Program-made: the position numbers and the translations under genes
Source: a virus
IMG/VR virus record: IMGVR_UViG_3300046652_000008
Span: 30,920 to 94,919 of that record
Length of the DNA: 64,000 nt
Reading direction: 5' to 3' (one strand)
The notes under the pieces: model-generated
Seen by the model: the letters and a program-made list of their open reading frames with translations, nothing else
Told to the model about the DNA's origin: nothing
Database searches by the model: none
Shown: piece after piece, positions 1-64,000 of the stretch
How positions within the stretch are numbered: the stretch's first letter is position 1
How the letters are laid out: each line of letters opens with the position of its first letter

Positions 1-678
1 CACTACTCCGTCGATACGGCCCATAAACTCAGGAGAGAACCGCTTGCGAGCAGCGGACATCCCCGCTTTCTCTTTTCTTATGGTATGGTCTGCGTCGGTT
101 GGTAATCCAAGATGTCGATTGGTTGCCAGCCTATTCATCTCCGCAGATCCCAGATTAGAAGTCATAAAGATTAAGCTATTCTCGAAATTAACAACAGTAT
201 TATCGCCGAGTTTTAATTGTCCACGGTCTAACAGTCCAAGAAGTATCCTATCGAACGACGGAGCAGCCTTTTCTATCTCATCAAACAGGATGATGGATAG
301 TGGGGATGCTTCGGAAGTCACAGAAGTAACTCTAGCCATCGACAGTACCGCGTGGGTTTCCCTGTGGCCCAGGTAACCGGGTGGCGCTCCAATGAGCTTT
401 GCAACTTCGTGGTCTAGCTGGTATTCTCCGCAATCTATGCGGAGAACGTTCTTATCTGAGCCGTGGACAATTTTAGCTAAGTTATGTACTGTCTGCGTCT
501 TACCTACACCAGAAGGCCCAAGTAATAGAAAAACGCCAGCGGGACGGCCCTCTGGCGATAAACCGGACATTGATATTTTCAAGTAAGGAGCTAACTCATC
601 CAGCGCCGCGTCTTGTCCAATAATTAGACTTTTGAGTTCTGCTACTACATCCTTGTTTGCAAGTTCAGTCTGTGGCAA
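1..678 (-). CDS. ClpA/ClpB-family AAA+ ATPase, D2 domain only (3' end runs off the window)
   Basis: Not in the ORF track; translated by hand from a TTG start behind AGGAG. Motifs: IIGQDAA, Walker A GPSGVGKT, pore loop LIGAPPGYLG, Walker B IILFDEIEKA, IFMTSNLG, FSPEFMGRID. Confidence 0.9.
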   Translation of the reverse strand, partial: MPQTELANKDVVAELKSLIIGQDAALDELAPYLKISMSGLSPEGRPAGVFLLLGPSGVGKTQTVHNLAKIVHGSDKNVLRIDCGEYQLDHEVAKLIGAPPGYLGHRETHAVLSMARVTSVTSEASPLSIILFDEIEKAAPSFDRILLGLLDRGQLKLGDNTVVNFENSLIFMTSNLGSAEMNRLATNRHLGLPTDADHTIRKEKAGMSAARKRFSPEFMGRIDGVV

Positions 679-717
679 TGGCGTACTCCTAACTTAATGG
701 TAGCACGCCACGCTGAC

Positions 718-1104
718 TTAGATGGTTAATTCTCCGGCTGCGCCCCATGGACCTTGATCTTCTACGGGTAGGGGAAAGACAGACAGTGCTAGCGCCTCTG
801 CCGCCGCTGCGACGACATAAACGTTCCTGTCGTTCAAGACCTTTCCGCTGCTCGCGGCCTGTAGTCCGAGAGACCTTACTAGATCACTCTGTAGCTCTTG
901 GCGTTCGTAGAGCCATCGGTCTGGATTTACTACCGCCTCATTGGCCAAAAGAGATCCATTCTCTGCCTTCTGATCTTCTAGGTCCTGTTGCATGGCTTCT
1001 ACTAGATCAGCCAATTCGTCATTCATTTCTTTTAGTTCTTCTATATGACTCTCCGTTTCTGGATCTAGCTTATCAGCCAACCAAATTCTAAATGTGTCAA
1101 ACAT
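718..1104 (-). CDS. hypothetical protein (coiled coil)
   Basis: 128-aa ORF with AGGAG RBS, in a tightly packed minus-strand block. Confidence 0.75.
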   Translation of the reverse strand: MFDTFRIWLADKLDPETESHIEELKEMNDELADLVEAMQQDLEDQKAENGSLLANEAVVNPDRWLYERQELQSDLVRSLGLQAASSGKVLNDRNVYVVAAAAEALALSVFPLPVEDQGPWGAAGELTI

Positions 1105-1116
1105 GTTATTACTCCT

Positions 1117-1332
1117 TTACTTCTTTACTATCTTGTCTCGCGCTTCCCAGTAGGCGAAGCTTTCTTCTTTGTCGCTTTCTGATACTAAGTGCGGCTCAGA
1201 CGTGTAATGCTCACACCATTCCGAATGCTGTCCGCTTTTGAAAATGCACTTAAAACAGCACTTCTCTGGGCTAGGCTTAAACCTTCCAGTCCTAATAGGG
1301 TGTGTTGTTTGCTTCGGCTTCTCCACTTGCAA
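1117..1332 (-). CDS. hypothetical Cys/His protein
   Basis: CCFKC...H..WC motif, co-oriented with neighbours. Confidence 0.55.
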   Translation of the reverse strand: MQVEKPKQTTHPIRTGRFKPSPEKCCFKCIFKSGQHSEWCEHYTSEPHLVSESDKEESFAYWEARDKIVKK

Positions 1333-1642
1333 CCTCCACCTTCTTTAGCTCTTTTTCTGCAAACCAAATTGGGCCATCAGGATAGAACGAGAACTCAACA
1401 GCATAGAGTGTTCGCCCTTCTTCGCCAGTGGTTGTCGAAACCACCTTCCCCATCTTACCAGAAAACATCGACCAAGGTGTGTTTACTTTCGCGTTGTTGC
1501 CTACCGTAAACGCATCTTCCCGTGTCACGTCCCACGTCTCGCCAGCAGATGTAACAACTACGAATGAGCTTTCGTCGGATTGGATGGTAGCGGCAGATGG
1601 GTTATTTTTTACGCTTGGCTTTGGGTTTCTCTGCTTTGCCAT
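1292..1642 (-). CDS. hypothetical protein with KOW/SH3-like C-terminus
   Basis: VGNNAKV...FSGKMGKVV...YAVEF...WFAEKELKKV pattern. Confidence 0.65.
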   Translation of the reverse strand: MAKQRNPKPSVKNNPSAATIQSDESSFVVVTSAGETWDVTREDAFTVGNNAKVNTPWSMFSGKMGKVVSTTTGEEGRTLYAVEFSFYPDGPIWFAEKELKKVEVASGEAEANNTPY

Positions 1643-1952
1643 CGGCTTTCCTCTTTCCTATGTGTAACTTTCCGGGCGCGTCTCTAACGATTATTGGATC
1701 TTCGGCTAGTGCTAATTCCAGTTGACCGCGCAATAGTTCATTTTCCGCAAGTGCTTCCAGCCTCTGGGCGTCTAGCTTACGCGCCAGCGCTTCCCACACA
1801 TCCAGCTTCTGCCAGAAGTCTTTCTGGTTATGGTCGTATGTCTCGCGCCATAGCTGGATTGTGTTCCGAAGGCGTGAGTTTTCCCGAATGCTTAGGCATA
1901 GTGGAACCAGCAGCATCAGTACCATTGCAAGAAACGCAATTATAGTAATCAT
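1602..1952 (-). CDS. hypothetical membrane-anchored coiled-coil protein
   Basis: Hydrophobic N-terminus then heptad pattern; ATGA overlap with upstream gene. Confidence 0.65.
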   Translation of the reverse strand: MITIIAFLAMVLMLLVPLCLSIRENSRLRNTIQLWRETYDHNQKDFWQKLDVWEALARKLDAQRLEALAENELLRGQLELALAEDPIIVRDAPGKLHIGKRKADGKAEKPKAKRKK

Positions 1953-2182
1953 TCGTGATACCCTAAATCCTTTACTTCTTCCGTAACGTCGTACTCGTCT
2001 ATGATTCTGAAGACGTTAGCGTTGAATTCGTCAATAGCCAACCCATTATTTAGCTCCGGGTATGTATCTTCAACCGCCTTCGCGTGCAGAAGCGTATTCA
2101 TCTTTTCCTGAATATCATGCACGGTATCCAGAATTTCTCGCATGTCTTTGTATTCGTTATAGTTCATTGGTTCACCACCCAC
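1949..2182 (-). CDS. hypothetical protein
   Basis: Packed ORF; true start may be ATG at 2167. Confidence 0.6.
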   Translation of the reverse strand: MGGEPMNYNEYKDMREILDTVHDIQEKMNTLLHAKAVEDTYPELNNGLAIDEFNANVFRIIDEYDVTEEVKDLGYHE

Positions 2183-2198
2183 CTTCCATCATAACACG

Positions 2199-2456
2199 TT
2201 AGTCCCGCCCGTTGTCTAGTTCCGGTTCTGGGAAGTGATCGTGCACTTGGCATATGCTCATTTGTGGATCATCGTCCGTTTCGTCTACTGCCCACTTAGC
2301 CGGGAACCAAAACTCGCAGAATGGGCACTTAATAATTTGATCTACGATGTCCTCTTCGCACATGCCCTGAATGCAGCATAGATCGGAGCCGAAACAGAGC
2401 GATTTATCCTTGTTGTCCATACCGAGTGCTCCTAGTATGCTGACGGAACGTACCAC
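2199..2456 (-). CDS. hypothetical Zn-ribbon protein
   Basis: CPFC and C..H motifs; start may be at 2420. Confidence 0.55.
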   Translation of the reverse strand: MVRSVSILGALGMDNKDKSLCFGSDLCCIQGMCEEDIVDQIIKCPFCEFWFPAKWAVDETDDDPQMSICQVHDHFPEPELDNGRD

Positions 2457-2677
2457 TTAAACCACTTGCAGTGGTTGTCTGCGTTTATTGCCGAAGGATT
2501 TTCCCTCACGTTAGTCTGCACCTTCGTTTCTGGATGAATTGGAGAGGCTGGAATTATCGTATAGATAATATTATCCGGGTAATTGCAACGATACTCGCGC
2601 TTCCCATTCAGCAGCAAAGTACTTTCACAATAATCACAGTTTATGCAATAGACCTTTTTAGGCTTAAACCACTTCAT
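2432..2677 (-). CDS. hypothetical Cys-rich protein
   Basis: YCINCDYC...C...HCKWF; start trimmed to MKWF. Confidence 0.6.
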   Translation of the reverse strand: MKWFKPKKVYCINCDYCESTLLLNGKREYRCNYPDNIIYTIIPASPIHPETKVQTNVRENPSAINADNHCKWFKWYVPSAY

Positions 2678-2679
2678 AG

Positions 2680-2982
2680 TTAGTCTCCCGCGTCCAGCGT
2701 ACCGCATTTCTCCGAATATCTAAGGTATTTCTCTATCTTCTCGCGCTTTCCCTTAAAGGATAAGGGCCGAATACCGTACAGCCCAGTCAGAGAACCCTCT
2801 TCAATGAGCATCTGGGTGACGGTCAATAGGTCTTCCATCTCCTGGATGATGCGTTGAGCATTGGTGCTTTTGTGCAGTGGCTGCGTTTCGTCTAGCCCAA
2901 AGCGTAAAGCCTTGCTTGCCCGGTGGGCTACCTCGGCGCATTCTTCGGCCATAATTGTAAAAAGGTGCTCTGTCCTATTCAT
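2680..2982 (-). CDS. MazG-like NTP pyrophosphohydrolase family protein
   Basis: MAEECAEV...SKALRFG...EMEDLL pattern typical of phage MazG-like proteins. Confidence 0.65.
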   Translation of the reverse strand: MNRTEHLFTIMAEECAEVAHRASKALRFGLDETQPLHKSTNAQRIIQEMEDLLTVTQMLIEEGSLTGLYGIRPLSFKGKREKIEKYLRYSEKCGTLDAGD

Positions 2983-3299
2983 ACTGGTTTCTCCTTTTGC
3001 TGTATCGTGAACTTTAAGGTAGATAGATCGTATCCGCGTAACTCAAGCTCTCGTAAATATCCAGAAAAGTGAGACTCGTGGACGTGGCCGTAGATCATCT
3101 CGGACAGCTTGGGGGGATCGTCTTTAACCACGTGGCCGTATCCAGAGAACATCATATTTAGGAGTGAACCATCGCACTTGCTGGCCCCACCACCACCCCA
3201 GTTATAACAAATATCTGGGCTATCGCCATCAACGCGGCCCCAGTAAACTATCAACTGTCCAGGTTTTACTTTCGGCTTACGGAAACGCTTTGTTTTCAT
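2979..3299 (-). CDS. hypothetical protein
   Basis: Packed ORF ending ELELRGYDLSTLKFTI; start trimmed to MKTKRF. Confidence 0.65.
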   Translation of the reverse strand: MKTKRFRKPKVKPGQLIVYWGRVDGDSPDICYNWGGGGASKCDGSLLNMMFSGYGHVVKDDPPKLSEMIYGHVHESHFSGYLRELELRGYDLSTLKFTIQQKEKPV

Positions 3300-3316
3300 A
3301 AGCCTATAGTAGCACG

Positions 3317-3601
3317 TTACGCGAGTTTGTATAGTTCGATTTGGCGAGTCATTGCGTGCCATGCTGAAGCGGGTTGAGGATCAGGCCCAGGCCATGCATT
3401 AGTCGTTCGGCAGTGATAGGTCTTCAACTCTTCTTCACTTGGGTTGTTGCACAGGTCGGGATCTTCCGCCTTCTCGATGCCATAGGGCCAGCAGGAGGAA
3501 TGATAATATTTAATTACGTGCTTGCGGCGTAGTAGATTACGTCGTAAGCCATGATTGACGGCTTCGCGGTCCAGCCATCGCTTCATGCCATCGGAAATCA
3601 T
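3317..3601 (-). CDS. hypothetical protein
   Basis: ATGA overlap with upstream ORF. Confidence 0.55.
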   Translation of the reverse strand: MISDGMKRWLDREAVNHGLRRNLLRRKHVIKYYHSSCWPYGIEKAEDPDLCNNPSEEELKTYHCRTTNAWPGPDPQPASAWHAMTRQIELYKLA

Positions 3602-3960
3602 TGTGGTCCCTTGTGCCGCGCTGCCATTGCAGCAGCCGCCTCGTCTCCGTTTATCGTGTCAAACGTCAGGGGCATGGTAGTAGTAGTTAGCACAGGCCAA
3701 TTGCCTCTTTTATAGTTCACCGCATGCCCACGACTGCATCGCATAGCGGCGCTACAGGTATTGCAATCTGGAACATACACGTATTTTCCGGTTGTATCAT
3801 AGTAGCTTGGCGAACAGGCCATGAGCGTACAGGTTACAGTCATGTTAACGGTAACCGTAGACGTTACGCCGAAACGATGACATACGGAGCATTTACCGTT
3901 TTCTAGGTAGGCTGGTTGTGACCACAACAAGGAGAGTACTAATATAAAAATGCTATTCAT
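3598..3960 (-). CDS. Cys-rich hypothetical protein with hydrophobic N-terminus
   Basis: MNSIFILVLSLLW, CSVC, CTLMAC, DCNTC, CSRGH. Confidence 0.6.
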   Translation of the reverse strand: MNSIFILVLSLLWSQPAYLENGKCSVCHRFGVTSTVTVNMTVTCTLMACSPSYYDTTGKYVYVPDCNTCSAAMRCSRGHAVNYKRGNWPVLTTTTMPLTFDTINGDEAAAAMAARHKGPQ

Positions 3961-4169
3961 TGCTTTCTCGCTTTCTTGTATACCAACATTCGCAATACAT
4001 CCTCTAGCAGCTTGACGCAATACCCAGTCGTCGGTTTTCCTGAGGTATTGTAAATCTCCACTTCGTTCTTATAGTATGCCACGGCCACATTGATATCGTG
4101 GACGTTTGCGCCTGTTGTAATTCGCCGCGCATCAGCAAGGAGTTGTGCGTCAATGGGAAATCTATGCAT
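3957..4169 (-). CDS. hypothetical protein
   Basis: ATGA coupling to downstream gene. Confidence 0.5.
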   Translation of the reverse strand: MHRFPIDAQLLADARRITTGANVHDINVAVAYYKNEVEIYNTSGKPTTGYCVKLLEDVLRMLVYKKARKQ

Positions 4170-4260
4170 GAAAGTGTATTACGGTTGTAAGGATGGCGAT
4201 TTGGAACATGATTAGAATAAGCATTGCGGTTAACGCGTTAAATTGTTTATCGGTCATAGC

Positions 4261-4434
4261 TTAGCTCCTTCCACCGATCAACCAACTGGCCAGCGTGATC
4301 CAAGAATAAAGCACGAACGATGCGCCGAGGCCAGCAAGCATACACCCCCAACCGAGCGCCTCCGCAACCGCGACGAGTGCGGGTAATATCAGGACTGCGA
4401 ACATAGACCACCCGCAGATTTTACGTATCGTCAT
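4261..4434 (-). CDS. small two-TM membrane protein
   Basis: Two hydrophobic helices from MTIRK; ATGA overlap. Confidence 0.55.
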   Translation of the reverse strand: MTIRKICGWSMFAVLILPALVAVAEALGWGCMLAGLGASFVLYSWITLASWLIGGRS

Positions 4435-4793
4435 GGCTTGGCTCCCACGGCAGCTAAAAGGGCCTCGCAGCGTTGCGTGGGCGTGAGGCGGATGCACCAC
4501 AGCGCGAATTCCATCCATCCATACTCGTCGCGGATTTCCGGCGTGCCTGTTTTTGCTTCAAAGCCAGCTTCGACGTGGTGCATATATTCACCGCGCAGCC
4601 CCCGCCGGTCAATCTCTTCCTCCGCGACGGTACAAGCGTCGAGGGATCGCGCGAAGTCGGGAATCTCGTCTCGATGCTTTGTGACGTCGTTTGTGCAGAA
4701 GCAGCGTCGTATTGGGCTACCCCAGCACCGCGGGCAGAGTCTCCACCCCATCACATCGACCGCGATTCTCGCGTTCGTGTCAGTCGGCGGCAT
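4431..4793 (-). CDS. phage ABA-sandwich-like hypothetical protein
   Basis: IAVDVMGW...PDFARSLDAC...TPTQRCEALL pattern. Confidence 0.55.
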   Translation of the reverse strand: MPPTDTNARIAVDVMGWRLCPRCWGSPIRRCFCTNDVTKHRDEIPDFARSLDACTVAEEEIDRRGLRGEYMHHVEAGFEAKTGTPEIRDEYGWMEFALWCIRLTPTQRCEALLAAVGAKP

Positions 4794-5082
4794 TCTCGGC
4801 CTCCTTGATGCTGCGTTTCAGCCTGCGAATGGCCGCGCGGATGGCCGACTGATGCCGGTCATGGCCCCAGTCAATAGCCTTTGAGGAGTTAGAATACGAG
4901 GGCACGTCTCTAACCATGTCTTTGATTTCAGCCGCCGCCCGCATCCCGGCGATGAAACCCTCTTCTGCCGCCCTGTTTAGTAAAGACAACGTTCTATCTT
5001 CTGCCGCAAAGTACGCTACTCTGTAAGGCTTCGCGATCTTGTCTGCGATGTTTCGCACTTTTTTTAGCGTCAGGTCAGACAT
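4780..5082 (-). CDS. hypothetical protein
   Basis: Packed ORF; start trimmed to MSDLT. Confidence 0.55.
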   Translation of the reverse strand: MSDLTLKKVRNIADKIAKPYRVAYFAAEDRTLSLLNRAAEEGFIAGMRAAAEIKDMVRDVPSYSNSSKAIDWGHDRHQSAIRAAIRRLKRSIKEAENAAD

Positions 5083-5827
5083 TCTCGCCCCCTTGCGCTG
5101 CCATGCGGTCGAGTTCGTCGGCGCAGTCGCGATATATTTCCCTGTCGGGGTCACCGACCATCAGCGCTGTAAGCCGGAACTTCGTCGCCGCTTTCGCCAG
5201 CCCCTCGGCCTTCGCGCGGGCTTTGAGGGCGGCCAGGATGGTCTTTGCATCTCCGCGATGATCCGAAGTCAGCCAACATCCGAGGGCATCTTGCGGACGC
5301 TGGCCCATCATTAAGGCACTGGCTACTCGGCGTGCGAACTCAACTGATTCGTCCAGCGCCGCCGCCAGCCCCTCGGCCTTCGTGCGCCAGGAGTCGCGCT
5401 CCTCGGCCAGCCACGTGCAGAGATCCGCATGATCGGGCCAAACCAATTCATTGCCCGGATGCGCTGCCTGCCATGTCTTGATTGCCCGCATGTCCGCTTT
5501 CCAGCGAAGATCGAACGTGGCTTGTAGTTCGTCGCGATCCTCACCGCATGCAATCAGCGCCTTCTGCGCCTCCACTGGCCAGCCTGTGTGCATGGCGACG
5601 TTGCCCGCCGCGAAACTGAGGGCTTGGCGCTCACGGAGCAACCCGTCGCGCTCGGTCGTCCGCGCCGCCAATTCGGCGATGGCGGCATCCCTCGCTCCGG
5701 TCAGGACGTAGATTTCTTTCCGTTGATTGTGGACGCGCATCACGGAAGACGCGAGTTCGGCGGTCAGTCGGGCGACTTCGGCCTTGAGGTTATCTCGGCC
5801 AGTAAGATAATCGCCTAGTTCGTTCAT
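5075..5827 (-). CDS. hypothetical coiled-coil phage protein
   Basis: 250-aa ORF in GC-rich block; ATGA overlap. Confidence 0.7.
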   Translation of the reverse strand: MNELGDYLTGRDNLKAEVARLTAELASSVMRVHNQRKEIYVLTGARDAAIAELAARTTERDGLLRERQALSFAAGNVAMHTGWPVEAQKALIACGEDRDELQATFDLRWKADMRAIKTWQAAHPGNELVWPDHADLCTWLAEERDSWRTKAEGLAAALDESVEFARRVASALMMGQRPQDALGCWLTSDHRGDAKTILAALKARAKAEGLAKAATKFRLTALMVGDPDREIYRDCADELDRMAAQGGENV

Positions 5828-5991
5828 TCCCCGCCACCTGCTACCGCTGTTTTCTGGTCGTTATCCCGCTCTGTACTATCCAGCATGGATGCCCTAACCC
5901 GTTCTTTCCAGAGGGCCTCCGCTTCCGGTGTGCCCAGACTCTTGCGCAATCCTTCAACTATCTCGCGTAGATCGTACTCGGCTTCGCTCAT
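5824..5991 (-). CDS. hypothetical protein
   Basis: ATGA overlaps at both ends when started at MSEAE. Confidence 0.5.
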   Translation of the reverse strand: MSEAEYDLREIVEGLRKSLGTPEAEALWKERVRASMLDSTERDNDQKTAVAGGGE

Positions 5992-6431
5992 TCGTTGCCG
6001 CCTTTCGCCGCTTTGGCTGGCCTCATGCAATCAATAGCCTCCCGTAATGTGCGCTGCCCTTGGAGCAGCCCGAGACCTCGCAGGTGCTGTGAGAAGTGCT
6101 CGCCGCCAGCCAGATTGTGCAGCAGCAGCGGCTCACTCCTCATCTCCGCTTCAAGTAGGTCGATTCGTGCAGAGTCGGCAGCGTGCGGGCAGGCTTGCGA
6201 GGCGGAGAGAGCGTCGCCCGCCGCATGGAAGGCATCATAGAATCGGTTCAGAAGATCGGGTTTTGCGGCTTGCATATCTGCGGGCATAACCGCTCGCAAG
6301 ACATGAGCAACGCTGCGCATTTCGGTCAAAAGTTCCCGCATCCGGCACTCCCGCGACTGGGAGGCCGCGAGTTCGGTACGTTGCGCGTCTAGCTTGGTTT
6401 CGTACTCATCTATTTCTTTTTGGCTTATCAT
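5988..6431 (-). CDS. hypothetical protein
   Basis: AAGGAG RBS and extended -10 immediately upstream. Confidence 0.7.
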   Translation of the reverse strand: MISQKEIDEYETKLDAQRTELAASQSRECRMRELLTEMRSVAHVLRAVMPADMQAAKPDLLNRFYDAFHAAGDALSASQACPHAADSARIDLLEAEMRSEPLLLHNLAGGEHFSQHLRGLGLLQGQRTLREAIDCMRPAKAAKGGNE

Positions 6432-6507
6432 GTTTTCTCCTTAACCCATAATAGCATGGATGATCAATTATTTGGCGATTCTTCCCACTCTCCACCCATT
6501 GACTCAA

Positions 6508-7179
6508 TCACACCTTTTGCTTCCCTGTCTGCCACAAACCAATCGTGCCCACCCTCCCAATCTCAGCCAGCGAACAGGCATTCCCATTAAACATGGACTC
6601 CCGCTGGTCGTCTCTCGTGCTGTTAATGCTTATCTGTAATCCAGCCTCTCCATGGTATAGCCTGTTCTTCATTCGCATCCATGTATGCACAAACGTCTTT
6701 AACCACTCATTTCTCTTCGGCATCATCGTAGATACCACCGGATGTACGTTATATGTATCGTTCATGTGCGTGTGCAGCCACTTTCCTAAATCCAGCACAA
6801 CCGGATTCCATGTCGGCTCCCCCATTCTAGCCACATGCACGTTTAGCCGCCTTGTCTCTGTCACTTCTGGGTGCAGTCCCACAGCCGCCAATACCTGTCC
6901 GGTCAAATCATAGAACGTTGCATTCTTCCCAGGCCCTACCCTCGGCACATCGCAGAACCCGCACCCCATCGAACATCCATACTGGCTGCTAATTGTTACC
7001 ACCCACTTCTCGCTCAGCGGCATACACGCCTGATGCCTTACCGCTCTATGCTGGTTCAGGTTAATGCCCTTGCCATAGTCTCCCAGAGACAAGAACTCCA
7101 GCGAGCCCTTCTCGCCTTTTCCTATACAGATGTCTCCAGTAGGTACACTCAACCTGCGCGTTATCTCCATATGCGCCAT
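6508..7179 (-). CDS. RlmN/Cfr-like radical SAM protein, probably C-terminally truncated
   Basis: ISSQYGCSMGCGFC (CX3CX2C), RMGEP, LQISINST...R; 223 aa with no C-terminal catalytic-Cys segment. Confidence 0.75.
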   Translation of the reverse strand: MAHMEITRRLSVPTGDICIGKGEKGSLEFLSLGDYGKGINLNQHRAVRHQACMPLSEKWVVTISSQYGCSMGCGFCDVPRVGPGKNATFYDLTGQVLAAVGLHPEVTETRRLNVHVARMGEPTWNPVVLDLGKWLHTHMNDTYNVHPVVSTMMPKRNEWLKTFVHTWMRMKNRLYHGEAGLQISINSTRDDQRESMFNGNACSLAEIGRVGTIGLWQTGKQKV

Positions 7180-7230
7180 CTCCTTAATGCTTATCGTACC
7201 ATAGTTGCGCTCTCATCTTGCTGGCTCATC

Positions 7231-7449
7231 TTACCCGAAAGCTCCAATGCTTTTTAAAATCTCACTCGCGCATAGTCTGTACTCCATAGCTAAACCAGCG
7301 TACACCAGTGCCTTCGTCACATCATCATGTAGCCCAAGTTCATCGTTGATCCTAGCTCGGATGTCCATCTTGTCTGCAATCTCTAGATATAACGCAGCAT
7401 TAGCCACAGAGCGAGTTCTAAGCATTGCGTCAAATTCTTGCCTTGTCAT
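7231..7449 (-). CDS. hypothetical protein
   Basis: AAGGGG RBS; first gene of the leftward block. Confidence 0.6.
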   Translation of the reverse strand: MTRQEFDAMLRTRSVANAALYLEIADKMDIRARINDELGLHDDVTKALVYAGLAMEYRLCASEILKSIGAFG

Positions 7450-7554
7450 TGCTTACCCCTTAATCGTTATAACACGGATTCGTTTTTTATTTTTTATCAA
7501 AACCAGTGGAGGGGGTAGCCCCAATTTAAGCCTCCGCAATCATGCCACCACCCC

Positions 7555-8368
7555 TTTCGCCTTCCTTTCGCCGTTCGCCTTTCCTTCACACCCATCATAA
7601 GATAGGACAGATATCTATGTAATGCGTTCGTATGGGGAACAAACGGCAAAGACGAAGAAAAAGCGATATCGCCTTCCCTTCTCCCTATGCTTCCCACCCT
7701 CCCGCTTTCGCCTGTGCTTCGCACTCACTAGTGCATTCATAGTAGTACTCTTGGGGGGCGAACAAAAGGCGAAGCGACAGTACGAGTACTATGTTTTACA
7801 TACTAATACGTTTCAGTATTTCACTTATGCTTGATTCTGTACGGTGAGCATACCTGCCTATGTGTATGATTCGACTATGGTTTCATTATTTTCCGCTTCT
7901 TTCGGTATGCAAACAGAACGCGATGAGGGCAGCCCATTCCAGGTATTAGGGTACAATAGGGTTGAATTCGAGTGTCAGCCTGGGGTATTAGCGTACAATA
8001 GAGAGAGAAGCAATAGTATGGCCTAAGGCTATTGGTATGAGTGACATGCGAAGCATAGCAGCTCGAAGTGAGTGCATGAGAACAAAGGGCGAAGGTCACA
8101 GGCTAGCATAAAGGTATTAGCATGGGGGTACTGCGAAGAGACGGAGAACACGAACAGACGACGAAACGAGCATAAGCTTGTGCACCTATATAAGTAGATA
8201 CAAGTGATGCAGCAGAGTGAGAGCGGGATTGACTCCAGACGCCTCGGTCTAATAGTTAGACAAGAGATAGGCACCCAGGCGTAATATACTTGGACAGGCA
8301 CGGCATGAGAAACTTGGAGCACCACGAACAAAAAGCGAACAGGGAAGATAGCCGAACAGATGGCGAAA
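7555..8368. repeat. Dispersed array of about 12 GAAC-N7-GAAN / NTTC-N7-NTTC boxes (LexA-box-like)
   Basis: + copies at 7637, 7654, 7760, 8080, 8135, 8152, 8326 (perfect GAAC-AAAAAGC-GAAC) and 8354; inverse copies at 7555, 7573, 7667 and 7706. Confidence 0.75.
7942..8003 (+). repeat. Direct repeat GGTATTAG(G/C)GTACAATAG, two copies, each containing a -10-like TACAAT
   Basis: Copies start at 7942 and 7984; partial GGTATTAGC at 8113. Confidence 0.6.
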
Positions 8369-8371
8369 ACC

Positions 8372-8417
8372 CGGTAACGCTTACCGCATGGTAAATCTTA
8401 CCCGGTAAGTATTCCCG
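8372..8417. promoter_or_regulatory. Three tandem GGTAA-N3-TTACC palindromes, putative enhancer (UAS)
   Basis: CGGTAAcgcTTACCG 8372-8386, GGTAAatcTTACC 8390-8402, CGGTAAgtaTTCCCG 8403-8417; 80-125 bp upstream of a -24/-12 promoter start. Confidence 0.75.
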
Positions 8418-8452
8418 AAGATAGTTATCTTGAAGGCATAGCGTATCAATAG

Positions 8453-8465
8453 AATCAACAGCTTA
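8453..8465 (+). promoter_or_regulatory. IHF binding site
   Basis: AATCAACAGCTTA is an exact match to WATCAANNNNTTR and lies between the UAS and the promoter. Confidence 0.75.
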
Positions 8466-8470
8466 GGGAG

Positions 8471-8486
8471 TGGCAACAGCATTGCT
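8471..8486 (+). promoter_or_regulatory. sigma54 (-24/-12) promoter
   Basis: TGGCAACAGCATTGCT fits TGGCAC-N5-TTGCW with one mismatch and exact GG-N10-GC spacing; predicted +1 about 8495-8498. Confidence 0.8.
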
Positions 8487-8497
8487 CTTATCATACC

Positions 8498-9200
8498 GTC
8501 CGACGAACTCACACGGACCCGCGAAACGACTGGACAGCCAGAAAAGCCAAGCGCGGATTGACAAAAGAATCAGACCGGACCCCAAACGCGATAGCAGGAT
8601 CTAGATTGGGTTTCATGGGAAGCCGAGAGAATCACCCGCAGACATCCCCGCCGTCAGCCACTCCGCAAAGAGACCAGCAATGGTTCAGGCAATAGGCATA
8701 GTGGATCAACAAGCCGAGTGAAGATCAGAGCCAGCCCACACCGCACGAGTAGGAACGAAATCCCCCGAGCGGCAATGAAATGACAGGGTTAAACGCAGGA
8801 TACCCTAGTGGTACAGTAAGCCGATACCCGAGATGCCAGCACGATGCAATAACAGCATCGAAACATCGCACGCCAGCAGCACAGGACTAAGCCCCTGCTA
8901 GCGTCCTACCAAGAGGATACATGGATACCACCGGAACGCATGGAAACGCGGAGAAACGATCCTAGACTCAGCACGACCCCACACAGGAGACGAGCAGATT
9001 CTAACCGAGACACAAACCGATCGAACAAACGAAAACGACTTGACGAGCCAACACGTTAACCATTAAAGAGCGGACAACGGCATACGGGTAAACTCCGAAT
9101 TGCACGCGCCTATCAATAATGCTAAATCGCAACGCGCCCAACGTGTTAGCCCGTCCAGTCTATTAGCTGCATTCAAACCGAGTACAGCTTATAGGCTGAT
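8498..9200 (+). ncRNA. Putative large structured RNA or leader of unknown class
   Basis: No ORF of 60 aa or more in any frame; T-poor; many hairpins and nested long-range helices; starts at the predicted sigma54 +1. Confidence 0.6.
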
Positions 9201-9214
9201 AAGGACAGCCCACC

Positions 9215-9496
9215 GTGAAGAACAAGAAACGTAACGCAACGCTTCAGGCCGTAGTAGATAAGGCCAACGAATTCATGAACGAATCCCCCGATAGCGACAG
9301 GCCAGCACGCAAGATGCTAGCTGTATTCGTTGACTCCCTGTTATTCGAGGCCCGATGCTACAACGGATATAATTATCTGTATTGGCTTGAGACGGGCTAT
9401 GATCAATGGGTTAAAGATGGAAGACCAGACTTCCTTGAGAAAGACCCGTATATCTACGGACCCACGGGAGACGATTCACGCGTTAGATTCTACTAG
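9215..9496 (+). CDS. hypothetical early protein
   Basis: GTG start with AAGGA RBS directly after a hairpin. Confidence 0.7.
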   Translation: MKNKKRNATLQAVVDKANEFMNESPDSDRPARKMLAVFVDSLLFEARCYNGYNYLYWLETGYDQWVKDGRPDFLEKDPYIYGPTGDDSRVRFY

Positions 9497-9504
9497 ACAC
9501 CATA

Positions 9505-9581
9505 GACGCCTAATGATTAAACCCGTTAGGCGTCCAGTCTATAGATAGCCTAGTATTAACGTATTAGACTATGCATAGGCT
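9505..9581 (+). other. Tandem intergenic stem-loops (RNA processing or stability site?)
   Basis: GACGCCTAATG/CGTTAGGCGTC and AGTCTAT...ATAGGCT; shares CGTCCAGTCTAT with 9152-9163. Confidence 0.6.
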
Positions 9582-9604
9582 ACAACGTCCAATAGGGAGA
9601 AAGT

Positions 9605-9835
9605 ATGTTTATCCGAATCAGTAAGAGAACCGCACGGAAGATGTTCACCGAAGGCAAGTCCTTCTATATCATCGCTCACAAGATGCGCCCCGGTTATCCT
9701 TTCAGTATGGGAATGACCGTCTATCCCACGGAATACACCGAAGGCCAGTCATTCGATTACATGCTGAACAATTGGAACTTCTACAATTCCAGTTGGGAGA
9801 CGGGATACTACCCCGCGTTCTATCTGGAACGGTGA
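9605..9835 (+). CDS. hypothetical early protein
   Basis: GGGAG RBS. Confidence 0.7.
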   Translation: MFIRISKRTARKMFTEGKSFYIIAHKMRPGYPFSMGMTVYPTEYTEGQSFDYMLNNWNFYNSSWETGYYPAFYLER

Positions 9836-9839
9836 CGCC

Positions 9840-10022
9840 ATGCAACCAGCACGATACAGACTCACCCAAGCATACGGAAAACACGTTACACTCATAGGTG
9901 TATACGCCCACTTCAAAGACGCACAGCGCGCAAAAGAGCAGCACTGCTCCGAATTCACAAACCAGGGATATGGACTCTACACCATAACCGAGACGACTAC
10001 GCCCGAACCACAGGAGAGATGA
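9840..10022 (+). CDS. hypothetical protein
   Basis: Fills the gap between two co-oriented genes. Confidence 0.55.
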   Translation: MQPARYRLTQAYGKHVTLIGVYAHFKDAQRAKEQHCSEFTNQGYGLYTITETTTPEPQER

Positions 10023-10025
10023 GAA

Positions 10026-10913
10026 ATGGACTTCAGCAGCTTGTTCAAAAAAGGGATAACCTTGATATCTGTCAAGACATCTCAAGTAATGGGAACCAGT
10101 AAAAAACTTTCAGACGCGGGCAAAACAGCCATTGCCGAGCGTAATGACATGGCCCCCGAACGCTTGAACGCCACGAAGGTTATCGCTAAGAGTGAGAATC
10201 TGAAGAAGCTAACCTCTGAGAAAACCGCATTCATGGCATGGATCACAGAACATTGTGTCCCGGCCACGGAATTCTTGCGGAGTGGCTGCTACTTTATTGA
10301 TCGTAGCCTACTCGAAGACTTAGAAAACCAGCACGCCCAAACACTTCAAAATTGCGACTCGCTGTTAGTCGCACTCAAAGAAGAATGGTCCAGTATCCGT
10401 GAAGCTTCGCGCCGTGAATTAGGTCATGAATGGTCTGAAGACCTGCTACCCGAGACGCCGGACGCCTTGATCGCTCAATTCGGCATCACCTATCAGGCTT
10501 TCGAGCTTAGCATTCCAGATGGCATGGACCCTGCAACCCACCAGCGAGAACTTGACAAGGCCAACGGAGCATTGAAAAGCGCCTACCGCGAAGTAGAGTT
10601 AACCTTGCGCGATGAGATGATCAGCGCAGGCAACCCCAACGGGTTACTGGTAGCGCTAAAGAAGCGCCTTGATTCATTCGGGCAGACCAAAGGAGACCGT
10701 TTCCGCGAAGCACTGCTAACCAACGTGCTTGACTGGTGCGCCCGAGTACCACAGCGCAACATCTCAGAGAATCCGCAAATTGCACAGCTTGCAGACCTAG
10801 TGTATGCCAGTGTGTCAAGCTGGAACGTTGACCGCTTCAGAGACGACGCGAAAGAACGCGAGCAAGCGAGTGAGAAGATAGCGGAATTTATCCGCGAATT
10901 CGACAGGGTGTAG
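10026..10913 (+). CDS. DUF3150-like protein
   Basis: 295-aa helical protein (TLISVK...KKL, GCYFI, LPETPDALIAQF) upstream of an AAA/vWA pair, the usual context of this family. Confidence 0.6.
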   Translation: MDFSSLFKKGITLISVKTSQVMGTSKKLSDAGKTAIAERNDMAPERLNATKVIAKSENLKKLTSEKTAFMAWITEHCVPATEFLRSGCYFIDRSLLEDLENQHAQTLQNCDSLLVALKEEWSSIREASRRELGHEWSEDLLPETPDALIAQFGITYQAFELSIPDGMDPATHQRELDKANGALKSAYREVELTLRDEMISAGNPNGLLVALKKRLDSFGQTKGDRFREALLTNVLDWCARVPQRNISENPQIAQLADLVYASVSSWNVDRFRDDAKEREQASEKIAEFIREFDRV

Positions 10914-10957
10914 TACTGTGAAGACAGGGCGATATCTAACCGGGTATTGACCCTGTA

Positions 10958-11194
10958 TTGACCGCACTAGACCACATCCAACAATTGGACATTATGACCA
11001 CACTATCAGACATTCACGAACCCGCAGCCGTAAGGATGCGACACCCACAACGCGAGAACTCCAGAGCACGCCACGAGCGCAACGCTAGGACAGACAAGAC
11101 CGAGCGCACCTGTAAGACCTGTAACGCGACCATAGATCAGACGGACGCGCCATTTGTGCGCATGTATTGCGACACTTGCAACGCTGGACAATAG
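10958..11194 (+). CDS. small Zn-ribbon protein
   Basis: CKTC...YCDTC; start may be ATG at 10994. Confidence 0.55.
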   Translation: MTALDHIQQLDIMTTLSDIHEPAAVRMRHPQRENSRARHERNARTDKTERTCKTCNATIDQTDAPFVRMYCDTCNAGQ

Positions 11195-11204
11195 GAGACA
11201 TGAA

Positions 11205-12428
11205 ATGTATCGGCCCTGTACTTCGAGATTCAAAGGGACCACTTGCAACCGATGCGGTAAGGTTATCGGACTTGGCACTACGATATACGTGGATTCTAAC
11301 GAAGCCGTAAACAAGAAAGCCCGTTGCTATAGCTGCTACGAACAGACCAAAGACGGACAGAACAAAGACGGACAGAACCCGCAACCGCCAGATGCCCCTA
11401 TGCCAAAAGACATAGCCGATGCAATCACGGCACCTCAACCCGTTGACGAGTCACGCATTCGAGATATCGCCAAAACCGAATCCCTCAAGACGATCAAATC
11501 ATGGGGAGACGAGAAGTGTACGGAGATCAAAGACCACGTTTTGACCCGCACCGAGGATATCATTCGGAAGACAGCCGAAAAGGTATTCAGGGACGAAGCG
11601 AGTAGGACCGTTATACTCCAGACCTCAGACCGGAAGATAAAAATCAATGGCGCACACTGCCAAACCGCCGACCTTGCACAGCTAATAGCAGCACGACGCC
11701 ACACCTACATATACGGTCCACGCGGAACGGGAAAGACCCACGTAGTGCTACAACTATGCGCGGCCCTTAACCTCCGAGTCTATATGGAATCTGGTAACCC
11801 ATTCTTTACTCCCCACGACTATAAAGGTTATATGAATGCAATGGGAAGCTACACAGCTACTGCCCTGTATCGTTTCCTCACTTGCGCCGAGCCTTGCGCC
11901 CTGTTTATTGACGAATTCGATAGACAGCGAGTAGATGCGCCCAGCGTACTCAATAGCCTATTGGCCCAAGGTCATATAACATTTCCCAATGGGGAAACCC
12001 ATCACCTCCGCACCGATGGAACACAGGTTATCATCGCGTCAGGCAACACCGCCATGAGAGGTGGTTCTACCGCCTACGCCGCAGCCAGCAAACAAGAACT
12101 ATCCACGATTGACCGCTTTTTCTATCTCTACTGGCAGATAGACGAGAACTTAGAATCTAATATCGCTCAGGGTATCAGCCCGAAACACAGCGCGACTTGG
12201 GTATCGTGGATTAGAGCGATACGCGCATGGTACAGCAAGCCCGAGAATCGCAACATGGAAGAAGATGCACCCAGCCCCCGCGCGACATTTGACGGGCTAA
12301 CCGCACTCGAAACTACCACGCTACCCGTAACCTTGATAGCAGATGGCGCAGTGTTTAAGGGAATAGCCCAAGAGGTTAAAGCTAAGGTCCTGGCAGCCTG
12401 CCCACTACCCCGCTTGATTGGACGCTAG
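11205..12428 (+). CDS. MoxR/CobS-like AAA+ ATPase with N-terminal Zn ribbon
   Basis: GPRGTGKT, LFIDEFD, IIASGNT, TIDRF, SPRAT; AGGAG RBS before ATG 11205. Confidence 0.85.
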   Translation: MYRPCTSRFKGTTCNRCGKVIGLGTTIYVDSNEAVNKKARCYSCYEQTKDGQNKDGQNPQPPDAPMPKDIADAITAPQPVDESRIRDIAKTESLKTIKSWGDEKCTEIKDHVLTRTEDIIRKTAEKVFRDEASRTVILQTSDRKIKINGAHCQTADLAQLIAARRHTYIYGPRGTGKTHVVLQLCAALNLRVYMESGNPFFTPHDYKGYMNAMGSYTATALYRFLTCAEPCALFIDEFDRQRVDAPSVLNSLLAQGHITFPNGETHHLRTDGTQVIIASGNTAMRGGSTAYAAASKQELSTIDRFFYLYWQIDENLESNIAQGISPKHSATWVSWIRAIRAWYSKPENRNMEEDAPSPRATFDGLTALETTTLPVTLIADGAVFKGIAQEVKAKVLAACPLPRLIGR

Positions 12429-12515
12429 CAGCAATACGACGAGCTTAGAGCATAGCTGCACACCGCCGTTATGCTCTTTGCTGATCGGATTAAGGATACA
12501 ATAAATGGAGAGGAT

Positions 12516-13397
12516 ATGAGACCCACCGAGCACACCGCCGAACAGATAAGATACTGGCGTAGCTTCCACGAACTCTTAGGCTTTGTAAGAGACGCTAGAC
12601 CACCAGCAGACGCCACCTGTAGCCACGACCCGGAATTTAATAGCTGGGGAGAAGGCAACTGGTACAATACTAAGGACTTTAGCGAAGCAGTTAACCTTGC
12701 TACGAACGGTTGGGGCGACGGAGCTAAGCGCAGTATGCCCATGGTCAATGCCATCACTGCCAGCGTAGCAGCAAGAGTGGTAAGAGAAACTGTTATCACA
12801 CAAGACTATCCAAGCTCACTTGGCTTTAGCGTTCCCGCTCTTTTGTCTGGTACGCCTGATTATTGGTATGCTTTCAATCAGATAGCATCAGACAATCGCC
12901 AAAGCCCACAGGTTAAACTAAGCATTTCATTATGCCAGTCATGCGGAGTACCCGCTAAAGTGATGGAACTCAAGGGTGCAGCACTCGCGGCCATCGCTAA
13001 CGCCCTAGAATTGAGCGGCAAGAGCGTGCAGATTCAAGCGGACTATACCACGACGGGATATGGTGGTGGATACATGAGCGATGTATTCATTGTTAAGGAG
13101 TACGGCCAGCCCTTAGACTTAACCGCTATCATCTTTGCAATAGGCCACGCCAGCAGCCTAAGACGTATCGGTTTTGCAGCTTGGGAACAATCCCCGGTTG
13201 AGATCAGACATAAAACCGGAGTAGGTAACGGTGCATATGGAAGCCCGACCGACTGTAAAGAGACTGAACGCGGAAGCATTCACATCCCGTCCTCATACCT
13301 GTATGATGGAGAGGCAGATTGGAACAATCGCGGCAGTGTCGAGAAATGGATAGCCGCCAAGCTGGAATCATGCGGAGTGATTCTAGCCCACGAATAA
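12516..13397 (+). CDS. vWA-like partner protein of the AAA+ ATPase
   Basis: Adjacent to a MoxR-like ATPase; VPALLSGTPDYW, VKEYGQPLD, HASSLRRIGF; MIDAS motif degenerate. Confidence 0.6.
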   Translation: MRPTEHTAEQIRYWRSFHELLGFVRDARPPADATCSHDPEFNSWGEGNWYNTKDFSEAVNLATNGWGDGAKRSMPMVNAITASVAARVVRETVITQDYPSSLGFSVPALLSGTPDYWYAFNQIASDNRQSPQVKLSISLCQSCGVPAKVMELKGAALAAIANALELSGKSVQIQADYTTTGYGGGYMSDVFIVKEYGQPLDLTAIIFAIGHASSLRRIGFAAWEQSPVEIRHKTGVGNGAYGSPTDCKETERGSIHIPSSYLYDGEADWNNRGSVEKWIAAKLESCGVILAHE

Positions 13398-13467
13398 CAA
13401 CGAACTCGGAGCGGGATAAGAACCGCTCAACCCAATAACGATTAGAGACACTCAGGAGAGCAAAGCT

Positions 13468-14280
13468 ATGTATAACGCATACGTCCAACCCCGGACACCA
13501 GAAGAAGAAGCAGCCGCCCAAGCCGCATATAATGCACGCTACGCCGAAGAGCGCAGGGTACTAGCCGCTAAGATCCAGGCCACTACCCAGCTTATCGCGG
13601 ACATTGGAGAAGCCTTGACCGCAGATCCAGACTCCAATGTACCAGTAGTCTATCTTAAAATCCGCGAAGGCAACGAACACGGGAATAATCTCCCGACGCT
13701 GGAAACCCAAGGAGACACCTATGGTCTACACTTCAGCTATGCCCGAACCAAGCCGGAAAAGCTTCACATATCTGGTACTTCATGGCCGACCTATACCAAC
13801 CGACACGGCAACGTCGAAATCATGTTCCCCTATCAGGCAGGAGCCGAATCCCCGACTATCACCGTAACCGAGAGCAGGGGAGCCGCCAAGATCGCCCAGG
13901 AGATCAAACGCCGACTCTTACCAGACCTTATGAAAGCATGGGAGACCTGCAAAGATAAGGTCGACTCGACAAACGCAACCAACAGCCAGATGTATGCAAC
14001 AGCCGCAAGCGTCGCCCAGATTCTAGGCGAGAAGCCGCCATCACGATCTAATAACGGTTATGAAGATGGGGTTATGGTGTACGGCAACGCCGCAACTGTT
14101 AACGTATGCGGCCAGTACTCCACGTTCACCATCCGAACCACGGACCCCGACCACGCCGCCATTGTGGCACGCCACGCAGCCGCAGCCCATGCGGAGTATA
14201 TTGCATTTATGAAAGAGCGCAAAGCCCAGACCGAACTACACAAGGAGACCACACTATGCATAGTGCCGCACGCCTTTTGA
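13468..14280 (+). CDS. hypothetical early protein
   Basis: 270-aa ORF, AGGAG RBS. Confidence 0.8.
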   Translation: MYNAYVQPRTPEEEAAAQAAYNARYAEERRVLAAKIQATTQLIADIGEALTADPDSNVPVVYLKIREGNEHGNNLPTLETQGDTYGLHFSYARTKPEKLHISGTSWPTYTNRHGNVEIMFPYQAGAESPTITVTESRGAAKIAQEIKRRLLPDLMKAWETCKDKVDSTNATNSQMYATAASVAQILGEKPPSRSNNGYEDGVMVYGNAATVNVCGQYSTFTIRTTDPDHAAIVARHAAAAHAEYIAFMKERKAQTELHKETTLCIVPHAF

Positions 14281-14565
14281 TCCTTTTGACGTCAGCCCTG
14301 TTGTCATGGGCTTTCATCTACTTTTGCGTAGGCTTCGGCCTATGCTTCGCGGGAATCTTTATCCCAGGCTTTAACCATTAAGGAGCACAGTATGCCAATT
14401 TTCGCGCCAGCCCTTTTGTATATTTGGACCGCATGGTACTACTACCACGCGCCCCGCGTATGGCCCACCACGCCCCCACCACGCCATCACCATGCTATGA
14501 CGGCAGGAGAGCGCTAGCCCAATCAACAACGACGAGCCGGGAGACCACCGAAGGAGTAAACGATT

Positions 14566-15312
14566 ATGGCATATACAAAATTCACGAGCATTGCCCATTC
14601 CGTAAAGTTTGGGTACGCATACGACACGGGCTATCACAACCAATCCCCAATCAATGATCATTTTCGCATGTTCGAGACGTATGGAGATGGACTCTGCCAG
14701 CATTCCGGCGATTGGGGAGTTGACCATGAGTTTCTTGCAGACTACCTGCTATCACTCGCCCAGGCCATGCTTGCGGACCCCGAGCTTTTGGAGACTGTCC
14801 GGTATCAATTCGACAGACCCGAGCGCAGCAAGATTGAATTCGCGGCCAGCATCATATTCAAAGCCGATCCAGACTATAGCTGGAGAGAGAAGAAGACCCG
14901 CTATTTCTCCATGCAAGAGCGGAAGATTAGCACAGCCCCCGGCAAGGAATACGATAAACGCTATGAGAAGGTAACAGACATCCACACCGGCAAGCCACTT
15001 GCGATCTATAATCTGGTATTGAGTGGCTACTCAAACGGACTCGAAAAGCTACAAGCCGCCATCGCAATATATGATTGGGTCTGTGAGGATGGATCGCATG
15101 GATGGATGGAACGCCCTGCCCAGTTTTGCGGATTCACCAAGAGCACCGCCGACGCTTGCGCTATCGAGAACGCATACGAGACTTGCGAATGGATCTTGAA
15201 GGCCGCATTCTTGAATGACCGCGCCAATTCAACCATTAAACGAGCCGTAGAAAACGCCAAGCCGCCATGCTGTGAGATCATCCCCGACGACACCCAGGAG
15301 GCTACCGCATGA
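14566..15312 (+). CDS. hypothetical early protein
   Basis: 248-aa ORF, AAGGAG RBS. Confidence 0.8.
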   Translation: MAYTKFTSIAHSVKFGYAYDTGYHNQSPINDHFRMFETYGDGLCQHSGDWGVDHEFLADYLLSLAQAMLADPELLETVRYQFDRPERSKIEFAASIIFKADPDYSWREKKTRYFSMQERKISTAPGKEYDKRYEKVTDIHTGKPLAIYNLVLSGYSNGLEKLQAAIAIYDWVCEDGSHGWMERPAQFCGFTKSTADACAIENAYETCEWILKAAFLNDRANSTIKRAVENAKPPCCEIIPDDTQEATA

Positions 15313-15521
15313 GCGGGAAGCAACCCACCACGACGATACCGACAGAACTCCTTATGGCGCTTGTCAAATTGTTAGACATCGCCCCACCTATCCTGCTAGA
15401 CTGGATTCAGACCACGGGATACGGCGAGATCCACGATAGGGACTTGTCGGCCCTATTCGACTTTCAACGCGCCATAGACTTACACCATGAGTTTATGAAA
15501 GAGAACGGAGTACAGGCATGA
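15309..15521 (+). CDS. hypothetical protein
   Basis: ATGA overlaps at both ends. Confidence 0.7.
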   Translation: MSGKQPTTTIPTELLMALVKLLDIAPPILLDWIQTTGYGEIHDRDLSALFDFQRAIDLHHEFMKENGVQA

Positions 15522-15946
15522 AGCGCACCATGTTCGATAACCTTTTGGAACTCGCAGTGGAATGCCGAAAGATCGCGGCCCTATGGGTCCGTTACTCTCG
15601 CTACGCTACAGATACGGGAGTAATCGCAGACATCCAGAACGCACTACGCCAAGGCGCTTTTGTGACCCTGCGCCAGTCTATCGACGGCAGCATGAACCAA
15701 GAAAAGCTATGTAACGCTGGAAGTGGGCATAGACATTGGCGCAATAGGCCCGTGTTAGCAGCAAGGACAAAGAAGGGACGAGCCCAGGTTAGGATAAACC
15801 TTAGCGATGGTATGCCAGCCCCCTCATGGGTTCACGTATATGACCGAGACGTTATAACCATTAGCGAGAAGCCGCTAACCACGCCAGCGGACTACACGCC
15901 AGCAGAGCAGACCGCAGCCATGAACCGCGTTAAGGTAGTACTATAA
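15518..15946 (+). CDS. hypothetical protein
   Basis: ATGA coupling, GGAG RBS. Confidence 0.7.
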   Translation: MKRTMFDNLLELAVECRKIAALWVRYSRYATDTGVIADIQNALRQGAFVTLRQSIDGSMNQEKLCNAGSGHRHWRNRPVLAARTKKGRAQVRINLSDGMPAPSWVHVYDRDVITISEKPLTTPADYTPAEQTAAMNRVKVVL

Positions 15947-15965
15947 GGAAAAGGAGCAATCAACC

Positions 15966-16244
15966 ATGATGACACGAAAAGGACCGCAATACACACCCGA
16001 ACGGGACGCAGCTACCGAAGCCGCAACTATCACATATGCTGAAAAACACGCCACGGCAACGGCGGAATACATTAAGGCATGTGCAGCCGTTTACCCCGAA
16101 GACGCTAAAGGAGATGTCCTGCCACCAGGAGAAGTTATTTGGCGAGGTTGGGCATTCTCTGGATTCGTTAAGACTGAATTCGATAGCGCCAGTTACGAGA
16201 AGATCAAAGCCGCCTTCGTAGCAGCCTACGATGCCGCTATATGA
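15966..16244 (+). CDS. hypothetical protein
   Basis: AAGGAG RBS. Confidence 0.7.
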   Translation: MMTRKGPQYTPERDAATEAATITYAEKHATATAEYIKACAAVYPEDAKGDVLPPGEVIWRGWAFSGFVKTEFDSASYEKIKAAFVAAYDAAI

Positions 16245-16365
16245 TTAAGGCGATTCTGCATCTCGCTTTGATCCTATGTGCCTTTTTGTGCGCCATCCCA
16301 TTCATTATCATCGGCGCTATTGCATGTGCCGTACTACCAGCACCGCAAGATATAGGAGACTAACA

Positions 16366-16647
16366 ATGCAAGACGACTTCGCTAAGATGGCAGGGTCTAC
16401 GTTCAAGCTGGCGATTTTGGGAGTTGTGGCCGACGTTGTACTGGGCAGCCTTGCGCTCTGGTATACGCTCGCCCATGTGCTCACGCCCTATCTGAGCCAA
16501 CAGGGAACCAGCTTCACCGCGCCGTACCTGCTTTGCCTTTCGGCCTACACGTCAATCCGTATTAGCTTGCGTATTCCCATCTTCGCAGTATGTACGCTTG
16601 CCGCCACTATCACTTTTCTCTTGACTCACGTAGTCAATGGGTTATAA
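16366..16647 (+). CDS. hypothetical membrane protein
   Basis: AGGAG RBS before ATG 16366; hydrophobic helices. Confidence 0.65.
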   Translation: MQDDFAKMAGSTFKLAILGVVADVVLGSLALWYTLAHVLTPYLSQQGTSFTAPYLLCLSAYTSIRISLRIPIFAVCTLAATITFLLTHVVNGL

Positions 16648-16700
16648 TCATTAACAGATACGAGATGCCGAGCGAAGCACGGCAGAGGAGCGAGGCGACT

Positions 16701-17237
16701 ATGGCGAATAAAGGATTGATGCCCGGATTGAAGATGACACTGAACGAACTGGAAAAGCACCCCATCTCCCCAGACCAGCATGATTATTACAATTACGCAG
16801 TAGCGAAAACACACGTGATTCTGGATGCCGCAGGGGTAAACGACACGGATCTTCCGGCAGGAATCCCCCTAGAGGCCCAGGTCTTATTTGCCGGGTTTAT
16901 GTCTGGTTTGACGTTCGCAACGCAGATGTTCAAGACGCCAGAGCTTGCTTCTGCAACTGCTGAGTCATTCCAAACAAACCCGATGATTTTTGTTTCCAAC
17001 ATGGCCGACGTTTTGGCAAAGGCCATTCAACAGAGATACAACGGAGAGCGTCAGCCGCAACTTGTTGTGCTGCCTAAGGATCTTTTTGACACAATGCAAG
17101 CCCTAGGGTTCAGCCCGGCAGACTTTGGATGTGAGTCGGAGCCGAAAGGGAAGGCCCAAGCCGCACCGCAAAAAACCCCCACGCTTGACGACTTGGAAAA
17201 GCTTTTCAGCCTGAAAGATGACAGACCCAAGAACTAA
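16701..17237 (+). CDS. hypothetical protein
   Basis: GAGG RBS before ATG 16701. Confidence 0.7.
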   Translation: MANKGLMPGLKMTLNELEKHPISPDQHDYYNYAVAKTHVILDAAGVNDTDLPAGIPLEAQVLFAGFMSGLTFATQMFKTPELASATAESFQTNPMIFVSNMADVLAKAIQQRYNGERQPQLVVLPKDLFDTMQALGFSPADFGCESEPKGKAQAAPQKTPTLDDLEKLFSLKDDRPKN

Positions 17238-17251
17238 GGAGATGCCCAACC

Positions 17252-17623
17252 ATGAAAAATGATAAATTACCGATGCCCATCATGTTCCAAGAGCTTTTAG
17301 ATAAAACCCCGCAGACCATTTACGCTGAAGGCGCAGAGGAGGACCTGAAGGTGTTTAACGCTGGAGTGGCGACCTACGGCGAGGCTCTAGCTTGTATCGA
17401 GCAGGGATACGCGCATGGCCCGCTCTCGGATCGCGATAGGGAACTTGTGGCGGCTGGAGCAGTTGCCGCGATTGGGGCCTTGGTCACCATCTTGTCAATT
17501 GATCTGGCTACTCTTTTGGTGGTCACCACTGACCCCGGCTTAGTTCTCGCTGCCCATGCTACGATGGTCGCGCACGCCATCAACGAGTACGGCCAGCCGA
17601 AGTCTAACGGCACAGTTAACTAG
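17252..17623 (+). CDS. hypothetical protein
   Basis: AAGGAG RBS. Confidence 0.7.
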   Translation: MKNDKLPMPIMFQELLDKTPQTIYAEGAEEDLKVFNAGVATYGEALACIEQGYAHGPLSDRDRELVAAGAVAAIGALVTILSIDLATLLVVTTDPGLVLAAHATMVAHAINEYGQPKSNGTVN

Positions 17624-17662
17624 ACAGTCGAGGGAGGCGAGATGGGCAACGCCTCTCACCGT

Positions 17663-17809
17663 AAATGTATTTTCTTGAGCCGATTTGTATGTTGCCGATC
17701 CGACAGCAGGGTATAAGTCCGAGCGCAGCCCCGGTACGGCAAAGTAGCTTCTAAACTACGGAGATAGACGTATCTCCTGCGTATAAAGTCGGCTCACGAA
17801 AATACATTT
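17663..17809 (+). ncRNA. Putative structured RNA: ~29-bp closing stem around three hairpins
   Basis: Arms 17663-17691 and 17780-17809; inner stems TTGCCG/CGGCAA, GTAG/CTAC, GGAGATA/TATCTCC. Confidence 0.6.
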
Positions 17810-17823
17810 TAGGAGGATGCGAA

Positions 17824-18069
17824 ATGAACGCTTTTGAGAGATTCGCGGCGTTTTGCGAGACGCGCAGCGCGGATTGCCCACCGACCCTAACTATATTCCC
17901 GAAGTACCATAGCGATGGACAGTTTACGGTAGTGATTAACGCTGATAACCAGCCAGGAGTAGCAGGAACCTTTCCCGATACGGCAGGATTTGACGCGAAG
18001 GTAAAACAGATTTGCGATAGGTTAGACGCAGACAAAGCATGGCGAGGAGGCGTTAAGCCGGAAGTTTAG
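17824..18069 (+). CDS. hypothetical protein
   Basis: AGGAGG RBS at 17811. Confidence 0.7.
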   Translation: MNAFERFAAFCETRSADCPPTLTIFPKYHSDGQFTVVINADNQPGVAGTFPDTAGFDAKVKQICDRLDADKAWRGGVKPEV

Positions 18070-18235
18070 CTTGTCTAACTTCTAGACGCATGGCCCGGTC
18101 TATTTGTTTGACAACCGATTCTAACACGGTGATTCTTGCCTCTGCTTTCGATAGCCTAGTACGAACGTCAACTACTTGTCTTTTCTTTACTTTGTCTTGC
18201 GTGTCTGTATTCATGTCTAACACTTTGATGTCCAT
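18053..18235 (-). CDS. small coiled-coil protein on the opposite strand
   Basis: GGAG RBS and TGCTAATAT extended -10 upstream. Confidence 0.55.
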   Translation of the reverse strand: MDIKVLDMNTDTQDKVKKRQVVDVRTRLSKAEARITVLESVVKQIDRAMRLEVRQAKLPA

Positions 18236-18429
18236 AACTCCATATTAGCACGAAAACACTAGCCGCGCAAGATACGAAACAAAGGAGAATATATGCAACA
18301 CTATTGCGCTTTAATGAAGCTCACAATTGAAGCCCTTTTCCTCACCGCAATTGGCGTCTTTTTGGTTGGCGCGATATGTGGTATGATCTACGCCATCCAC
18401 CGGATGATTGTCAATGGGGAATGGGCGCG

Positions 18430-18993
18430 ATGACACAGACTCCCGACACTATCCGCGTGCTGGTAGACTGGAAGTGTAACTTGAAGTGTAGCTACTGCTG
18501 CAACGAGCAAGACCGATTCCGCTCCCAGTTTACCCACATCCAGCTATCCGCCATTGACTTTTCCAGGTACGAGACGACATGCATATCTGGAGGAGAGCCG
18601 CTAATGTTCATGAATCGTGTGGTTGCTGTATCAGAACGCGCTAGGCTAGCCAAGTCTTTCGTCGTCCTGTACACTAATGGGATTCTGCTAACTCCAGCCA
18701 TCGCAGACATGCTGATGATGTGCGGCATCCAGGCTGTAAACGTAGGGTTGCATTACGCCGCTATGTTCCCCGTCCTGATACCGAGGATCACCGAGGCGCT
18801 AGTCGATACGGGCATCAGCCTAAGATTCCACGCAAACGAGGAGTACTCAGCCATCCAGCAAGCCCACCCCGATAACGCATTTAGACTCTGGAAAATGGAT
18901 GATTGCGACCGGGAGAACGAAGAACGGGTTATACTGGACTGGAAGGAAAACCAGCAACAGTCGAGCAAGAGCCGATGGAAATCAGACATATAG
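18430..18993 (+). CDS. radical SAM protein
   Basis: CNLKCSYC, ISGGEP, LYTNG. Confidence 0.85.
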   Translation: MTQTPDTIRVLVDWKCNLKCSYCCNEQDRFRSQFTHIQLSAIDFSRYETTCISGGEPLMFMNRVVAVSERARLAKSFVVLYTNGILLTPAIADMLMMCGIQAVNVGLHYAAMFPVLIPRITEALVDTGISLRFHANEEYSAIQQAHPDNAFRLWKMDDCDRENEERVILDWKENQQQSSKSRWKSDI

Positions 18994-19001
18994 GGGGCTT
19001 T

Positions 19002-19433
19002 ATGAATCTTAAACAAGTGAAAGGTCTGATGCAACTGGAGATTGAAAACTCTAGGAAGATGCAGTACGGGTTTGACGATAGAAGCGCAGGATATGCCGAT
19101 GGGCTTGAGGCGACACTTGAGCACGTATTGGAGTTGCTCAATACCATTGACGAATGCGTTATCATCACCAAGAAGGAAGCCAAGCTCATTGCCGCTCTGC
19201 TGGAAATGGCTCACGACCAATTTGCGAACCACGGTTGCAACGACACGCCCCAAGAGGTTTTGGATGCTCCAGGTTTTACCGACGAAGAGAAGTGTACCTT
19301 CCACAACGAGTACGAGATATACAACTCAGGCGACTCCGAGGAGATACCGCACACCGTAGAAGAATATAACCGCTTGCCGGATTACGCCCTCATGGGATAT
19401 TTCGCAGCCAAACTGGAGGGAGAGAGCCGATGA
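19002..19433 (+). CDS. hypothetical protein
   Basis: Acidic ORF coupled to the kinase gene; start uncertain. Confidence 0.65.
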   Translation: MNLKQVKGLMQLEIENSRKMQYGFDDRSAGYADGLEATLEHVLELLNTIDECVIITKKEAKLIAALLEMAHDQFANHGCNDTPQEVLDAPGFTDEEKCTFHNEYEIYNSGDSEEIPHTVEEYNRLPDYALMGYFAAKLEGESR

Positions 19434-19885
19434 GAACTTTAATCATTATGAGAGGCATCCCCGGAAGCGGAAAGACCACCCACGCGCGCAGTCTGCAAAA
19501 ATGGCAGTGGAGCGAGGGGAAGAGTTGCACCCTTTCTAGCGCAGATTTCTTTTTTGAAGCTTACGGCGATCACGTCTACAGATTTGACGCTTCGAAGCTG
19601 AAGTATGCCCATGCGGAGTGCATTAACGACTTCGCCGGGCTCGTGCTTGACCCAAGCGTAGATACAATTATCGTGGACAATACGAATACCCAGCTCTGGG
19701 AGTTTGTCAAATACTTGGACTACGCCCATAAGCATGGCAAGTTTCACGTTGACGTGTTTCGCATGGAGGCTCCACTTGACGTATGCCAGAAGCGATGTGT
19801 CCACGGAGTACCGCCCGACAAGATTCAGCAGATGCGGGACCGCTTTGAAGACTTTCCCGGAGAAGAAATAATAAATAATATGTGA
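19430..19885 (+). CDS. P-loop polynucleotide-kinase-like protein (AAA_33/N4BP2-like)
   Basis: LIIMRGIPGSGKTT, SAD, IIVDNTN, RCVHGVP. Confidence 0.85.
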   Translation: MRTLIIMRGIPGSGKTTHARSLQKWQWSEGKSCTLSSADFFFEAYGDHVYRFDASKLKYAHAECINDFAGLVLDPSVDTIIVDNTNTQLWEFVKYLDYAHKHGKFHVDVFRMEAPLDVCQKRCVHGVPPDKIQQMRDRFEDFPGEEIINNM

Positions 19886-20145
19886 AGGAGAAAAACATGG
19901 TGACTTTCAGCGTTACGGTAAGAGATCCAAATTCGTGGAACGCCCGAACCGGGATTCACGAGGAACGTAACAGTTGTGGGCATAGGCACAAAACCAGCGA
20001 AGCTGCCAATAAGTGCTGTGCCAAGCTAACCGAGTGGCGTTGCCTTTGCGGTCGCACGGCCAAGGGCTATTGTGGAAGCTGCCACACGCCCAACAACAGC
20101 ACTAGCGCGGCATGGTGGGGCGCGGAAGTTGAAGAGAATATTTAA
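19882..20145 (+). CDS. hypothetical Cys/His-rich protein
   Basis: CGHRHKT motif; start may be ATG at 19897 after AAGGAG. Confidence 0.6.
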   Translation: MKEKNMVTFSVTVRDPNSWNARTGIHEERNSCGHRHKTSEAANKCCAKLTEWRCLCGRTAKGYCGSCHTPNNSTSAAWWGAEVEENI

Positions 20146-20156
20146 TCATTATTCTC

Positions 20157-20185
20157 TTGCTTTCGTGAGAGAATGCGAGTAACCT
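20157..20185 (+). promoter_or_regulatory. sigma70-type promoter of the ParB-like gene
   Basis: TTGCTT-N17-TAACCT, overlapped by inverted repeat ATTCTCT/AGAGAAT. Confidence 0.5.
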
Positions 20186-20234
20186 ATTAACAGATCGAGA
20201 CGAGAAGAACGAACGCAACGAAGGAGTGTGAGAA

Positions 20235-21299
20235 ATGGCATCAACATTCGATATGGAAACGAAGCCCGTTAAGCGAGACCTTTGGCTCTTTGACGTTAAC
20301 GAAAACGATGTGATCGTGGATCACTCATTTAACGGACGTTTTCAACAGCGCGACGTGACCGCCCTTGTGGATTCGATTCGCACAGAAGGCCAGAAGGTTC
20401 CCGGCTTAGTGCGCCGCGCCCCAGGGGGCAAGGTGTTTTTGGTGGCTGGTTTTGGACGGTGGGACGCGATCAAGAAGCTGAACGCAGAGAACCCCAAGAA
20501 CCCCATCAAGTTCAAGGCCACCATTGTCGAAGGCAACGACACGGACGCATTTCTCTCAAACGTCACAGAAAACTTCGTGCGGGATAACCCGACCTACATG
20601 GACAAGGCTTTTGTGGTATCTCGCCTGACGGACCAATACGGAAAGGGCGATGCCGAGATTGCCAAGATCCTTAACTTCAAGTCGGTGTCTAGCGTCAGCC
20701 AATATCGCGCCCTGATGCGCCTGTCGGATGAGAACCGCCTAAAGCTCCACAGCGGAGAACTCCAGCTTTCCAATGCGCTTTTGCTGGTCGGGCAGACCGA
20801 AGAGGAGCAGAAGGAAGCCGTACAAGCCGCCACAACACCAGAAGGTAAGGTCGATTCTGCCAAAGTGCGCGAGAAGGTGCGGGAAATCCGAGAGCGCAAG
20901 GCCACGCCCAAGGTGGAAGCGCCCAAGACCGACGATGAGCGAGTTGACGAAGCTATTGCCAAGGGAGAAGTACCGCCCAAGGGCACAGGCCAGAGTGAGC
21001 CGAGCTATCGCCGGGAAGTCCTCAACATGCTCAACGACGGGGAAGAAGAGGCCGCTATTGCCAAAGCAATCAAGGCCGAGCCGACCAAGAAGACTAAGGG
21101 AGAGAAGGCGCTTGAGCGGACGATGCGCGACGTGAAGCGCTTCCATGAGAATCTGTCAAATACTAACCGTGGTGTATTTTTGTTCGCCTCCGCGCTTACT
21201 CGCTACATTTCAGGCGAGTTGTCGGACGAACAGTATTACTCGGCGCTGGAGTTGGCCGCGAACGCGAATGCAACCAAGGCGAAGAAGGTTGGCGTATAA
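20235..21299 (+). CDS. ParB/Srx-like N-terminal domain plus HTH protein
   Basis: LVDSIRTEGQKVP, LVAGFGRWDA, ENFVRDN, HTH EIAKILN..SSVSQY. Confidence 0.8.
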   Translation: MASTFDMETKPVKRDLWLFDVNENDVIVDHSFNGRFQQRDVTALVDSIRTEGQKVPGLVRRAPGGKVFLVAGFGRWDAIKKLNAENPKNPIKFKATIVEGNDTDAFLSNVTENFVRDNPTYMDKAFVVSRLTDQYGKGDAEIAKILNFKSVSSVSQYRALMRLSDENRLKLHSGELQLSNALLLVGQTEEEQKEAVQAATTPEGKVDSAKVREKVREIRERKATPKVEAPKTDDERVDEAIAKGEVPPKGTGQSEPSYRREVLNMLNDGEEEAAIAKAIKAEPTKKTKGEKALERTMRDVKRFHENLSNTNRGVFLFASALTRYISGELSDEQYYSALELAANANATKAKKVGV

Positions 21300-21401
21300 T
21301 CATTCATGAGCTTTCGTAGAGGAGAAGCCCCAATACGCGTATCAATTTTGGGGATATCTGACTACGGCGGCACCGCTACTGACTGACGGCGCTACTGGCA
21401 A

Positions 21402-21638
21402 GTGAGCGAGATCGCCTGCCTTCATCTCCAAGGAGGCCCCGTGCGAGACAGGAAGAAATTCTACATTTACAAGTCCTACCTGGGCCAATGGTACGGTGGA
21501 TGGTGTGTCATACTCCCCGATTCCCTTTGGGGGGAAATCGGGAATACCCATTGGTGCGCCACTTGGCGCGAGGCTATCCGGTTTGTAGATGACCTCATTA
21601 GGAGACGAAAGAACCAGCTTAGGGGAGAAACAATATGA
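21402..21638 (+). CDS. hypothetical protein
   Basis: Co-oriented ORF. Confidence 0.45.
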   Translation: MSEIACLHLQGGPVRDRKKFYIYKSYLGQWYGGWCVILPDSLWGEIGNTHWCATWREAIRFVDDLIRRRKNQLRGETI

Positions 21639-21807
21639 TTATTTTTCAATGGTATTTTTTGGTTACGGAACTGATTACGATATTGATTTACGTAGCCAAC
21701 CTATTAACCGCTGAGAAGCCCAGCGATGTTGGGAGTAACCTTGTTTACCTGCTGTTAGCTGGCGCGCAACTTGGATTTTTCTGTTATCTTTACTGGAGGT
21801 AGACCGC

Positions 21808-22137
21808 ATGAAACATCGCGTAATATACACATTTACGGTAGTAGGTGGAGATCCTAGAAAAGATCGGATGCGCTCTCGCGTATGGGGCTACACGTTCGAT
21901 AGGGGCCAAGCCGAGCACATCATCGAGACAAATAGTACAGACCTAGCCGAAAATGGGTATTACGGCTATGCTGTTCTTGGTGAAGTTGGAGAAGGACCGG
22001 GTGCAATCCCAACCGAACTACAATGGTATAGGATGAGCTTTTGGGAGAGAACGAGCGGGACATTCCGCACTTTCCTTGGCGCTGAAAAAATCAGCAAGCC
22101 AGACATTTACAAAAAAGTCTTTTTTGGAGGTATCTAG
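21808..22137 (+). CDS. hypothetical protein
   Basis: GGAGG RBS. Confidence 0.7.
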   Translation: MKHRVIYTFTVVGGDPRKDRMRSRVWGYTFDRGQAEHIIETNSTDLAENGYYGYAVLGEVGEGPGAIPTELQWYRMSFWERTSGTFRTFLGAEKISKPDIYKKVFFGGI

Positions 22138-22138
22138 T

Positions 22139-22357
22139 ATGGCATGTAAGATTCACGGTTGCAGCGAGACGAACATGAGGCGGCGCGAAGTGGTGTGTTT
22201 TAAGCACTGGGCCAAACTGCCCAAGGAGCTTAGGTCTATCATCCGCGAAGGCGCAGGGCATGACCAGACGCTCCGCGCCAAGCCTAGCGATGAATGGCTT
22301 CGCAAGGCCAATGAAGCGGTAAGGCCGAGAACGCAGGTTCAGGTTAATCCCGAGTAG
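22139..22357 (+). CDS. hypothetical Zn-finger protein
   Basis: CKIHGC...CFKHW; GGAGG RBS. Confidence 0.65.
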   Translation: MACKIHGCSETNMRRREVVCFKHWAKLPKELRSIIREGAGHDQTLRAKPSDEWLRKANEAVRPRTQVQVNPE

Positions 22358-22393
22358 GAGAGCGTTGCCGAGAAACATAGGACGTGGTGATAT

Positions 22394-22846
22394 ATGACGC
22401 ATGAAGAAGTTGTAAGACTAGCAGCACAGGCACGAGAGTTATCCCAGAACATCCAGGCGGTAGCCGACTCGCACGCTATTGAACTCAAGAAGGCGCAAGC
22501 CGCCCACAAGAAGATCACAGCAGAGATCACAGAAGAAACGGCTTTTGACGCAGCCGAACTAACGATGGCAAAGGCAGAGATCCTCAGCTATCACTTATCA
22601 GTTAGCGGAGCACATGAGCCAATCCCATACGTCTCTTTTCGAGGGGCCGGGAAGCTGGCTTGTATTGGTGTAGACATGGACGCACTACTGGAAGACTGTC
22701 GTAAAAATCCAGAACTCACACGATTCATAACGCTTGACGAGACCATAGTTAACTCTAGACTGGAATCAATGGGGATGGCTCATGGCCTACCTGAATCTAT
22801 AATCATCGACAAAGCGCCCGAGACGGTAGTTATAGCCAAGAAATGA
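22394..22846 (+). CDS. hypothetical protein, possibly Gam/Gp157-like
   Basis: Helical N-terminus then VSFR...VDMDALL...LDET; family assignment weak. Confidence 0.5.
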   Translation: MTHEEVVRLAAQARELSQNIQAVADSHAIELKKAQAAHKKITAEITEETAFDAAELTMAKAEILSYHLSVSGAHEPIPYVSFRGAGKLACIGVDMDALLEDCRKNPELTRFITLDETIVNSRLESMGMAHGLPESIIIDKAPETVVIAKK

Positions 22847-22852
22847 GATATT

Positions 22853-23047
22853 ATGGACAACGAGAAAACACCCGTATGTTGGCCAACCGACAGATGTGAG
22901 GAGTGGGGGCCGGATTGGACGTGCTGGAATTGCAAGACCGTCAATTACGGAATCCGCGAGAAGTGTAGATCATGTGGGTACGATTCCAATACCGGAGAGT
23001 TCCCTTGGTATAACCCGCTGCCGCCATATGAAGGGCTAGGGGAATGA
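22853..23047 (+). CDS. RanBP2-type zinc finger protein
   Basis: WTCWNCKTVNYGIREKCRSC matches W-x-C-x2-C-x3-N-x6-C-x2-C. Confidence 0.7.
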   Translation: MDNEKTPVCWPTDRCEEWGPDWTCWNCKTVNYGIREKCRSCGYDSNTGEFPWYNPLPPYEGLGE

Positions 23048-23337
23048 CGCAAGATGAGTGTGATTCCATTAACGCTTTCCAGAATTGCGGAGTAGTCCAC
23101 CCGTTAACCTGCGTAACCCACTCGCAGCTAGAGCCGCTGGAGGCCCGTCAAGACGGGTTTCTGCATTGCCTGCATTGTGATTATCGTCAATTCACGCCGG
23201 GAGGATATTTAGCTGACTGGCATTGGAAGAAGGTCTTTGGGGCAGGGACGATGGCGAAGATAATGGAGCATAACCTTAACGATTATCACGAACGAACAGG
23301 AAGGCCGATAGGCCCAAAGGAGAACGAGCATGTTTAG
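23044..23337 (+). CDS. hypothetical protein
   Basis: FQNCGVVHPLTC...CLHCDYRQ. Confidence 0.65.
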   Translation: MTQDECDSINAFQNCGVVHPLTCVTHSQLEPLEARQDGFLHCLHCDYRQFTPGGYLADWHWKKVFGAGTMAKIMEHNLNDYHERTGRPIGPKENEHV

Positions 23338-23545
23338 TTGCCAACAGAAACGAGACATTGCAGACGCAGTGCAGAAGGTGTTACGCGCAACGAACCATCC
23401 AGAACTGCCAGAAACGGAAATCCAATTCACGCTTTGCGTAGATGGTGCAGCGCCTTGGAGCTACGCCAGAATCCTTAACAATGGCGCGGCACAAACCCCA
23501 GGAATCAATCCGTGGAACGAACGACAGGACAACCATGAAACTTGA
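23330..23545 (+). CDS. hypothetical protein
   Basis: AAGGAG RBS. Confidence 0.65.
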   Translation: MFSCQQKRDIADAVQKVLRATNHPELPETEIQFTLCVDGAAPWSYARILNNGAAQTPGINPWNERQDNHET

Positions 23546-23711
23546 ATTTGTGCGAAAATACCCAGGGTTCAAGCTAGCCCTATGGTTTGGGAAATACTAT
23601 CGCCATTGCGCTGGCTTCGATGGGTACCTATATCGCGGAGAATGGTGCGTTTACGCTGGGACCCACTCTCATCCTTGGCATAGGCCAAAGTTCTATTTTT
23701 TCTTGAACTAA
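23535..23711 (+). CDS. hypothetical protein
   Basis: AGGA RBS, packed. Confidence 0.5.
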   Translation: MKLEFVRKYPGFKLALWFGKYYRHCAGFDGYLYRGEWCVYAGTHSHPWHRPKFYFFLN

Positions 23712-23715
23712 CCCA

Positions 23716-24117
23716 ATGCGGCCTATAGACAAACTCTTGAAGTCTGCTGGCGACATCGTTCTGTCATCTCCGCAGATGCGCTATAACCACATAGCTTGGA
23801 TTATGCGCAAAGATCGAGTTGTATCTATCGGCGTTAATAGTTATCGAACGCATCCGATAGCGAAACGGCTCAAGATCAAAAAGCTAGCCGAGGGCCAGTG
23901 TGCCGAGCTAAACGCATGTCTAAAAGTTGGACTATCGCATCGTGATGGGCTACCTGACTTCTCCCGGCTGGATATGCTTGTAGTCAAGATTAACAAGGAT
24001 GGATCTTTTGGGAACTCGCTGCCTTGCGCTGGGTGCAGAGAGCTAATAAGGCAGTGCGGCTTCCGCAAGGTGTGGTACTCTAGCTCAGAAGGGGAAATTA
24101 CGCAGTATGAAATTTAA
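23716..24117 (+). CDS. cytidine/dCMP deaminase-fold protein
   Basis: VVSIGVN, CAE, PCAGC, VWYS. Confidence 0.8.
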   Translation: MRPIDKLLKSAGDIVLSSPQMRYNHIAWIMRKDRVVSIGVNSYRTHPIAKRLKIKKLAEGQCAELNACLKVGLSHRDGLPDFSRLDMLVVKINKDGSFGNSLPCAGCRELIRQCGFRKVWYSSSEGEITQYEI

Positions 24118-24424
24118 TATCGGCGGACGCGTTTACACCGTGAAGTTCGTCCACTCCACCTACGCTCCGAAAGTAGGAGAAGATCGGAAAGAAATCACCA
24201 CTTGCCAACTAAGGGAATACCGATATGGCGAATCACAGCCGCCAGACTTTGTGGATAACTTCGGCGCTGTTGGCCGTTTTTGGCTGGACATGCCCAGTGA
24301 AGTCACGGCGCACAAGAAATCCCTAGCGCGAGCCATGAAGAACGCCGGATACGGAAAAGAACTACGCGAAAAGCTGTGGACTGCGTATTTCAGTCGGCGC
24401 AAGCACAACAGCAGATACGAGTAG
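24107..24424 (+). CDS. hypothetical protein
   Basis: Packed ORF. Confidence 0.65.
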   Translation: MKFNIGGRVYTVKFVHSTYAPKVGEDRKEITTCQLREYRYGESQPPDFVDNFGAVGRFWLDMPSEVTAHKKSLARAMKNAGYGKELREKLWTAYFSRRKHNSRYE

Positions 24425-24439
24425 AGGAGCGAGACAACT

Positions 24440-24814
24440 ATGATACGGAAAACAATGTGGATGGAAAATACTGGTTCATGGCTCTGGGAGGTTCCTTGTA
24501 CCTATACCAAAATGCGCCAGAATTACCCAGGAATCTGTAAGGCCAAGACAACTCGGCTCTTCGCCGTTCCATATAGCGCAAGTAGGGTCCGGCTCTTTGC
24601 TAGCGATGTGGCGGTAAGAGGGGCACTCCCCGTATGGCTTGATGCTGATGCCAGATTGATTAACAATACATGCGGCGTGTATCTTGGCAGGAAGGATGGT
24701 AAGCTCAAGGGGCACATTGAGATCCTGTATAGGCTTTGGGTGACTATTTTCAACAAGTTCGAGCTCCCCGGCAAGCATACAAAAGTCTGGGTTTGGCTGG
24801 AGTATTACGACTAG
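24440..24814 (+). CDS. hypothetical protein
   Basis: GAGGAG RBS. Confidence 0.6.
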   Translation: MIRKTMWMENTGSWLWEVPCTYTKMRQNYPGICKAKTTRLFAVPYSASRVRLFASDVAVRGALPVWLDADARLINNTCGVYLGRKDGKLKGHIEILYRLWVTIFNKFELPGKHTKVWVWLEYYD

Positions 24815-24863
24815 ACGGCCAAAAACGCTTGACTACCGTGTAAAATAACTAGAGAGGATCAAT

Positions 24864-25652
24864 ATGGACGACCAAACAGCACAAGATTACGGAATTCCGA
24901 CCGTCTCGGACTTTGAGACAAGCCCACAACTGAACGAGCTTTTCGCGGCACTTGCCAAGGCTCAAGGCGAGATGGACTCAGCCAAGAAGTCGAGCGATAA
25001 CCCATTTTTCAAAAGCAAGTACGCTGACCTAGCGGAGGTCTGGGAAGCTATTCGAGGGCCACTCTCCAAGAACGGGCTATGCCTTACGCAGTACCCGCTA
25101 GGGCCAGAAGGCGTAATTAGCATCTTGGGCCATTCATCGGGCCAATTCATCCGCAGCGTCATTCACTTGCCAGCCGACAAGAAAGGCCAGATGGACGCCC
25201 AAACTATCGGGTCTATGATTACCTATGCGCGCAGGTATAGTGCATCGGCCATCGCTGGAATCGCGCAGGACGACGACGATGGGAATGCTGCCAGCGGGAA
25301 GCCATCACCAGCCCGTCAGCTACCAGCGCCGCGAGTAGCTAACCCCGCCCCTGTGGCCGCAGTAGAGACCCCAGAGCCGCCAGAAGCGCCAGACACGCCA
25401 GATCAGGCGGAACGTAAGAGACTTCGCGCTATTGTAGTTAAGACCATCGGAAATACGAATCTGATGAAGTTCTGGCTTGGGTATTTCGGAAAGAACCAAC
25501 AATCAGAACTGCCAACAGACGTGGCCGTGTATCTTCCGGGGTATCGTTACCTAGTCGAACAGGCCGACCACGTTAAGAAGGAATTAGCTGAGAAGGTTCC
25601 GGCAGACAAACTAGGGGCCGAAGTCGCCAAGCTGCAAGAGGATTTGAAGTAA
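24864..25652 (+). CDS. erf: ERF-family ssDNA annealing protein
   Basis: ALAKAQ, NPFFKSKYADL, HSSGQ, GSMITYARRY, QDDDDGN. Confidence 0.92.
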   Translation: MDDQTAQDYGIPTVSDFETSPQLNELFAALAKAQGEMDSAKKSSDNPFFKSKYADLAEVWEAIRGPLSKNGLCLTQYPLGPEGVISILGHSSGQFIRSVIHLPADKKGQMDAQTIGSMITYARRYSASAIAGIAQDDDDGNAASGKPSPARQLPAPRVANPAPVAAVETPEPPEAPDTPDQAERKRLRAIVVKTIGNTNLMKFWLGYFGKNQQSELPTDVAVYLPGYRYLVEQADHVKKELAEKVPADKLGAEVAKLQEDLK

Positions 25653-25680
25653 GCGCACGAGCCTTTCGAGTAACGGCGCT

Positions 25681-25713
25681 TAGGGGATAGCAACGGCTGT
25701 CCCCTATTTTTTT
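25681..25713 (+). terminator. Rho-independent terminator
   Basis: TAGGGGATAGC-AACG-GCTGTCCCCTA hairpin followed by T7. Confidence 0.85.
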
Positions 25714-25722
25714 GATGCTATA

Positions 25723-26163
25723 ATGAATCACAAGGAGAAACAATATGACGATACATCTAGGGCTTCAAGATTTGGTTGTATTTTTGGTTGGTGGGCTCTT
25801 CGGCAGAATTGCTTCCGCCATGCTAGTGTACGGATGGGAATCATGGAAGTATGGCAAATGACACGCGAAGATAAACTACTTGTCCACTTGGAATTGGTTA
25901 TTTTTAGAGACCTGCCGGAAGGTACGTCCGTAACTGGTAAAGACATGGAATACCGGATAGAGAAAGCCACCCAGTTGCAAAAGATCAGGGCATATTATAG
26001 GTCAAGATATGCTATCCCGCTATTACTGCCAGATGAGCGGGAGCCCATACCTTCTACCACTGGCTTAGATATGAACAACGCAAATGTGTTCATATTGTCA
26101 GATAAGGTGGCGTGGCTTGAGCATAAGCTACGATTACTGGGAGATCGGGTAGAATCTTTATGA
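25723..26163 (+). CDS. hypothetical protein (start uncertain, possibly 25858)
   Basis: ATGA coupling to the exonuclease gene. Confidence 0.5.
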   Translation: MNHKEKQYDDTSRASRFGCIFGWWALRQNCFRHASVRMGIMEVWQMTREDKLLVHLELVIFRDLPEGTSVTGKDMEYRIEKATQLQKIRAYYRSRYAIPLLLPDEREPIPSTTGLDMNNANVFILSDKVAWLEHKLRLLGDRVESL

Positions 26164-26753
26164 TACACTTTGACGAAGACACGCACACATACACCAACGA
26201 CGATGGAGAAGTTATCTCATCAGTCACTCAGATTCTCCGTACTATGGGCTTTGGTGGATTCTACAAAGACACGGGAGCCAAAGAGCGCGGAACCGAGATC
26301 CACAACGCCATTGAGTTAGAGCTAAAAACCCCAGGTGGATATGAAGGCGACAACAAGTACATCCAATCCTGCATTAATCGGCTGATTGAGTTTCGGCTTG
26401 CTGGAAACCTCAAGGTCATTAAGTCAGAGGATCTGGTATACTCTGTTAGTTTTAGATATGCAGGGAGATATGACGTTCTATTTGAAGACAGAAATGAAGA
26501 CCGTTTCCTGTGCGACTTTAAGACAGGGACGAGCGTAGCGTCAGAGACTAAACTACAGCTTGCCGCCTACGACATAGCTTCTGGTGCTACTATATACCGT
26601 AAGCCCTATAAGCGCATGGCGCTCCACCTAACCGACAAGAGATGTAAGCCCGTAAACTATGACGTTATGGGTGACTACGATGTTTGGAAATCGCTTGTGA
26701 AGAAGTATCATGAGAATGTAAGTCAATATAGTTCCAGTTTGGAAAGGAATTGA
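26160..26753 (+). CDS. PD-(D/E)xK exonuclease
   Basis: FDEDTHTY, SVTQIL, RGTEIH, YAGRYD, DFKTG, QLAAY. Confidence 0.85.
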   Translation: MIHFDEDTHTYTNDDGEVISSVTQILRTMGFGGFYKDTGAKERGTEIHNAIELELKTPGGYEGDNKYIQSCINRLIEFRLAGNLKVIKSEDLVYSVSFRYAGRYDVLFEDRNEDRFLCDFKTGTSVASETKLQLAAYDIASGATIYRKPYKRMALHLTDKRCKPVNYDVMGDYDVWKSLVKKYHENVSQYSSSLERN

Positions 26754-26757
26754 CATC

Positions 26758-27054
26758 ATGAAATGCCCCAAATGCAAAGAATGCGATGTTTGCGTAGAGT
26801 TGGAATTGACTGGCGGCTGTAGCGGGCATGATAATGACGAGTACTGCTACTGTGATGCGCAAGAGGCTGCCCTGGTCTTACGATGCGCTGGCAGACAATT
26901 GCGTAAAGGCCAAAAGCCATGTGGGTGGAAGCATCGTCCATACGATTTACAGGACTCTGGCTCTATCGAGCGGTTTATTTGTAGTATACTAAAGCCAGAA
27001 GACTGCGAGGTTATACTTAATATGAATCACAAAAAAGAGAGGTGGGAACGATGA
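26758..27054 (+). CDS. hypothetical Cys-rich protein
   Basis: MKCPKC, GCSGH, YCYC. Confidence 0.6.
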   Translation: MKCPKCKECDVCVELELTGGCSGHDNDEYCYCDAQEAALVLRCAGRQLRKGQKPCGWKHRPYDLQDSGSIERFICSILKPEDCEVILNMNHKKERWER

Positions 27055-27503
27055 CAGACAAAGAAGAAATCCTGCTCCGCGCAGAGCTAGCCGCAGCCAT
27101 CAAAGAACGAGACAAGGCCATCTCCAGCCGAAAAAGCACATGGACCTGGATTGAGAGCAAGTATGGCAAGGCTCACGATTGGGCGCGAAAGACACTTCCC
27201 GAGCCGTGGCGCACTCAATACTTTGGCTGTATAGCCAATGGCCTAGCGACATGGGATGACCACGGCGAAGCCTATATGTGCAAGGCTGGTTTCATGGTCA
27301 CTCCCGGCAATTACTTCAGCATGGGAGCACAAGAACAATTACTGTTTGACCTATGCGAACGAGCGGAGGATGCAGAGGTAGCATTGGCTGAGGCCAGAGA
27401 GCTATGCGGCGAGGCTTACTATCATATAAGCGAAGAAAAGTACCCGGATCTATCTATTCAGCTTCGAGCACAGGGGGCAAAGAGAGATCGCAATAATGAG
27501 TAA
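27051..27503 (+). CDS. hypothetical protein
   Basis: ATGA overlap; GAGG RBS. Confidence 0.65.
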   Translation: MTDKEEILLRAELAAAIKERDKAISSRKSTWTWIESKYGKAHDWARKTLPEPWRTQYFGCIANGLATWDDHGEAYMCKAGFMVTPGNYFSMGAQEQLLFDLCERAEDAEVALAEARELCGEAYYHISEEKYPDLSIQLRAQGAKRDRNNE

Positions 27504-29274
27504 TCGCCCATACCAAGACGAATGCCTGGATACAATCAAGTCTAAGATTGGGCTATCTATCAATCGCCAGCTAATCGTTATGGCGACAGGCAGCGGTAAG
27601 GGTTCTATCCTTGCGTGGCTCCCGGAAAAGCTAGGAATGGTTCGTGGCGTCGAGCAGATGCTTGTTCTTGTCCATCGCAACGACTTAGTAGACCAACTAG
27701 CCAAACGTATCCGACGCTACAACCCGAAGCTCATGGTATCTGTCGAGCAGGGGATCAACAAGGCCAATAAGTTCTCTGATGTTGTGGTGGCGTCCATCCA
27801 GTCTATCTCTAGCGGAACACGCCTAGATAGATTTGACCCATACGACTACAAATACATCGTTATAGATGAAGCTCATATTGCCCCAGGCTCCCGCGCTTAT
27901 GATAAGGTTCTTTCCTATTTCGGCGTAGTTAAAGATTCCCCTACCTTTGATCCAACCAAGATCAGTATTGGTTTTACGGCCACCCCAGACCGACCAGACG
28001 GCAAGGGCTTAGACTACCTATACGATGAAATTTCTTTCACGCGAGATGCCGTTGACTTGATGCGCGACGGGATTTGGCATAACGGGAAGTTCCTTAACTA
28101 CCTGCTAGAGCCGAAATGCTACCGCATTAAAACTACGGTAGACTTGGACAAGTTAAAGAAAGAGGGCGGCGACTTTAATATCACCGAGCTTGAAAAGACT
28201 ATCAATAATCCGTATCGTAATGATATTATCGTAGAAAATTACAAGCTGTACGGTGAGGGGCTTCCCGCTATCTGCTTTACGTGCGACATCCAGCACGCTA
28301 AAGACGTAGTATCGGCCTTTGAAAAGGGCGGCTTGGTTGCCAGCATCGTTACAGGAGACACCCCCCACGAAGAACGTCAGCGGCTCTACGCAGCCCTGGC
28401 TGCCAAGGAGATTAACTGCCTGTGCTCTGCTGGCGTCCTGAACGTCGGCTTAGACATCCCAGAGGCTACAGTAGCCCTTATGGCACGTCCCATGCTCTCC
28501 CCACTCATGTATCGCCAGTCGGTTGGCCGCGTGTTCCGGCCATTCCCATCCCCCGAGGAAATCATGGGCGGATTCGTCCCATCTTGGTTCAAGCAATACT
28601 CTATAGTTTTAGACTTTGTAGATGTTACCAGCAAGCATAGGCTTGTGACTACGTCTACCCTATATGGACTACGGGCAGACTTCGACATGAAAGGCAAGCG
28701 GCTTGTCCAAGAATTAGACAAGATAGAGGCAATCAAAACCAAGCACTCCTTTGAAGATATGGGAGAGTTTAAGGATCTTGACGCTATCCAGTCTTTTGCC
28801 CAAAAGGTAGACTTACTTCAAGCGCCGAGAATCCCGGCAGAGATCCAAAAGCTAACTAATATCGTCTGGCACAAAGAGGGACAAGGCTATGCAGTTAATA
28901 CGAAATGCGGAAAGCATATAGAGATTAAGAAGAATCAGCTAGGACAGTGGGATGTCTATACTTCAGAGCGCGGCGTCCGTAAGTTTGCCGGATCGGCCAA
29001 GGAGCTAGGAGAAGGCGTCAAGCTAGGCGAAGCCCAAATACCAATAGAGTCTAAGCCGTTACTGGACGGGCAATCGGGCTGGAGAAACAACCCGCCGACC
29101 CCAAAACAAATAGCAACCGTCAAGAGATTCTTGCCTTCTGCCGTGAAAAATGCGTATAATGAGAAAGAGTTGGAAGACTTTATACTTACTAAATTCCCGA
29201 CCTCTGGAGATGCGAGCAATTTCATCGCTAAGAAGTTTGATAGGTTTACGGGAAAGAAGGAATGGAAGCGATGA
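27496..29274 (+). CDS. SF2 DEAH-box helicase (ResIII/Irc3-like)
   Basis: RPYQ, ATGSGK, DEAH, TATPDR, GLDIP, QSVGRVFR. Confidence 0.92.
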   Translation: MSNRPYQDECLDTIKSKIGLSINRQLIVMATGSGKGSILAWLPEKLGMVRGVEQMLVLVHRNDLVDQLAKRIRRYNPKLMVSVEQGINKANKFSDVVVASIQSISSGTRLDRFDPYDYKYIVIDEAHIAPGSRAYDKVLSYFGVVKDSPTFDPTKISIGFTATPDRPDGKGLDYLYDEISFTRDAVDLMRDGIWHNGKFLNYLLEPKCYRIKTTVDLDKLKKEGGDFNITELEKTINNPYRNDIIVENYKLYGEGLPAICFTCDIQHAKDVVSAFEKGGLVASIVTGDTPHEERQRLYAALAAKEINCLCSAGVLNVGLDIPEATVALMARPMLSPLMYRQSVGRVFRPFPSPEEIMGGFVPSWFKQYSIVLDFVDVTSKHRLVTTSTLYGLRADFDMKGKRLVQELDKIEAIKTKHSFEDMGEFKDLDAIQSFAQKVDLLQAPRIPAEIQKLTNIVWHKEGQGYAVNTKCGKHIEIKKNQLGQWDVYTSERGVRKFAGSAKELGEGVKLGEAQIPIESKPLLDGQSGWRNNPPTPKQIATVKRFLPSAVKNAYNEKELEDFILTKFPTSGDASNFIAKKFDRFTGKKEWKR

Positions 29275-29555
29275 AGAAAGTTTGTGCGGTGTGCGACTTG
29301 GAGTTTGAGGCGTATCTAGGGAAGCCGGGTCTAGCTACGCAGTGTCGCTGGTGTGGGGAAGACCACGAACGAGACACCGGAGTAATTGTTTATAGGGCCG
29401 AGCAGTCGGAGGATGAAAGCGGATCTGATTTTTCTATCACAAACTCTCCTGCAACCCTGTCATACTTAAACGGGACGCCGAGAAGCCGAGGATTAGAACG
29501 AGAGATATTAGCCGAGGCCAAGCGAGAAGATACATACGGGAAATTGCCGATCTAA
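29271..29555 (+). CDS. hypothetical Zn-ribbon protein
   Basis: CAVC...CRWC. Confidence 0.6.
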   Translation: MKKVCAVCDLEFEAYLGKPGLATQCRWCGEDHERDTGVIVYRAEQSEDESGSDFSITNSPATLSYLNGTPRSRGLEREILAEAKREDTYGKLPI

Positions 29556-29566
29556 GGAGAATAACC

Positions 29567-29857
29567 ATGACCTGGGAACAGAAACTTGAAGCAATTGAGG
29601 CGCTATGTGGCATAACCACCGTTAATCTACAGATGAGAAAGCCGGGGGATTGGTACGTTAGCGCCGGGATGAGCATATCCAAAGACGGAATATCCACTAG
29701 TTCTTATGGTAATGGGAAAACTCCAGAAGAGGCGGTGAACGACCATTGGAATATCTATGCCGTTAATCTTCCGCCAGAGCTTAGCATAATCCTGGGATAT
29801 ACAGCAGATAAGAAATACCGCTGGAATGGATTTATGTGGCGCGAGGTACAAATATGA
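29567..29857 (+). CDS. hypothetical protein
   Basis: AAGGAG RBS. Confidence 0.7.
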   Translation: MTWEQKLEAIEALCGITTVNLQMRKPGDWYVSAGMSISKDGISTSSYGNGKTPEEAVNDHWNIYAVNLPPELSIILGYTADKKYRWNGFMWREVQI

Positions 29858-30369
29858 AACGATACAAGCAACAGTCATTTATGGCAGACGACGGGACTCC
29901 ACTAGATGCCAAGACGGAAGACCAGGAATTCTGCACTGCCTTAATGCTCATTTACCGGAGCGCTAACATTCCGCGCAGGGCGCATCCCCAGTCGGTTAGT
30001 CGCCTGTCCCGTGATTGGGCAGACAAGGTAAAGAATGCACTACGATCATCTGAACCGGATGAGTTGCTAGCGCAGATGGAGAACTTTACCAAAGACCCCT
30101 ATTGGACGGAACGCGGTTGCCCTCTAAATGCTTTCTTTGCCAAGAAGCCCAAGGAAGAACCCGAGCCGGAACCAGAGCCCAAGCGCGAAGTGATAGCTGC
30201 TAGCGACTTCCAGAAACGCAAGGCCGCTCTAGTTGAAAGGATCATTAAGGCGTCCAACGGCAGGAACGTCGAGAAACTCGAAAGAGAAGTATACGCGCAA
30301 CTATTGAAGGACATCAACTCGAAAGAGTGTACCCTGAAGACTATAGAGGTTGCGGAGGCGGCGTTCTGA
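29854..30369 (+). CDS. hypothetical protein in the replication cluster
   Basis: ATGA overlap; EPEPEP linker. Confidence 0.65.
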   Translation: MKRYKQQSFMADDGTPLDAKTEDQEFCTALMLIYRSANIPRRAHPQSVSRLSRDWADKVKNALRSSEPDELLAQMENFTKDPYWTERGCPLNAFFAKKPKEEPEPEPEPKREVIAASDFQKRKAALVERIIKASNGRNVEKLEREVYAQLLKDINSKECTLKTIEVAEAAF

Positions 30370-31178
30370 AGATCACGCTCAAGGAACTACGCGCCCTTGC
30401 AAAAACGAACCTAGTCGTCTCTAATTACTTATCGCCGGTCAGTAGAATAGGCGACAAGATAGTCTATTATCATTGCCCCGTTCATGACGACAAGAAGGCA
30501 AGTTTGCGCGTAAACCTGAAGGATAACCTCTGGTCCTGCTATCCGTGTGGCAAGTGGGGAGACGCGGTAGAATTCGTTAGACACGTAGAGAACGTAAATC
30601 ACTCGGAAGCTGTCAAGATTGTGGTGGACATCTGTGGACTGGACGGCATAGAAGAAGACAAGAGCCGGGCTAGAGCCATAATCTCGGAGAGGGAGAACGC
30701 GGACAGGATGCTTGGTGATATACGTTATCGCCTATTTAACATAGAATCAGCAATCGAGAAGAAGCTGGAGCGCCTGTACTCTATGGCAACTGATAGATAC
30801 GAAGACATACTTAAAGGAGAGCGGATCTTGTTTGATACAAAGTCATTGCTAGATAAATCATCCCATCTCTCAATAGATTCCATCATTACGCTTTACAACA
30901 GTGGGACAGACAATGAATACTATAGATTTCTGATACCGAACTACAGCCTAGAGCAAAAATGCGAAGAGTATAGGCGCGTCGATGATGTGAACCGAGCCGT
31001 TGCGTTCCTTTCAAAGCGTGAAGACTGCTACGACGTGATTGCGGCGTATATCGGCGGGACTCCCAGCATTAAGAAATGCGCAGAACTTCTAGTGAATTCT
31101 CCCGTAGACGCTGATAAGATAATTAACGGACTTCTGGACATCATAAAGGTTAAGGCGGCGGCAAGTGGAAAAGACTAG
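30327..31178 (+). CDS. CHC2 zinc-finger (primase ZBD-like) protein without a recognisable TOPRIM domain
   Basis: CPVHDDKKAS...WSCYPC..GDAVEFV; start uncertain. Confidence 0.75.
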   Translation: MYPEDYRGCGGGVLKITLKELRALAKTNLVVSNYLSPVSRIGDKIVYYHCPVHDDKKASLRVNLKDNLWSCYPCGKWGDAVEFVRHVENVNHSEAVKIVVDICGLDGIEEDKSRARAIISERENADRMLGDIRYRLFNIESAIEKKLERLYSMATDRYEDILKGERILFDTKSLLDKSSHLSIDSIITLYNSGTDNEYYRFLIPNYSLEQKCEEYRRVDDVNRAVAFLSKREDCYDVIAAYIGGTPSIKKCAELLVNSPVDADKIINGLLDIIKVKAAASGKD

Positions 31179-32628
31179 CCAAGAGAAGCTGGAACTAGAA
31201 ATAGTTGCCTACTGTTTCACCCACCATTCCTCAGTGGGAACGGTATCCCGCATTATTGGGACACGACACTTTACAAATAAGTGCTATAAATATATCTTTG
31301 ACTGTACGGTGGATTCCTATAACCTGGAAGATAAGGCCAGCCGAGCAACTATAGTTCAGCGAGCCGTCAAGCGTAGTAAGTTAAATTGGGACGCTACCCC
31401 GATACTGAATGAGATTGCAGCCGTAGATACACGAGACTACGATGTTGACTCAGCACTCAAGACAATGAACGATTCGTTTCTCTCTAGGCAGCTTGTAAAG
31501 CTAGCTGAAGATATCAGCAGCCAAGTGAGTGGTGGCGACTCGTCCATCTCGGTGATAGATAGTGCGCGGCATGGCCTAGATAATATAGCCGATGGTATAG
31601 TAACGGACGATTGCTACCATACGCTTGGGGATATCATCGAAGGCTCAGAGCAGAAACACGCAAACATCTATGATGGAACCCATGGCACTTCCGGCATACC
31701 GTCTCCTATCGCAGCTATTGACCTAATCACTGGAAAGTTCCGCAAGGGCAGATTCTATGTAATTGCGGCCAGACCATCCACCGGGAAGTCTGCGCTAGTT
31801 ACACAGATTGCATATAAAGCCGCAAGTCTCGGTTTCAAGGTGCTGATGTTCAGCTTTGAGATGGACTCCGACTCCATATGGCGCAGGATTCTTTCCGCCG
31901 AGACGGGAATCATGGCTTGGGATATGGAAACCGGATTCCTATCAGAAGAAGAAAAAGCACAAGCAACCGAATGGCTGGATACGCACAGAGATATACCACT
32001 GTATATCGTCCCGCGTAAAACCGGGAAGACCATGGCATCTATGAATGCCGTGATTCGCGGATTTACGACTAAATATGGAGCGCCTGATCTTGTGATTGTG
32101 GACTATATCCAGCTAGTTAAGGCGGGAGTTAGAACCACCGGAAGATACGAAGAGATGACCTATGTCTCTAATGCTTTAATGGATATTCCCTATGAGCATT
32201 CCACTGCGCTAATAGCTTTAAGCCAGATGAGCCGAGCGATGGAGAAACGCGACTATTCCAGGCCGCAACTTTCTGATTTGCGCGAAACCGGGGCGATTGA
32301 GCAGGATTCTGACTGCGTTAGCTTTCTATGGCGTCCAGACATGCACCAGAACAGCAAGGATGGAGGAGGAGGCCGGAAGGACCAGGAGGATTATCCACCA
32401 GGGTATACCGAGTTGATCTTCGAGAAAAACCGCCAAGGACGAACTGGATGTGTTAAACTAAAGTTCGATGGGGCGCATACGAAGTTTACCGAGCTACCAG
32501 AAGGAGAATACGATGGCACTTCCGAGAGATCAACGACTAACGCCGCTCCGAGAGACCCTTCAGGAACTAATCGGGCAAAAACTGGTAAAGGCAAACAGAC
32601 ATCCCAGACTTCCTTTAACCCTGTATAA
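31165..32628 (+). CDS. dnaB: DnaB-like replicative helicase
   Basis: AARPSTGKS, FSFEM, IVDYIQL, LSQMSR, PQLSDLRETGAIEQDSD, KNRQGRTG. Confidence 0.95.
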   Translation: MEKTSQEKLELEIVAYCFTHHSSVGTVSRIIGTRHFTNKCYKYIFDCTVDSYNLEDKASRATIVQRAVKRSKLNWDATPILNEIAAVDTRDYDVDSALKTMNDSFLSRQLVKLAEDISSQVSGGDSSISVIDSARHGLDNIADGIVTDDCYHTLGDIIEGSEQKHANIYDGTHGTSGIPSPIAAIDLITGKFRKGRFYVIAARPSTGKSALVTQIAYKAASLGFKVLMFSFEMDSDSIWRRILSAETGIMAWDMETGFLSEEEKAQATEWLDTHRDIPLYIVPRKTGKTMASMNAVIRGFTTKYGAPDLVIVDYIQLVKAGVRTTGRYEEMTYVSNALMDIPYEHSTALIALSQMSRAMEKRDYSRPQLSDLRETGAIEQDSDCVSFLWRPDMHQNSKDGGGGRKDQEDYPPGYTELIFEKNRQGRTGCVKLKFDGAHTKFTELPEGEYDGTSERSTTNAAPRDPSGTNRAKTGKGKQTSQTSFNPV

Positions 32629-33739
32629 TTACACAAATGCCGCGTATGGTATAAATCCAGCCGATTGGCCGCTTGAACTTTCGCAGGCGCGTGGCCTTGT
32701 CTTAGACGACAATGGAAAAGTTATTTCTCGCGGATTTGGCAAGTTCTGGGAGCTAACCCCATCTACTGTCCAGAAGATAGAAGAAAACAAAGAGAAGGCG
32801 TATACCATCAGCGAAAAAATGGATGGAGTGCTCATCTGCGTATTCGGTTATCGCGGAGAGATTATCGTCCATACTCGCGGATCTTGGGGTAACGAGTTTA
32901 TTGACGAGGCCATAACCCTCTTTGAAGACAAGTACCCGGAGTATTGGCATAATCTATTAGACGACCCCCATGAGTATAATGAAGATGGACATGGATATGG
33001 TATAGACTATGGACGCACCGACTGCTTTGAGCTAATCTCGCCAGTCAGCCGGATTGTCGTAGACTACATAGGGAGGCGTGGTCTTTCATGGCTCCAGTCT
33101 TTCTGGATCTATAACCAGTCGGGAGAACTTAACGGAGCGGCGCTGCATCCGCTGCGCGACATGAGCAACCATTTGTATCTATGCGATGCTGACGAGGTAG
33201 CCGGATGGACCCTATCTGAACATACCCCGAACCTCACGCTAGATAGTTTTACCTCCAAGGCCAGCAACGACCAGGAGGGATACGTTATCTACCTTCCATG
33301 GTGCAACGAGTATTACAAGTTCAAGTTTGCAGACTACAAAGCTAAGCACCGAGCGGTATTTAATACGTCCGATATGTCGGTTTGGGATACATGGCGCTAT
33401 GGCGATAATATAGCCCAAGACTTGATCGACTGTACGGCCAAGATTGACATCAAGCTTTCCGGCTGGATATCTGAACAGGTCGGTTGGCTTTCGCTGCGCC
33501 GTGCTAACTTGCTAAATGAGGCTAACTATGTATACAAAAAATGCATCCTCAACGGTGAATCAGCACGAGCAGACTTCGCGCGTAGGGTCTTAGCCGAAGC
33601 TAAAAGACGCACGCCATGCATCAAGAGCATGGTCTTTGCCCTGTATGACGGCAAGGAACAAGAGGCTGAGTCTATCGCAGCCAAGGCGCTGAAACCGGAT
33701 AAGACTGCGTTCTACCGTCAGGAGGATATAACCGCATGA
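32513..33739 (+). CDS. T4 Rnl1-like RNA ligase
   Basis: ARGLV, RGFGKFW, motif I EKMDG, TRGSW, FELISP..RIVVDY, EGYV, KFKFADY; AAGGAG RBS. Confidence 0.88.
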   Translation: MALPRDQRLTPLRETLQELIGQKLVKANRHPRLPLTLYNYTNAAYGINPADWPLELSQARGLVLDDNGKVISRGFGKFWELTPSTVQKIEENKEKAYTISEKMDGVLICVFGYRGEIIVHTRGSWGNEFIDEAITLFEDKYPEYWHNLLDDPHEYNEDGHGYGIDYGRTDCFELISPVSRIVVDYIGRRGLSWLQSFWIYNQSGELNGAALHPLRDMSNHLYLCDADEVAGWTLSEHTPNLTLDSFTSKASNDQEGYVIYLPWCNEYYKFKFADYKAKHRAVFNTSDMSVWDTWRYGDNIAQDLIDCTAKIDIKLSGWISEQVGWLSLRRANLLNEANYVYKKCILNGESARADFARRVLAEAKRRTPCIKSMVFALYDGKEQEAESIAAKALKPDKTAFYRQEDITA

Positions 33740-33963
33740 GCTTCTATAGACAATGCGAGCTAATGAAGGGCGCGACTAAACAGGTAGCCTGGGTTCCTGT
33801 AGCCTTTTGTAAGGTAGGAACTAATGTGGAGTTGCTGAATGAGACCAGCCAGTTTGAAAAAGGATGGAAGATAGCTAATGTGTTTACGCTACGTCAGGAC
33901 GGAGACTACCTGAAAGAGCACGAGCGGGATTGGAAGACGCAACGGAAGGCGTCCGACCTATGA
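33736..33963 (+). CDS. hypothetical protein
   Basis: ATGA coupling, GGAGG RBS. Confidence 0.65.
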   Translation: MSFYRQCELMKGATKQVAWVPVAFCKVGTNVELLNETSQFEKGWKIANVFTLRQDGDYLKEHERDWKTQRKASDL

Positions 33964-34112
33964 GTAAGCTTATGTGGGTCATCGGAGAATGGCAACGATA
34001 TGGCGGAATCTCAGAACTGGTGGCGTTCATTATGCTGCTGATTATGTGGGTAGCTATCGGGATGCTGCTCTTTCTATGCTGGCGAGACGCATTCCTTTGG
34101 TATCTAAATTGA
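33960..34112 (+). CDS. small membrane protein
   Basis: One TM helix; ATGA overlap. Confidence 0.5.
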   Translation: MSKLMWVIGEWQRYGGISELVAFIMLLIMWVAIGMLLFLCWRDAFLWYLN

Positions 34113-34160
34113 GCGTCTAATAGTTAGACGAAGCTGCTATAATGAAAGAAGGAACCAACC

Positions 34161-34589
34161 ATGAAACCAAGAGCCATCATCTGCGATCTTGACGGAACGC
34201 TAGCGCACAGCAACGGGAAACGATCTTTCTACGACGAGATGAAGTGTTATGGAGATAGCATTGACTCCGTGGTTTCTTACGTTCTCTCATTGCTGGCGGA
34301 AGACGGAATCACCATCTTATTCACAAGTGGGCGCAAGGAAAAATCCAGGGGCGAGACCACTCGATGGCTCGATGATTATGCGCCAGAATCGGTGGTGGGT
34401 AGCTGGAGACTATTTATGCGAAAAGATGACGACAATAGAAAAGATTGCATCGTCAAGGAAGAAATCTACCGCAACGAGATCGAGCCTAACTACCGTGTGG
34501 TGCTGGTGCTTGACGACCGTGATTCGGTTTGTGCGAAATGGCGCGAACTTGGGCTGAAGTGCTTTCAGGTGGCCCCAGGAGACTTCTAA
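34161..34589 (+). CDS. HAD phosphatase, T4 PNKP 3'-phosphatase-like
   Basis: DLDGTLA, SGR, MRKDDDNRKD..VKEE, LDDR, CFQVAPGDF. Confidence 0.9.
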   Translation: MKPRAIICDLDGTLAHSNGKRSFYDEMKCYGDSIDSVVSYVLSLLAEDGITILFTSGRKEKSRGETTRWLDDYAPESVVGSWRLFMRKDDDNRKDCIVKEEIYRNEIEPNYRVVLVLDDRDSVCAKWRELGLKCFQVAPGDF

Positions 34590-34739
34590 TAGGATGGGTT
34601 GTGCTAATCGCTTGCATTGTGTTCTTTCTGTCCTTTCTGGGGCTTGGTTGTGATTAGCGGAGGAGCTAATATGTGGATATACTTCATAGTAGCGGCTATT
34701 TTCGTTTTGGCCGTGTGGATAGGGTTTGGAGACTTCTAA

Positions 34740-35471
34740 ATGGAAATCATCAAAACAGATTCTTCGTTGGCAAGCCGAGACATGAGCGAAAATGAGAAGT
34801 TCTTGCTCGACGGCCTGCTGGCTGATGACACGGCCAGGATTGACGTAGTGCTACGTGGCGACTCATCCCCAGAAGATATAGCGGCAGCGCTTGACGTGTG
34901 CTCCAAGGTCCACGGAACGCTATACAAGGCCAACATGCGGCTCAAGCCAATCATCGGTCGCATCCTTGAGCTAGCGCAGGATAAGCCGGAAGTCTTTAAG
35001 CTGTGCGAATGCAAAACCTTCAATGAATTTGCGTCAGAGTATATCCCAAAGTTAACCGGAATGACACGCGCCGAAGCCTACCAGTGTAAGCGCATTGTCG
35101 AAAAATTCCCATCAGTGACCATCAAGGACTTTGAAGACATCGGGTACGTTAATCTTGGGCTACTGTGTAAGGTAACGCAAGAAGGCGCACCCTCCAAGGA
35201 TAAGTGGTTTAAGGAAGCTAAAGAGAAGACGGTAGACGATTTCAAGGTATACATTGCGGAGCGTGGCTACGGCGACAAGGGAGACTTAGATACCGTAGTG
35301 TTGGAGGTGGTTATGTCCAAAGAGACGGCCAAGCAGATCAAGGAATTTTGGAATAACCGAGCGTTTCAAGAATACGTTGGCTCCAAGGACCACGGAGAGA
35401 TGCTGAAGGCTGCAATTGGGGAGGTGGCCATACAATGGACAATCGACGCAAGCCGACAGGCGAACAGCTAA
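34740..35471 (+). CDS. hypothetical protein, possible HTH DNA-binding
   Basis: 243-aa ORF, GGAG RBS. Confidence 0.7.
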   Translation: MEIIKTDSSLASRDMSENEKFLLDGLLADDTARIDVVLRGDSSPEDIAAALDVCSKVHGTLYKANMRLKPIIGRILELAQDKPEVFKLCECKTFNEFASEYIPKLTGMTRAEAYQCKRIVEKFPSVTIKDFEDIGYVNLGLLCKVTQEGAPSKDKWFKEAKEKTVDDFKVYIAERGYGDKGDLDTVVLEVVMSKETAKQIKEFWNNRAFQEYVGSKDHGEMLKAAIGEVAIQWTIDASRQANS

Positions 35472-35558
35472 AGTGGTTTATCAGAACCCCCACGGGTGAG
35501 CTTATCCCATACAAGCTGTCCGAGATACAGGAATTGATCTTAGCGGAAAAGGCTAAAA

Positions 35559-35882
35559 GTGAACAAAAGCACGTGCGAGAGGCTGACGGAGTGCGAATTA
35601 CGCCAGCACGAGAAGACATTCCTCCTGGTTCGTGATGGGAATCAGATACTATTCATTGAGAGCGGGAAGAAGGCCATTGCGATACTCAATGACAACTTCT
35701 GGAAGGTGCGCCGACAAGAGGCGCTAGAGAGAGACAATTATACATGCCAACAGTGCGGGGCGCAAAGGGATCTGGACGTACATCATCAGCTACCGAGGGG
35801 CAAGGGCGGAACACACAACCTCAAGAATTTAGTGACTTTGTGCAGGAGATGCCACGATGCCCAACACTCAAAGCGCATATAA
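35559..35882 (+). CDS. HNH endonuclease
   Basis: RDNYTCQQCG, VHH...GGTHNLKNLVTLCRRCH. Confidence 0.85.
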   Translation: MNKSTCERLTECELRQHEKTFLLVRDGNQILFIESGKKAIAILNDNFWKVRRQEALERDNYTCQQCGAQRDLDVHHQLPRGKGGTHNLKNLVTLCRRCHDAQHSKRI

Positions 35883-36247
35883 CACTTAAAGGCATTTCCC
35901 CGTCGAAGAAAAACCGCTACCTCCCGATCATTCGCGGAGGCCACGCCACAATGATTAAGGACAAGAAACTACAGGGAGAACTTGACTTGCTGGAGTTGCA
36001 AATACCGTTATATTCCAGAACACTGAAGCTACAGCATCCCCACATCGTAATGCAATTCTACGTGGACAAAACAAACGGGACTAGCCGAGACCGTGACAAT
36101 ATGGCACAGATGACGATGGATCTGCTCGTTCATGCTGGAGTACTGTATGATGATCGCATTAAGCGAAACAACGGCTTTTTCTTGATGCCCCCTGCTGTCA
36201 TCGGAACAGAAAACAAGACAGAAGTTTACATTTTTGGAGACAATTAG
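35849..36247 (+). CDS. RusA-like Holliday junction resolvase
   Basis: PSKKN, RDRDN...MDLLV.AGVLYDD; start uncertain. Confidence 0.75.
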   Translation: MPRCPTLKAHITLKGISPSKKNRYLPIIRGGHATMIKDKKLQGELDLLELQIPLYSRTLKLQHPHIVMQFYVDKTNGTSRDRDNMAQMTMDLLVHAGVLYDDRIKRNNGFFLMPPAVIGTENKTEVYIFGDN

Positions 36248-37717
36248 ATGTATTATTCACAACTCAAAGAGAGCATTAAAAAAGAGTTAGAGTCTGGAGG
36301 GTTGTCTCCGTTTGATGTTGGGCGTAGGAACCTAGCCAAGATATGGAAGATTACACCATACAAAGCGAGGACCATCTTGGAAGACCTACGGCTGGAGTAT
36401 TCGCAAACCCATCGCGGAGATCCACAGAAACCCAAGAGCGGCCAGCCGCTCAAGGAAGACTCCCCCTTCGAGGTCAAGGGCGAAGTCAACGGCGTTAAGA
36501 TGTTTACCGGCATTCTTCGTGATTCTGGCAAGCCACTCGGCATAGATGCCGTGAACATCAGTAAGCTAGTTGAGTCATACAATAATTTCCCGAATGGGAA
36601 ACAAAAGCTATCCGAGGAGCGCATACAAACTTCAGACAAATTAAGTCTTCACTTGCCGTCTACTCGTATCCATACGCTAGAAGACCTAATAGCGTTCTTT
36701 GAAGTAGATATGTCCGTCTGGGAAGTATCCAGGTTCGTGTGTAACAAGTGGGAGGTCGGCGCAAAAAATAAAGATGGTGAAATCGAAGTTTCTCCCCTGT
36801 ATCAAGTTAAGGCCGACTTCAAGCCAAAAGATGCCCAACAAGCAGATGCGATCAAGAAGGAAATTGAGGACCTGGTCGCCACATCCGAAGCTAGATTCAG
36901 GAGTGCCCCCCTCATCATCAAAGACACGGCCCTCAAACTCAGGACCGAAAACCTTGTTGAAATCTGTATTCCCGACCTCCACTTTAATAGACTCGTGTGG
37001 AATGGAGAAACTGGACACGGAAACTGGGATAGCAAGATCGCCCGATCCGTATTTGACAGAGCTACGTCGGATCTATTCCAGCAAATAAGTTTCTATAAGC
37101 CAGAAAAGATTGTATTTGTTATTGGGAACGATCTACTAAACGCAGACAACATCCAGGCAACCACGACTCGCGGAACCCCCCAGGTAAACGATACACGATA
37201 CCACAAAGCATTTGAAGATGTACGCAACATGAAGATAGCGGCTATCGAGAAGTTCCGTACACTCTGCCCAGTGGAAGTGATTACGCTCCCTGGAAATCAC
37301 GATAGGCTAGCAAGTTGGCATTTGGGCGACTCCATCAAGATGCTGTATTGCAAGACTCAGGATGTGACCGTAGATACATCGGCACTCCCGCGCAAGTATA
37401 TGAAGTGGGGAGACTGCGGACTATGCTGGACCCACGGCGACGAGATTAAGCGCCCAGACCTACCGCTCACGTTTGCCTCAGAACAGCGCGAGATGTGGGG
37501 ATCTACCAAGTACAACGAGATCCACTTAGGGCATCTACACCAGACCCAAGTTCAGGAGTTTCACGGAGTGCGCGTAAGAATTCTTCCAGTGCTGTGTAAA
37601 GTCAACGAGTGGGAGAACTCAAAGGGGTATACTGGGAATATCCGATGCGCTCAGGCGTATGTCTGGAACAAAACGAATGGGTTGAAGGCAATTTTGCACT
37701 ACAACGACCCAGACTAA
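36248..37717 (+). CDS. calcineurin-like metallophosphoesterase with N-terminal extension
   Basis: PDLH, GND, GNHD, HGD, GHLH. Confidence 0.85.
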   Translation: MYYSQLKESIKKELESGGLSPFDVGRRNLAKIWKITPYKARTILEDLRLEYSQTHRGDPQKPKSGQPLKEDSPFEVKGEVNGVKMFTGILRDSGKPLGIDAVNISKLVESYNNFPNGKQKLSEERIQTSDKLSLHLPSTRIHTLEDLIAFFEVDMSVWEVSRFVCNKWEVGAKNKDGEIEVSPLYQVKADFKPKDAQQADAIKKEIEDLVATSEARFRSAPLIIKDTALKLRTENLVEICIPDLHFNRLVWNGETGHGNWDSKIARSVFDRATSDLFQQISFYKPEKIVFVIGNDLLNADNIQATTTRGTPQVNDTRYHKAFEDVRNMKIAAIEKFRTLCPVEVITLPGNHDRLASWHLGDSIKMLYCKTQDVTVDTSALPRKYMKWGDCGLCWTHGDEIKRPDLPLTFASEQREMWGSTKYNEIHLGHLHQTQVQEFHGVRVRILPVLCKVNEWENSKGYTGNIRCAQAYVWNKTNGLKAILHYNDPD

Positions 37718-37747
37718 GCTATAATCAATAACGAAGGGCGGTACAAC

Positions 37748-38584
37748 ATGGGTAAAGAAACCGGAATCTCGTGGACGCATAGCGTAAACCCAGACGGTAC
37801 GACAACTCCGGGAAGTAGCTGGAACCCCCTGCGCGGTTGTTCGCGGGTATCCACAGAGTGCGTCAACTGCTATGCCGAGCGGCTAATGGCTCGTGGGCTT
37901 CCCGGCCTCAAGTCACCAACCACCGGAGAGGACTTTGCCATCATGAAGAACGGAGATCCGCATTGGACGGGCAAGGTAGAGCTTATTGAATCAATGTTGG
38001 ATCTTCCAATAAAATGGAAGAAACCGCGTAAGATATTCGTTAACAGCATAAGTGACTTGTTCCACGAATCACTGCCGGATGAGGTAATAGACCGCGTATT
38101 TAACGTGATGGCGCATTGCCCGCAGCATACGTTTATTGTATTAACTAAACGCCATGAGCGCATGAAGCAGCACCTGAATAAATACTGGAAAGATCCACTC
38201 CCCAATTGCTGGATTGGCGTATCGGCGGGCAACCAGGAAATGTATAATCTGCGCGTCCCGTATCTGCTGGATACTCCAGCCGATGTAAGTTTCGTCTCAT
38301 GCGAACCGTTATTAGGCCCTATTGACATAACGCAAGTTAATGGATACCCGAATTGGCTTATACTTGGGGGAGAGAGTGGACCCGGAGCTAGACCGTGCGA
38401 CATCAACTGGATAGATGACATCTATATTGATTGCCTATTCCATAACGTGCCCACGTTCATTAAGCAATTGGGGGCTTACCCGACTTCATGCGGAGTACAA
38501 GTCAACCTGAAAGACCGCAAGGGCGGTAACATCGAAGAATTCCCATCAAGTTTGAGGGTTAGGGAATTCCCAAAGGAGAAATAA
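37748..38584 (+). CDS. DUF5131 (phage gp37/gp68) protein
   Basis: TGISWT, WNPLRGCSRVSTECVNCYA, FVNSISDLFH, LTKR, SCEPLLG, GGESG. Confidence 0.9.
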   Translation: MGKETGISWTHSVNPDGTTTPGSSWNPLRGCSRVSTECVNCYAERLMARGLPGLKSPTTGEDFAIMKNGDPHWTGKVELIESMLDLPIKWKKPRKIFVNSISDLFHESLPDEVIDRVFNVMAHCPQHTFIVLTKRHERMKQHLNKYWKDPLPNCWIGVSAGNQEMYNLRVPYLLDTPADVSFVSCEPLLGPIDITQVNGYPNWLILGGESGPGARPCDINWIDDIYIDCLFHNVPTFIKQLGAYPTSCGVQVNLKDRKGGNIEEFPSSLRVREFPKEK

Positions 38585-38586
38585 CT

Positions 38587-38886
38587 ATGACAGTTAGGCA
38601 AGTTGTTAAATTTTCAGAAGCATTCGAAGACGAATATGGCCAATTCGATAGGATCAAAGAAGACAAGCCATCGAGCCGAAAAGACCTATGTGCCTTCATC
38701 AAGTTAGACCATCTAGTACCACCAGCGTACAAATGGGAGGATATTGTTACAGGGTCCGAGCATGATGAGTTTTTCCTATCCCCAGACATGGATAAGTTTG
38801 CGAAAGTAGCAACAGAAACAGACGTTCTATATCTGGTAAGGTGCGGAGTAATGTTCTCCGAAGATGGCATGAGCATGTTTTCGTGA
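38587..38886 (+). CDS. hypothetical protein
   Basis: AAGGAG RBS. Confidence 0.7.
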   Translation: MTVRQVVKFSEAFEDEYGQFDRIKEDKPSSRKDLCAFIKLDHLVPPAYKWEDIVTGSEHDEFFLSPDMDKFAKVATETDVLYLVRCGVMFSEDGMSMFS

Positions 38887-38893
38887 GGCCATT

Positions 38894-39181
38894 ATGATAT
38901 ATCCAGTCGGAACGAAGTTTAGCCTATGGGTTCGAGAGTACGATATTGACGTGCGGGAATGGGTATGGGCGAAGACCCCAGTAACAGGAGTGCTTGAAGT
39001 AATTACAGAAGAATCCGTACATCCCAAAAATTGGGTTCCAGGTGGGCACAGGGCTGAAATCGGCGAGACGGTTATCCGAGTTAACTACGAAACGGGGAAA
39101 CCGTCCACACAATACGATATCCTGTTAAAGATGGACGCCAACCAAGAGCAATGGTTGACGGACGAAGAACTACCAGCATAA
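38894..39181 (+). CDS. hypothetical protein
   Basis: GAGG RBS. Confidence 0.65.
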   Translation: MIYPVGTKFSLWVREYDIDVREWVWAKTPVTGVLEVITEESVHPKNWVPGGHRAEIGETVIRVNYETGKPSTQYDILLKMDANQEQWLTDEELPA

Positions 39182-39193
39182 GGAGAAACGACC

Positions 39194-40273
39194 ATGGCAT
39201 ATACCCACAAAGCCGAAGTATTCAAAATTAAAGAATTACACCCGCACCCAAACGCCGACAAGTTAGAGATTGTCAAGATTTTCGATGGCGAATGCGCTGT
39301 AAAGATTGGCGATTTCCACGTTGGCGACTTGGCTGTGTTCGTACAGCCCGACTCTTGCTTACCGGACATCCCAGAATACAATTGGCTCAAGGGCAAACTA
39401 CGCATCAGGGCGCAAAAGCTACGTGGGTATATTTCGGCTGGACTCGTCTTAAAGGCTCCTGAAGGGGCTAAAGAGGGTGACGACGTAGCCGAGCAGCTAG
39501 GCATTACGCATTACGATCCACCAGAGCCAGGACAATACCAATCAGGCCCTAAGAAGAACCGCCGCTTTGTGCCACGCTCTATGGCTCCGCAAGCCAGCGT
39601 GAAGGTCTATGACGTGGAGCCTTGGTTCCGTTACGCAGACTGCATCCCAGAAGGGACGCCAGTAGTAGCAGAGGAAAAGATCCACGGATGCAATACTCGC
39701 GTACTTTGCGAAAACGGCAAGATATTCGTAGGTAGCCGCCAATATTGGTTAGGCTATCGCTACGTGTCCAAGTTTAAGAAGTTGGTAAATAAGTATACCC
39801 ACGGTTTACTTTTTGCCGATAATGTAAACGATTCCGATTGGTGGGAGACGTTAGACGCTAATCCTAAGATCCTAGCGGTAGTAGCGCGGCATCCTGGATT
39901 AGTCTTCTTTATGGAGATGTACGGAGCGGTACAGGACTTGCGCTATGGCGCTATAGGGAAACAACGGTGGCTGGCCATCTTCGACATATACAATACAAAG
40001 ACCGGATCATTTATGACTCCAGCCACCAGGAATTTTCTGCTAGAATTAGAGGGTCTATTTGAGTACATGGTCCCAGTGGTGAGACTTTTCGACTACCATA
40101 AGGATCAAATCAAAGATATGGTTAGCGGAAAGTCTTTTGTGGCGACAGCGCCGGAAGGCCATATTCGAGAGGGAATCGTTATCAAACCGTTCTATAATGA
40201 GATATACGATTCACGACTAGGACGAGTAATCGTTAAAGCCGTATCTCCAGAATATCTATCAAGGGGGAAGTGA
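39194..40273 (+). CDS. RNA ligase, DRB0094/Rnl2-like family
   Basis: HPNADKLEI OB-like N-terminus, LRGYISAGL, EKIHG, EMYG, FDI, REGIVIK, KAVSPEYL. Confidence 0.9.
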   Translation: MAYTHKAEVFKIKELHPHPNADKLEIVKIFDGECAVKIGDFHVGDLAVFVQPDSCLPDIPEYNWLKGKLRIRAQKLRGYISAGLVLKAPEGAKEGDDVAEQLGITHYDPPEPGQYQSGPKKNRRFVPRSMAPQASVKVYDVEPWFRYADCIPEGTPVVAEEKIHGCNTRVLCENGKIFVGSRQYWLGYRYVSKFKKLVNKYTHGLLFADNVNDSDWWETLDANPKILAVVARHPGLVFFMEMYGAVQDLRYGAIGKQRWLAIFDIYNTKTGSFMTPATRNFLLELEGLFEYMVPVVRLFDYHKDQIKDMVSGKSFVATAPEGHIREGIVIKPFYNEIYDSRLGRVIVKAVSPEYLSRGK

Positions 40274-40274
40274 C

Positions 40275-40496
40275 ATGAGTTTCAGATCGCTAGAAACCGA
40301 AGTCTTGGCCGAATTGCGAACCGTTGCTGGGAAAAAAGGAATAAGGCTGAAAGATATCATGGAATGGTCAACTGGAGATGTAAAGACGATCCCCGGAGAA
40401 GCACATTTCTTCCTGCCCAACCTTGAGGTTAACGTTGCTGTAGCTACAGAAGCACTCGGGAAGAAATTCAAGGCGAAGGAGTCAAAAGATGCCTAA
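40275..40496 (+). CDS. hypothetical protein
   Basis: Packed ORF. Confidence 0.6.
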   Translation: MSFRSLETEVLAELRTVAGKKGIRLKDIMEWSTGDVKTIPGEAHFFLPNLEVNVAVATEALGKKFKAKESKDA

Positions 40497-40707
40497 AATC
40501 GAATCCGCTATTCAAAGTTTGCTGTCGGGGAAGCACACGAAGCACTGGAATATGTCCGTAGCTGATGGGCTTGTCCATATCACCGTCTTTTGGGGCGGCA
40601 AGGATGGGCGTGAGTTTAATCGTATGCATATCGGGAAAGACCCAGAGCTAACCGCCGTTCGCGCACTTGAGGCGCTAAAGGAAGCAAAGGCGGCTGCAAG
40701 GCCATGA
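40489..40707 (+). CDS. hypothetical protein
   Basis: AAGGAG RBS. Confidence 0.6.
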   Translation: MPKIESAIQSLLSGKHTKHWNMSVADGLVHITVFWGGKDGREFNRMHIGKDPELTAVRALEALKEAKAAARP

Positions 40708-40940
40708 GCGTAAACATGGATAACTGCCAATGGCGTCCAATCTCCGAGATCCACGAGGATTTTGGAGATTGCATCCTGATGAACATATACGATCCTGGGG
40801 ATATTCAGGTTGGCGGGAATCTTGATAACGACTGGGATGAAAATCTATGGACCCACTTCTCTAAACTTCCGCCATTGACCGAAGAGCAGGCGGAAGAACT
40901 AATACGAAGGATGGAGGCTAACGATGATGAACTTCTGTAA
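40704..40940 (+). CDS. hypothetical protein (DUF551-like)
   Basis: WRPISE...WTHFSKLPP. Confidence 0.6.
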   Translation: MSVNMDNCQWRPISEIHEDFGDCILMNIYDPGDIQVGGNLDNDWDENLWTHFSKLPPLTEEQAEELIRRMEANDDELL

Positions 40941-41196
40941 AGACTGCAAACATTTACTAATTAGCGAGCCTCCGATAGGGTCTCACGATCCTGTTGTATA
41001 TTTATGTCACCATCCAGCAGAAGCGAACCCGAATTATATCACTGGACATGTTTTATTTCCACGCTGCTACGATGTTAGATTTAATTACCCAGTATGCGAA
41101 CAATTCGAGTCTATCTTGCCGAAGTCAACCGCATGGGCGCGTTTTAAGCGTTGGCTCAGTAACCCACCACATCACATCCCAGGCTCCAACCTTTAG
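40924..41196 (+). CDS. hypothetical Cys-rich protein
   Basis: FCKDCKH...CHHP...C...CEQFE. Confidence 0.6.
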   Translation: MMNFCKDCKHLLISEPPIGSHDPVVYLCHHPAEANPNYITGHVLFPRCYDVRFNYPVCEQFESILPKSTAWARFKRWLSNPPHHIPGSNL

Positions 41197-41246
41197 CCAT
41201 TCGCGCTATACTGAAGTTATGCGCTTCTGCGCACAGGACTACAAAA

Positions 41247-44159
41247 TTGCACTCATATGATATGCCCACAGACTACCAGAAGTTTATTGCGCTCGCAATG
41301 TATTCGCGCTGGGACGATTCCAAAAAGCGCCGGGAAACTTGGGAAGAAACGGTAGAACGCTGGTATAACTTTTGGGTTAAGAGAATCAACAAGATCGCAG
41401 CAGAGACGCCGCTAGACGCCACGGCGACCAAAAACCTGCAAGATAAGCTAGTAGAAGCCAAAGACTACGTTTTACGCCAGGAGGTTATGCCTTCTATGCG
41501 GTCGCTAATGGCGGCTGGCAAGGCGCTGGAAACGCATTCCTTATCTGGTTTCAATTGTAGCTATATTTCTATAAATTCTCCAAAGTCCTTTGATGAATTA
41601 CTCTACTCTAGTATGTGCAGCGTCGGAGTTGGGTATAGCGTTGAATCTAAATACACAAGTCAACTGCCAGAAATTCCTACCCTTTACCCCACAGACACTA
41701 CAATCGTAGTTGCTGATAGTAAAATTGGTTGGGCGTCTTCGCTTAGAGAGTTGACCACTCTCTTATATGTTGGGAAAATACCAAAATGGGATCTCAGTAA
41801 GTTAAGGCCAGCAGGGGCAAGGCTCAAGACTATGGGTGGGAGATCTTCGGGAAGCGGGCCACTCAACGAAGTGTTTGAGTTTGTGGTGAAGACCTTTAAG
41901 AATGCACAGGGTCGAAAACTCAAGCCCATCGAGTGCCACGACATATGCTGTATTATTGGGCAAGCCGTAGTCGTGGGGGGGGTTAGACGTGCCGCGTTGC
42001 TGAGTATGTCAGACTTAGATGATGACGAAATGCAACACGCTAAACATGGCAGATGGTACGATGACTTTCCGTACCGTGGGTTGGCTAACAACTCGGCGGC
42101 GTACTACAAGCGCCCGAATGTCGCAGAATTTATGCATGAATGGACATCGCTGTACCGTTCAAAGTCTGGGGAGCGGGGAATAATCAATGTCGAAGGATTA
42201 CGAAAGACAGCGCCAGAACGCAGAGAAAAATCTAAACTGGCTGGCATGAATCCGTGCGTAGTCGGAGAAACTTTGCTGCTTACCGAGTTTGGGTATTTCA
42301 AAATTAAAGACCTAGTGGGGAAAGACGTGAATGTGTGGAATGGCACAAACTGGTCTTCGGTAACTCCGTTCTCTACCGGGACCAATGAAGTCTACGACGT
42401 TAAGTTTAGCGATGGGGCGGCTATGTCCGTAACCCCATACCACAGGTTTCCCGTGAAATCGGGATATTCCTCACCATGCCGGATGACAGAACTGATAGAT
42501 ATGAACATTGGCGATAAGTTAGAAAAGTTCCCAATGCCAGTTTGCGGAGACGTAACCCTAAGTGACGATGAATCTTACCGAAAGTCTGCGTATAGCCAAG
42601 GGTTTTACGCTGGAGATGGGAATGACGGATATGAGAATTCATGGCTATATGGAGAAAAGTATTACAAATGCCAGGATAGACTAGTTGGGCGTATTGGAAA
42701 ATACAATGAAGACTATGGAAGGGGTAACTGGAACCATGGCCCAATGTTTGACAAGCGGTACGTCCCCGTTAACGAGCCGATTAGTTATCAAATAGAATGG
42801 CTAGCTGGCCTATTGGACTCCGATGGGGTTATGACTTCAGACCTCCACGGGAACGGGTTGCAAGTTGTGTCTATCAATAATCAGTTTTTGCTAGACACCA
42901 GGCTGATGCTTTCCCGGATGGGCATAAGATCAAAGATAATCTTCGCGTGCTCAGAGGAAATGCGTCCCATGCCAGATGGGAAGGGCGGATCTAAACTATA
43001 CCTATGCCAAGCGGCCAATCGGCTATTGATTGGCAATGCTGAGTCGTTTTGCTTATGGGAGCTAGGCTTGAGGACTAGCAGGCTTGGGCTGTCGGGTAGA
43101 TCGCCACAGCGGAGCGCTGGACAATTTGTTAAGATCGCCTCTATCGAAAAGACAGGGAGAGCAGAGGAGACATTCTGCGTAACCGAAAAGGAATTCGGAC
43201 TGGTTACATTTAATGGAATAGTAACGGGAAATTGCGGTGAAGTGCTCCTTCGTGACCGAGAAACGTGCAACTTGTCTGCCGTGATCTGCCGCCCCACGGA
43301 TACAGCTATAGACATACTCGAAAAAGTAGAAATCGCGTCATTTATCGGAACACTCCAATCTACCCTCACTGACTTCAAATACCTGAGCAAGAAGTGGAAA
43401 GAGAATTGCGACGAGGAGCGGCTATTGGGAGTTTCTCTGTCTGGTATCATGGACAACCCACTACTCCATAACGTAAGTAATCTCAACCCGGATCTGCCAA
43501 CGCTACTTGAAACATTGAAGCGCGAAGCCGTAGAGACGAACGAGCACTACGCAGACATGCTGAAGATCAATCACTCAGCCGCCGTTACTTGCGTTAAGCC
43601 TGATGGGAATACGTCTCAACTCGTGGACTCATCCCCAGGTATCCATCCACGGTTCTCTAAGTATTATATGCGCACCGTTAGGCGCGACAAGAAAGACCCA
43701 CTCTCCATCCTGCTAAAACAGCAAGGAGTCTACCACGAAGACGATGTATCACGTCCAAAAGATACGGATGTACTATACTTCCCAGTTAAGTCTCCAGAAG
43801 GCAGCGTATTCCGTAAAGACGTTACAGCCATCCAACAATTAGACTTGTGGCTCATCTACAAGCAGCATTGGTGCGAGCATAACCCGTCCACGACGATCTA
43901 CGTCCGTGAAGACGAATGGATGGAAGTAGGAGCATGGGTCTACCGCAACTGGGACTACGTTGGCGGCTTGTCATTCCTGCCCTACTCAGACCACATCTAC
44001 AAGCAAGCGCCCTACCAAGAGATCAGCAAGGAAGAGTACGACGCGGCGGTAGCGGCCTTCCCTAAAATCGACTTTTCTAAGCTCTCAGATGTTGAGCTAG
44101 ACGACGGAACCACGGGCTCAAAAGAGCTTGCTTGCTCTGGCGGCATGTGCGAACTATAG
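41247..44159 (+). CDS. nrdJ: class II (B12-dependent) ribonucleotide reductase with intein
   Basis: YSRW...RRETWEETV, FNCSY, VGGVRRAA, NP[intein]CGE, TCVKPDGN, C-terminal LACSGGMCEL; no nrdB nearby. Confidence 0.92.
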   Translation: MHSYDMPTDYQKFIALAMYSRWDDSKKRRETWEETVERWYNFWVKRINKIAAETPLDATATKNLQDKLVEAKDYVLRQEVMPSMRSLMAAGKALETHSLSGFNCSYISINSPKSFDELLYSSMCSVGVGYSVESKYTSQLPEIPTLYPTDTTIVVADSKIGWASSLRELTTLLYVGKIPKWDLSKLRPAGARLKTMGGRSSGSGPLNEVFEFVVKTFKNAQGRKLKPIECHDICCIIGQAVVVGGVRRAALLSMSDLDDDEMQHAKHGRWYDDFPYRGLANNSAAYYKRPNVAEFMHEWTSLYRSKSGERGIINVEGLRKTAPERREKSKLAGMNPCVVGETLLLTEFGYFKIKDLVGKDVNVWNGTNWSSVTPFSTGTNEVYDVKFSDGAAMSVTPYHRFPVKSGYSSPCRMTELIDMNIGDKLEKFPMPVCGDVTLSDDESYRKSAYSQGFYAGDGNDGYENSWLYGEKYYKCQDRLVGRIGKYNEDYGRGNWNHGPMFDKRYVPVNEPISYQIEWLAGLLDSDGVMTSDLHGNGLQVVSINNQFLLDTRLMLSRMGIRSKIIFACSEEMRPMPDGKGGSKLYLCQAANRLLIGNAESFCLWELGLRTSRLGLSGRSPQRSAGQFVKIASIEKTGRAEETFCVTEKEFGLVTFNGIVTGNCGEVLLRDRETCNLSAVICRPTDTAIDILEKVEIASFIGTLQSTLTDFKYLSKKWKENCDEERLLGVSLSGIMDNPLLHNVSNLNPDLPTLLETLKREAVETNEHYADMLKINHSAAVTCVKPDGNTSQLVDSSPGIHPRFSKYYMRTVRRDKKDPLSILLKQQGVYHEDDVSRPKDTDVLYFPVKSPEGSVFRKDVTAIQQLDLWLIYKQHWCEHNPSTTIYVREDEWMEVGAWVYRNWDYVGGLSFLPYSDHIYKQAPYQEISKEEYDAAVAAFPKIDFSKLSDVELDDGTTGSKELACSGGMCEL
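42255..43232 (+). mobile_element. Intein with LAGLIDADG homing endonuclease (326 aa)
   Basis: Begins CVVGETLLLT, block B TPYHRF, LAGLLDSDG, ends FNGIVTGN before Cys+1. Confidence 0.92.
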
Positions 44160-44170
44160 TACAATAAGGC

Positions 44171-44752
44171 ATGGTAGACGCTTACGAGATTGTATTCGTG
44201 GACCGGAACGGGATATTCCATACGTTTCCGCTCTCTTGGGCGTCTACTATTCTCTACGACGATAGGTGTATGCGTGACGAAGTAGTGTACGCGAATCCTC
44301 CAATGTCTCTCCATGCGTCCCTGTATCATCTCTACGCTGGAAAGTGTGAGATGTTCTCCAGCGGACCAATGACGCTGTATACCAATTCCAGCACAGCATA
44401 CGATAAGTACACCGCGCCCTATGCCTTTGGCGGCAAGGTGAAGCTCCAGGATCGGCCATGCTCGCAGCTTCGCTACCAGGAGCAGGATAGAGCAACAATC
44501 AGGACGGTGGAGTTCGACTTCGGCGGTAAACATAAGACGATCTACGGATGTACATATAAGGCGGGGATTGAGGAATATTATGCTAGGGTTGCAGATAACG
44601 GCTGTTACGCATATATATGCCCGAGTCACCTTAATAGACAGGGTAAAATCAATGACCTGAATATGGGGCCATCGTGCTGCCCAAAATATCAAAAACAAGA
44701 GCTTCGGACGGTAGCCACCTATGGAGATTACGCGCTCGTGGAAGTATTTTGA
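44171..44752 (+). CDS. hypothetical protein
   Basis: 193-aa ORF between nrdJ and tnpB. Confidence 0.55.
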   Translation: MVDAYEIVFVDRNGIFHTFPLSWASTILYDDRCMRDEVVYANPPMSLHASLYHLYAGKCEMFSSGPMTLYTNSSTAYDKYTAPYAFGGKVKLQDRPCSQLRYQEQDRATIRTVEFDFGGKHKTIYGCTYKAGIEEYYARVADNGCYAYICPSHLNRQGKINDLNMGPSCCPKYQKQELRTVATYGDYALVEVF

Positions 44753-44801
44753 TTAGCATGTTGACTTTTATGGATTATTGCGATAATCTATAAGTATAGA
44801 G

Positions 44802-46010
44802 ATGGTGCGCGGATTCAAATATCGAATATACCCAACCAAGGGCCAGAAGGAGTCGCTGGCTAAGGTGTTTGGTTGCTGCCGCTATGTCTATAATTGGGCA
44901 CTTGGCATGAGAACCAAGGCGTGGAAAGAGCGCGGTGAGCGTGTTAACTATTACCAGACAAATAAGGCCCTTACACAGTTAAGGCATTCCCCAGAAACAG
45001 CATGGCTATCTGGATCAAGCGCAGTCGCAGAACAAATGGCACTGATGTCCCTTCAGGATTCATTTTCTAATTTCTGGGACAAGAATTCAAATTATCCAAA
45101 ATTCAAGGAAAAGAGAAACAAGCAGTCCGCTAAATTCGTAGGAAATGGGTTTTCACTGCATTCATGCCGACTTATGATTGTCAAGGTTGGCGTGCTGAAA
45201 GTGCGGTGGTCTGGTAGATTATTGAATGAACCAACCAGCGTTACCATATCTAAGACATCCTCTGGGAAGTATTATGCGTCGTTTACGGTAGACGAACCGT
45301 TGCGAGAGATGCCAGCCGCTACAAAGAGCATCGGGATTGACGTTGGGATTGAGACGTTTGCGACGACCAATGAGGGCTCTAAGTACACTGCTCCGCGTCC
45401 ATTACGCAAGAAGATGGCGCAACTGAAGAGAGCGCAGAAGTCGTTGAGCCGAAAGAAGAAAGGCTCAAAGAACCGAGAGAAGCAGAGAATCCGCGTAGCG
45501 ATTATTCACGAGAAGATAGCAAACATACGAAAGGACTTCATCCACAAGTTAACCACTAAGCTGGTACGTGAAAACCAAACGATTGTGACTGAAGACTTGA
45601 ACGTGCGCGACATGATGCAGAATCACAAACTAGCCGGATCTATCGGGGATCAGGGCTGGGGAGAATTCTTCCGGCAACTAGACTATAAATGTAGGTGGTA
45701 CGGCAGAGATTACGTCAAGATTGACAGGTTCTACCCATCGTCCAAGATGTGCTCAAACTGTAGCCACATTGTAGAACGACTGCCGCTAGACAAGCGAACA
45801 TGGAAGTGTGAAAAGTGCGGAACTGTCCACGACCGCGACGTTAACGCGGCGAAGAACATTTTAGCGGCGGGGTACGCCGTTTTAGCCTGTGGAGATGGTG
45901 TAAGACCCAAACGCTCGAAAGAACGCAAGGGCAACTGTCGGCGAAGCAGGAACGCGAACTTTACTAATATTGGCTCTAGTGATAGAATAGTATTAGTGGA
46001 AGAGAATTGA
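44802..46010 (+). CDS. tnpB: IS200/IS605-family RNA-guided endonuclease TnpB
   Basis: FKYRIYPT HTH, GIDVG, TEDLN, CSNC/CEKC, HDRDVNAAKNI; D-E-D triad intact. Confidence 0.95.
   Translation: MVRGFKYRIYPTKGQKESLAKVFGCCRYVYNWALGMRTKAWKERGERVNYYQTNKALTQLRHSPETAWLSGSSAVAEQMALMSLQDSFSNFWDKNSNYPKFKEKRNKQSAKFVGNGFSLHSCRLMIVKVGVLKVRWSGRLLNEPTSVTISKTSSGKYYASFTVDEPLREMPAATKSIGIDVGIETFATTNEGSKYTAPRPLRKKMAQLKRAQKSLSRKKKGSKNREKQRIRVAIIHEKIANIRKDFIHKLTTKLVRENQTIVTEDLNVRDMMQNHKLAGSIGDQGWGEFFRQLDYKCRWYGRDYVKIDRFYPSSKMCSNCSHIVERLPLDKRTWKCEKCGTVHDRDVNAAKNILAAGYAVLACGDGVRPKRSKERKGNCRRSRNANFTNIGSSDRIVLVEEN
45862..45952 (+). ncRNA. TnpB omega/reRNA scaffold (5' part) overlapping the tnpB 3' end
   Basis: GCGGCGGGGTACGCCGT...GCCTGTGGAGA...GTAAGACC...GAAGCAGGAA, as in IS605-group right ends; terminal hairpin not seen. 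Confidence 0.6.
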
Positions 46011-46034
46011 TACCAGGAGCCTTTAATCAAGTAA

Positions 46035-46364
46035 ATGCCAAACGTCTATACCGCAAGAAATTGCAATGCGCCAAGTCTAACATATCAGACGAAAACTCCG
46101 CTCCAGCCAGCCCCTACGGTTAATACTCAGTTCCCGCTTGTCGATGTTGACTTGCTCGGCCTAAGTGTGACAAACACCACTGGAGCCGGAATCACTTTCA
46201 TAGTAACAGACGGGCAATCTACCCCACAAACCTTCATCTCTGCCACCATTCCGGCAAACTCTGTCTATGTGGTCAATTCCCCATACGGAGTCTATATGGC
46301 TGGAGGTTTTTGGATCATCGCTGGGGGAGTCGGCTTGATTTTCGGCGCTAAGTGGGTACAGTAA
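46035..46364 (+). CDS. hypothetical beta-rich virion-associated protein
   Basis: Thr/Val-rich; AGGAG RBS; coupled to the next gene. Confidence 0.7.
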   Translation: MPNVYTARNCNAPSLTYQTKTPLQPAPTVNTQFPLVDVDLLGLSVTNTTGAGITFIVTDGQSTPQTFISATIPANSVYVVNSPYGVYMAGGFWIIAGGVGLIFGAKWVQ

Positions 46365-48316
46365 TGCCAATGAAATCCTTAGTTTCTCTATTCATTATAG
46401 CTTCGTCTCTACTGGCGCAGACGCCGAATCAGCCATTGTCAGTGACTAAACTATACAATGTAACTACCTACATTGACAACAGAAGCCAATCTGCGCGCAT
46501 GAATAATCTGCATACATTTCAGTGCGTAGGTTCTGGGGCGTATTCTTGTACTATTCAGTACGCAGACGGAACACCATCCGCATGGTCTAACTTTCCAGAT
46601 ACGGGAGTTACGGTTGATCAGGCTAGTGCTGCCAATAGATCGCAAGTATTTGGTTATCATGACTATATCCGGTTCGTGTTAACTGGAGGAGCTATTGTCA
46701 ACTATAGCGGGACGAGAGACTTATATACCTTCAACACTACTACCGTTACCACAAGCTCTACCGCATTGACCTATACTCCTCCGTTTACGGGCGGCGTGGC
46801 GCGCACGCAGTCAGCCAAGAACGCAGATGTGCTCAGCGTCAAGGATTTCGGGGCTTGCGGGAACGGGATTTGCGACGATACCGCAGCAATTCAATCGGCG
46901 ATCACTGCGGCTTGTTCCAGCGGCTACGGTCTGTTTTTCCCGTCCGGTGCCTACAATGTAAGCGGGATTACGAACCCATGCGGGGCCAGCATGGTCGGAG
47001 TGCGCGGAAGAACAAACATCGCCGGCTTGAATGCCGACGTTGTGAGAATCAATCCAGTCGGGGCACTCGGGCCAATATACATGCAAGACCTGACAATCAC
47101 TCATCAGGCTGGATCAACCTCGGGCGATGGTATCCATATTTTAGGGCCTAGCGACGGAACGAGCCAGAATTCAAACGTGTCGCTGGTCCGAGTCACGGCA
47201 TACAACGTGCCAGGGACGGCGATTCACGTCCACAACGCCATCAACGGTACGTGGACGGACGTGCAAGCCAACAACAGCCTTAACGGTCTATGGTTGGATG
47301 GGAGCACCGCAGGGGTAGGGAATCAGCCGGTAAACGGGCTTACTTTTGTAGGGTTTACTGCCGATGGTAACACGAACCGGGCAGTATTGCTCAACGGCGC
47401 TAACTTCAATACATTCATTTACCTAGACATTGAGGCCAATACTGGATCGTCTGTCGTCCAGGTGGACCATGGATACAATAATCATTTTATCTCTGGAGAC
47501 TCAGAGGGCAATGCGGCGGCCACCAACGGTGTTTTTAATTTCTCTTGCACGTACGGATCTTGCCGAGGAAATAGCGTCGAGAAGTTTACCTTCATTGGGC
47601 CGATGTCCAACTACGCGACCCCGATAATCCACGTAGGCGGCGTCGCCAACTATACAATCATACGCGACAATTACTTCGCGATATACACTGATTTGCAAAA
47701 GTGCATAATACTAGACACAGGCTCACTCTTGACGCAACTATCCAACAACTTCTCGAACAACACAACCTTCGCAAACTACATCACGGACAATGGAACGAGC
47801 ACTACTTTTAATCAAGAGCCCCAACTGCTTGCGATTTCCAGGACAATCCTTCCACAACTTGGGTTGATCGCATATGCGACTCCGCTGCTTAAATTCGGAA
47901 GCAACTACATACAAGACAACGGATTCAATTTCTACAGCGCGGCGAATCCAATTACATTTGCCACGCAGTCATCCAACATCTTGCTCGCCCCATCAACGAA
48001 ACTGACGCTCTATTCAGGGCACATGGCCTCGCAGGGGGTATCTCTTACCGTAGCTTCAGGATTCGGGACGTCCCCCTCCGTTACAGGATCTGACTCGGTT
48101 GGCAGGGTGACGGTCGGAAGCGGGGGAATTGCTCTTACTGGCGTGGTGAATTTTGCAAAGACGTGGGATGGACGTCCCCCGGTGTGTTTCGCCAAGGATG
48201 AAACGACGGGCGCTATGATCAACGCCGTACCCACCTACACCACGTTGACGCTGAGCCAGTCTGGAGCGTTTGGAGCAGGCGACATATTGGCGTGGAGTTG
48301 CCAGGACTGGTACTGA
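46364..48316 (+). CDS. tailspike/depolymerase-like right-handed beta-helix protein with N-terminal signal peptide
   Basis: MKSLVSLFIIASSLLA-Q; LSVKDFGACGNGICDDTAAIQSAI and LFFPSGAY (pectate-lyase-3-like); Asn/Gly-rich repeats. Confidence 0.85.
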   Translation: MPMKSLVSLFIIASSLLAQTPNQPLSVTKLYNVTTYIDNRSQSARMNNLHTFQCVGSGAYSCTIQYADGTPSAWSNFPDTGVTVDQASAANRSQVFGYHDYIRFVLTGGAIVNYSGTRDLYTFNTTTVTTSSTALTYTPPFTGGVARTQSAKNADVLSVKDFGACGNGICDDTAAIQSAITAACSSGYGLFFPSGAYNVSGITNPCGASMVGVRGRTNIAGLNADVVRINPVGALGPIYMQDLTITHQAGSTSGDGIHILGPSDGTSQNSNVSLVRVTAYNVPGTAIHVHNAINGTWTDVQANNSLNGLWLDGSTAGVGNQPVNGLTFVGFTADGNTNRAVLLNGANFNTFIYLDIEANTGSSVVQVDHGYNNHFISGDSEGNAAATNGVFNFSCTYGSCRGNSVEKFTFIGPMSNYATPIIHVGGVANYTIIRDNYFAIYTDLQKCIILDTGSLLTQLSNNFSNNTTFANYITDNGTSTTFNQEPQLLAISRTILPQLGLIAYATPLLKFGSNYIQDNGFNFYSAANPITFATQSSNILLAPSTKLTLYSGHMASQGVSLTVASGFGTSPSVTGSDSVGRVTVGSGGIALTGVVNFAKTWDGRPPVCFAKDETTGAMINAVPTYTTLTLSQSGAFGAGDILAWSCQDWY

Positions 48317-48348
48317 GCGGCGGCGTGATTATACACCAAAGGATTCCC

Positions 48349-48507
48349 ATGAAACACTTTCTCTACCTTCTCGTCTTCTCAGCCGTCGCGCTTGCGCAGG
48401 GCGGGGGAATCAGCGCAGAGCAATTCCGCTGCTGCCGCAGTCCCGTCATTTACGCCAACCGCCTTGACTGTAGTTGTTCAATAAGACCATCAGCGCTGAA
48501 TGCGTGA
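48349..48507 (+). pseudogene. Probable remnant of a signal-peptide protein gene
   Basis: MKHFLYLLVFSAVALAQ after AAGGA RBS, then loses protein-like character and stops. Confidence 0.4.
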
Positions 48508-48613
48508 TAGGCACAAACGATGCAAGCTAACGCCATCACCGAATCGCTGCATGTAGATGTAAAGCGATGTAGCCAATGCAAGGAATTGAAATACAAAACC
48601 ATGGGGCCACTAA

Positions 48614-48979
48614 CTATTTGTTCCTGGCCTTTGCTATTCCAGGCATATCGACAGTTGGACCTTGTTGGCTCTTGCTGGATTCGCCAGTAATGGAATCATC
48701 TTTGGTTTCTGGCATCTTTGGTGGGGCTACGGAAGTCTTTACCTTGCTTGAATCAATGTAGGCTTGCGCGGCCTTCTCGCCACCAGAAGCGTAAGCGCCA
48801 GCTAACTTAATCAGACGGCCAAACCCAGCCTCTTCGGGCATTCCTTCGTCCATCGCTCCGCTCGGCTTAGCGCCCTTGGGAGCCTTGTCCATTTCCTTCT
48901 CCATCATGTATTCCTTGAAATACTTAGTGAAACTATCATAAGACGACGGGGATTTTCCAGGGCCTATTTTATTTGCCAT
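48614..48979 (-). CDS. hypothetical protein at the end of the virion module
   Basis: 121-aa ORF co-oriented with the ejection genes. Confidence 0.7.
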   Translation of the reverse strand: MANKIGPGKSPSSYDSFTKYFKEYMMEKEMDKAPKGAKPSGAMDEGMPEEAGFGRLIKLAGAYASGGEKAAQAYIDSSKVKTSVAPPKMPETKDDSITGESSKSQQGPTVDMPGIAKARNK

Positions 48980-48993
48980 AATTGATTATAAAC

Positions 48994-51900
48994 CTAATCG
49001 CCAAAGGCGAGTTTCATATTCACGGGAGGCGAGGTTATGCCTGGAGCCTTAGCCTTCTGGGATTGCTTAACGTGCCTAAGCGCGTCAACTACCTTTTCAG
49101 GCCCATAGTGATCAGTGAGTGCCTTTACGAAAGAGAGCGCAACCTTGTCAAACAATCCCTTGGTGGATTCGGGAGCGTTAGCAACTTTCGTCCCAGACAC
49201 CGAGACCCCAAGCTTGTACTGCTGACTTTCGCTAGCCCCAGATCCCCAATCTGCAAGTATCTCATGCAATATGGCGTTGTCTCCAGAATATCCAGACCTC
49301 TCGTAGAAGTGCCTCAAGACGCCGAATTCGTTATTCGATAACACCTTATTGACGACGCTTCTGTAGTCCTTACCACCCATGAAATCCATTAGATTCCCAA
49401 GTGACGTAAATACGTCAGAATGCACGAGTTCATGGTTTAGCGTACCTCGCGTTCCTCCTGGATTCCTTGAGACAACATCCACGAATACAATCCCGCGCTT
49501 ATTTCCTAGATTGTCGCGTACACTTCTAACAAGATCCAATACTGGAGCATGGGCCTCTGCCGCTAAATTAGGAAGAATTGAGCCCATGATTGTTCTAGTC
49601 AGGTTAGCAGCAGCCGCTTGGTTTACCCTAACCCCATTAATTCTAGTTCCAGGCTTAAATACACCGAGGGCCACATATGCTGCGCATACCATGGCATTTG
49701 TCGCGTTATTCATGTATATCCTGGTAGGCATATCCTTGCTGTTGTATACGCGATGCGCCATTTCCGCCACAACCTCGTCAATTGGCCTAGTCTTACCTTC
49801 GGCGTCTTGCATCGCTACGGGCTTAACTAACCCCTTGCTGGACCTGTCGAATAGTGTGGTCTGCTCTGGGTCGCTTAATTCTGGAAACTTCTGCGCATCT
49901 TCACCAGCAAAGTCAAAACCGCCCTGTGCTTTACCAGCACGCATAACCTTCAGGTTATCTAGTATCTTATGCGCTAACGCAGCCCCCTCTTCGGGCTCAA
50001 GCTCAAACTCGCCCTGCCCCGGATTCTTCTCAGGCTTGTAGTTAAACATATCCATAGACTTTGGAGGGGCATTCTTTTTTCCTCCGCTCATCGGGGAATT
50101 AAAAGTGTCCTGCATCTTCTGCTTCAGGTTTTTAGCGTCTATGTCGTCCTGAATGGCTTTAGCCTTCGCGCCTGCAACTTGCCGCTCGTTCTCTAGGTCT
50201 TGCTCGTACTTAGACCTTGCGGACTTGTCCTGTTGCTCAAACCCTTCGTCTATCAGCGACCCTTGCATACCAGCAGGAGTCTTCTCATAGCGCACTGGTT
50301 GAGATGCCGATACTTCACCAGCACCAGCGGCCATAGCCTTGTCGCCCTTATCCGCTATTTTCTTAGCTTCCTTGTCGGCCTTAGCCTTTGCTCGATCTTC
50401 CGCTATTTTCTGGTCTACGAACTTAGAGGCTTCCTGAACCAACTCTAACTTAGTTTTCGGCACGAACGGATCGCCACCCATGGCCGCGTGCATCGGGCTA
50501 TTAGCAGCGTCTTCGCTGTTCTTTTCATCCAGCACGAGCGAAGCATACTTCTGGATAAATGCCTGTACGTTCACAGCAGAGTTTTTGTTGTTTAATAGCG
50601 TCTTTGCTACTTCCGTAACTACTTTATTCTCGGCAAGGTCGCCCTGGACGTTTAACTCACTCGTCATCCTAGCTAGCGACTTACCCTTGAAATTCTTGAT
50701 CTTCGCTACAGCTTGCCCTATGTCGTCGCTAGTTACATGGTCACCTTCTGCCGTCAGCCCAAGCGACAATCCATTAGCCTCAGCGTACTCACGGGCCTGC
50801 CCCATAGCGGGAGCAGCAGCAATCAGCCCATTAGTGATCCTCTTAGTATTATCTTTCGTGTTCTCCGATGCACGCTCTGCTAACTCTGCACCATTATACG
50901 CCCATCGAACTACGCCTAACGTAGCACGACGCATCATGTCTTGGTTCGGATCGTTTGTTCCCTCGATATTCCACTTACCCTGTTCGTCAATGGGAAGCTG
51001 GTCTCTTAGGTTTCTCGCTACCTTATCCATACCTGTTACGTTTCCATCTTCGTCTGTGGATAGTTCCCCTATAGCTTTTGGTATTCTACTGATAGCGTCA
51101 TACGCTGCCACCTCAGCGTCTTTTCCAGGGCGAGACGTAGGGGCATTGGCCTCTGATAGCATATTCCATTTCTGCTCGTTGTCGAGCGCTGTCTTCCGTA
51201 CAGTGACGAGTAATGGTAGCCTTGTGTCTGTGCTTGGATCTTTAGCATCAGCAATCAGCTTTTCTACCTGAGCACGACTCATCCCAAGTTTACGAGCCCG
51301 GCTTGGCAATTCGTCAATAAACTCAGAGTATAGCTTCGCCATCGGAAACTGCTTCAGCGTTCCCTTAGCGTCGAGCATCTTCTGATACTGTTCGCGTGAC
51401 TGTAACATCGCCTCGGACTTGTGGTTTCCTAGCTCAACAACTCCGCGCTGATCTATTCCAGGGACGCCCTCTCCGTTCCATACGCCTTCCTGTAAGAATT
51501 GCTCAACCACTGGTTCTGTCTTTATCTTATGGATTAAGCCATTAGAATAGTTGGAGTCGTTCATTCTTGGCTGAGAGTCGGATTTGTATCTGAATGAATT
51601 AAATACATCCTGGACTAAGGCCATTGCATGGTCAATTTTGTTCTTCGGATTCACCTTACTGGGTAGACTTACATCTTTACCAACGATGAAATTATCTGTA
51701 GACCTTTCTGGATCATATTTCACGTCTGGCGGATTAGGTTTCTGAAACGATAATCCATTATCACCGTCAGCCTTGACGCCAGGAATATCCATAGCTCCCG
51801 GAGGGGCCGCTATTTGCCTAGGCTTCATAAAGTCAGGCAACGGCATCCCGGATTGCTTAAAGCCGATAACTGCCTTAACCGCGTTCAGCGCAGTTTTTGT

Positions 51901-53322
51901 AGCCTGAATAGCTTGCGGAGCAATTGGATGATCTGAATCTCCCGCTTGACCGATAAAATCCTCAAGTTGCTTCCCAATATGCGCTAGTTCCGTATTGTTC
52001 TTAGTTAGTAGGTCCAGCGTATAGGCCGGATCTGCGTTCCTGGACGCCTGTAGGTGGCTCACGACAGCGGCAGCATCCTTGGTGTCGTCTACGATCCTCT
52101 GATGCTCTGGTGCCAGCGGTGGGCGCACAGGGCCGCTCTCCATGTCTCCAGAAGGCGGCGTAAACTGCCCAGCAAGCGGAGGCTTGATCGGCCCAGCCGT
52201 TTTCGGGGTAGATGGCGACCAATCGCTAGCCGTAACCACGTTCGGGGGAGGTACGGGTTGCCCCGGCATCGGGCCATTAAGTGGGGTAGTGGCAGGAGCC
52301 AATGGTGGTCGGATTGGACCCATCGGCATATCACCATTGGGCGGTCCGTATTGTCCAGCAAGCGTCGGGCGTATCGGCCCATTCTGGGTAGGTGCAGAAG
52401 GCGTCCACTTACCAGGATCTACGAAAGTTGGCCCAGATGGAATTTCTGACACTGGCGCGGGAGGAGCGTTCGGCTTATCAGGCTCAAGCGCCGATGCGTA
52501 CTTGCCCTTCGTATCCGTCGAGAATAATCCGTTATTGTTCGCGGTATTCATCTCGCTCTTTGGGCTAGATATGTTCTTCGCGTGGTTGAATGAATCTACC
52601 GCAATCTTGGCAGCTACGCCCATCTTCCCGAATAAGTACCCGGCCTTAGAGTAGTCACCATCAGACCACGCTTGCTTTACTTCCTTAGAACTATTGATTG
52701 CATCGGTTAGGGACAAATACCCAAATCCGATAGAGGCTCCGAGACTAACTAGCTTGCCAACCGTAGCTCCAGCAGGGCCAAATGCAGAACCAGCCACAGC
52801 CGGAATAGCTGTCATCGCACCCATTAAGCTTACTTGGCCGGGAGTGGTGAAGCTGGTAAGCTGATCGGCGGCTCCGGTTGTCATTCCCTCCGTGAAATCG
52901 GAGACTTTCCCCTGTTTCTTGGGATGCATCCCAAGCCATTGTTCTTTTAGCTTGTCAAACGTTGATGCGTATGTGTCATAAGCTCCGCGAACGTTGACCA
53001 TGCCTTCCGGCGTGGCCCCATAATCGTTCTGCGTCCCATACGGGATCATGTCTTTGGAAGACGTTCCTAGCTTCGTTGCTGGTCCGTTAAGCTGCGCTCC
53101 GCGCATACCAGGAATATCTCCCGCTACCGGAGGAGCATTAGATTTTACAAACGTCGGAGCCTTTAGGTCATATAAGTTAGCCTTAACTTCATCGGGTAGC
53201 TTCAGTTTGTCTAACTTTTGGACAAACTCATCCCGCGTCCGTGAGCTGTCGAATGCCTGCGCGGCAGCGCTCGCGTCGGGCGAGGAGGCATATGGGCCAA
53301 GGATATTAGTTAGGTCTGCCAT
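48994..53322 (-). CDS. large internal virion / polyvalent protein (ParB-like domain plus HExxH motif)
   Basis: 1442 aa; SQPR...GVPGID.RGVVELGNHK, HELVH...HEILAD; last large gene of the ejection cluster. Confidence 0.75.
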   Translation of the reverse strand: MADLTNILGPYASSPDASAAAQAFDSSRTRDEFVQKLDKLKLPDEVKANLYDLKAPTFVKSNAPPVAGDIPGMRGAQLNGPATKLGTSSKDMIPYGTQNDYGATPEGMVNVRGAYDTYASTFDKLKEQWLGMHPKKQGKVSDFTEGMTTGAADQLTSFTTPGQVSLMGAMTAIPAVAGSAFGPAGATVGKLVSLGASIGFGYLSLTDAINSSKEVKQAWSDGDYSKAGYLFGKMGVAAKIAVDSFNHAKNISSPKSEMNTANNNGLFSTDTKGKYASALEPDKPNAPPAPVSEIPSGPTFVDPGKWTPSAPTQNGPIRPTLAGQYGPPNGDMPMGPIRPPLAPATTPLNGPMPGQPVPPPNVVTASDWSPSTPKTAGPIKPPLAGQFTPPSGDMESGPVRPPLAPEHQRIVDDTKDAAAVVSHLQASRNADPAYTLDLLTKNNTELAHIGKQLEDFIGQAGDSDHPIAPQAIQATKTALNAVKAVIGFKQSGMPLPDFMKPRQIAAPPGAMDIPGVKADGDNGLSFQKPNPPDVKYDPERSTDNFIVGKDVSLPSKVNPKNKIDHAMALVQDVFNSFRYKSDSQPRMNDSNYSNGLIHKIKTEPVVEQFLQEGVWNGEGVPGIDQRGVVELGNHKSEAMLQSREQYQKMLDAKGTLKQFPMAKLYSEFIDELPSRARKLGMSRAQVEKLIADAKDPSTDTRLPLLVTVRKTALDNEQKWNMLSEANAPTSRPGKDAEVAAYDAISRIPKAIGELSTDEDGNVTGMDKVARNLRDQLPIDEQGKWNIEGTNDPNQDMMRRATLGVVRWAYNGAELAERASENTKDNTKRITNGLIAAAPAMGQAREYAEANGLSLGLTAEGDHVTSDDIGQAVAKIKNFKGKSLARMTSELNVQGDLAENKVVTEVAKTLLNNKNSAVNVQAFIQKYASLVLDEKNSEDAANSPMHAAMGGDPFVPKTKLELVQEASKFVDQKIAEDRAKAKADKEAKKIADKGDKAMAAGAGEVSASQPVRYEKTPAGMQGSLIDEGFEQQDKSARSKYEQDLENERQVAGAKAKAIQDDIDAKNLKQKMQDTFNSPMSGGKKNAPPKSMDMFNYKPEKNPGQGEFELEPEEGAALAHKILDNLKVMRAGKAQGGFDFAGEDAQKFPELSDPEQTTLFDRSSKGLVKPVAMQDAEGKTRPIDEVVAEMAHRVYNSKDMPTRIYMNNATNAMVCAAYVALGVFKPGTRINGVRVNQAAAANLTRTIMGSILPNLAAEAHAPVLDLVRSVRDNLGNKRGIVFVDVVSRNPGGTRGTLNHELVHSDVFTSLGNLMDFMGGKDYRSVVNKVLSNNEFGVLRHFYERSGYSGDNAILHEILADWGSGASESQQYKLGVSVSGTKVANAPESTKGLFDKVALSFVKALTDHYGPEKVVDALRHVKQSQKAKAPGITSPPVNMKLAFGD

Positions 53323-55238
53323 TATTCAGTTGCCTTGTTTGGAGGAGGAGCGTTGGGGTTATCTTCGGGAGTCTGACTTTGATAGTTAGCTATACTATGC
53401 CCAATCATATTCACCCATCTTAGCTTGCTAGAGTCAACCGGAACGGTAGATAGCGTATTTGCAAGTATCTTGGTGGTTAGCTTCCTGTTTAGCAATATGT
53501 TCTTAGTAAACACGTATAAATACTGCATGGCGGGAGGTTTCCCCTCTGCCGTTGCACCGATAACACGCGCATTCGTCAAATTCTCATATCCACTCCCAGC
53601 TTTGACAAGTGTACTTGCTTTCTGGCTGAGATTCATCTTTTGCACGTTCAATACATCTATCGCATCACTCTGCCCAATGCCATAGTTCCGCATTAGCGTA
53701 CCAACAGCCGCCTGTGGGTCTACTTTATTCATCAACATTTCCGCGCTGTCTTTGAATAGACTGCTGATGCTAGCAGCAACCGTGGACTTGAACCTATTGG
53801 CAACATCTGCAAATGCTCCACTAGTTTTAGATGCCTCATATAACGCCTTAGCGTTTCTATCTAATGACGTAGTTATAGGATATACCTTCTCTCCGTTCGG
53901 TCCACGTCTAACAGCCATCGTCTCGCCAACAGACAATGGAGAGCCCTTCTTGATGTCTCCCACTCCAGCATAATCACCTAACTTTTCGTTATACCTGCCT
54001 GTACTCGCGTAACGCACGGGGGGAGCGCCAGAAGGAGCAATGTTAGGATTGAGTAGATTGTCAACGGTATCCCCTACAATTGCTTCTAGCTTGGGCATGT
54101 CTGCTTTTTCTCCAGCATTGGCAGAGCGAAGATACTTAATATGGTCCTCTACGTCTTGCGGAAGAGTAGTAAGCCCAGCGTATCTAGGGTCATTATACGC
54201 TACCTGCCTAGCCTCTCCAGCCGCATTAACTTCATTCTGAAGGGTTGTCTGAGATTGCTTGCCAATGTATTCTACGTTTGGTTCTCCATATGGACGCCCT
54301 TCATCCAGGATGGGCCGAGTATGCAATCTACCAGAGGCGTCTTTAAGCTCTGTTTCTCCAGGTACAATCACGTTCTGCATTCTCGCTTTAGTGTACGGAG
54401 TCAATTCTTCAGTATCAATACCCCATGACTTGAATAGCATTTTCTTGGCAACTTCACGCGGCCACTTATACGCAGTACCTAAGGCATCTAGTGCCGTACT
54501 TGTAGCGTCAGCCGTTCTGCCAACAAACCCCTGCATTGACGGAGGAGCCTTAGCGGCTAGAGCATTACCCGTAGATTTCACCCAAGGAGCTACAACCTTT
54601 TTTGCAATCTCTCCAGTTTCAGCAGCAGCATTAGGATATGCTCCCAGAACTTTATTTACGGCAGTTAGCGGATTTAATATATCAGATGCGTAGCTAGTGG
54701 TATTAGCCGCCCTTGTCAGTGTATTCGCAGCATCAGTAAATTTGAGTGCCCTAGTCCCAGCGCTTACGGCTCGAAGCCCGGCAGTGCCAATACCCAATAG
54801 AGCACTCGCGTCTGCTATTGCACGAACCGGATCTTTCTTGAAATTATCCGCAAATCCATTTGTATAGTATCCCGCAAGCCCAGGATCTTTGTATCCCGTC
54901 CCGAAGTAATCAGGGTCAATCGGGCTTACTTGCAACGGAACGCCACCCGTAAAGCCTCCAGATATTGCCAGACTAGCGACAGCGGCGGGAATGTTGACGA
55001 CTTGCCTTGCCAATGATTCTGGCACGTTACCAAGCGTTTCCTTGACGTATTGCCCAGCCTTACCAAGCGAAGCCATGCCAGAAGACACGAGATTCTGGGA
55101 ACTTTCCTCAGATTTCGGCGGCGCATTAGGCGTAGATGCGGTTGATGGATCTCCTACCGGGACTCCACCATACTTAGACTTAAACTCCTGATCGTCAACA
55201 GGGACACCGCCGTACTTAGATTTGTATGGTTCCGCCAT
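53322..55238 (-). CDS. internal virion (ejection) protein
   Basis: Ala/Gly-rich, KSKYGGVPV twice at the N-terminus, TAATG coupling. Confidence 0.7.
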   Translation of the reverse strand: MAEPYKSKYGGVPVDDQEFKSKYGGVPVGDPSTASTPNAPPKSEESSQNLVSSGMASLGKAGQYVKETLGNVPESLARQVVNIPAAVASLAISGGFTGGVPLQVSPIDPDYFGTGYKDPGLAGYYTNGFADNFKKDPVRAIADASALLGIGTAGLRAVSAGTRALKFTDAANTLTRAANTTSYASDILNPLTAVNKVLGAYPNAAAETGEIAKKVVAPWVKSTGNALAAKAPPSMQGFVGRTADATSTALDALGTAYKWPREVAKKMLFKSWGIDTEELTPYTKARMQNVIVPGETELKDASGRLHTRPILDEGRPYGEPNVEYIGKQSQTTLQNEVNAAGEARQVAYNDPRYAGLTTLPQDVEDHIKYLRSANAGEKADMPKLEAIVGDTVDNLLNPNIAPSGAPPVRYASTGRYNEKLGDYAGVGDIKKGSPLSVGETMAVRRGPNGEKVYPITTSLDRNAKALYEASKTSGAFADVANRFKSTVAASISSLFKDSAEMLMNKVDPQAAVGTLMRNYGIGQSDAIDVLNVQKMNLSQKASTLVKAGSGYENLTNARVIGATAEGKPPAMQYLYVFTKNILLNRKLTTKILANTLSTVPVDSSKLRWVNMIGHSIANYQSQTPEDNPNAPPPNKATE

Positions 55239-57127
55239 TACCGTTTTTGGAGCCTATGCCCATCCTCTATGTAAATCGCACCCTTTGGCAAGGCGTCAAA
55301 CTCGGCCTGACTGTTTACGGTTGGGACGGCAGGAGCCTGAGTGGGATTAGCCTCACCCTGCTTAATCCGTTGCCATCGAGACGGAGTAGTAACCACATTT
55401 TTTGGAGCAGCGGCGGAAACAGGTGGAGTGTTACTCTGCGATGGCGTGACCGTAGTCTGAGTATTCGACGGAATAAAGGGGACGCCCTTCTCGTCTGCCG
55501 CCTGCTTAGGCGTCATTCCCCAGTGGATAGTATGCGCTATTTCGTAATTGGTCTTACCCTTGAACTGTGGATCTTGATCGTTGCTGATCGTTGGATTCTT
55601 TGGATCATTCCATCCAGGATGTGATGCTTTCCAGTCGTCTGGGATGTTTTGGTTATAATGCTTACTAGAGAAGGCATGGGTAAACTCTCTTGGCTGTGGA
55701 TTCGGATTCTCTTTTGTCCACTCGCTAAGCTCTACCTGATGATCCGGAATCAACATCTCCATGTTGTTCTTAATCGTCGGCATCATGTTCAATTCCCTAT
55801 ACAGGGGATTCATGGCATACGCATTATACGCGCCCTGAATCACGCCATTGAGGTGGTTGCCTAATAGATTAACCTGCTCCGCTAGCTGATGTTGCAGGTA
55901 TAACCTAGCCTTTTCGGGTAGCATCCCTTGGCCCGTCCATTTAGACGGCAGCATTCCAGCTTTTTGTAATATGCCGATGCCGTCCTGGACAGCGTTATAC
56001 TTTTCGTTGGTAACGCCAGCGCCAGGATGCGATATGTTCGCAAACGCCGTAAGCATACGAGTATCGTCAAGATTATTCCATGTCTTTACGTTGCTCTCGG
56101 GAGTCCCTAGCGTGATCGCGGGACCAGCATTTGATCTGGCAGAGATATACGCAGCAACAGATGGAACCTTTAGTAGCCTGTCTTGGAAACTCCCCAGCCC
56201 CGTAGTTATAGCATTTAGCGCTTGCATCTTACGCGCTTCGCCTGTCATGGATGCTTGCACGTTTCGGTTATCAGCCGTGTCTCGGCTTAGTTGTGACGCT
56301 CTCCAATGCTCCGTAGCATCACCAACAATTTTATTAGCTAAAACCGGATCTCCCCACTTTAGGGCATTAGTCATTGCGGACATCTTAGCATCACGGAAGA
56401 TATTTGCTTCTTTTTCTTCTCGCTGCTTCTGTAGCCCAGTGACTCCAGCGCGTGGCCCTATGTTGTTTAGCGTCTCCTTAAACGTGTCGTAATAGGCAGC
56501 TTGCTGTTCTGGCGGTAGGTATTTTTTGGGAGGGGTTACGGCCCACTTCCAGCCCATAGCCTTTATAGCATCCTGATCCACTACCCTATTAGATTCAAGG
56601 TCTATGGCAAACCTTGCCCCAGGCTGAGTAGGGTCTGAAGATCCGATGCTGTAAGACGCCACCTTAATCGAGCGTCCAGTTTCTGGATCGTAATAGAACC
56701 CCTGCTGTGGATGCTTATTCTGAGAACTAATCTCATCCCAAAGGTCAGAACTGAATGGGGCTAGATTCTTATATGCTTTGTCTAGGGGAGCCTCAGTCTT
56801 CCCCGCGAATGGGTTTCCACCCGGAGCTACACTAGGGCCAACGCCCTGCGTAGCAGCCACGGCAGGAGGAGCCTTCGGTCCAGTAGTTGGACTTTGCAGT
56901 GTTGGATTGTCAACGCCAGCAGCAGCCGGAGGGGCTATTGGCGCAGGAGGAGCACTGGCATCCTGCAACTTGAACCCTTGACCGTTGTATCTCTTGATGG
57001 CATTTATGTAACCATCTTGGTCTACATTCGCTGCTATCGGATCTCCGTTAGCCTTAGCCTCTTGGTACGCCTGATCGTAGGATTTGGTTGTACCGTTGTC
57101 CAGTATAATTGACCCATTTTGCGGCAC
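55238..57127 (-). CDS. internal virion (ejection) protein
   Basis: Pro/Ala linkers; C-terminal VNSQAEFDALPKGAIYI motif. Confidence 0.7.
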   Translation of the reverse strand: MPQNGSIILDNGTTKSYDQAYQEAKANGDPIAANVDQDGYINAIKRYNGQGFKLQDASAPPAPIAPPAAAGVDNPTLQSPTTGPKAPPAVAATQGVGPSVAPGGNPFAGKTEAPLDKAYKNLAPFSSDLWDEISSQNKHPQQGFYYDPETGRSIKVASYSIGSSDPTQPGARFAIDLESNRVVDQDAIKAMGWKWAVTPPKKYLPPEQQAAYYDTFKETLNNIGPRAGVTGLQKQREEKEANIFRDAKMSAMTNALKWGDPVLANKIVGDATEHWRASQLSRDTADNRNVQASMTGEARKMQALNAITTGLGSFQDRLLKVPSVAAYISARSNAGPAITLGTPESNVKTWNNLDDTRMLTAFANISHPGAGVTNEKYNAVQDGIGILQKAGMLPSKWTGQGMLPEKARLYLQHQLAEQVNLLGNHLNGVIQGAYNAYAMNPLYRELNMMPTIKNNMEMLIPDHQVELSEWTKENPNPQPREFTHAFSSKHYNQNIPDDWKASHPGWNDPKNPTISNDQDPQFKGKTNYEIAHTIHWGMTPKQAADEKGVPFIPSNTQTTVTPSQSNTPPVSAAAPKNVVTTPSRWQRIKQGEANPTQAPAVPTVNSQAEFDALPKGAIYIEDGHRLQKR

Positions 57128-57130
57128 GAA

Positions 57131-58105
57131 TTACTTTGCTCCTGCTATAGTAGGCCATCCGTTTTTGTCAGTAGCCACGTCAAGACTTGGGGCTTGTATG
57201 GTTGGATCTGCCTGCGCTGGCTGTTGAGCAGTGGATGCACCAAAGAATTTAGCTGGACCCTCTCCAGGCCCATACTGCCCAGGCGCAGGAAGCGTAGGAG
57301 CCATTGACGGAGCAGCAGGAGTCGCCTGATTGGATGGAGGCGCAGTCTGCGGAGTAGTCGTCCCGTTGATTGCCGCTATTCCAGCGTTCAGTGCTCCAGG
57401 ATCTCCAGCTTTCAGGAAATTAACGCCCATTTCTTCTGGGTTAACTCGCCTAAGTCCTAGCCCTTCCCTAGTAGTATTGTAGTCCTGAAGATGCGGAAGT
57501 ATCTCCCCAATATGCGGAAGCGCTCCATGATTCTTGGTGATTATTTCATTGTACGCAGTGTGAAACTTTGCGCTAGCCTGTTGATCCAAGTACTGAACAG
57601 ACTTCGATTGGTCGCCAAGTTGAGCAACAACGTTCTGCAAAACATTCGGATCGAAGTTGTTTACTTGCTTGTTATTTATATTTCCACCAAGTAAATTGGA
57701 AGCGTACTGCCGTAACATCCCAACCACAGGATGACCACCAGCCTGTTCAGACTTTCCAGGCTTTTCCCCGGCGATTGTGTGCAAGAATGGCTGAATTAGC
57801 TGGCCCGTCAATTCCTGTTTATATTGCGGAGCAAGACTAGAGTTCTGCACAGCCTGGATTGCTGTATGATAAGCGGATTCCTGCCGTTCTCGCTCTTGTT
57901 CCTTCATCATGTAGTCTTGAATGCGATAGTTTCGTATATGTGCTAATACCGTGTTAGCTATAGATGCAGCGCCAGCGGCAGGACTAATCCCAGGCTGTGC
58001 TTGAGGAATCGGCTGCTGCGCGTATCCCTGTAGGTACTGAGTAAACGGCCCACGGTCTATGCCGTTCTGATATACTACTTGATTTCCGTTTTGATACTGT
58101 GGCAT
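57131..58105 (-). CDS. internal virion (ejection) protein
   Basis: Gln/Pro/Ala-rich; position in module. Confidence 0.65.
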   Translation of the reverse strand: MPQYQNGNQVVYQNGIDRGPFTQYLQGYAQQPIPQAQPGISPAAGAASIANTVLAHIRNYRIQDYMMKEQERERQESAYHTAIQAVQNSSLAPQYKQELTGQLIQPFLHTIAGEKPGKSEQAGGHPVVGMLRQYASNLLGGNINNKQVNNFDPNVLQNVVAQLGDQSKSVQYLDQQASAKFHTAYNEIITKNHGALPHIGEILPHLQDYNTTREGLGLRRVNPEEMGVNFLKAGDPGALNAGIAAINGTTTPQTAPPSNQATPAAPSMAPTLPAPGQYGPGEGPAKFFGASTAQQPAQADPTIQAPSLDVATDKNGWPTIAGAK

Positions 58106-58115
58106 ATACTATCCC

Positions 58116-58727
58116 CTACCCCGCAAAGTAATTAGTCCCGCCACCGCCGCCAGTGCTCTTTACCGGGAATAGACTCTTAGATAGCCCACCCGTAAACGGA
58201 GCAGCTAAACTGCCAGCAAGACCAGCAAATGCATTCGTAGTAGCGGCCTTCGCTTGTGTGTTTGCGCTCTGTTGCTGTAGGTTCGTCTGTGACGCCATAC
58301 CAGCCCCACTTAATGCCGCACCCTGTTGTTGTAGCCCGAGACTATCCAGCATTTGTCCGTAGTTTGCTAAGTTACCAAAAGATTTAGTATATGCATCATT
58401 CATGGCTCCAGCGTTTTGAGTAGCCACGCCGCGAGATAGTGAAGATAGCGCAAAAGTACGAGCCGCGCCAGCAGGGGCAGAATTATAGATATCCTGTCTT
58501 GCCGTGCCTGCCTGTTCTGCTATATTGGTAAGTTGGGGAGCTATAGCCTGAGTCATCTTAGACTGGTCGCCACCAGCTAACGCTTGATTGTATTGGATTC
58601 CAGGCTGGAGGATTGATGTTCCCTGTCCGATGTTCGATGTACCAGCAGCCGAGGACTGATTAGCGAAACCTTGCCCAAAATTGATTAAACTCTTTGATGT
58701 GTTGTTTCCGCTTGCTGATCCGCCCAT
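58116..58727 (-). CDS. DNA pilot/ejection protein (small, Gly/Ala/Gln-rich)
   Basis: MGGSASG start; follows the GNAT gene as in podovirus modules. Confidence 0.7.
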   Translation of the reverse strand: MGGSASGNNTSKSLINFGQGFANQSSAAGTSNIGQGTSILQPGIQYNQALAGGDQSKMTQAIAPQLTNIAEQAGTARQDIYNSAPAGAARTFALSSLSRGVATQNAGAMNDAYTKSFGNLANYGQMLDSLGLQQQGAALSGAGMASQTNLQQQSANTQAKAATTNAFAGLAGSLAAPFTGGLSKSLFPVKSTGGGGGTNYFAG

Positions 58728-58788
58728 AGTTCCAGGTACACCCCGCCTACTATTATTATATCAGCGGAGGGAATATAAAGCAAATACG

Positions 58789-59289
58789 CTATGAAAGAGG
58801 GTAGCTAGATTTATCAACGTATGATATAACTGCGTCAGTAGTCACACCATTGTAGGCAACTAGGTTTGGGATAGTAGCGATGTATTGCATTCCAAGTAAC
58901 CTAGCGTATTGGATCGCTTTCGGGTTGCAGGCTGGCGTAGTGCCATAGAAATAGTCATACCCAAGCTCTTGGATAATAAGATCGAATGCCATTTTCCCGA
59001 GCCGGACGGCCTTAAATGGGGATAACCCAGGAAAACACACAAATCCTACCTCGCATCTCCACTTGCCGTCTTTTTGGTATTTTGCGTCATTAACGAAGCC
59101 AGCGCCGACTACCTTATCCTCGTCTAGCATGACCACCAGATTATTATTACCCGTCCTTAACCATTCCATGAATTCATCCTTCGTGGGGATATTCTGGTAA
59201 TAAATTACGGGAGCTAGCCCATACTCCACAATCGAATCGTAAAGATCGTACACTTCCTGCTCAGACCTTGCGCCACGCACCGTTAGCAT
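58789..59289 (-). CDS. GNAT acetyltransferase-like virion assembly protein
   Basis: DKVVGAGF, EVGF, GTTPACNPKAIQYARLLGM. Confidence 0.75.
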   Translation of the reverse strand: MLTVRGARSEQEVYDLYDSIVEYGLAPVIYYQNIPTKDEFMEWLRTGNNNLVVMLDEDKVVGAGFVNDAKYQKDGKWRCEVGFVCFPGLSPFKAVRLGKMAFDLIIQELGYDYFYGTTPACNPKAIQYARLLGMQYIATIPNLVAYNGVTTDAVISYVDKSSYPLS

Positions 59290-59326
59290 ATCGTATCCTC
59301 CTTAACCATTATAGTGCAAGAACGGA

Positions 59327-59785
59327 CTAATTCCAGCGAGTAACCAATGCCCCCTGCTGTAATGCGTAGCCTTGAGCACCAGCTAGTGCGGCCATACTGA
59401 TAGTGTCCGTGCCCGAGCAGGTCGCAGAACCATTTCCCAGCGTCGCCGTGGTTGAAACAGCCGTGTAGCCCGCCCCCGTGTTCGTGATTGCATAGGTCGC
59501 CGCCGCGAGCGTGTTGTCAGCCGCGTGCGCACACGCGATGTCGCCCGGCGTGTATGTGATCGTTGGGGCAACGGGCACGGCAACACCACCAGATGTGATT
59601 GTCTTGGTTATGGCAAGAGTACCGGCGAGAGCCACATTGTTCGATCCGTCAGTCTGAATAGAACAATTAGGTCCAGCGTTGCCCGCTGGACATAGAGAAG
59701 TTGCCGTTGCAGCAGCCCCAGGGATAGTATCAACTTGGGCCATCGCCATCCCACAAAACACTAAAAATGCTAGAACGAATTTCAC
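59327..59785 (-). CDS. signal-peptide-bearing beta-rich protein
   Basis: MKFVLAFLVFCGMAMA-Q; Ala/Thr/Gly-rich. Confidence 0.7.
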   Translation of the reverse strand: MKFVLAFLVFCGMAMAQVDTIPGAAATATSLCPAGNAGPNCSIQTDGSNNVALAGTLAITKTITSGGVAVPVAPTITYTPGDIACAHAADNTLAAATYAITNTGAGYTAVSTTATLGNGSATCSGTDTISMAALAGAQGYALQQGALVTRWN

Positions 59786-59810
59786 TTTGTACCTACCTAT
59801 AGTATATCAA

Positions 59811-61283
59811 TTACGCGGTTAACAGTCCATCCGTGAATGTATGTGCAGTTGCCCCGGAACTTATCCCAGTGGCCACGGTTGTCGTTTGTGTAGTGTATGT
59901 TTGCGCTACGAAGTCAATACTATCTATGTAGGTTATGCTGGTCGTGGCGGGAGTTACCGATGTCACTAGGTTTTCTGGCCCCCTATTGATTCCAGGAGTT
60001 CCGCTGGCCTTGAACCCAGTGGCGTCTATTGTCCCACTTGACACAACTGAGCCAACTACGTTTATAACCCCGGAAACATCCATGTTTATCTGTGTTCCGC
60101 CAGCCCCAGATATTTCCACTCCGCTAGTGTTGACGACAACCGACCACGCCCCCGTCCCATTGTCTATTGCGACTGACCCGCCTTGGAAAATAAGCTTAGG
60201 AGTGGCCGCACCGTTCGTGCTGTACGTGGTTGTAATCCCAGTGTAGTTTCCACCAGCCCCAACAGGAATAGTCACCAAGGTTAGCGTGGTATTGCCATAA
60301 ACGGCATTAGTCAAAGAATAGGACGTACCGAATTTGTCAGTTGAGAACCCCACCGCCGCAAAGTCAAACACTGGATATATAATCTTATTCGGCAGGGCCA
60401 ACCACCCAGATCGCAGGACATATAATGGAAATACGATTGCAGCGGCAGTATGCCCAGCCGCAGTGCTTCCAAATGCGCCCCTACCCCCGGCAGGTATGGT
60501 TAATGTATAGACTGCCCCAGCCACCGCAACACTTGACACTAGCATATATTCACTATCTATTTGAATGAAAAATGGGCCAATCGTGGGGAATAGGAAATTA
60601 GTATCCGTGCCTGCATAATGAACGTCAAAAGAAAGTGTGCCAACTAGTATATTTCCGCTGAGTGCATATGTGGCATAACCAGAAGGGTAAAAAGATCCCT
60701 CTAGTGACCAATCCACATAGGGCGTTCCGCCAGTGTCAGCAGGCGGGTAACCAACCACTTGCGGTCTAGTGTTTGTACTCCAGGCTTGCGACCATACTTC
60801 AACATGGTCTCTGTTTGCGTCTATCGGTACGTACATGGTATAGATAAGGCTATACGATGTCTGCCCGAGGTTTGCCGTTCCAACTGTAGGTTGCCCAGCA
60901 TCCCCCTCTTTGACTACAACCACATTCAGGTTGCTTAAAGCTGACGCAACCCCACCCGTATTTACGGAAGTTCCAAAGGCCCCCGACCCGGCAAGATAAG
61001 TAACGGCCTGAGTGGTTTGTGTAGCAACAGATGACGAGCTAGTTGCGTTTTTCAAATCACCATAAGTAACTATCTGGTTATCATCAGTTAATCCACCCGT
61101 CCTGCTGATTCTCCCATCTGGCGCTGTGAATTCGTTGTGCATCTTGAATGGCCCAAGAGCGCCCTGGGAACTGGCCACTTGTTCTCCGAGCCTAGACAAC
61201 GCTTGGTTAAGCGCCGTCTGGTTCGGGTCTTTAAGGTCTTCAGCCGTAATTCGTAATGTTGATCTTTGCTGGAGATTATTCAT
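59811..61283 (-). CDS. tail fibre-like protein
   Basis: Thr/Gly/Val-rich; IQIDSEYM, GRGAFGSTAAGH; C-terminal FTDGLLT. Confidence 0.7.
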   Translation of the reverse strand: MNNLQQRSTLRITAEDLKDPNQTALNQALSRLGEQVASSQGALGPFKMHNEFTAPDGRISRTGGLTDDNQIVTYGDLKNATSSSSVATQTTQAVTYLAGSGAFGTSVNTGGVASALSNLNVVVVKEGDAGQPTVGTANLGQTSYSLIYTMYVPIDANRDHVEVWSQAWSTNTRPQVVGYPPADTGGTPYVDWSLEGSFYPSGYATYALSGNILVGTLSFDVHYAGTDTNFLFPTIGPFFIQIDSEYMLVSSVAVAGAVYTLTIPAGGRGAFGSTAAGHTAAAIVFPLYVLRSGWLALPNKIIYPVFDFAAVGFSTDKFGTSYSLTNAVYGNTTLTLVTIPVGAGGNYTGITTTYSTNGAATPKLIFQGGSVAIDNGTGAWSVVVNTSGVEISGAGGTQINMDVSGVINVVGSVVSSGTIDATGFKASGTPGINRGPENLVTSVTPATTSITYIDSIDFVAQTYTTQTTTVATGISSGATAHTFTDGLLTA

Positions 61284-61287
61284 GGGA

Positions 61288-63111
61288 TTAGATTGGCAAC
61301 GGAAGTTGAGTGAATACTACCGTTTGGTAATACCCGTTCCGCTGGTCTCCGCTAATGTTCAAAAGCTCCATGCGGCTAGAGTCTCGATATAAATAGAATG
61401 GTTTCGTATTATCTGCCGACTCTATGGTTATCCTGTACCTCTGGCTCTTATTTAAGATGTTAGGAAGCATCCCATTGTCAGAATACATAGGAGGAAACAG
61501 CCGTATAGCGTCTCTAAAACCCTGTGGTCCGAAGTACCCGGAATATAGGAGCGCCCCGCCATCTCTGTATATACTAATGATTATTTGGCCAGAACTCTTA
61601 TATTGGACCCAAACCTGTTTCAATAGCCTATATCCAGCAGACCCAGAAAAGACCTCAAGCGAATCCCAGAAAGTGAGGGGACATGGTTCATTAGTATGAT
61701 CGAATTGTGGCTGCGTAAATACCTGAAACTTACCGCCAGTACCTGGAGCATGTACGGTTCTAAAGGCATATCCAATGATATTCTGTTCAAATGCAAATGT
61801 ACGAACCCTGCTATTGTACGTTGTGTTAATCGTGAATGGACCAGCCGAAAGGATGTCTCCATGCTGATTGCTATACTCTACGTTAAACGTAGCAGCCACG
61901 CCACCAGTGTCCACGTCCATCGTAATAGATCGACATATTTTTTCGCACTTGTAGTCCATTTCTGTCCAATTAGTTGCCAGCATAATATCTGCCGGATAAT
62001 TGGTTTTGTCAAAGGAATACTTGAATACCGTCACGTCTTGGGCATAAGAGTCTGGCCGCAAACGAACCATTTTTGCGACTGTATCTTTGGGGAGTGGGAA
62101 TTGTTGCATGGCTCGACCACTGGAGGCCCCAGAAGACTGCAATACTATCGTAGCCGCCCCAAGAGTTATCGTGCTCCCGTTCAGGCCGCTGATCGTATCT
62201 AGGTAGTAGGTAGACGCTACTCCACGAGTATCGCTCTCTACATAGATGGAGTGTAGCAGCTTATCATATGGATAATCCAAACTATCCCATTCTTCGTTAA
62301 ATGAAGCATCTGGGGGGTAGTCTATTTTATCAAAGTCTTGCTTGAAGATTAGTACGTCCGCACTAGATACGGTTGGGCGCAAACGCACCATCTTACAGAC
62401 CACATCGCCATTGATAGGAAACGTCTGCTTAGACCTTCCATTGCTATTTATGGTAAACGACTGCACAGCAAGATTCTGTGTAGTTCCGGAAATCCCGACC
62501 GTCATCGTATCCATATTGAGCGTATGGTCATTCCCGCGAGTATCAAACTCTAGCGTTAACGTCTTCAGGCGCTTCTCATACTGATGCCCTAGATCGCTCC
62601 AGTCGGCAATCTTACCGCGCTGAATTCCAGCGAGTGCGAAATAATCGAACGTCATCGAACATAGCTTTACGCCAGTCTTAGAGCTTCCGTAGAATTTGAA
62701 CCCGATGCAATAGGCTTCCTTACCAGTTGAAAATCCGCCAGATTGTCCAATCGGGACAGAGTAGCGCAGTCTTCCTGAACCAACTGGAATCGTATATGTT
62801 TCCGTAGCCGTTGTACTAAGATCGTATAATAGGTCTACCTTTAGCACGTCTCCGGTTGGGCATTCGTACTCTAGCACAATACTAGAGAATACCTTCTGGA
62901 TTGAAGCATCACCAAAGTTGTAGTACCCGGTCTGAACTACGAACGGAATGGCATACCCATCCGTTCCGGTTGTTAAGAACCCGTCCGTTCTCCCGGCAGA
63001 TCCGTACACCCACTCTTTGTAGATGTTGTACTTGGTGGAGTCGGTTACGGCAGTAATGAAGATGTTTGTGTCTTCTTCCACGTAAAAGGCTGTTGTCTTA
63101 ATGTTTGCCAT
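61288..63111 (-). CDS. tail/nozzle-associated protein with tandem ~100-aa beta repeats
   Basis: Recurring W.DL...K, DTRG, QTFP, KMVRLRP, FDK.DYP.D. Confidence 0.75.
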   Translation of the reverse strand: MANIKTTAFYVEEDTNIFITAVTDSTKYNIYKEWVYGSAGRTDGFLTTGTDGYAIPFVVQTGYYNFGDASIQKVFSSIVLEYECPTGDVLKVDLLYDLSTTATETYTIPVGSGRLRYSVPIGQSGGFSTGKEAYCIGFKFYGSSKTGVKLCSMTFDYFALAGIQRGKIADWSDLGHQYEKRLKTLTLEFDTRGNDHTLNMDTMTVGISGTTQNLAVQSFTINSNGRSKQTFPINGDVVCKMVRLRPTVSSADVLIFKQDFDKIDYPPDASFNEEWDSLDYPYDKLLHSIYVESDTRGVASTYYLDTISGLNGSTITLGAATIVLQSSGASSGRAMQQFPLPKDTVAKMVRLRPDSYAQDVTVFKYSFDKTNYPADIMLATNWTEMDYKCEKICRSITMDVDTGGVAATFNVEYSNQHGDILSAGPFTINTTYNSRVRTFAFEQNIIGYAFRTVHAPGTGGKFQVFTQPQFDHTNEPCPLTFWDSLEVFSGSAGYRLLKQVWVQYKSSGQIIISIYRDGGALLYSGYFGPQGFRDAIRLFPPMYSDNGMLPNILNKSQRYRITIESADNTKPFYLYRDSSRMELLNISGDQRNGYYQTVVFTQLPLPI

Positions 63112-63113
63112 GA

Positions 63114-64000
63114 TTACAGCCCGTTATCCTTGTTGACTCTATGCCAGCGTCCGTGGTCTATGTCGAAAACCCAATAATAGTTATTTCCGTCCGTAGCCGT
63201 GTAAGCCATATACAAGTTGTTCTGGAAAAATGCACAAATGATGTCGTCTAGCTTGGTTCTGTCCATAGGATATAGGCCATTCACGACCCGATCACGGAAT
63301 ATCCAATCAATCTGCTCTGAAATCTTCTTAGACGCCCCGCCCTGCCATGCATATACTCCGTCAGTAGCAACATAGAATATCGCGTTTGCTCCCTTAGCCC
63401 AACCAAACGGAGCCATTAACCCACGCTGCGCCCCCGCCTTTACCGGAGCCTGCATGGTGCCATTCCATATTGGGACATCGTAAAATTCGCTTAGGTTCAT
63501 TGAGATCAACTTTCCGCCAATCTCGACTATATTCATGATTGGATTGCTGGGAGATCCAACGACAAGTTGATTCGCCGTGCCAGTAGCTTCCGTAATCACC
63601 GGGAAAGAGTCTGGACGCCCAGGCTTTGACATATATAAGATATGCGGGTTAAGTGTGTCGCCAGCATAAAAAAGAGAGCCATACGCCTGTGCGCTATATC
63701 TACACCCAACCCCAGCAGAGGCTTCACATTCTACAAGTTCGCCAGCATAATGCTTATTTTGCAAATATACGCCAATGGTCATTGTGGTTCCAAAGTTAGT
63801 CAAGCCTTGGATAATACAAGTCTCAATGCTACTAGATGTATTGCTTGTGCTCGCACTGTTCCATCCAACTTGTATCTCAGATCCAATAGATGGCGGATAG
63901 GTGAATCCCGCTGGTAAAGATCCAACCGTTAGTGTTACTTGCCCAGGTCCAAGATTTGGACTTCCACTCTGAATTTTACCTATCAGGGTTATTGGCAATG
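63114..64000 (-). CDS. tail nozzle / DNA stabilisation (P22 gp10 or T7 gp12-like) beta-propeller, 5'-partial
   Basis: LYMSKPGRPDSFP, RGLMAP, IFYVATDGVY, KISEQID, VFDIDHGRW. Confidence 0.75.
   Translation of the reverse strand, partial: LPITLIGKIQSGSPNLGPGQVTLTVGSLPAGFTYPPSIGSEIQVGWNSASTSNTSSSIETCIIQGLTNFGTTMTIGVYLQNKHYAGELVECEASAGVGCRYSAQAYGSLFYAGDTLNPHILYMSKPGRPDSFPVITEATGTANQLVVGSPSNPIMNIVEIGGKLISMNLSEFYDVPIWNGTMQAPVKAGAQRGLMAPFGWAKGANAIFYVATDGVYAWQGGASKKISEQIDWIFRDRVVNGLYPMDRTKLDDIICAFFQNNLYMAYTATDGNNYYWVFDIDHGRWHRVNKDNGL

Follow-up and report, generated by a model that had tools for sequence, protein, structure and literature searches.

An uncultured peat phage carries 11 good and 2 degenerate copies of a LexA-type operator box in the gene-free region between its two early operons, and the same box stands in the lexA and recA promoters of genomes of its inferred host lineage, the Bryobacterales (Acidobacteriota). 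The window analysed is a stretch of 64,000 nucleotides, positions 30,920-94,919 of the 94,919-bp IMG/VR contig IMGVR_UViG_3300046652_000008, which is classed as linear and about 76% complete. Coordinates below refer to this window. The preliminary description had reported an array of about 12 LexA-box-like direct repeats in non-coding DNA at 7555-8368, and this observation is confirmed, each listed box being present within 1 nt of the position given for it. The phage probably ties its early genes to the SOS state of the host or soaks up the repressor, and the evidence does not decide between these two functions.

The array occupies the left part of an ORF-free control region (7450-9214), the largest gene-free stretch of the contig. 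The genes to its left run leftward, beginning with the first gene of the leftward early operon (7231-7449, minus strand), and are small with no known family. To its right, the rightward early operon begins at 9215-9496 (plus strand) and continues with small genes, a MoxR-type AAA ATPase and DUF7192, followed by helicases, primase, Erf, exonucleases, RNA ligase and RNR. The region contains no credible ORF under the standard code, and no long frame opens when TGA, TAG or TAA is reassigned. A search against Rfam returned no match, and a tRNA search of the region returned none.

Aligned, the repeat unit is a 15-mer, CGAAs-RRARG-GCGAA, consisting of two CGAA half-sites in an 11-bp register, the second usually GGCGAA. 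All 13 copies keep this register. The motif had first been written GAAC-N7-GAAC, but it is better described as CGAA-N7-CGAA with a strongly kept GGCGAA half. Only the site at 8326 is a perfect GAAC-N7-GAAC, and the sole other one in the 95 kb lies at 33218. On the left side, two minus-oriented LexA-type boxes, CGAAAGGAAGGCGAA (7556-7570) and TGAAGGAAAGGCGAA (7574-7588), are followed by a weak plus-oriented box, GGAACAAACGGCAAA (7636-7650), which resembles the GAATAAATGGCAAAG box found after the -10 of many host lexA promoters. The plus-oriented box CGAAGAAAAAGCGAT (7653-7667) forms a tail-to-tail palindrome with the adjoining degenerate minus-oriented box AGAAGGGAAGGCGAT (7668-7682), and a further minus-oriented box, CGAAGCACAGGCGAA, lies at 7707-7721. 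All remaining boxes are plus-oriented: the consensus box GGCGAACAAAAGGCGAA (7757-7773, its 15-mer beginning at 7759), the extra, degenerate copy CAAACAGAACGCGAT (7910-7924), the weak box AGAACAAAGGGCGAA (8079-8093), CGAAGAGACGGAGAA (8134-8148), CGAACAGACGACGAA (8151-8165), the consensus box CGAACAAAAAGCGAA (8325-8339), which with the next base gives the perfect GAAC-N7-GAAC, and CGAACAGATGGCGAA (8353-8367). Four of the six left-hand boxes are thus minus-oriented and all seven right-hand boxes are plus-oriented, so that, read as TTCG to TTCG, the boxes point towards a centre at about 7780-7900 (Fisher p about 0.02).

The boxes are confined to this region. CGAA-N7-CGAA occurs six times in the whole contig on both strands, in each case within 7556-8367, and it is the most enriched gapped dyad of 7450-8400 against the rest of the genome (6 vs 0, Poisson 2e-17). 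A matrix built from the 12 listed copies scores them 17.9-24.6, including 18.0 for the degenerate box at 7668; the next hit, at 15.4, is the thirteenth copy at 7910, and the best hit outside the region scores 14.9. An equal frequency of the motif across the genome had been named beforehand as an outcome that would overturn the LexA reading, and the counts show the opposite.

The host is inferred from indirect evidence, namely the peat source, distant kinship to a cultured acidobacterial phage and the box type itself. The public sequencing runs that contain the stretch are all peat metagenomes. No DNA relative was found in the phage collection searched, and queries with five different proteins found no close relative in IMG/VR. 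The nearest cultured phage is Tunturiibacter phage Tunturi_3, a 97.6-kb lytic podovirus of an acidobacterium, with which five proteins are shared at 25-43% identity (PMC11924767). The Clp-like ATPase of the phage has its best genome hits almost entirely in Bryobacterales/Solibacteraceae MAGs, several from peat; the identities (48-55%) are no higher than those to an Arcobacter or a Bordetella MAG, and we regard this as no more than a hint. A 76%-identical homologue of the AAA ATPase (P0002) is encoded on an 18-kb JGI contig, which was not examined, so that conservation of the array was not tested; assembled contigs from four peat runs gave only identical sequence at low depth, without variants. 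A search with the AAA ATPase found no relative of the phage in 401 Acidobacteriota genomes.

To compare the array with host operators, we took 35 lexA loci and 30 recA loci from genomes of the order Bryobacterales and read their promoters. Many lexA promoters read TTGACT/TTGCAT, then TTCCCnTTTTCTTCGCC, then CACAAT/TAGAAT, and many carry a second box, AGAAGGCGAAGG or AAATGGCAAAGA, directly after the -10. TTCG-N7-TTCG with at most one mismatch is present in 17 of 30 recA promoters, at a fixed place (-115 to -77), in one orientation and 7-9 nt before a TAnnAT -10, while 11 of 35 lexA promoters carry it between -35 and -10 and many more have variants. About 0.03 matches per sequence are expected by chance. 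The phage-derived matrix finds these host boxes at 13-24 bits. De novo dyads on the pooled host promoters were dominated by closely related lexA promoters and by the recA coding start, and were not used as evidence. The 15-mer of array site 8325 is identical, base for base, to boxes upstream of recA in two of the loci (L126 and L151), and the recurring host 17-mer TTCGCCTTTTGTTCGCC, found in two of the host genomes (G001 and G003), is the reverse complement of array site 7757-7773 (17 of 17). The strict pattern TTCNNNNTTTNTTCGCC gives 25 hits in five host genomes against 3 for its reversed control; four of these are lexA promoters and one precedes a DinB-family gene.

A matrix built only from the 25 distinct host boxes, and therefore independent of the phage, was then run over the contig. 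All 7 hits of 15 or more, 9 of 11 hits of 12 or more and 11 of 22 hits of 10 or more are array boxes, whereas host boxes score 10.1-24.2 when left out in turn. The individual scores are 15.6 (7556), 15.5 (7574), 11.7 (7636), 17.7 (7653), 12.4 (7707), 23.4 (7757), 10.8 (8079), 13.8 (8134), 16.3 (8151), 24.5 (8325) and 19.0 (8353); the degenerate box at 7668 falls below 8. The box strengths are thus graded from 10.8 to 24.5, with a median near 15.5, below the host median of about 19.

A direct-repeat box in front of both lexA and recA is the classical signature of the LexA operator, and the GTTC-N7-GTTC class is documented for Alphaproteobacteria (PMC3323433, PMC12700426). Acidobacterium capsulatum reportedly has a LexA box tied to lateral acquisition of the alphaproteobacterial lexA gene (Mazon et al. 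2006), and its motif, as the preliminary description also stated, is reported to be GTTC-N7-GTTC. A different LexA motif in the host had likewise been put forward in advance as a finding that would count against the reading, and the same box stands in lexA and recA promoters of Bryobacterales genomes. The interpretation of the array as LexA-type boxes is therefore supported, and we hold it with high confidence, although binding by LexA and induction by DNA damage were not assayed here and no RNA run containing the stretch was listed. Whether the boxes serve as an SOS-coupled switch or as a decoy, the two functions proposed at the outset, is left undecided by these data, and the alternatives proposed alongside them, iterons, packaging sites or operators of a phage protein, found little or no support.

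Promoters in the control region could only be identified as consensus matches. Leftward candidates are the sigma-70-like TTGCAT-16-AATAAT at 7912-7885, and ATTACA-18-TATGAT at 7623-7594. Candidate rightward early promoters are two copies of an 18-bp repeat, GGTATTAG(G/C)GTACAATAG, at 7942-8001, each holding a TACAAT -10-like element; host recA promoters use TACAAT. Further right, at 8471-8486 (plus strand), lies a sigma-54-like -24/-12 element, TGGCAA-N5-TTGCT, which is not part of the array; TGGCA-N6-TTGC occurs only 3 times in the contig. Two boxes have a host-like relation to a promoter-like site. Box 7574 is the only one with the host SOS-promoter geometry, the box being followed after 9 nt by TAAGAT at 7598-7603, pointing rightward, and the degenerate box at 7910 overlaps the -35 of the leftward candidate at 7912-7885. 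As only these 1-2 of 13 boxes overlap a promoter-like site and the promoters are consensus guesses, the observed geometry does not settle whether the boxes abut the promoters they would control. If the central candidates are real, almost all boxes lie in the two long leaders downstream of divergent starts. Reading the boxes themselves as promoters, including as ECF-type -35 elements, was rejected because their flanks carry no fixed -10. A response-regulator reading found no Trans_reg_C domain in the contig, and for an enhancer-binding protein the only PF00158 hit is a weak cross-hit on a Clp-like ATPase. Resemblances to Spo0A boxes and to P1 parS box B are only partial and were dropped.

What the analysis itself demonstrates is that the boxes are confined to the control region and match those of Bryobacterales lexA and recA promoters up to base-for-base identity; the mechanism that follows is our inference. 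We postulate that the array is a set of operators for host LexA, of the direct-repeat GTTC-N7-GTTC class in its acidobacterial form TTCGCC-TTTT-R-TTCGCC. In an undamaged cell, LexA dimers would occupy the stronger boxes on both sides of the central promoter segment (about 7885-8000) and would also cover one or two promoter-like sites, throttling early transcription in both directions by promoter occlusion and by roadblocks in the long leaders. RecA-stimulated LexA cleavage during SOS would lift the block, and titration of LexA would be a secondary consequence once the genome has replicated to many copies. We consider this explanation as a whole about as likely as not, and the proposal that SOS gating of early transcription is the main job of the boxes remains tentative, somewhat less likely than not. 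The gene set looks virulent, with its own helicases, primase, RNR and tRNAs and no lysogeny genes, and the related Tunturi phages are lytic (PMC11924767), so that it is unclear why such a phage would let LexA silence its early genes. Alphaproteobacterial-type LexA can also enhance transcription, as reported for Rhodobacter sphaeroides recA, which leaves the sign of the effect open. Searches of the contig found no CI/LexA-type repressor (no Peptidase_S24 or LexA_DNA_bind match), integrase or ParA, in line with the preliminary description, which saw no repressor or integrase in the window. As 24% of the genome is absent and most early genes are unannotated, the missing repressor leaves undecided whether host LexA is the repressor of this phage, and an undetected gene cannot be excluded.

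The main rival, which we consider unlikely as the primary function but which is not exclusive with gating, is a LexA sink. As the genome replicates to a hundred or more copies, over a thousand operators would compete with what may be only a few dozen host operators, switching on the SOS regulon (RecA, repair and other functions) without DNA damage, to the benefit of the phage. The array has 11-13 boxes in 0.8 kb, against 3-8 strict-pattern boxes in a whole 7-10 Mb host genome, most boxes are not in promoter geometry, the phage looks virulent and replicates with its own machinery, and clusters recur in other large phages. However, the graded strengths, on average below those of host operators, look like an operator set and not an optimised sponge, the clusters always sit in early control regions, and their polarity is mirrored about the promoter segment. 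No benefit of SOS induction to this phage has been identified.

The boxes could instead be read by a phage-encoded DNA-binding protein that shares or mimics LexA specificity, acting as an early-to-middle switch or at a centromere-like loading site. A candidate is the orphan ParB-like protein at 20235-21299, which has an HTH_ParB domain (23.8 bits, above the cut-off), or an unknown early protein, since most early genes have no known family; clustered repeats in a divergent control region are typical of phage regulators such as phi29 p4. We consider this very unlikely, as base-for-base identity with host lexA and recA operators is hard to explain without LexA, and the same clusters occur in phages that share no proteins with this one near their arrays. 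In addition, parS sites are normally palindromes whereas the boxes are direct repeats, the ParB-like gene lies 12 kb away, and no ParA, LexA-like or winged-helix response-regulator domain was found in the contig. An iteron-type replication origin, or a packaging or terminus element, is more improbable still. Oriented repeats do flank a slightly AT-richer centre (7800-7900, 62-64% A+T), and the AT skew changes sign near 8000, but there are no DnaA boxes in 7450-9214 and no initiator gene nearby, the flanking genes matching no family. The cumulative GC-skew minimum lies about 8 kb away, the repeats are irregularly spaced and not in tandem, and the motif equals host SOS operators. Least likely is a role in RNA, as a protein-binding word in two divergent leader transcripts or in a leftward small RNA ending at the hairpin and T-run at 7523-7497. 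Most copies would read in the same sense on transcripts leaving the centre, a terminator-like site lies at 7523-7507 on the minus strand, and the minus strand of 7490-7745 folds somewhat better than shuffles (z -2.3, against -1.0 for the plus strand). This fold signal is weak, boxes 7636 and 7653 are antisense to their neighbours, and in host genomes the same word sits in the untranscribed -35 and spacer DNA.

Dispersed clusters of the same box occur in other phages. A scan of IMG/VR with a two-box pattern mostly returned 11-bp tandem repeats, which are not arrays of this kind, but also two dispersed clusters. The first is in a complete 102-kb genome with direct terminal repeats (G066), in which seven of nine CGAA-N7-CGAA lie at 21,357-24,174, in two early-type control regions, a 370-bp divergent intergenic region and a 900-bp gene-poor region ahead of small rightward genes; the stretch examined shares no protein with the present phage. 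The second genome (G067), a relative of Tunturi_3, is 75% complete, its DNA polymerase is 44% identical to that of Tunturi_3, and all six of its CGAA-N7-CGAA lie within 1 kb. In Tunturi_3 itself, the two best host-matrix hits (20.0 and 19.0) and a third (13.4) lie in its 1.66-kb gene-free gap at 78,676-80,337. It is possible, though doubtful at present, that large, virulent-type phages of Acidobacteriota (this one, G066, G067 and the cultured lytic Tunturi_3) use clusters of host LexA operators, with no repressor of their own, as a damage-gated hold on early transcription, a repressor-free dormancy or carrier state that ends when the host enters SOS. Once the genome has replicated, the clusters would double as a LexA sponge that forces SOS on, which would be a general way for "lytic" phages to read and rewrite the host SOS state. 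The analysis also yields an extended LexA box for Bryobacterales (TTCGCC-TTTT-R-TTCGCC) and points to Tunturi_3 with Tunturiibacter psychrotolerans as a cultured test system.

Direct use of host LexA by phages is known from a few temperate systems with one to three boxes. A literature search found no description of such arrays, nor of a LexA-titrating locus on a phage, in the papers searched. An array of a dozen operators spanning the whole early control region of a phage of about 125 kb with a virulent-type gene set would imply that "lytic" phages may sense, or manipulate, the DNA-damage state of the host, and may do so without any repressor of their own, which bears on how soil phages persist in slow-growing hosts such as Acidobacteriota. 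Titration loci such as E. coli datA for DnaA or the P1 incA iterons are comparable in that many binding sites clustered in non-coding DNA could buffer the free level of a regulator, but those loci bind replication initiators. Cellular SOS promoters with operators of the GTTC-N7-GTTC class share the 15-bp direct repeat with its 11-bp register, yet carry one to three boxes placed over the -35 or spacer or just after the -10, whereas here 11-13 boxes are spread over 0.8 kb of phage DNA, mostly outside promoter geometry and with mirrored polarity, and in this lineage the kept letters are TTCG(CC) and not GTTC. Host LexA also couples phage gene expression to SOS at antirepressor or regulator genes of temperate phages, including coliphage 186 tum, CTXphi and the Gifsy antirepressors (PMC3121763), but through single operators at one gene in lysogenic phages. 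The closest known system is the betatectivirus GIL01 switch, in which a phage without a CI-type repressor uses host LexA directly at dinBox1/dinBox1b of its early promoter P1, helped by the phage protein gp7 (PMC4551915, PMC6182141). There LexA binds downstream of the transcription start, as postulated here for the long leaders, at one strong and one weak site (PMC4551915), and the present set likewise mixes strong and weak boxes. No gp7 or gp6 counterpart is recognisable in the present phage, although none was searched for by sequence, and temperate or episomal maintenance as in GIL01 found no support, only the orphan ParB-like gene being present in the contig. GIL01 is a 15-kb temperate linear plasmid-prophage of Bacillus with two or three palindromic boxes, whereas the phage described here is about 125 kb in size, with a virulent-type gene set and 11-13 direct-repeat boxes.

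The ORF-free control region carries further sequence elements next to the LexA-type boxes. An 18-bp repeat, GGTATTAG(G/C)GTACAATAG, occurs twice, at window positions 7942-7959 and 7984-8001, with the two copies lying 42 bp apart and weaker echoes at 8112 and 9557. We regard these as candidate tandem early promoters. A terminator-like hairpin followed by a T-run (window 7497-7523, minus strand) sits just upstream of the first leftward gene, where it could end a short leftward RNA or act as an attenuator. At window positions 8372-8417, alternating GGTAA and TTACC units spell GTAA-N3-TTAC twice and TTAC-N3-GTAA once (at 8398). The latter corresponds to the Bdellovibrio-type LexA box (PMC3323433), a resemblance that is probably coincidental.

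Outside this region, a second sigma-54-like element, TGGCAT-N5-TTGCT, was observed on the plus strand at contig position 23,483 (window -7436), about 0.5 kb upstream of a structured-RNA region. The pattern TGGCA-N6-TTGC occurs only 3 times in the contig. The phage further encodes an orphan ParB-family protein of 354 amino acids (window 20235-21299, plus strand), in which the HTH_ParB domain scores above the cut-off while the ParB_N match is weak. No ParA was found in the contig.

Dispersed clusters of the same box are carried by two other IMG/VR phages, G066 (locus L274, G066:C1:15000-30000) and G067 (locus L275, G067:C1:17000-32000). In the cultured lytic acidobacterial phage Tunturi_3, three LexA-type boxes lie within a gene-free gap of 1.66 kb (L008:26677-28338, corresponding to positions 78,676-80,337 of the Tunturi_3 record), which also holds five tandem 13-bp repeats (TATTGAGTACGTT) and several other repeat families. 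G066 and Tunturi_3 both carry a short tyrosine-recombinase-like ORF, with open frames of 184 and 194 amino acids.

On the host side, Bryobacterales genomes hold a second class of lexA, seen at the lexA loci L095, L109, L110, and L118, whose promoters carry TACTGTAAAT..TTACAGTA boxes of the type found in E. coli. Some recA copies (recA loci L135, L153, L127, and L142) are preceded by that box or by another palindrome, AGTGTAAT..TACACTA. These observations suggest that two or three SOS-type regulators are present per genome.

Follow-up and report, generated by a model that had tools for sequence, protein, structure and literature searches.

Promoters that depend on the sigma-54 factor remain silent until an ATPase, itself activated by a signal, opens them. 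Classical cases in which IHF assists the activator are glnAp2 with NtrC, nifH with NifA and Pu with XylR, and in glnAp2 the strong NtrC sites lie about 32 bp apart. In the norV promoter of Escherichia coli the dyad centres are found near -132, -112 and -87. This promoter, norVW, combines three NorR sites with IHF and sigma-54 (PMC2831303; PMC1274295); reports of NorR are confined to the beta- and gamma-proteobacteria (PMC1274295). Among phages, a sigma-54-like promoter has been described for Pseudomonas phage YuA (Ceyssens et al. 2008, as cited in bioRxiv 10.1101/2023.10.13.562163).

The locus considered here belongs to an uncultured phage, the sequence of which is present in several peat metagenomes. 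The window, i.e., the whole stretch of 64 kb that was analysed, comprises bases 30920-94919 of a linear IMG/VR virus record of 94.9 kb. The record is estimated to be 76% complete, and about a quarter of the phage genome may be missing from the contig. Left of position ~7450 of the window there is a block of minus-strand genes, and from ~9200 to 48300 there is a block of plus-strand genes for an AAA+ ATPase, a ParB-like protein, Erf, exonucleases, an SF2 helicase, a primase, a DnaB-like helicase, RNA ligases and a ribonucleotide reductase. The plus-strand block is the early and replication block of the phage. Between the leftward and the rightward genes, about 1.7 kb is without a credible ORF, and in this region gene blocks and strand composition both diverge. 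Rfam and tRNA scans of the 64-kb window gave no matches. The ORF-free region houses an intergenic module, pointing toward the replication block on the plus strand, which is given below together with its immediate surroundings; positions with a minus sign are relative to the predicted transcription start.

8354-8368, plus strand: last GAAC-N7-GAA (LexA-box-like) repeat of an upstream array, ending 3 nt before the first dyad
8372-8386, no strand: putative activator site 1, a perfect 15-bp dyad CGGTAA-CGC-TTACCG with core 8373-8385, centre ~-118
8390-8402, no strand: putative activator site 2, a perfect GGTAA-ATC-TTACC, centre ~-101, 17 bp from site 1
8403-8417, no strand: putative activator site 3, an imperfect dyad CGGTAA-GTA-TTCCCG with core 8404-8416, centre ~-87
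8453-8465, plus strand: candidate IHF site AATCAACAGCTTA, an exact match to the consensus WATCAANNNNTTR, -44 to -32
8471-8486, plus strand: sigma-54 -24/-12 element TGGCAACAGCATTGCT = TGGCAA-CAGCA-TTGCT, with GG at 8472-8473 and GC at 8484-8485
8495-8498 (~8497), plus strand: predicted transcription start, placed at the usual distance of ~12 nt past the -12 GC
8500-9099 (600 nt), plus strand: ORF-free, T-poor stretch (11.5% T), the first to be transcribed if the promoter works
9215-9496, plus strand: first plausible ORF downstream, 93 aa, GTG start, AAGGA 9 nt upstream

Most of this layout had been proposed in the first-pass annotation, and in most respects it stands. A pattern search places the IHF consensus, claimed to be exact, at 8453-8465, and reads TGGCA-N6-TTGC at 8471-8485, where an element of the form GG-N10-GC had been claimed. 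With +1 at ~8497 the dyad centres and the IHF site fall at the positions given for them, and the last LexA-like box (8354-8368) does end 3 bp ahead of the first palindrome when the extended dyad is counted from 8372. The claim of three GGTAA-N3-TTACC palindromes needs correction, in that two are perfect (8373-8385 and 8390-8402), while the third has one mismatch (TTCCC for TTACC). Its centre is separated from that of site 2 by 14 bp and from that of site 1 by 31 bp; with successive spacings of 17 and 14 bp, helical phasing holds for sites 1 and 3 alone. The stretch 8471-8485 is the sole exact TGGCA-N6-TTGC in the window, with its GG and GC exactly 10 nt apart.

How improbable the arrangement is by chance depends on which of its parts are considered. 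When one mismatch is tolerated, GGTAA-N3-TTACC occurs 6 times in 64 kb, versus 1.44 expected, and 3 of these occurrences fall within 44 bp at 8373-8416, a dyad cluster that pattern search finds nowhere else in the window. The IHF consensus occurs twice in the window, versus 2.44 expected, i.e., at the chance rate. Simulated first-order Markov sequence (20 Mb, composition of the window) yields, per 64 kb, 0.016 same-arm 5-3-5 palindrome pairs within 40 nt, 0.75 exact sigma-54 cores and 2.35 IHF consensus sites, so that the sigma-54 core by itself is unremarkable. That a core should fall among the ~140 admissible positions around the sole dyad cluster, and in the correct orientation, has p ~8e-4, and an IHF consensus inside the 55-nt gap contributes a further factor of ~2e-3. 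For a dyad pair with a correctly placed core the expectation is ~1e-5 per window, and with IHF in the gap it is ~3e-8.

The same enhancer-promoter pattern was sought in bacteria as two exact dyads 1-25 nt apart, followed by a gap of 45-75 nt and TGGCA-N7-TGC, which allows dyad spacings of 14-38 bp. The search covered one genome per species for 185,579 prokaryote species and, as a second set, JGI metagenome contigs. It returned 36 loci, 7 from the genomes and 29 from the metagenomes. Five of the genome loci are from MAGs labelled Nitrospira, one is from a Poribacteria MAG and one from a Roseburia MAG; none of the seven found in the 185,579-species scan is from Acidobacteriota. The full TTGC is present in each of the 34 distinct matched stretches, though the pattern demanded only TGC. 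At five of the seven genome loci the module directly adjoins a gene with the Pfam domains Sigma54_activat and HTH_8 or HTH_50, and one of these loci also adjoins rpoN. From this proximity to genes of sigma-54 activators it follows that the palindrome constitutes a true class of enhancer, which in bacteria recurs as tandem GGTAA-N3-TTACC ahead of -24/-12 elements.

To see how the module is embedded, consider the loci individually. Three Nitrospira loci have, in order, a histidine kinase with sCache_4, a regulator of the type REC-Sigma54_activat-HTH_8, the module, and a single-domain response regulator, and in a fourth the module stands ahead of a REC-Sigma54_activat-HTH_8 regulator. The Roseburia locus has rpoN and an activator of the type HPr-PAS-AAA+-HTH_50, then the module and then a Dak2 gene, and the Poribacteria locus has three dyads ahead of genes for multihaem cytochromes. 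In 12 of the metagenome loci a common C-terminal coding end of an activator lies just upstream of the module. Five of the genomes have no more than one or two occurrences of tandem dyads each, nearly always at such promoters. None of the activator-linked regulators reaches an equivalog cut-off of NCBIfam, which leaves them as uncharacterised NtrC-family members.

Some of these loci deserve to be recorded in their own right. The cassette of the Nitrospira-labelled MAGs (L074, L076, L077, L072, and 12 metagenome loci, e.g., L081, L086, L097 and L106) has two AGGTAAAnTTTACCT dyads, and what is conserved around them is the sCache_4 histidine kinase, the NtrC-type regulator, the dyads, the sigma-54 promoter and the single-domain response regulator. 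The same AGGTAAAnTTTACCT dyads stand at other promoters, with an HtrA-like protease among the upstream genes and an OmpL-like porin nearby, and from their presence at those promoters follows an unnamed regulon in the Nitrospira-labelled MAGs. On a soil contig of 59% GC (L101:853-1458) a dyad pair and a sigma-54 promoter are flanked on one side by the gene of a type II/IV secretion (type IV pilus) ATPase and on the other by a pilin-like gene, whose product of 136 aa combines a short leader with a hydrophobic helix at the N-terminus. On metagenome contig L091 (5240-5290, 5653-5771) three direct repeats of the GACATGACC type precede a Rep-like ORF, which itself contains an 18-bp perfect inverted repeat of the same dyads and a sigma-54 core; this is the only composite match inside a coding region, and it may be a coincidence.

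The geometry of the bacterial promoters differs from that of the phage. Their dyads are spaced by 19-23 bp in all 34 distinct stretches, as against 17 and 14 bp in the phage. In three promoters of the class 15 nt separate the end of the IHF consensus from TGGCA, as against 5 nt in the phage module, a difference of one helical turn. The distance from the centre of the proximal dyad to the GG is 62 bp in the phage and 53-83 bp in the bacteria, an agreement that weighs little because the search gap of 45-75 nt itself confines the range to about 53-83 bp.

The proteins on which such a promoter depends are not supplied by the phage contig. Over its 94.9 kb there is no bacterial enhancer-binding protein (bEBP), no GAFTGA motif, no HTH_8 domain, and no sigma-54, sigma-70-family or HU/IHF protein. 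The first-pass annotation had noted that the window encodes no GAFTGA-type activator; this is confirmed, and extends to bEBPs on the rest of the 94.9-kb contig, which represents ~76% of the complete genome. From the lack of its own activator, sigma-54 and IHF it follows that the promoter, if it works, runs on host factors. One match to PF00158 on the contig was considered as an activator and rejected, being a ClpB-like AAA_2 ATPase that lacks GAFTGA. A second exact sigma-54 core, TGGCATTCCATTTGC, lies on the plus strand at G000:23483-23497 (L110:2484-2498), 7.4 kb before the window start, in an ORF-poor stretch, where no dyads precede it and where it is directed against a minus-strand block of tRNA and ncRNA genes; it is probably due to chance. 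The module of dyads, IHF site and core is thus present in a single copy on the phage contig, and because the sole other core is without dyads, there is no phage-wide sigma-54 programme.

What lies downstream of the module is unusual in composition. The T frequency falls from 23% over 8350-8499 to 11.5% over 8500-9099, with a maximum-likelihood change-point at 8495-8502, and in several 50-nt bins of 8500-9099 C exceeds G. Some functional boundary coincides with the predicted +1 at 8495-8502. There is no ORF of at least 45 aa within 8500-9099, and RNA from 8496-9214 is only a little more stably folded than its shuffled versions (z = -2.3, 20 shuffles). For the U-poor RNA that would be read from 8500-9099, the roles of leader, regulatory RNA and replication primer are all conceivable. 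The first ORF, at 9215-9496, begins 718 nt from the promoter and is followed by small ORFs, the first well-supported gene being at 9605, and then by the replication and recombination block.

Close to the rightward block the module is the one promoter that can be recognised, and other candidates flank it. Two 18-bp repeats, GGTATTAG[G/C]GTACAATAG, with a TACAAT hexamer lie at 7942-7961 and 7984-8003, 42 bp apart; a motif related to these TACAAT repeats is found at 8100-8124 and 9547-9567, the latter copy just before the gene at 9605, and of the 14 copies of GTATTAG in the genome, 5 fall within 7809-9561. The TACAAT-bearing repeats and related motifs may be other rightward promoters. Since TACAAT repeats (7942-8003) and the related motif (9547-9567) flank the module, sigma-54 may be one input among several, or it may mainly drive the ORF-free, U-poor RNA. 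In the first-pass annotation the module had been taken to head the early operon as its promoter, and this can be accepted only in part: the bacterial class, the lack of a phage activator and the break in T content speak for a sigma-54 promoter, but its position at the head of the operon is weakened by the 718 nt that separate it from the first ORF and by the motifs at 7942-8003 and 9547-9567. The same annotation took early transcription to be gated by a host activator, possibly combined with the SOS state; for the latter the sole indication is the adjacency of the GAAC-N7-GAA boxes, and for early transcription as a whole such gating is conjectural.

Relatives of the region are scarce. A blastn search with 7600-10100 against phage records gave no match, an alignment-based scan of metagenome contigs for relatives of the region gave none, and a search of viral contigs with the proteins of 295, 424 and 592 aa likewise gave none. 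For the 295-aa protein there are two homologues with 62% identity, whose contigs, 1.9 and 2.4 kb in length, are too short to extend to the promoter. Contigs from four other peat runs are identical to the phage where they overlap with it, and none of the four spans 8343-8596; among the sequencing runs listed for the stretch there is none of RNA. In other viruses the dyads are found in a different setting: 40 IMG/VR contigs (L032-L071) have tandem GGTAA-N3-TTACC without a nearby sigma-54 core, mostly as regular arrays with a period of 20-24 bp and often with GGTAAAAATTACC. Several of the arrays adjoin AT-rich DNA in the manner of iterons, and eight viral contigs have a dyad pair with 14-bp spacing beside a conserved hairpin. 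Because these 40 contigs are without a sigma-54 core, phages must also use GGTAA-N3-TTACC for other proteins. No protein is common to the surroundings of the arrays on the dyad-bearing viral contigs, and the composite of dyads and core is present in no other viral contig.

Three genes of this genome call for separate mention. The ribonucleotide reductase of 970 aa (41247-44159, plus strand) matches its family in two separate stretches and may carry an insertion, and just after it stands a transposase gene (phrog_506, E = 2e-133) at 44802-46010 on the plus strand. A phrog_24834 gene at 6508-7179 on the minus strand has 39-77% identity to genes on 28 otherwise unrelated viral contigs, which show no synteny and have no DNA in common with the phage beyond the gene; it appears, from this distribution, to behave like a mobile cassette.

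As to the host, among cultured phages it is those of Tunturiibacter (Acidobacteriota) that best match the SF2 helicase (32% identity) and a repair exonuclease (42%), and one of the three proteins compared, the DnaB-like helicase, departs from this pattern. Acidobacteriota is the likely host phylum. GAAC-N7-GAA, the repeat next to the module, is of a LexA-box type that occurs in Alphaproteobacteria and in Acidobacterium, and both of these groups have sigma-54. Tunturiibacter phage Tunturi_3, which is the nearest cultured relative for two of the three proteins, has no exact sigma-54 core.

Taken together, the observations make it reasonably probable that the module is a working, enhancer-dependent sigma-54 promoter, fired by an activator of the host. 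The promoter would operate as follows. Dimers of a host enhancer-binding protein of the NtrC family would bind the three dyads at -118, -101 and -87, and a host protein of IHF type would bend the DNA at -44 to -32. By looping, the activator would come into contact with the closed complex of host sigma-54 RNA polymerase on TGGCAA-N5-TTGCT, and its ATPase would open that complex. Transcription would proceed rightward from ~8497, through the 600-nt U-poor and ORF-free leader to the small early genes and further to the replication and recombination block. The binding, the looping, the start site and the rpoN dependence are all predicted from the DNA, while the nature of the activator and its signal, and the share of the early region that would depend on this promoter, are conjecture.

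This reading has to be weighed against the case in which the dyads are operators or other sites for a different protein, either a phage regulator encoded in the small ORFs or a host repressor, with the core and the IHF site lying next to them by coincidence in a control region crowded with sites. The 40 viral contigs that have tandem dyads and no sigma-54 core, together with the eight that have 14-bp spacing, speak for such a case, as do the phage spacings of 17 and 14 bp, which fall outside the 19-23 bp of all bEBP-linked examples, and the fact that an exact core is expected 0.75 times per 64 kb regardless of any function. The coincidence would, however, have to put the sole core 54-68 nt from the sole dyad cluster in the right orientation (p ~8e-4) and to add the IHF site (~2e-3). 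A repressor, as in a switch of the CI/Cro type, would moreover find no sigma-70-like promoter to occlude over the dyads at 8372-8417. No HTH family was detected in the flanking ORFs, and these have no Pfam or PHROG function, which is compatible also with a novel repressor; the lack of a common protein near the viral arrays and the T-content break at the predicted +1 speak against the alternative as well. We regard this alternative as unlikely.

Another possibility is that the module is part of a replication origin, where a promoter, of sigma-54 or another type, yields a U-poor transcript rich in purines and C that stays hybridised to the template and primes DNA synthesis, and where the dyads and GAAC-N7-GAA repeats are initiator or iteron sites. 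Origins primed by transcription are known from T4, T7 and ColE1. Divergence of gene blocks and strand composition at the region would be natural for an origin, as would ~1.7 kb of ORF-free DNA with 11.5% T over 8500-9099, and arrays of the same dyad abut AT-rich DNA in other viral contigs in an iteron-like manner. Yet the phage has only three close-packed dyads at 17 and 14 bp rather than at least four regular repeats at 20-24 bp, no AT-rich unwinding element follows them, and no initiator gene has been identified. An origin is in any case compatible with a sigma-54 promoter and would change only the purpose of its transcript; we regard the origin reading as quite improbable. Least to be expected is a module that is captured host regulatory DNA, a moron-like relic with no function in the phage. 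For such a relic speak the single copy, the lack of a counterpart in other viral contigs and the degenerate site 3, but the -24/-12 and IHF elements are perfect to consensus, the module sits in the main control region and not beside a cargo gene, and the searches turned up no bacterial DNA that resembles the region. We give this origin of the module a very small chance.

If the sigma-54 promoter is real, then, being ahead of the replication block and without an activator of its own on the contig, it makes part of the phage programme dependent on the signalling state of the host. Such a promoter would be a simple means for a virus to sense host physiology, of relevance for the dynamics of infection in peat soils with slow-growing, uncultured hosts. 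One may speculate further, at a low level of confidence, that LexA-type boxes, responding to DNA damage, and the directly abutting enhancer of a host activator, of the two-component or bEBP type and responding to an environmental or envelope signal, jointly decide the output of sigma-54, and that this output is the 600-nt U-poor RNA, leading into the replication genes or itself priming or regulating replication. Were this true, the virus would rely on sigma-54 logic borrowed from its host to read that host's physiology, and would contribute no regulator. The survey, for its part, delineates an enhancer class that had no name before, tandem GGTAA-N3-TTACC, which is linked to regulators of the NtrC family in several phyla; with candidate host genomes to search, this class could help to identify both the host of the phage and the signal.

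Among the known systems, the closest match in layout is norVW, which resembles the phage in placing three dyads in tandem ahead of an IHF site and a -24/-12 element. Of the phage sites, the first two agree with the degenerate NorR core GT-N7-AC, and the third has GT-N7-CC. The E. coli NorR sites, however, are GTCA-N3-TGAC at 20 and 25 bp, whereas those of the phage are GTAA-N3-TTAC at 17 and 14 bp. Membership in the NorR regulon was considered, as the dyad fits GGT-N7-ACC, and was rejected on the inner consensus, the spacing and the taxonomic range of NorR. norVW may thus serve as an architectural analogue, and the likeness is no sign of a role for NorR or NO. The regulon of the Nitrospira-labelled MAGs has the same tandem half-sites as the phage, at 53-83 bp from TGGCA-N6-TTGC, and at some of its promoters an IHF consensus in helical phase with that of the phage. 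It differs in having AGGTAAA-N-TTTACCT, 20-22 bp spacing, two sites and an activator encoded next door, whereas the phage has flanks of the CGGTAA-N3-TTACCG type, tighter spacing, three sites and no activator gene.

With the classical IHF-assisted promoters the phage module shares the order of enhancer, bend and -24/-12 element and distances of about 80-140 bp, and the 31 bp between sites 1 and 3 resemble the distance between the strong sites of glnAp2 (~32 bp). Those promoters are chromosomal or plasmid-borne and have known activators, while the present one is on a phage genome. That a phage has a sigma-54 promoter is not without published precedent, namely YuA, which according to the account in the citing source is likewise a tailed phage with host sigma-54 at at least one promoter. 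In the passage of that source on YuA neither enhancer nor IHF architecture is mentioned, whereas the present phage has the complete layout, as predicted from the sequence. What is distinct here is that the module is single, lies in the central control region, abuts an array of LexA boxes and opens onto a U-poor non-coding stretch.
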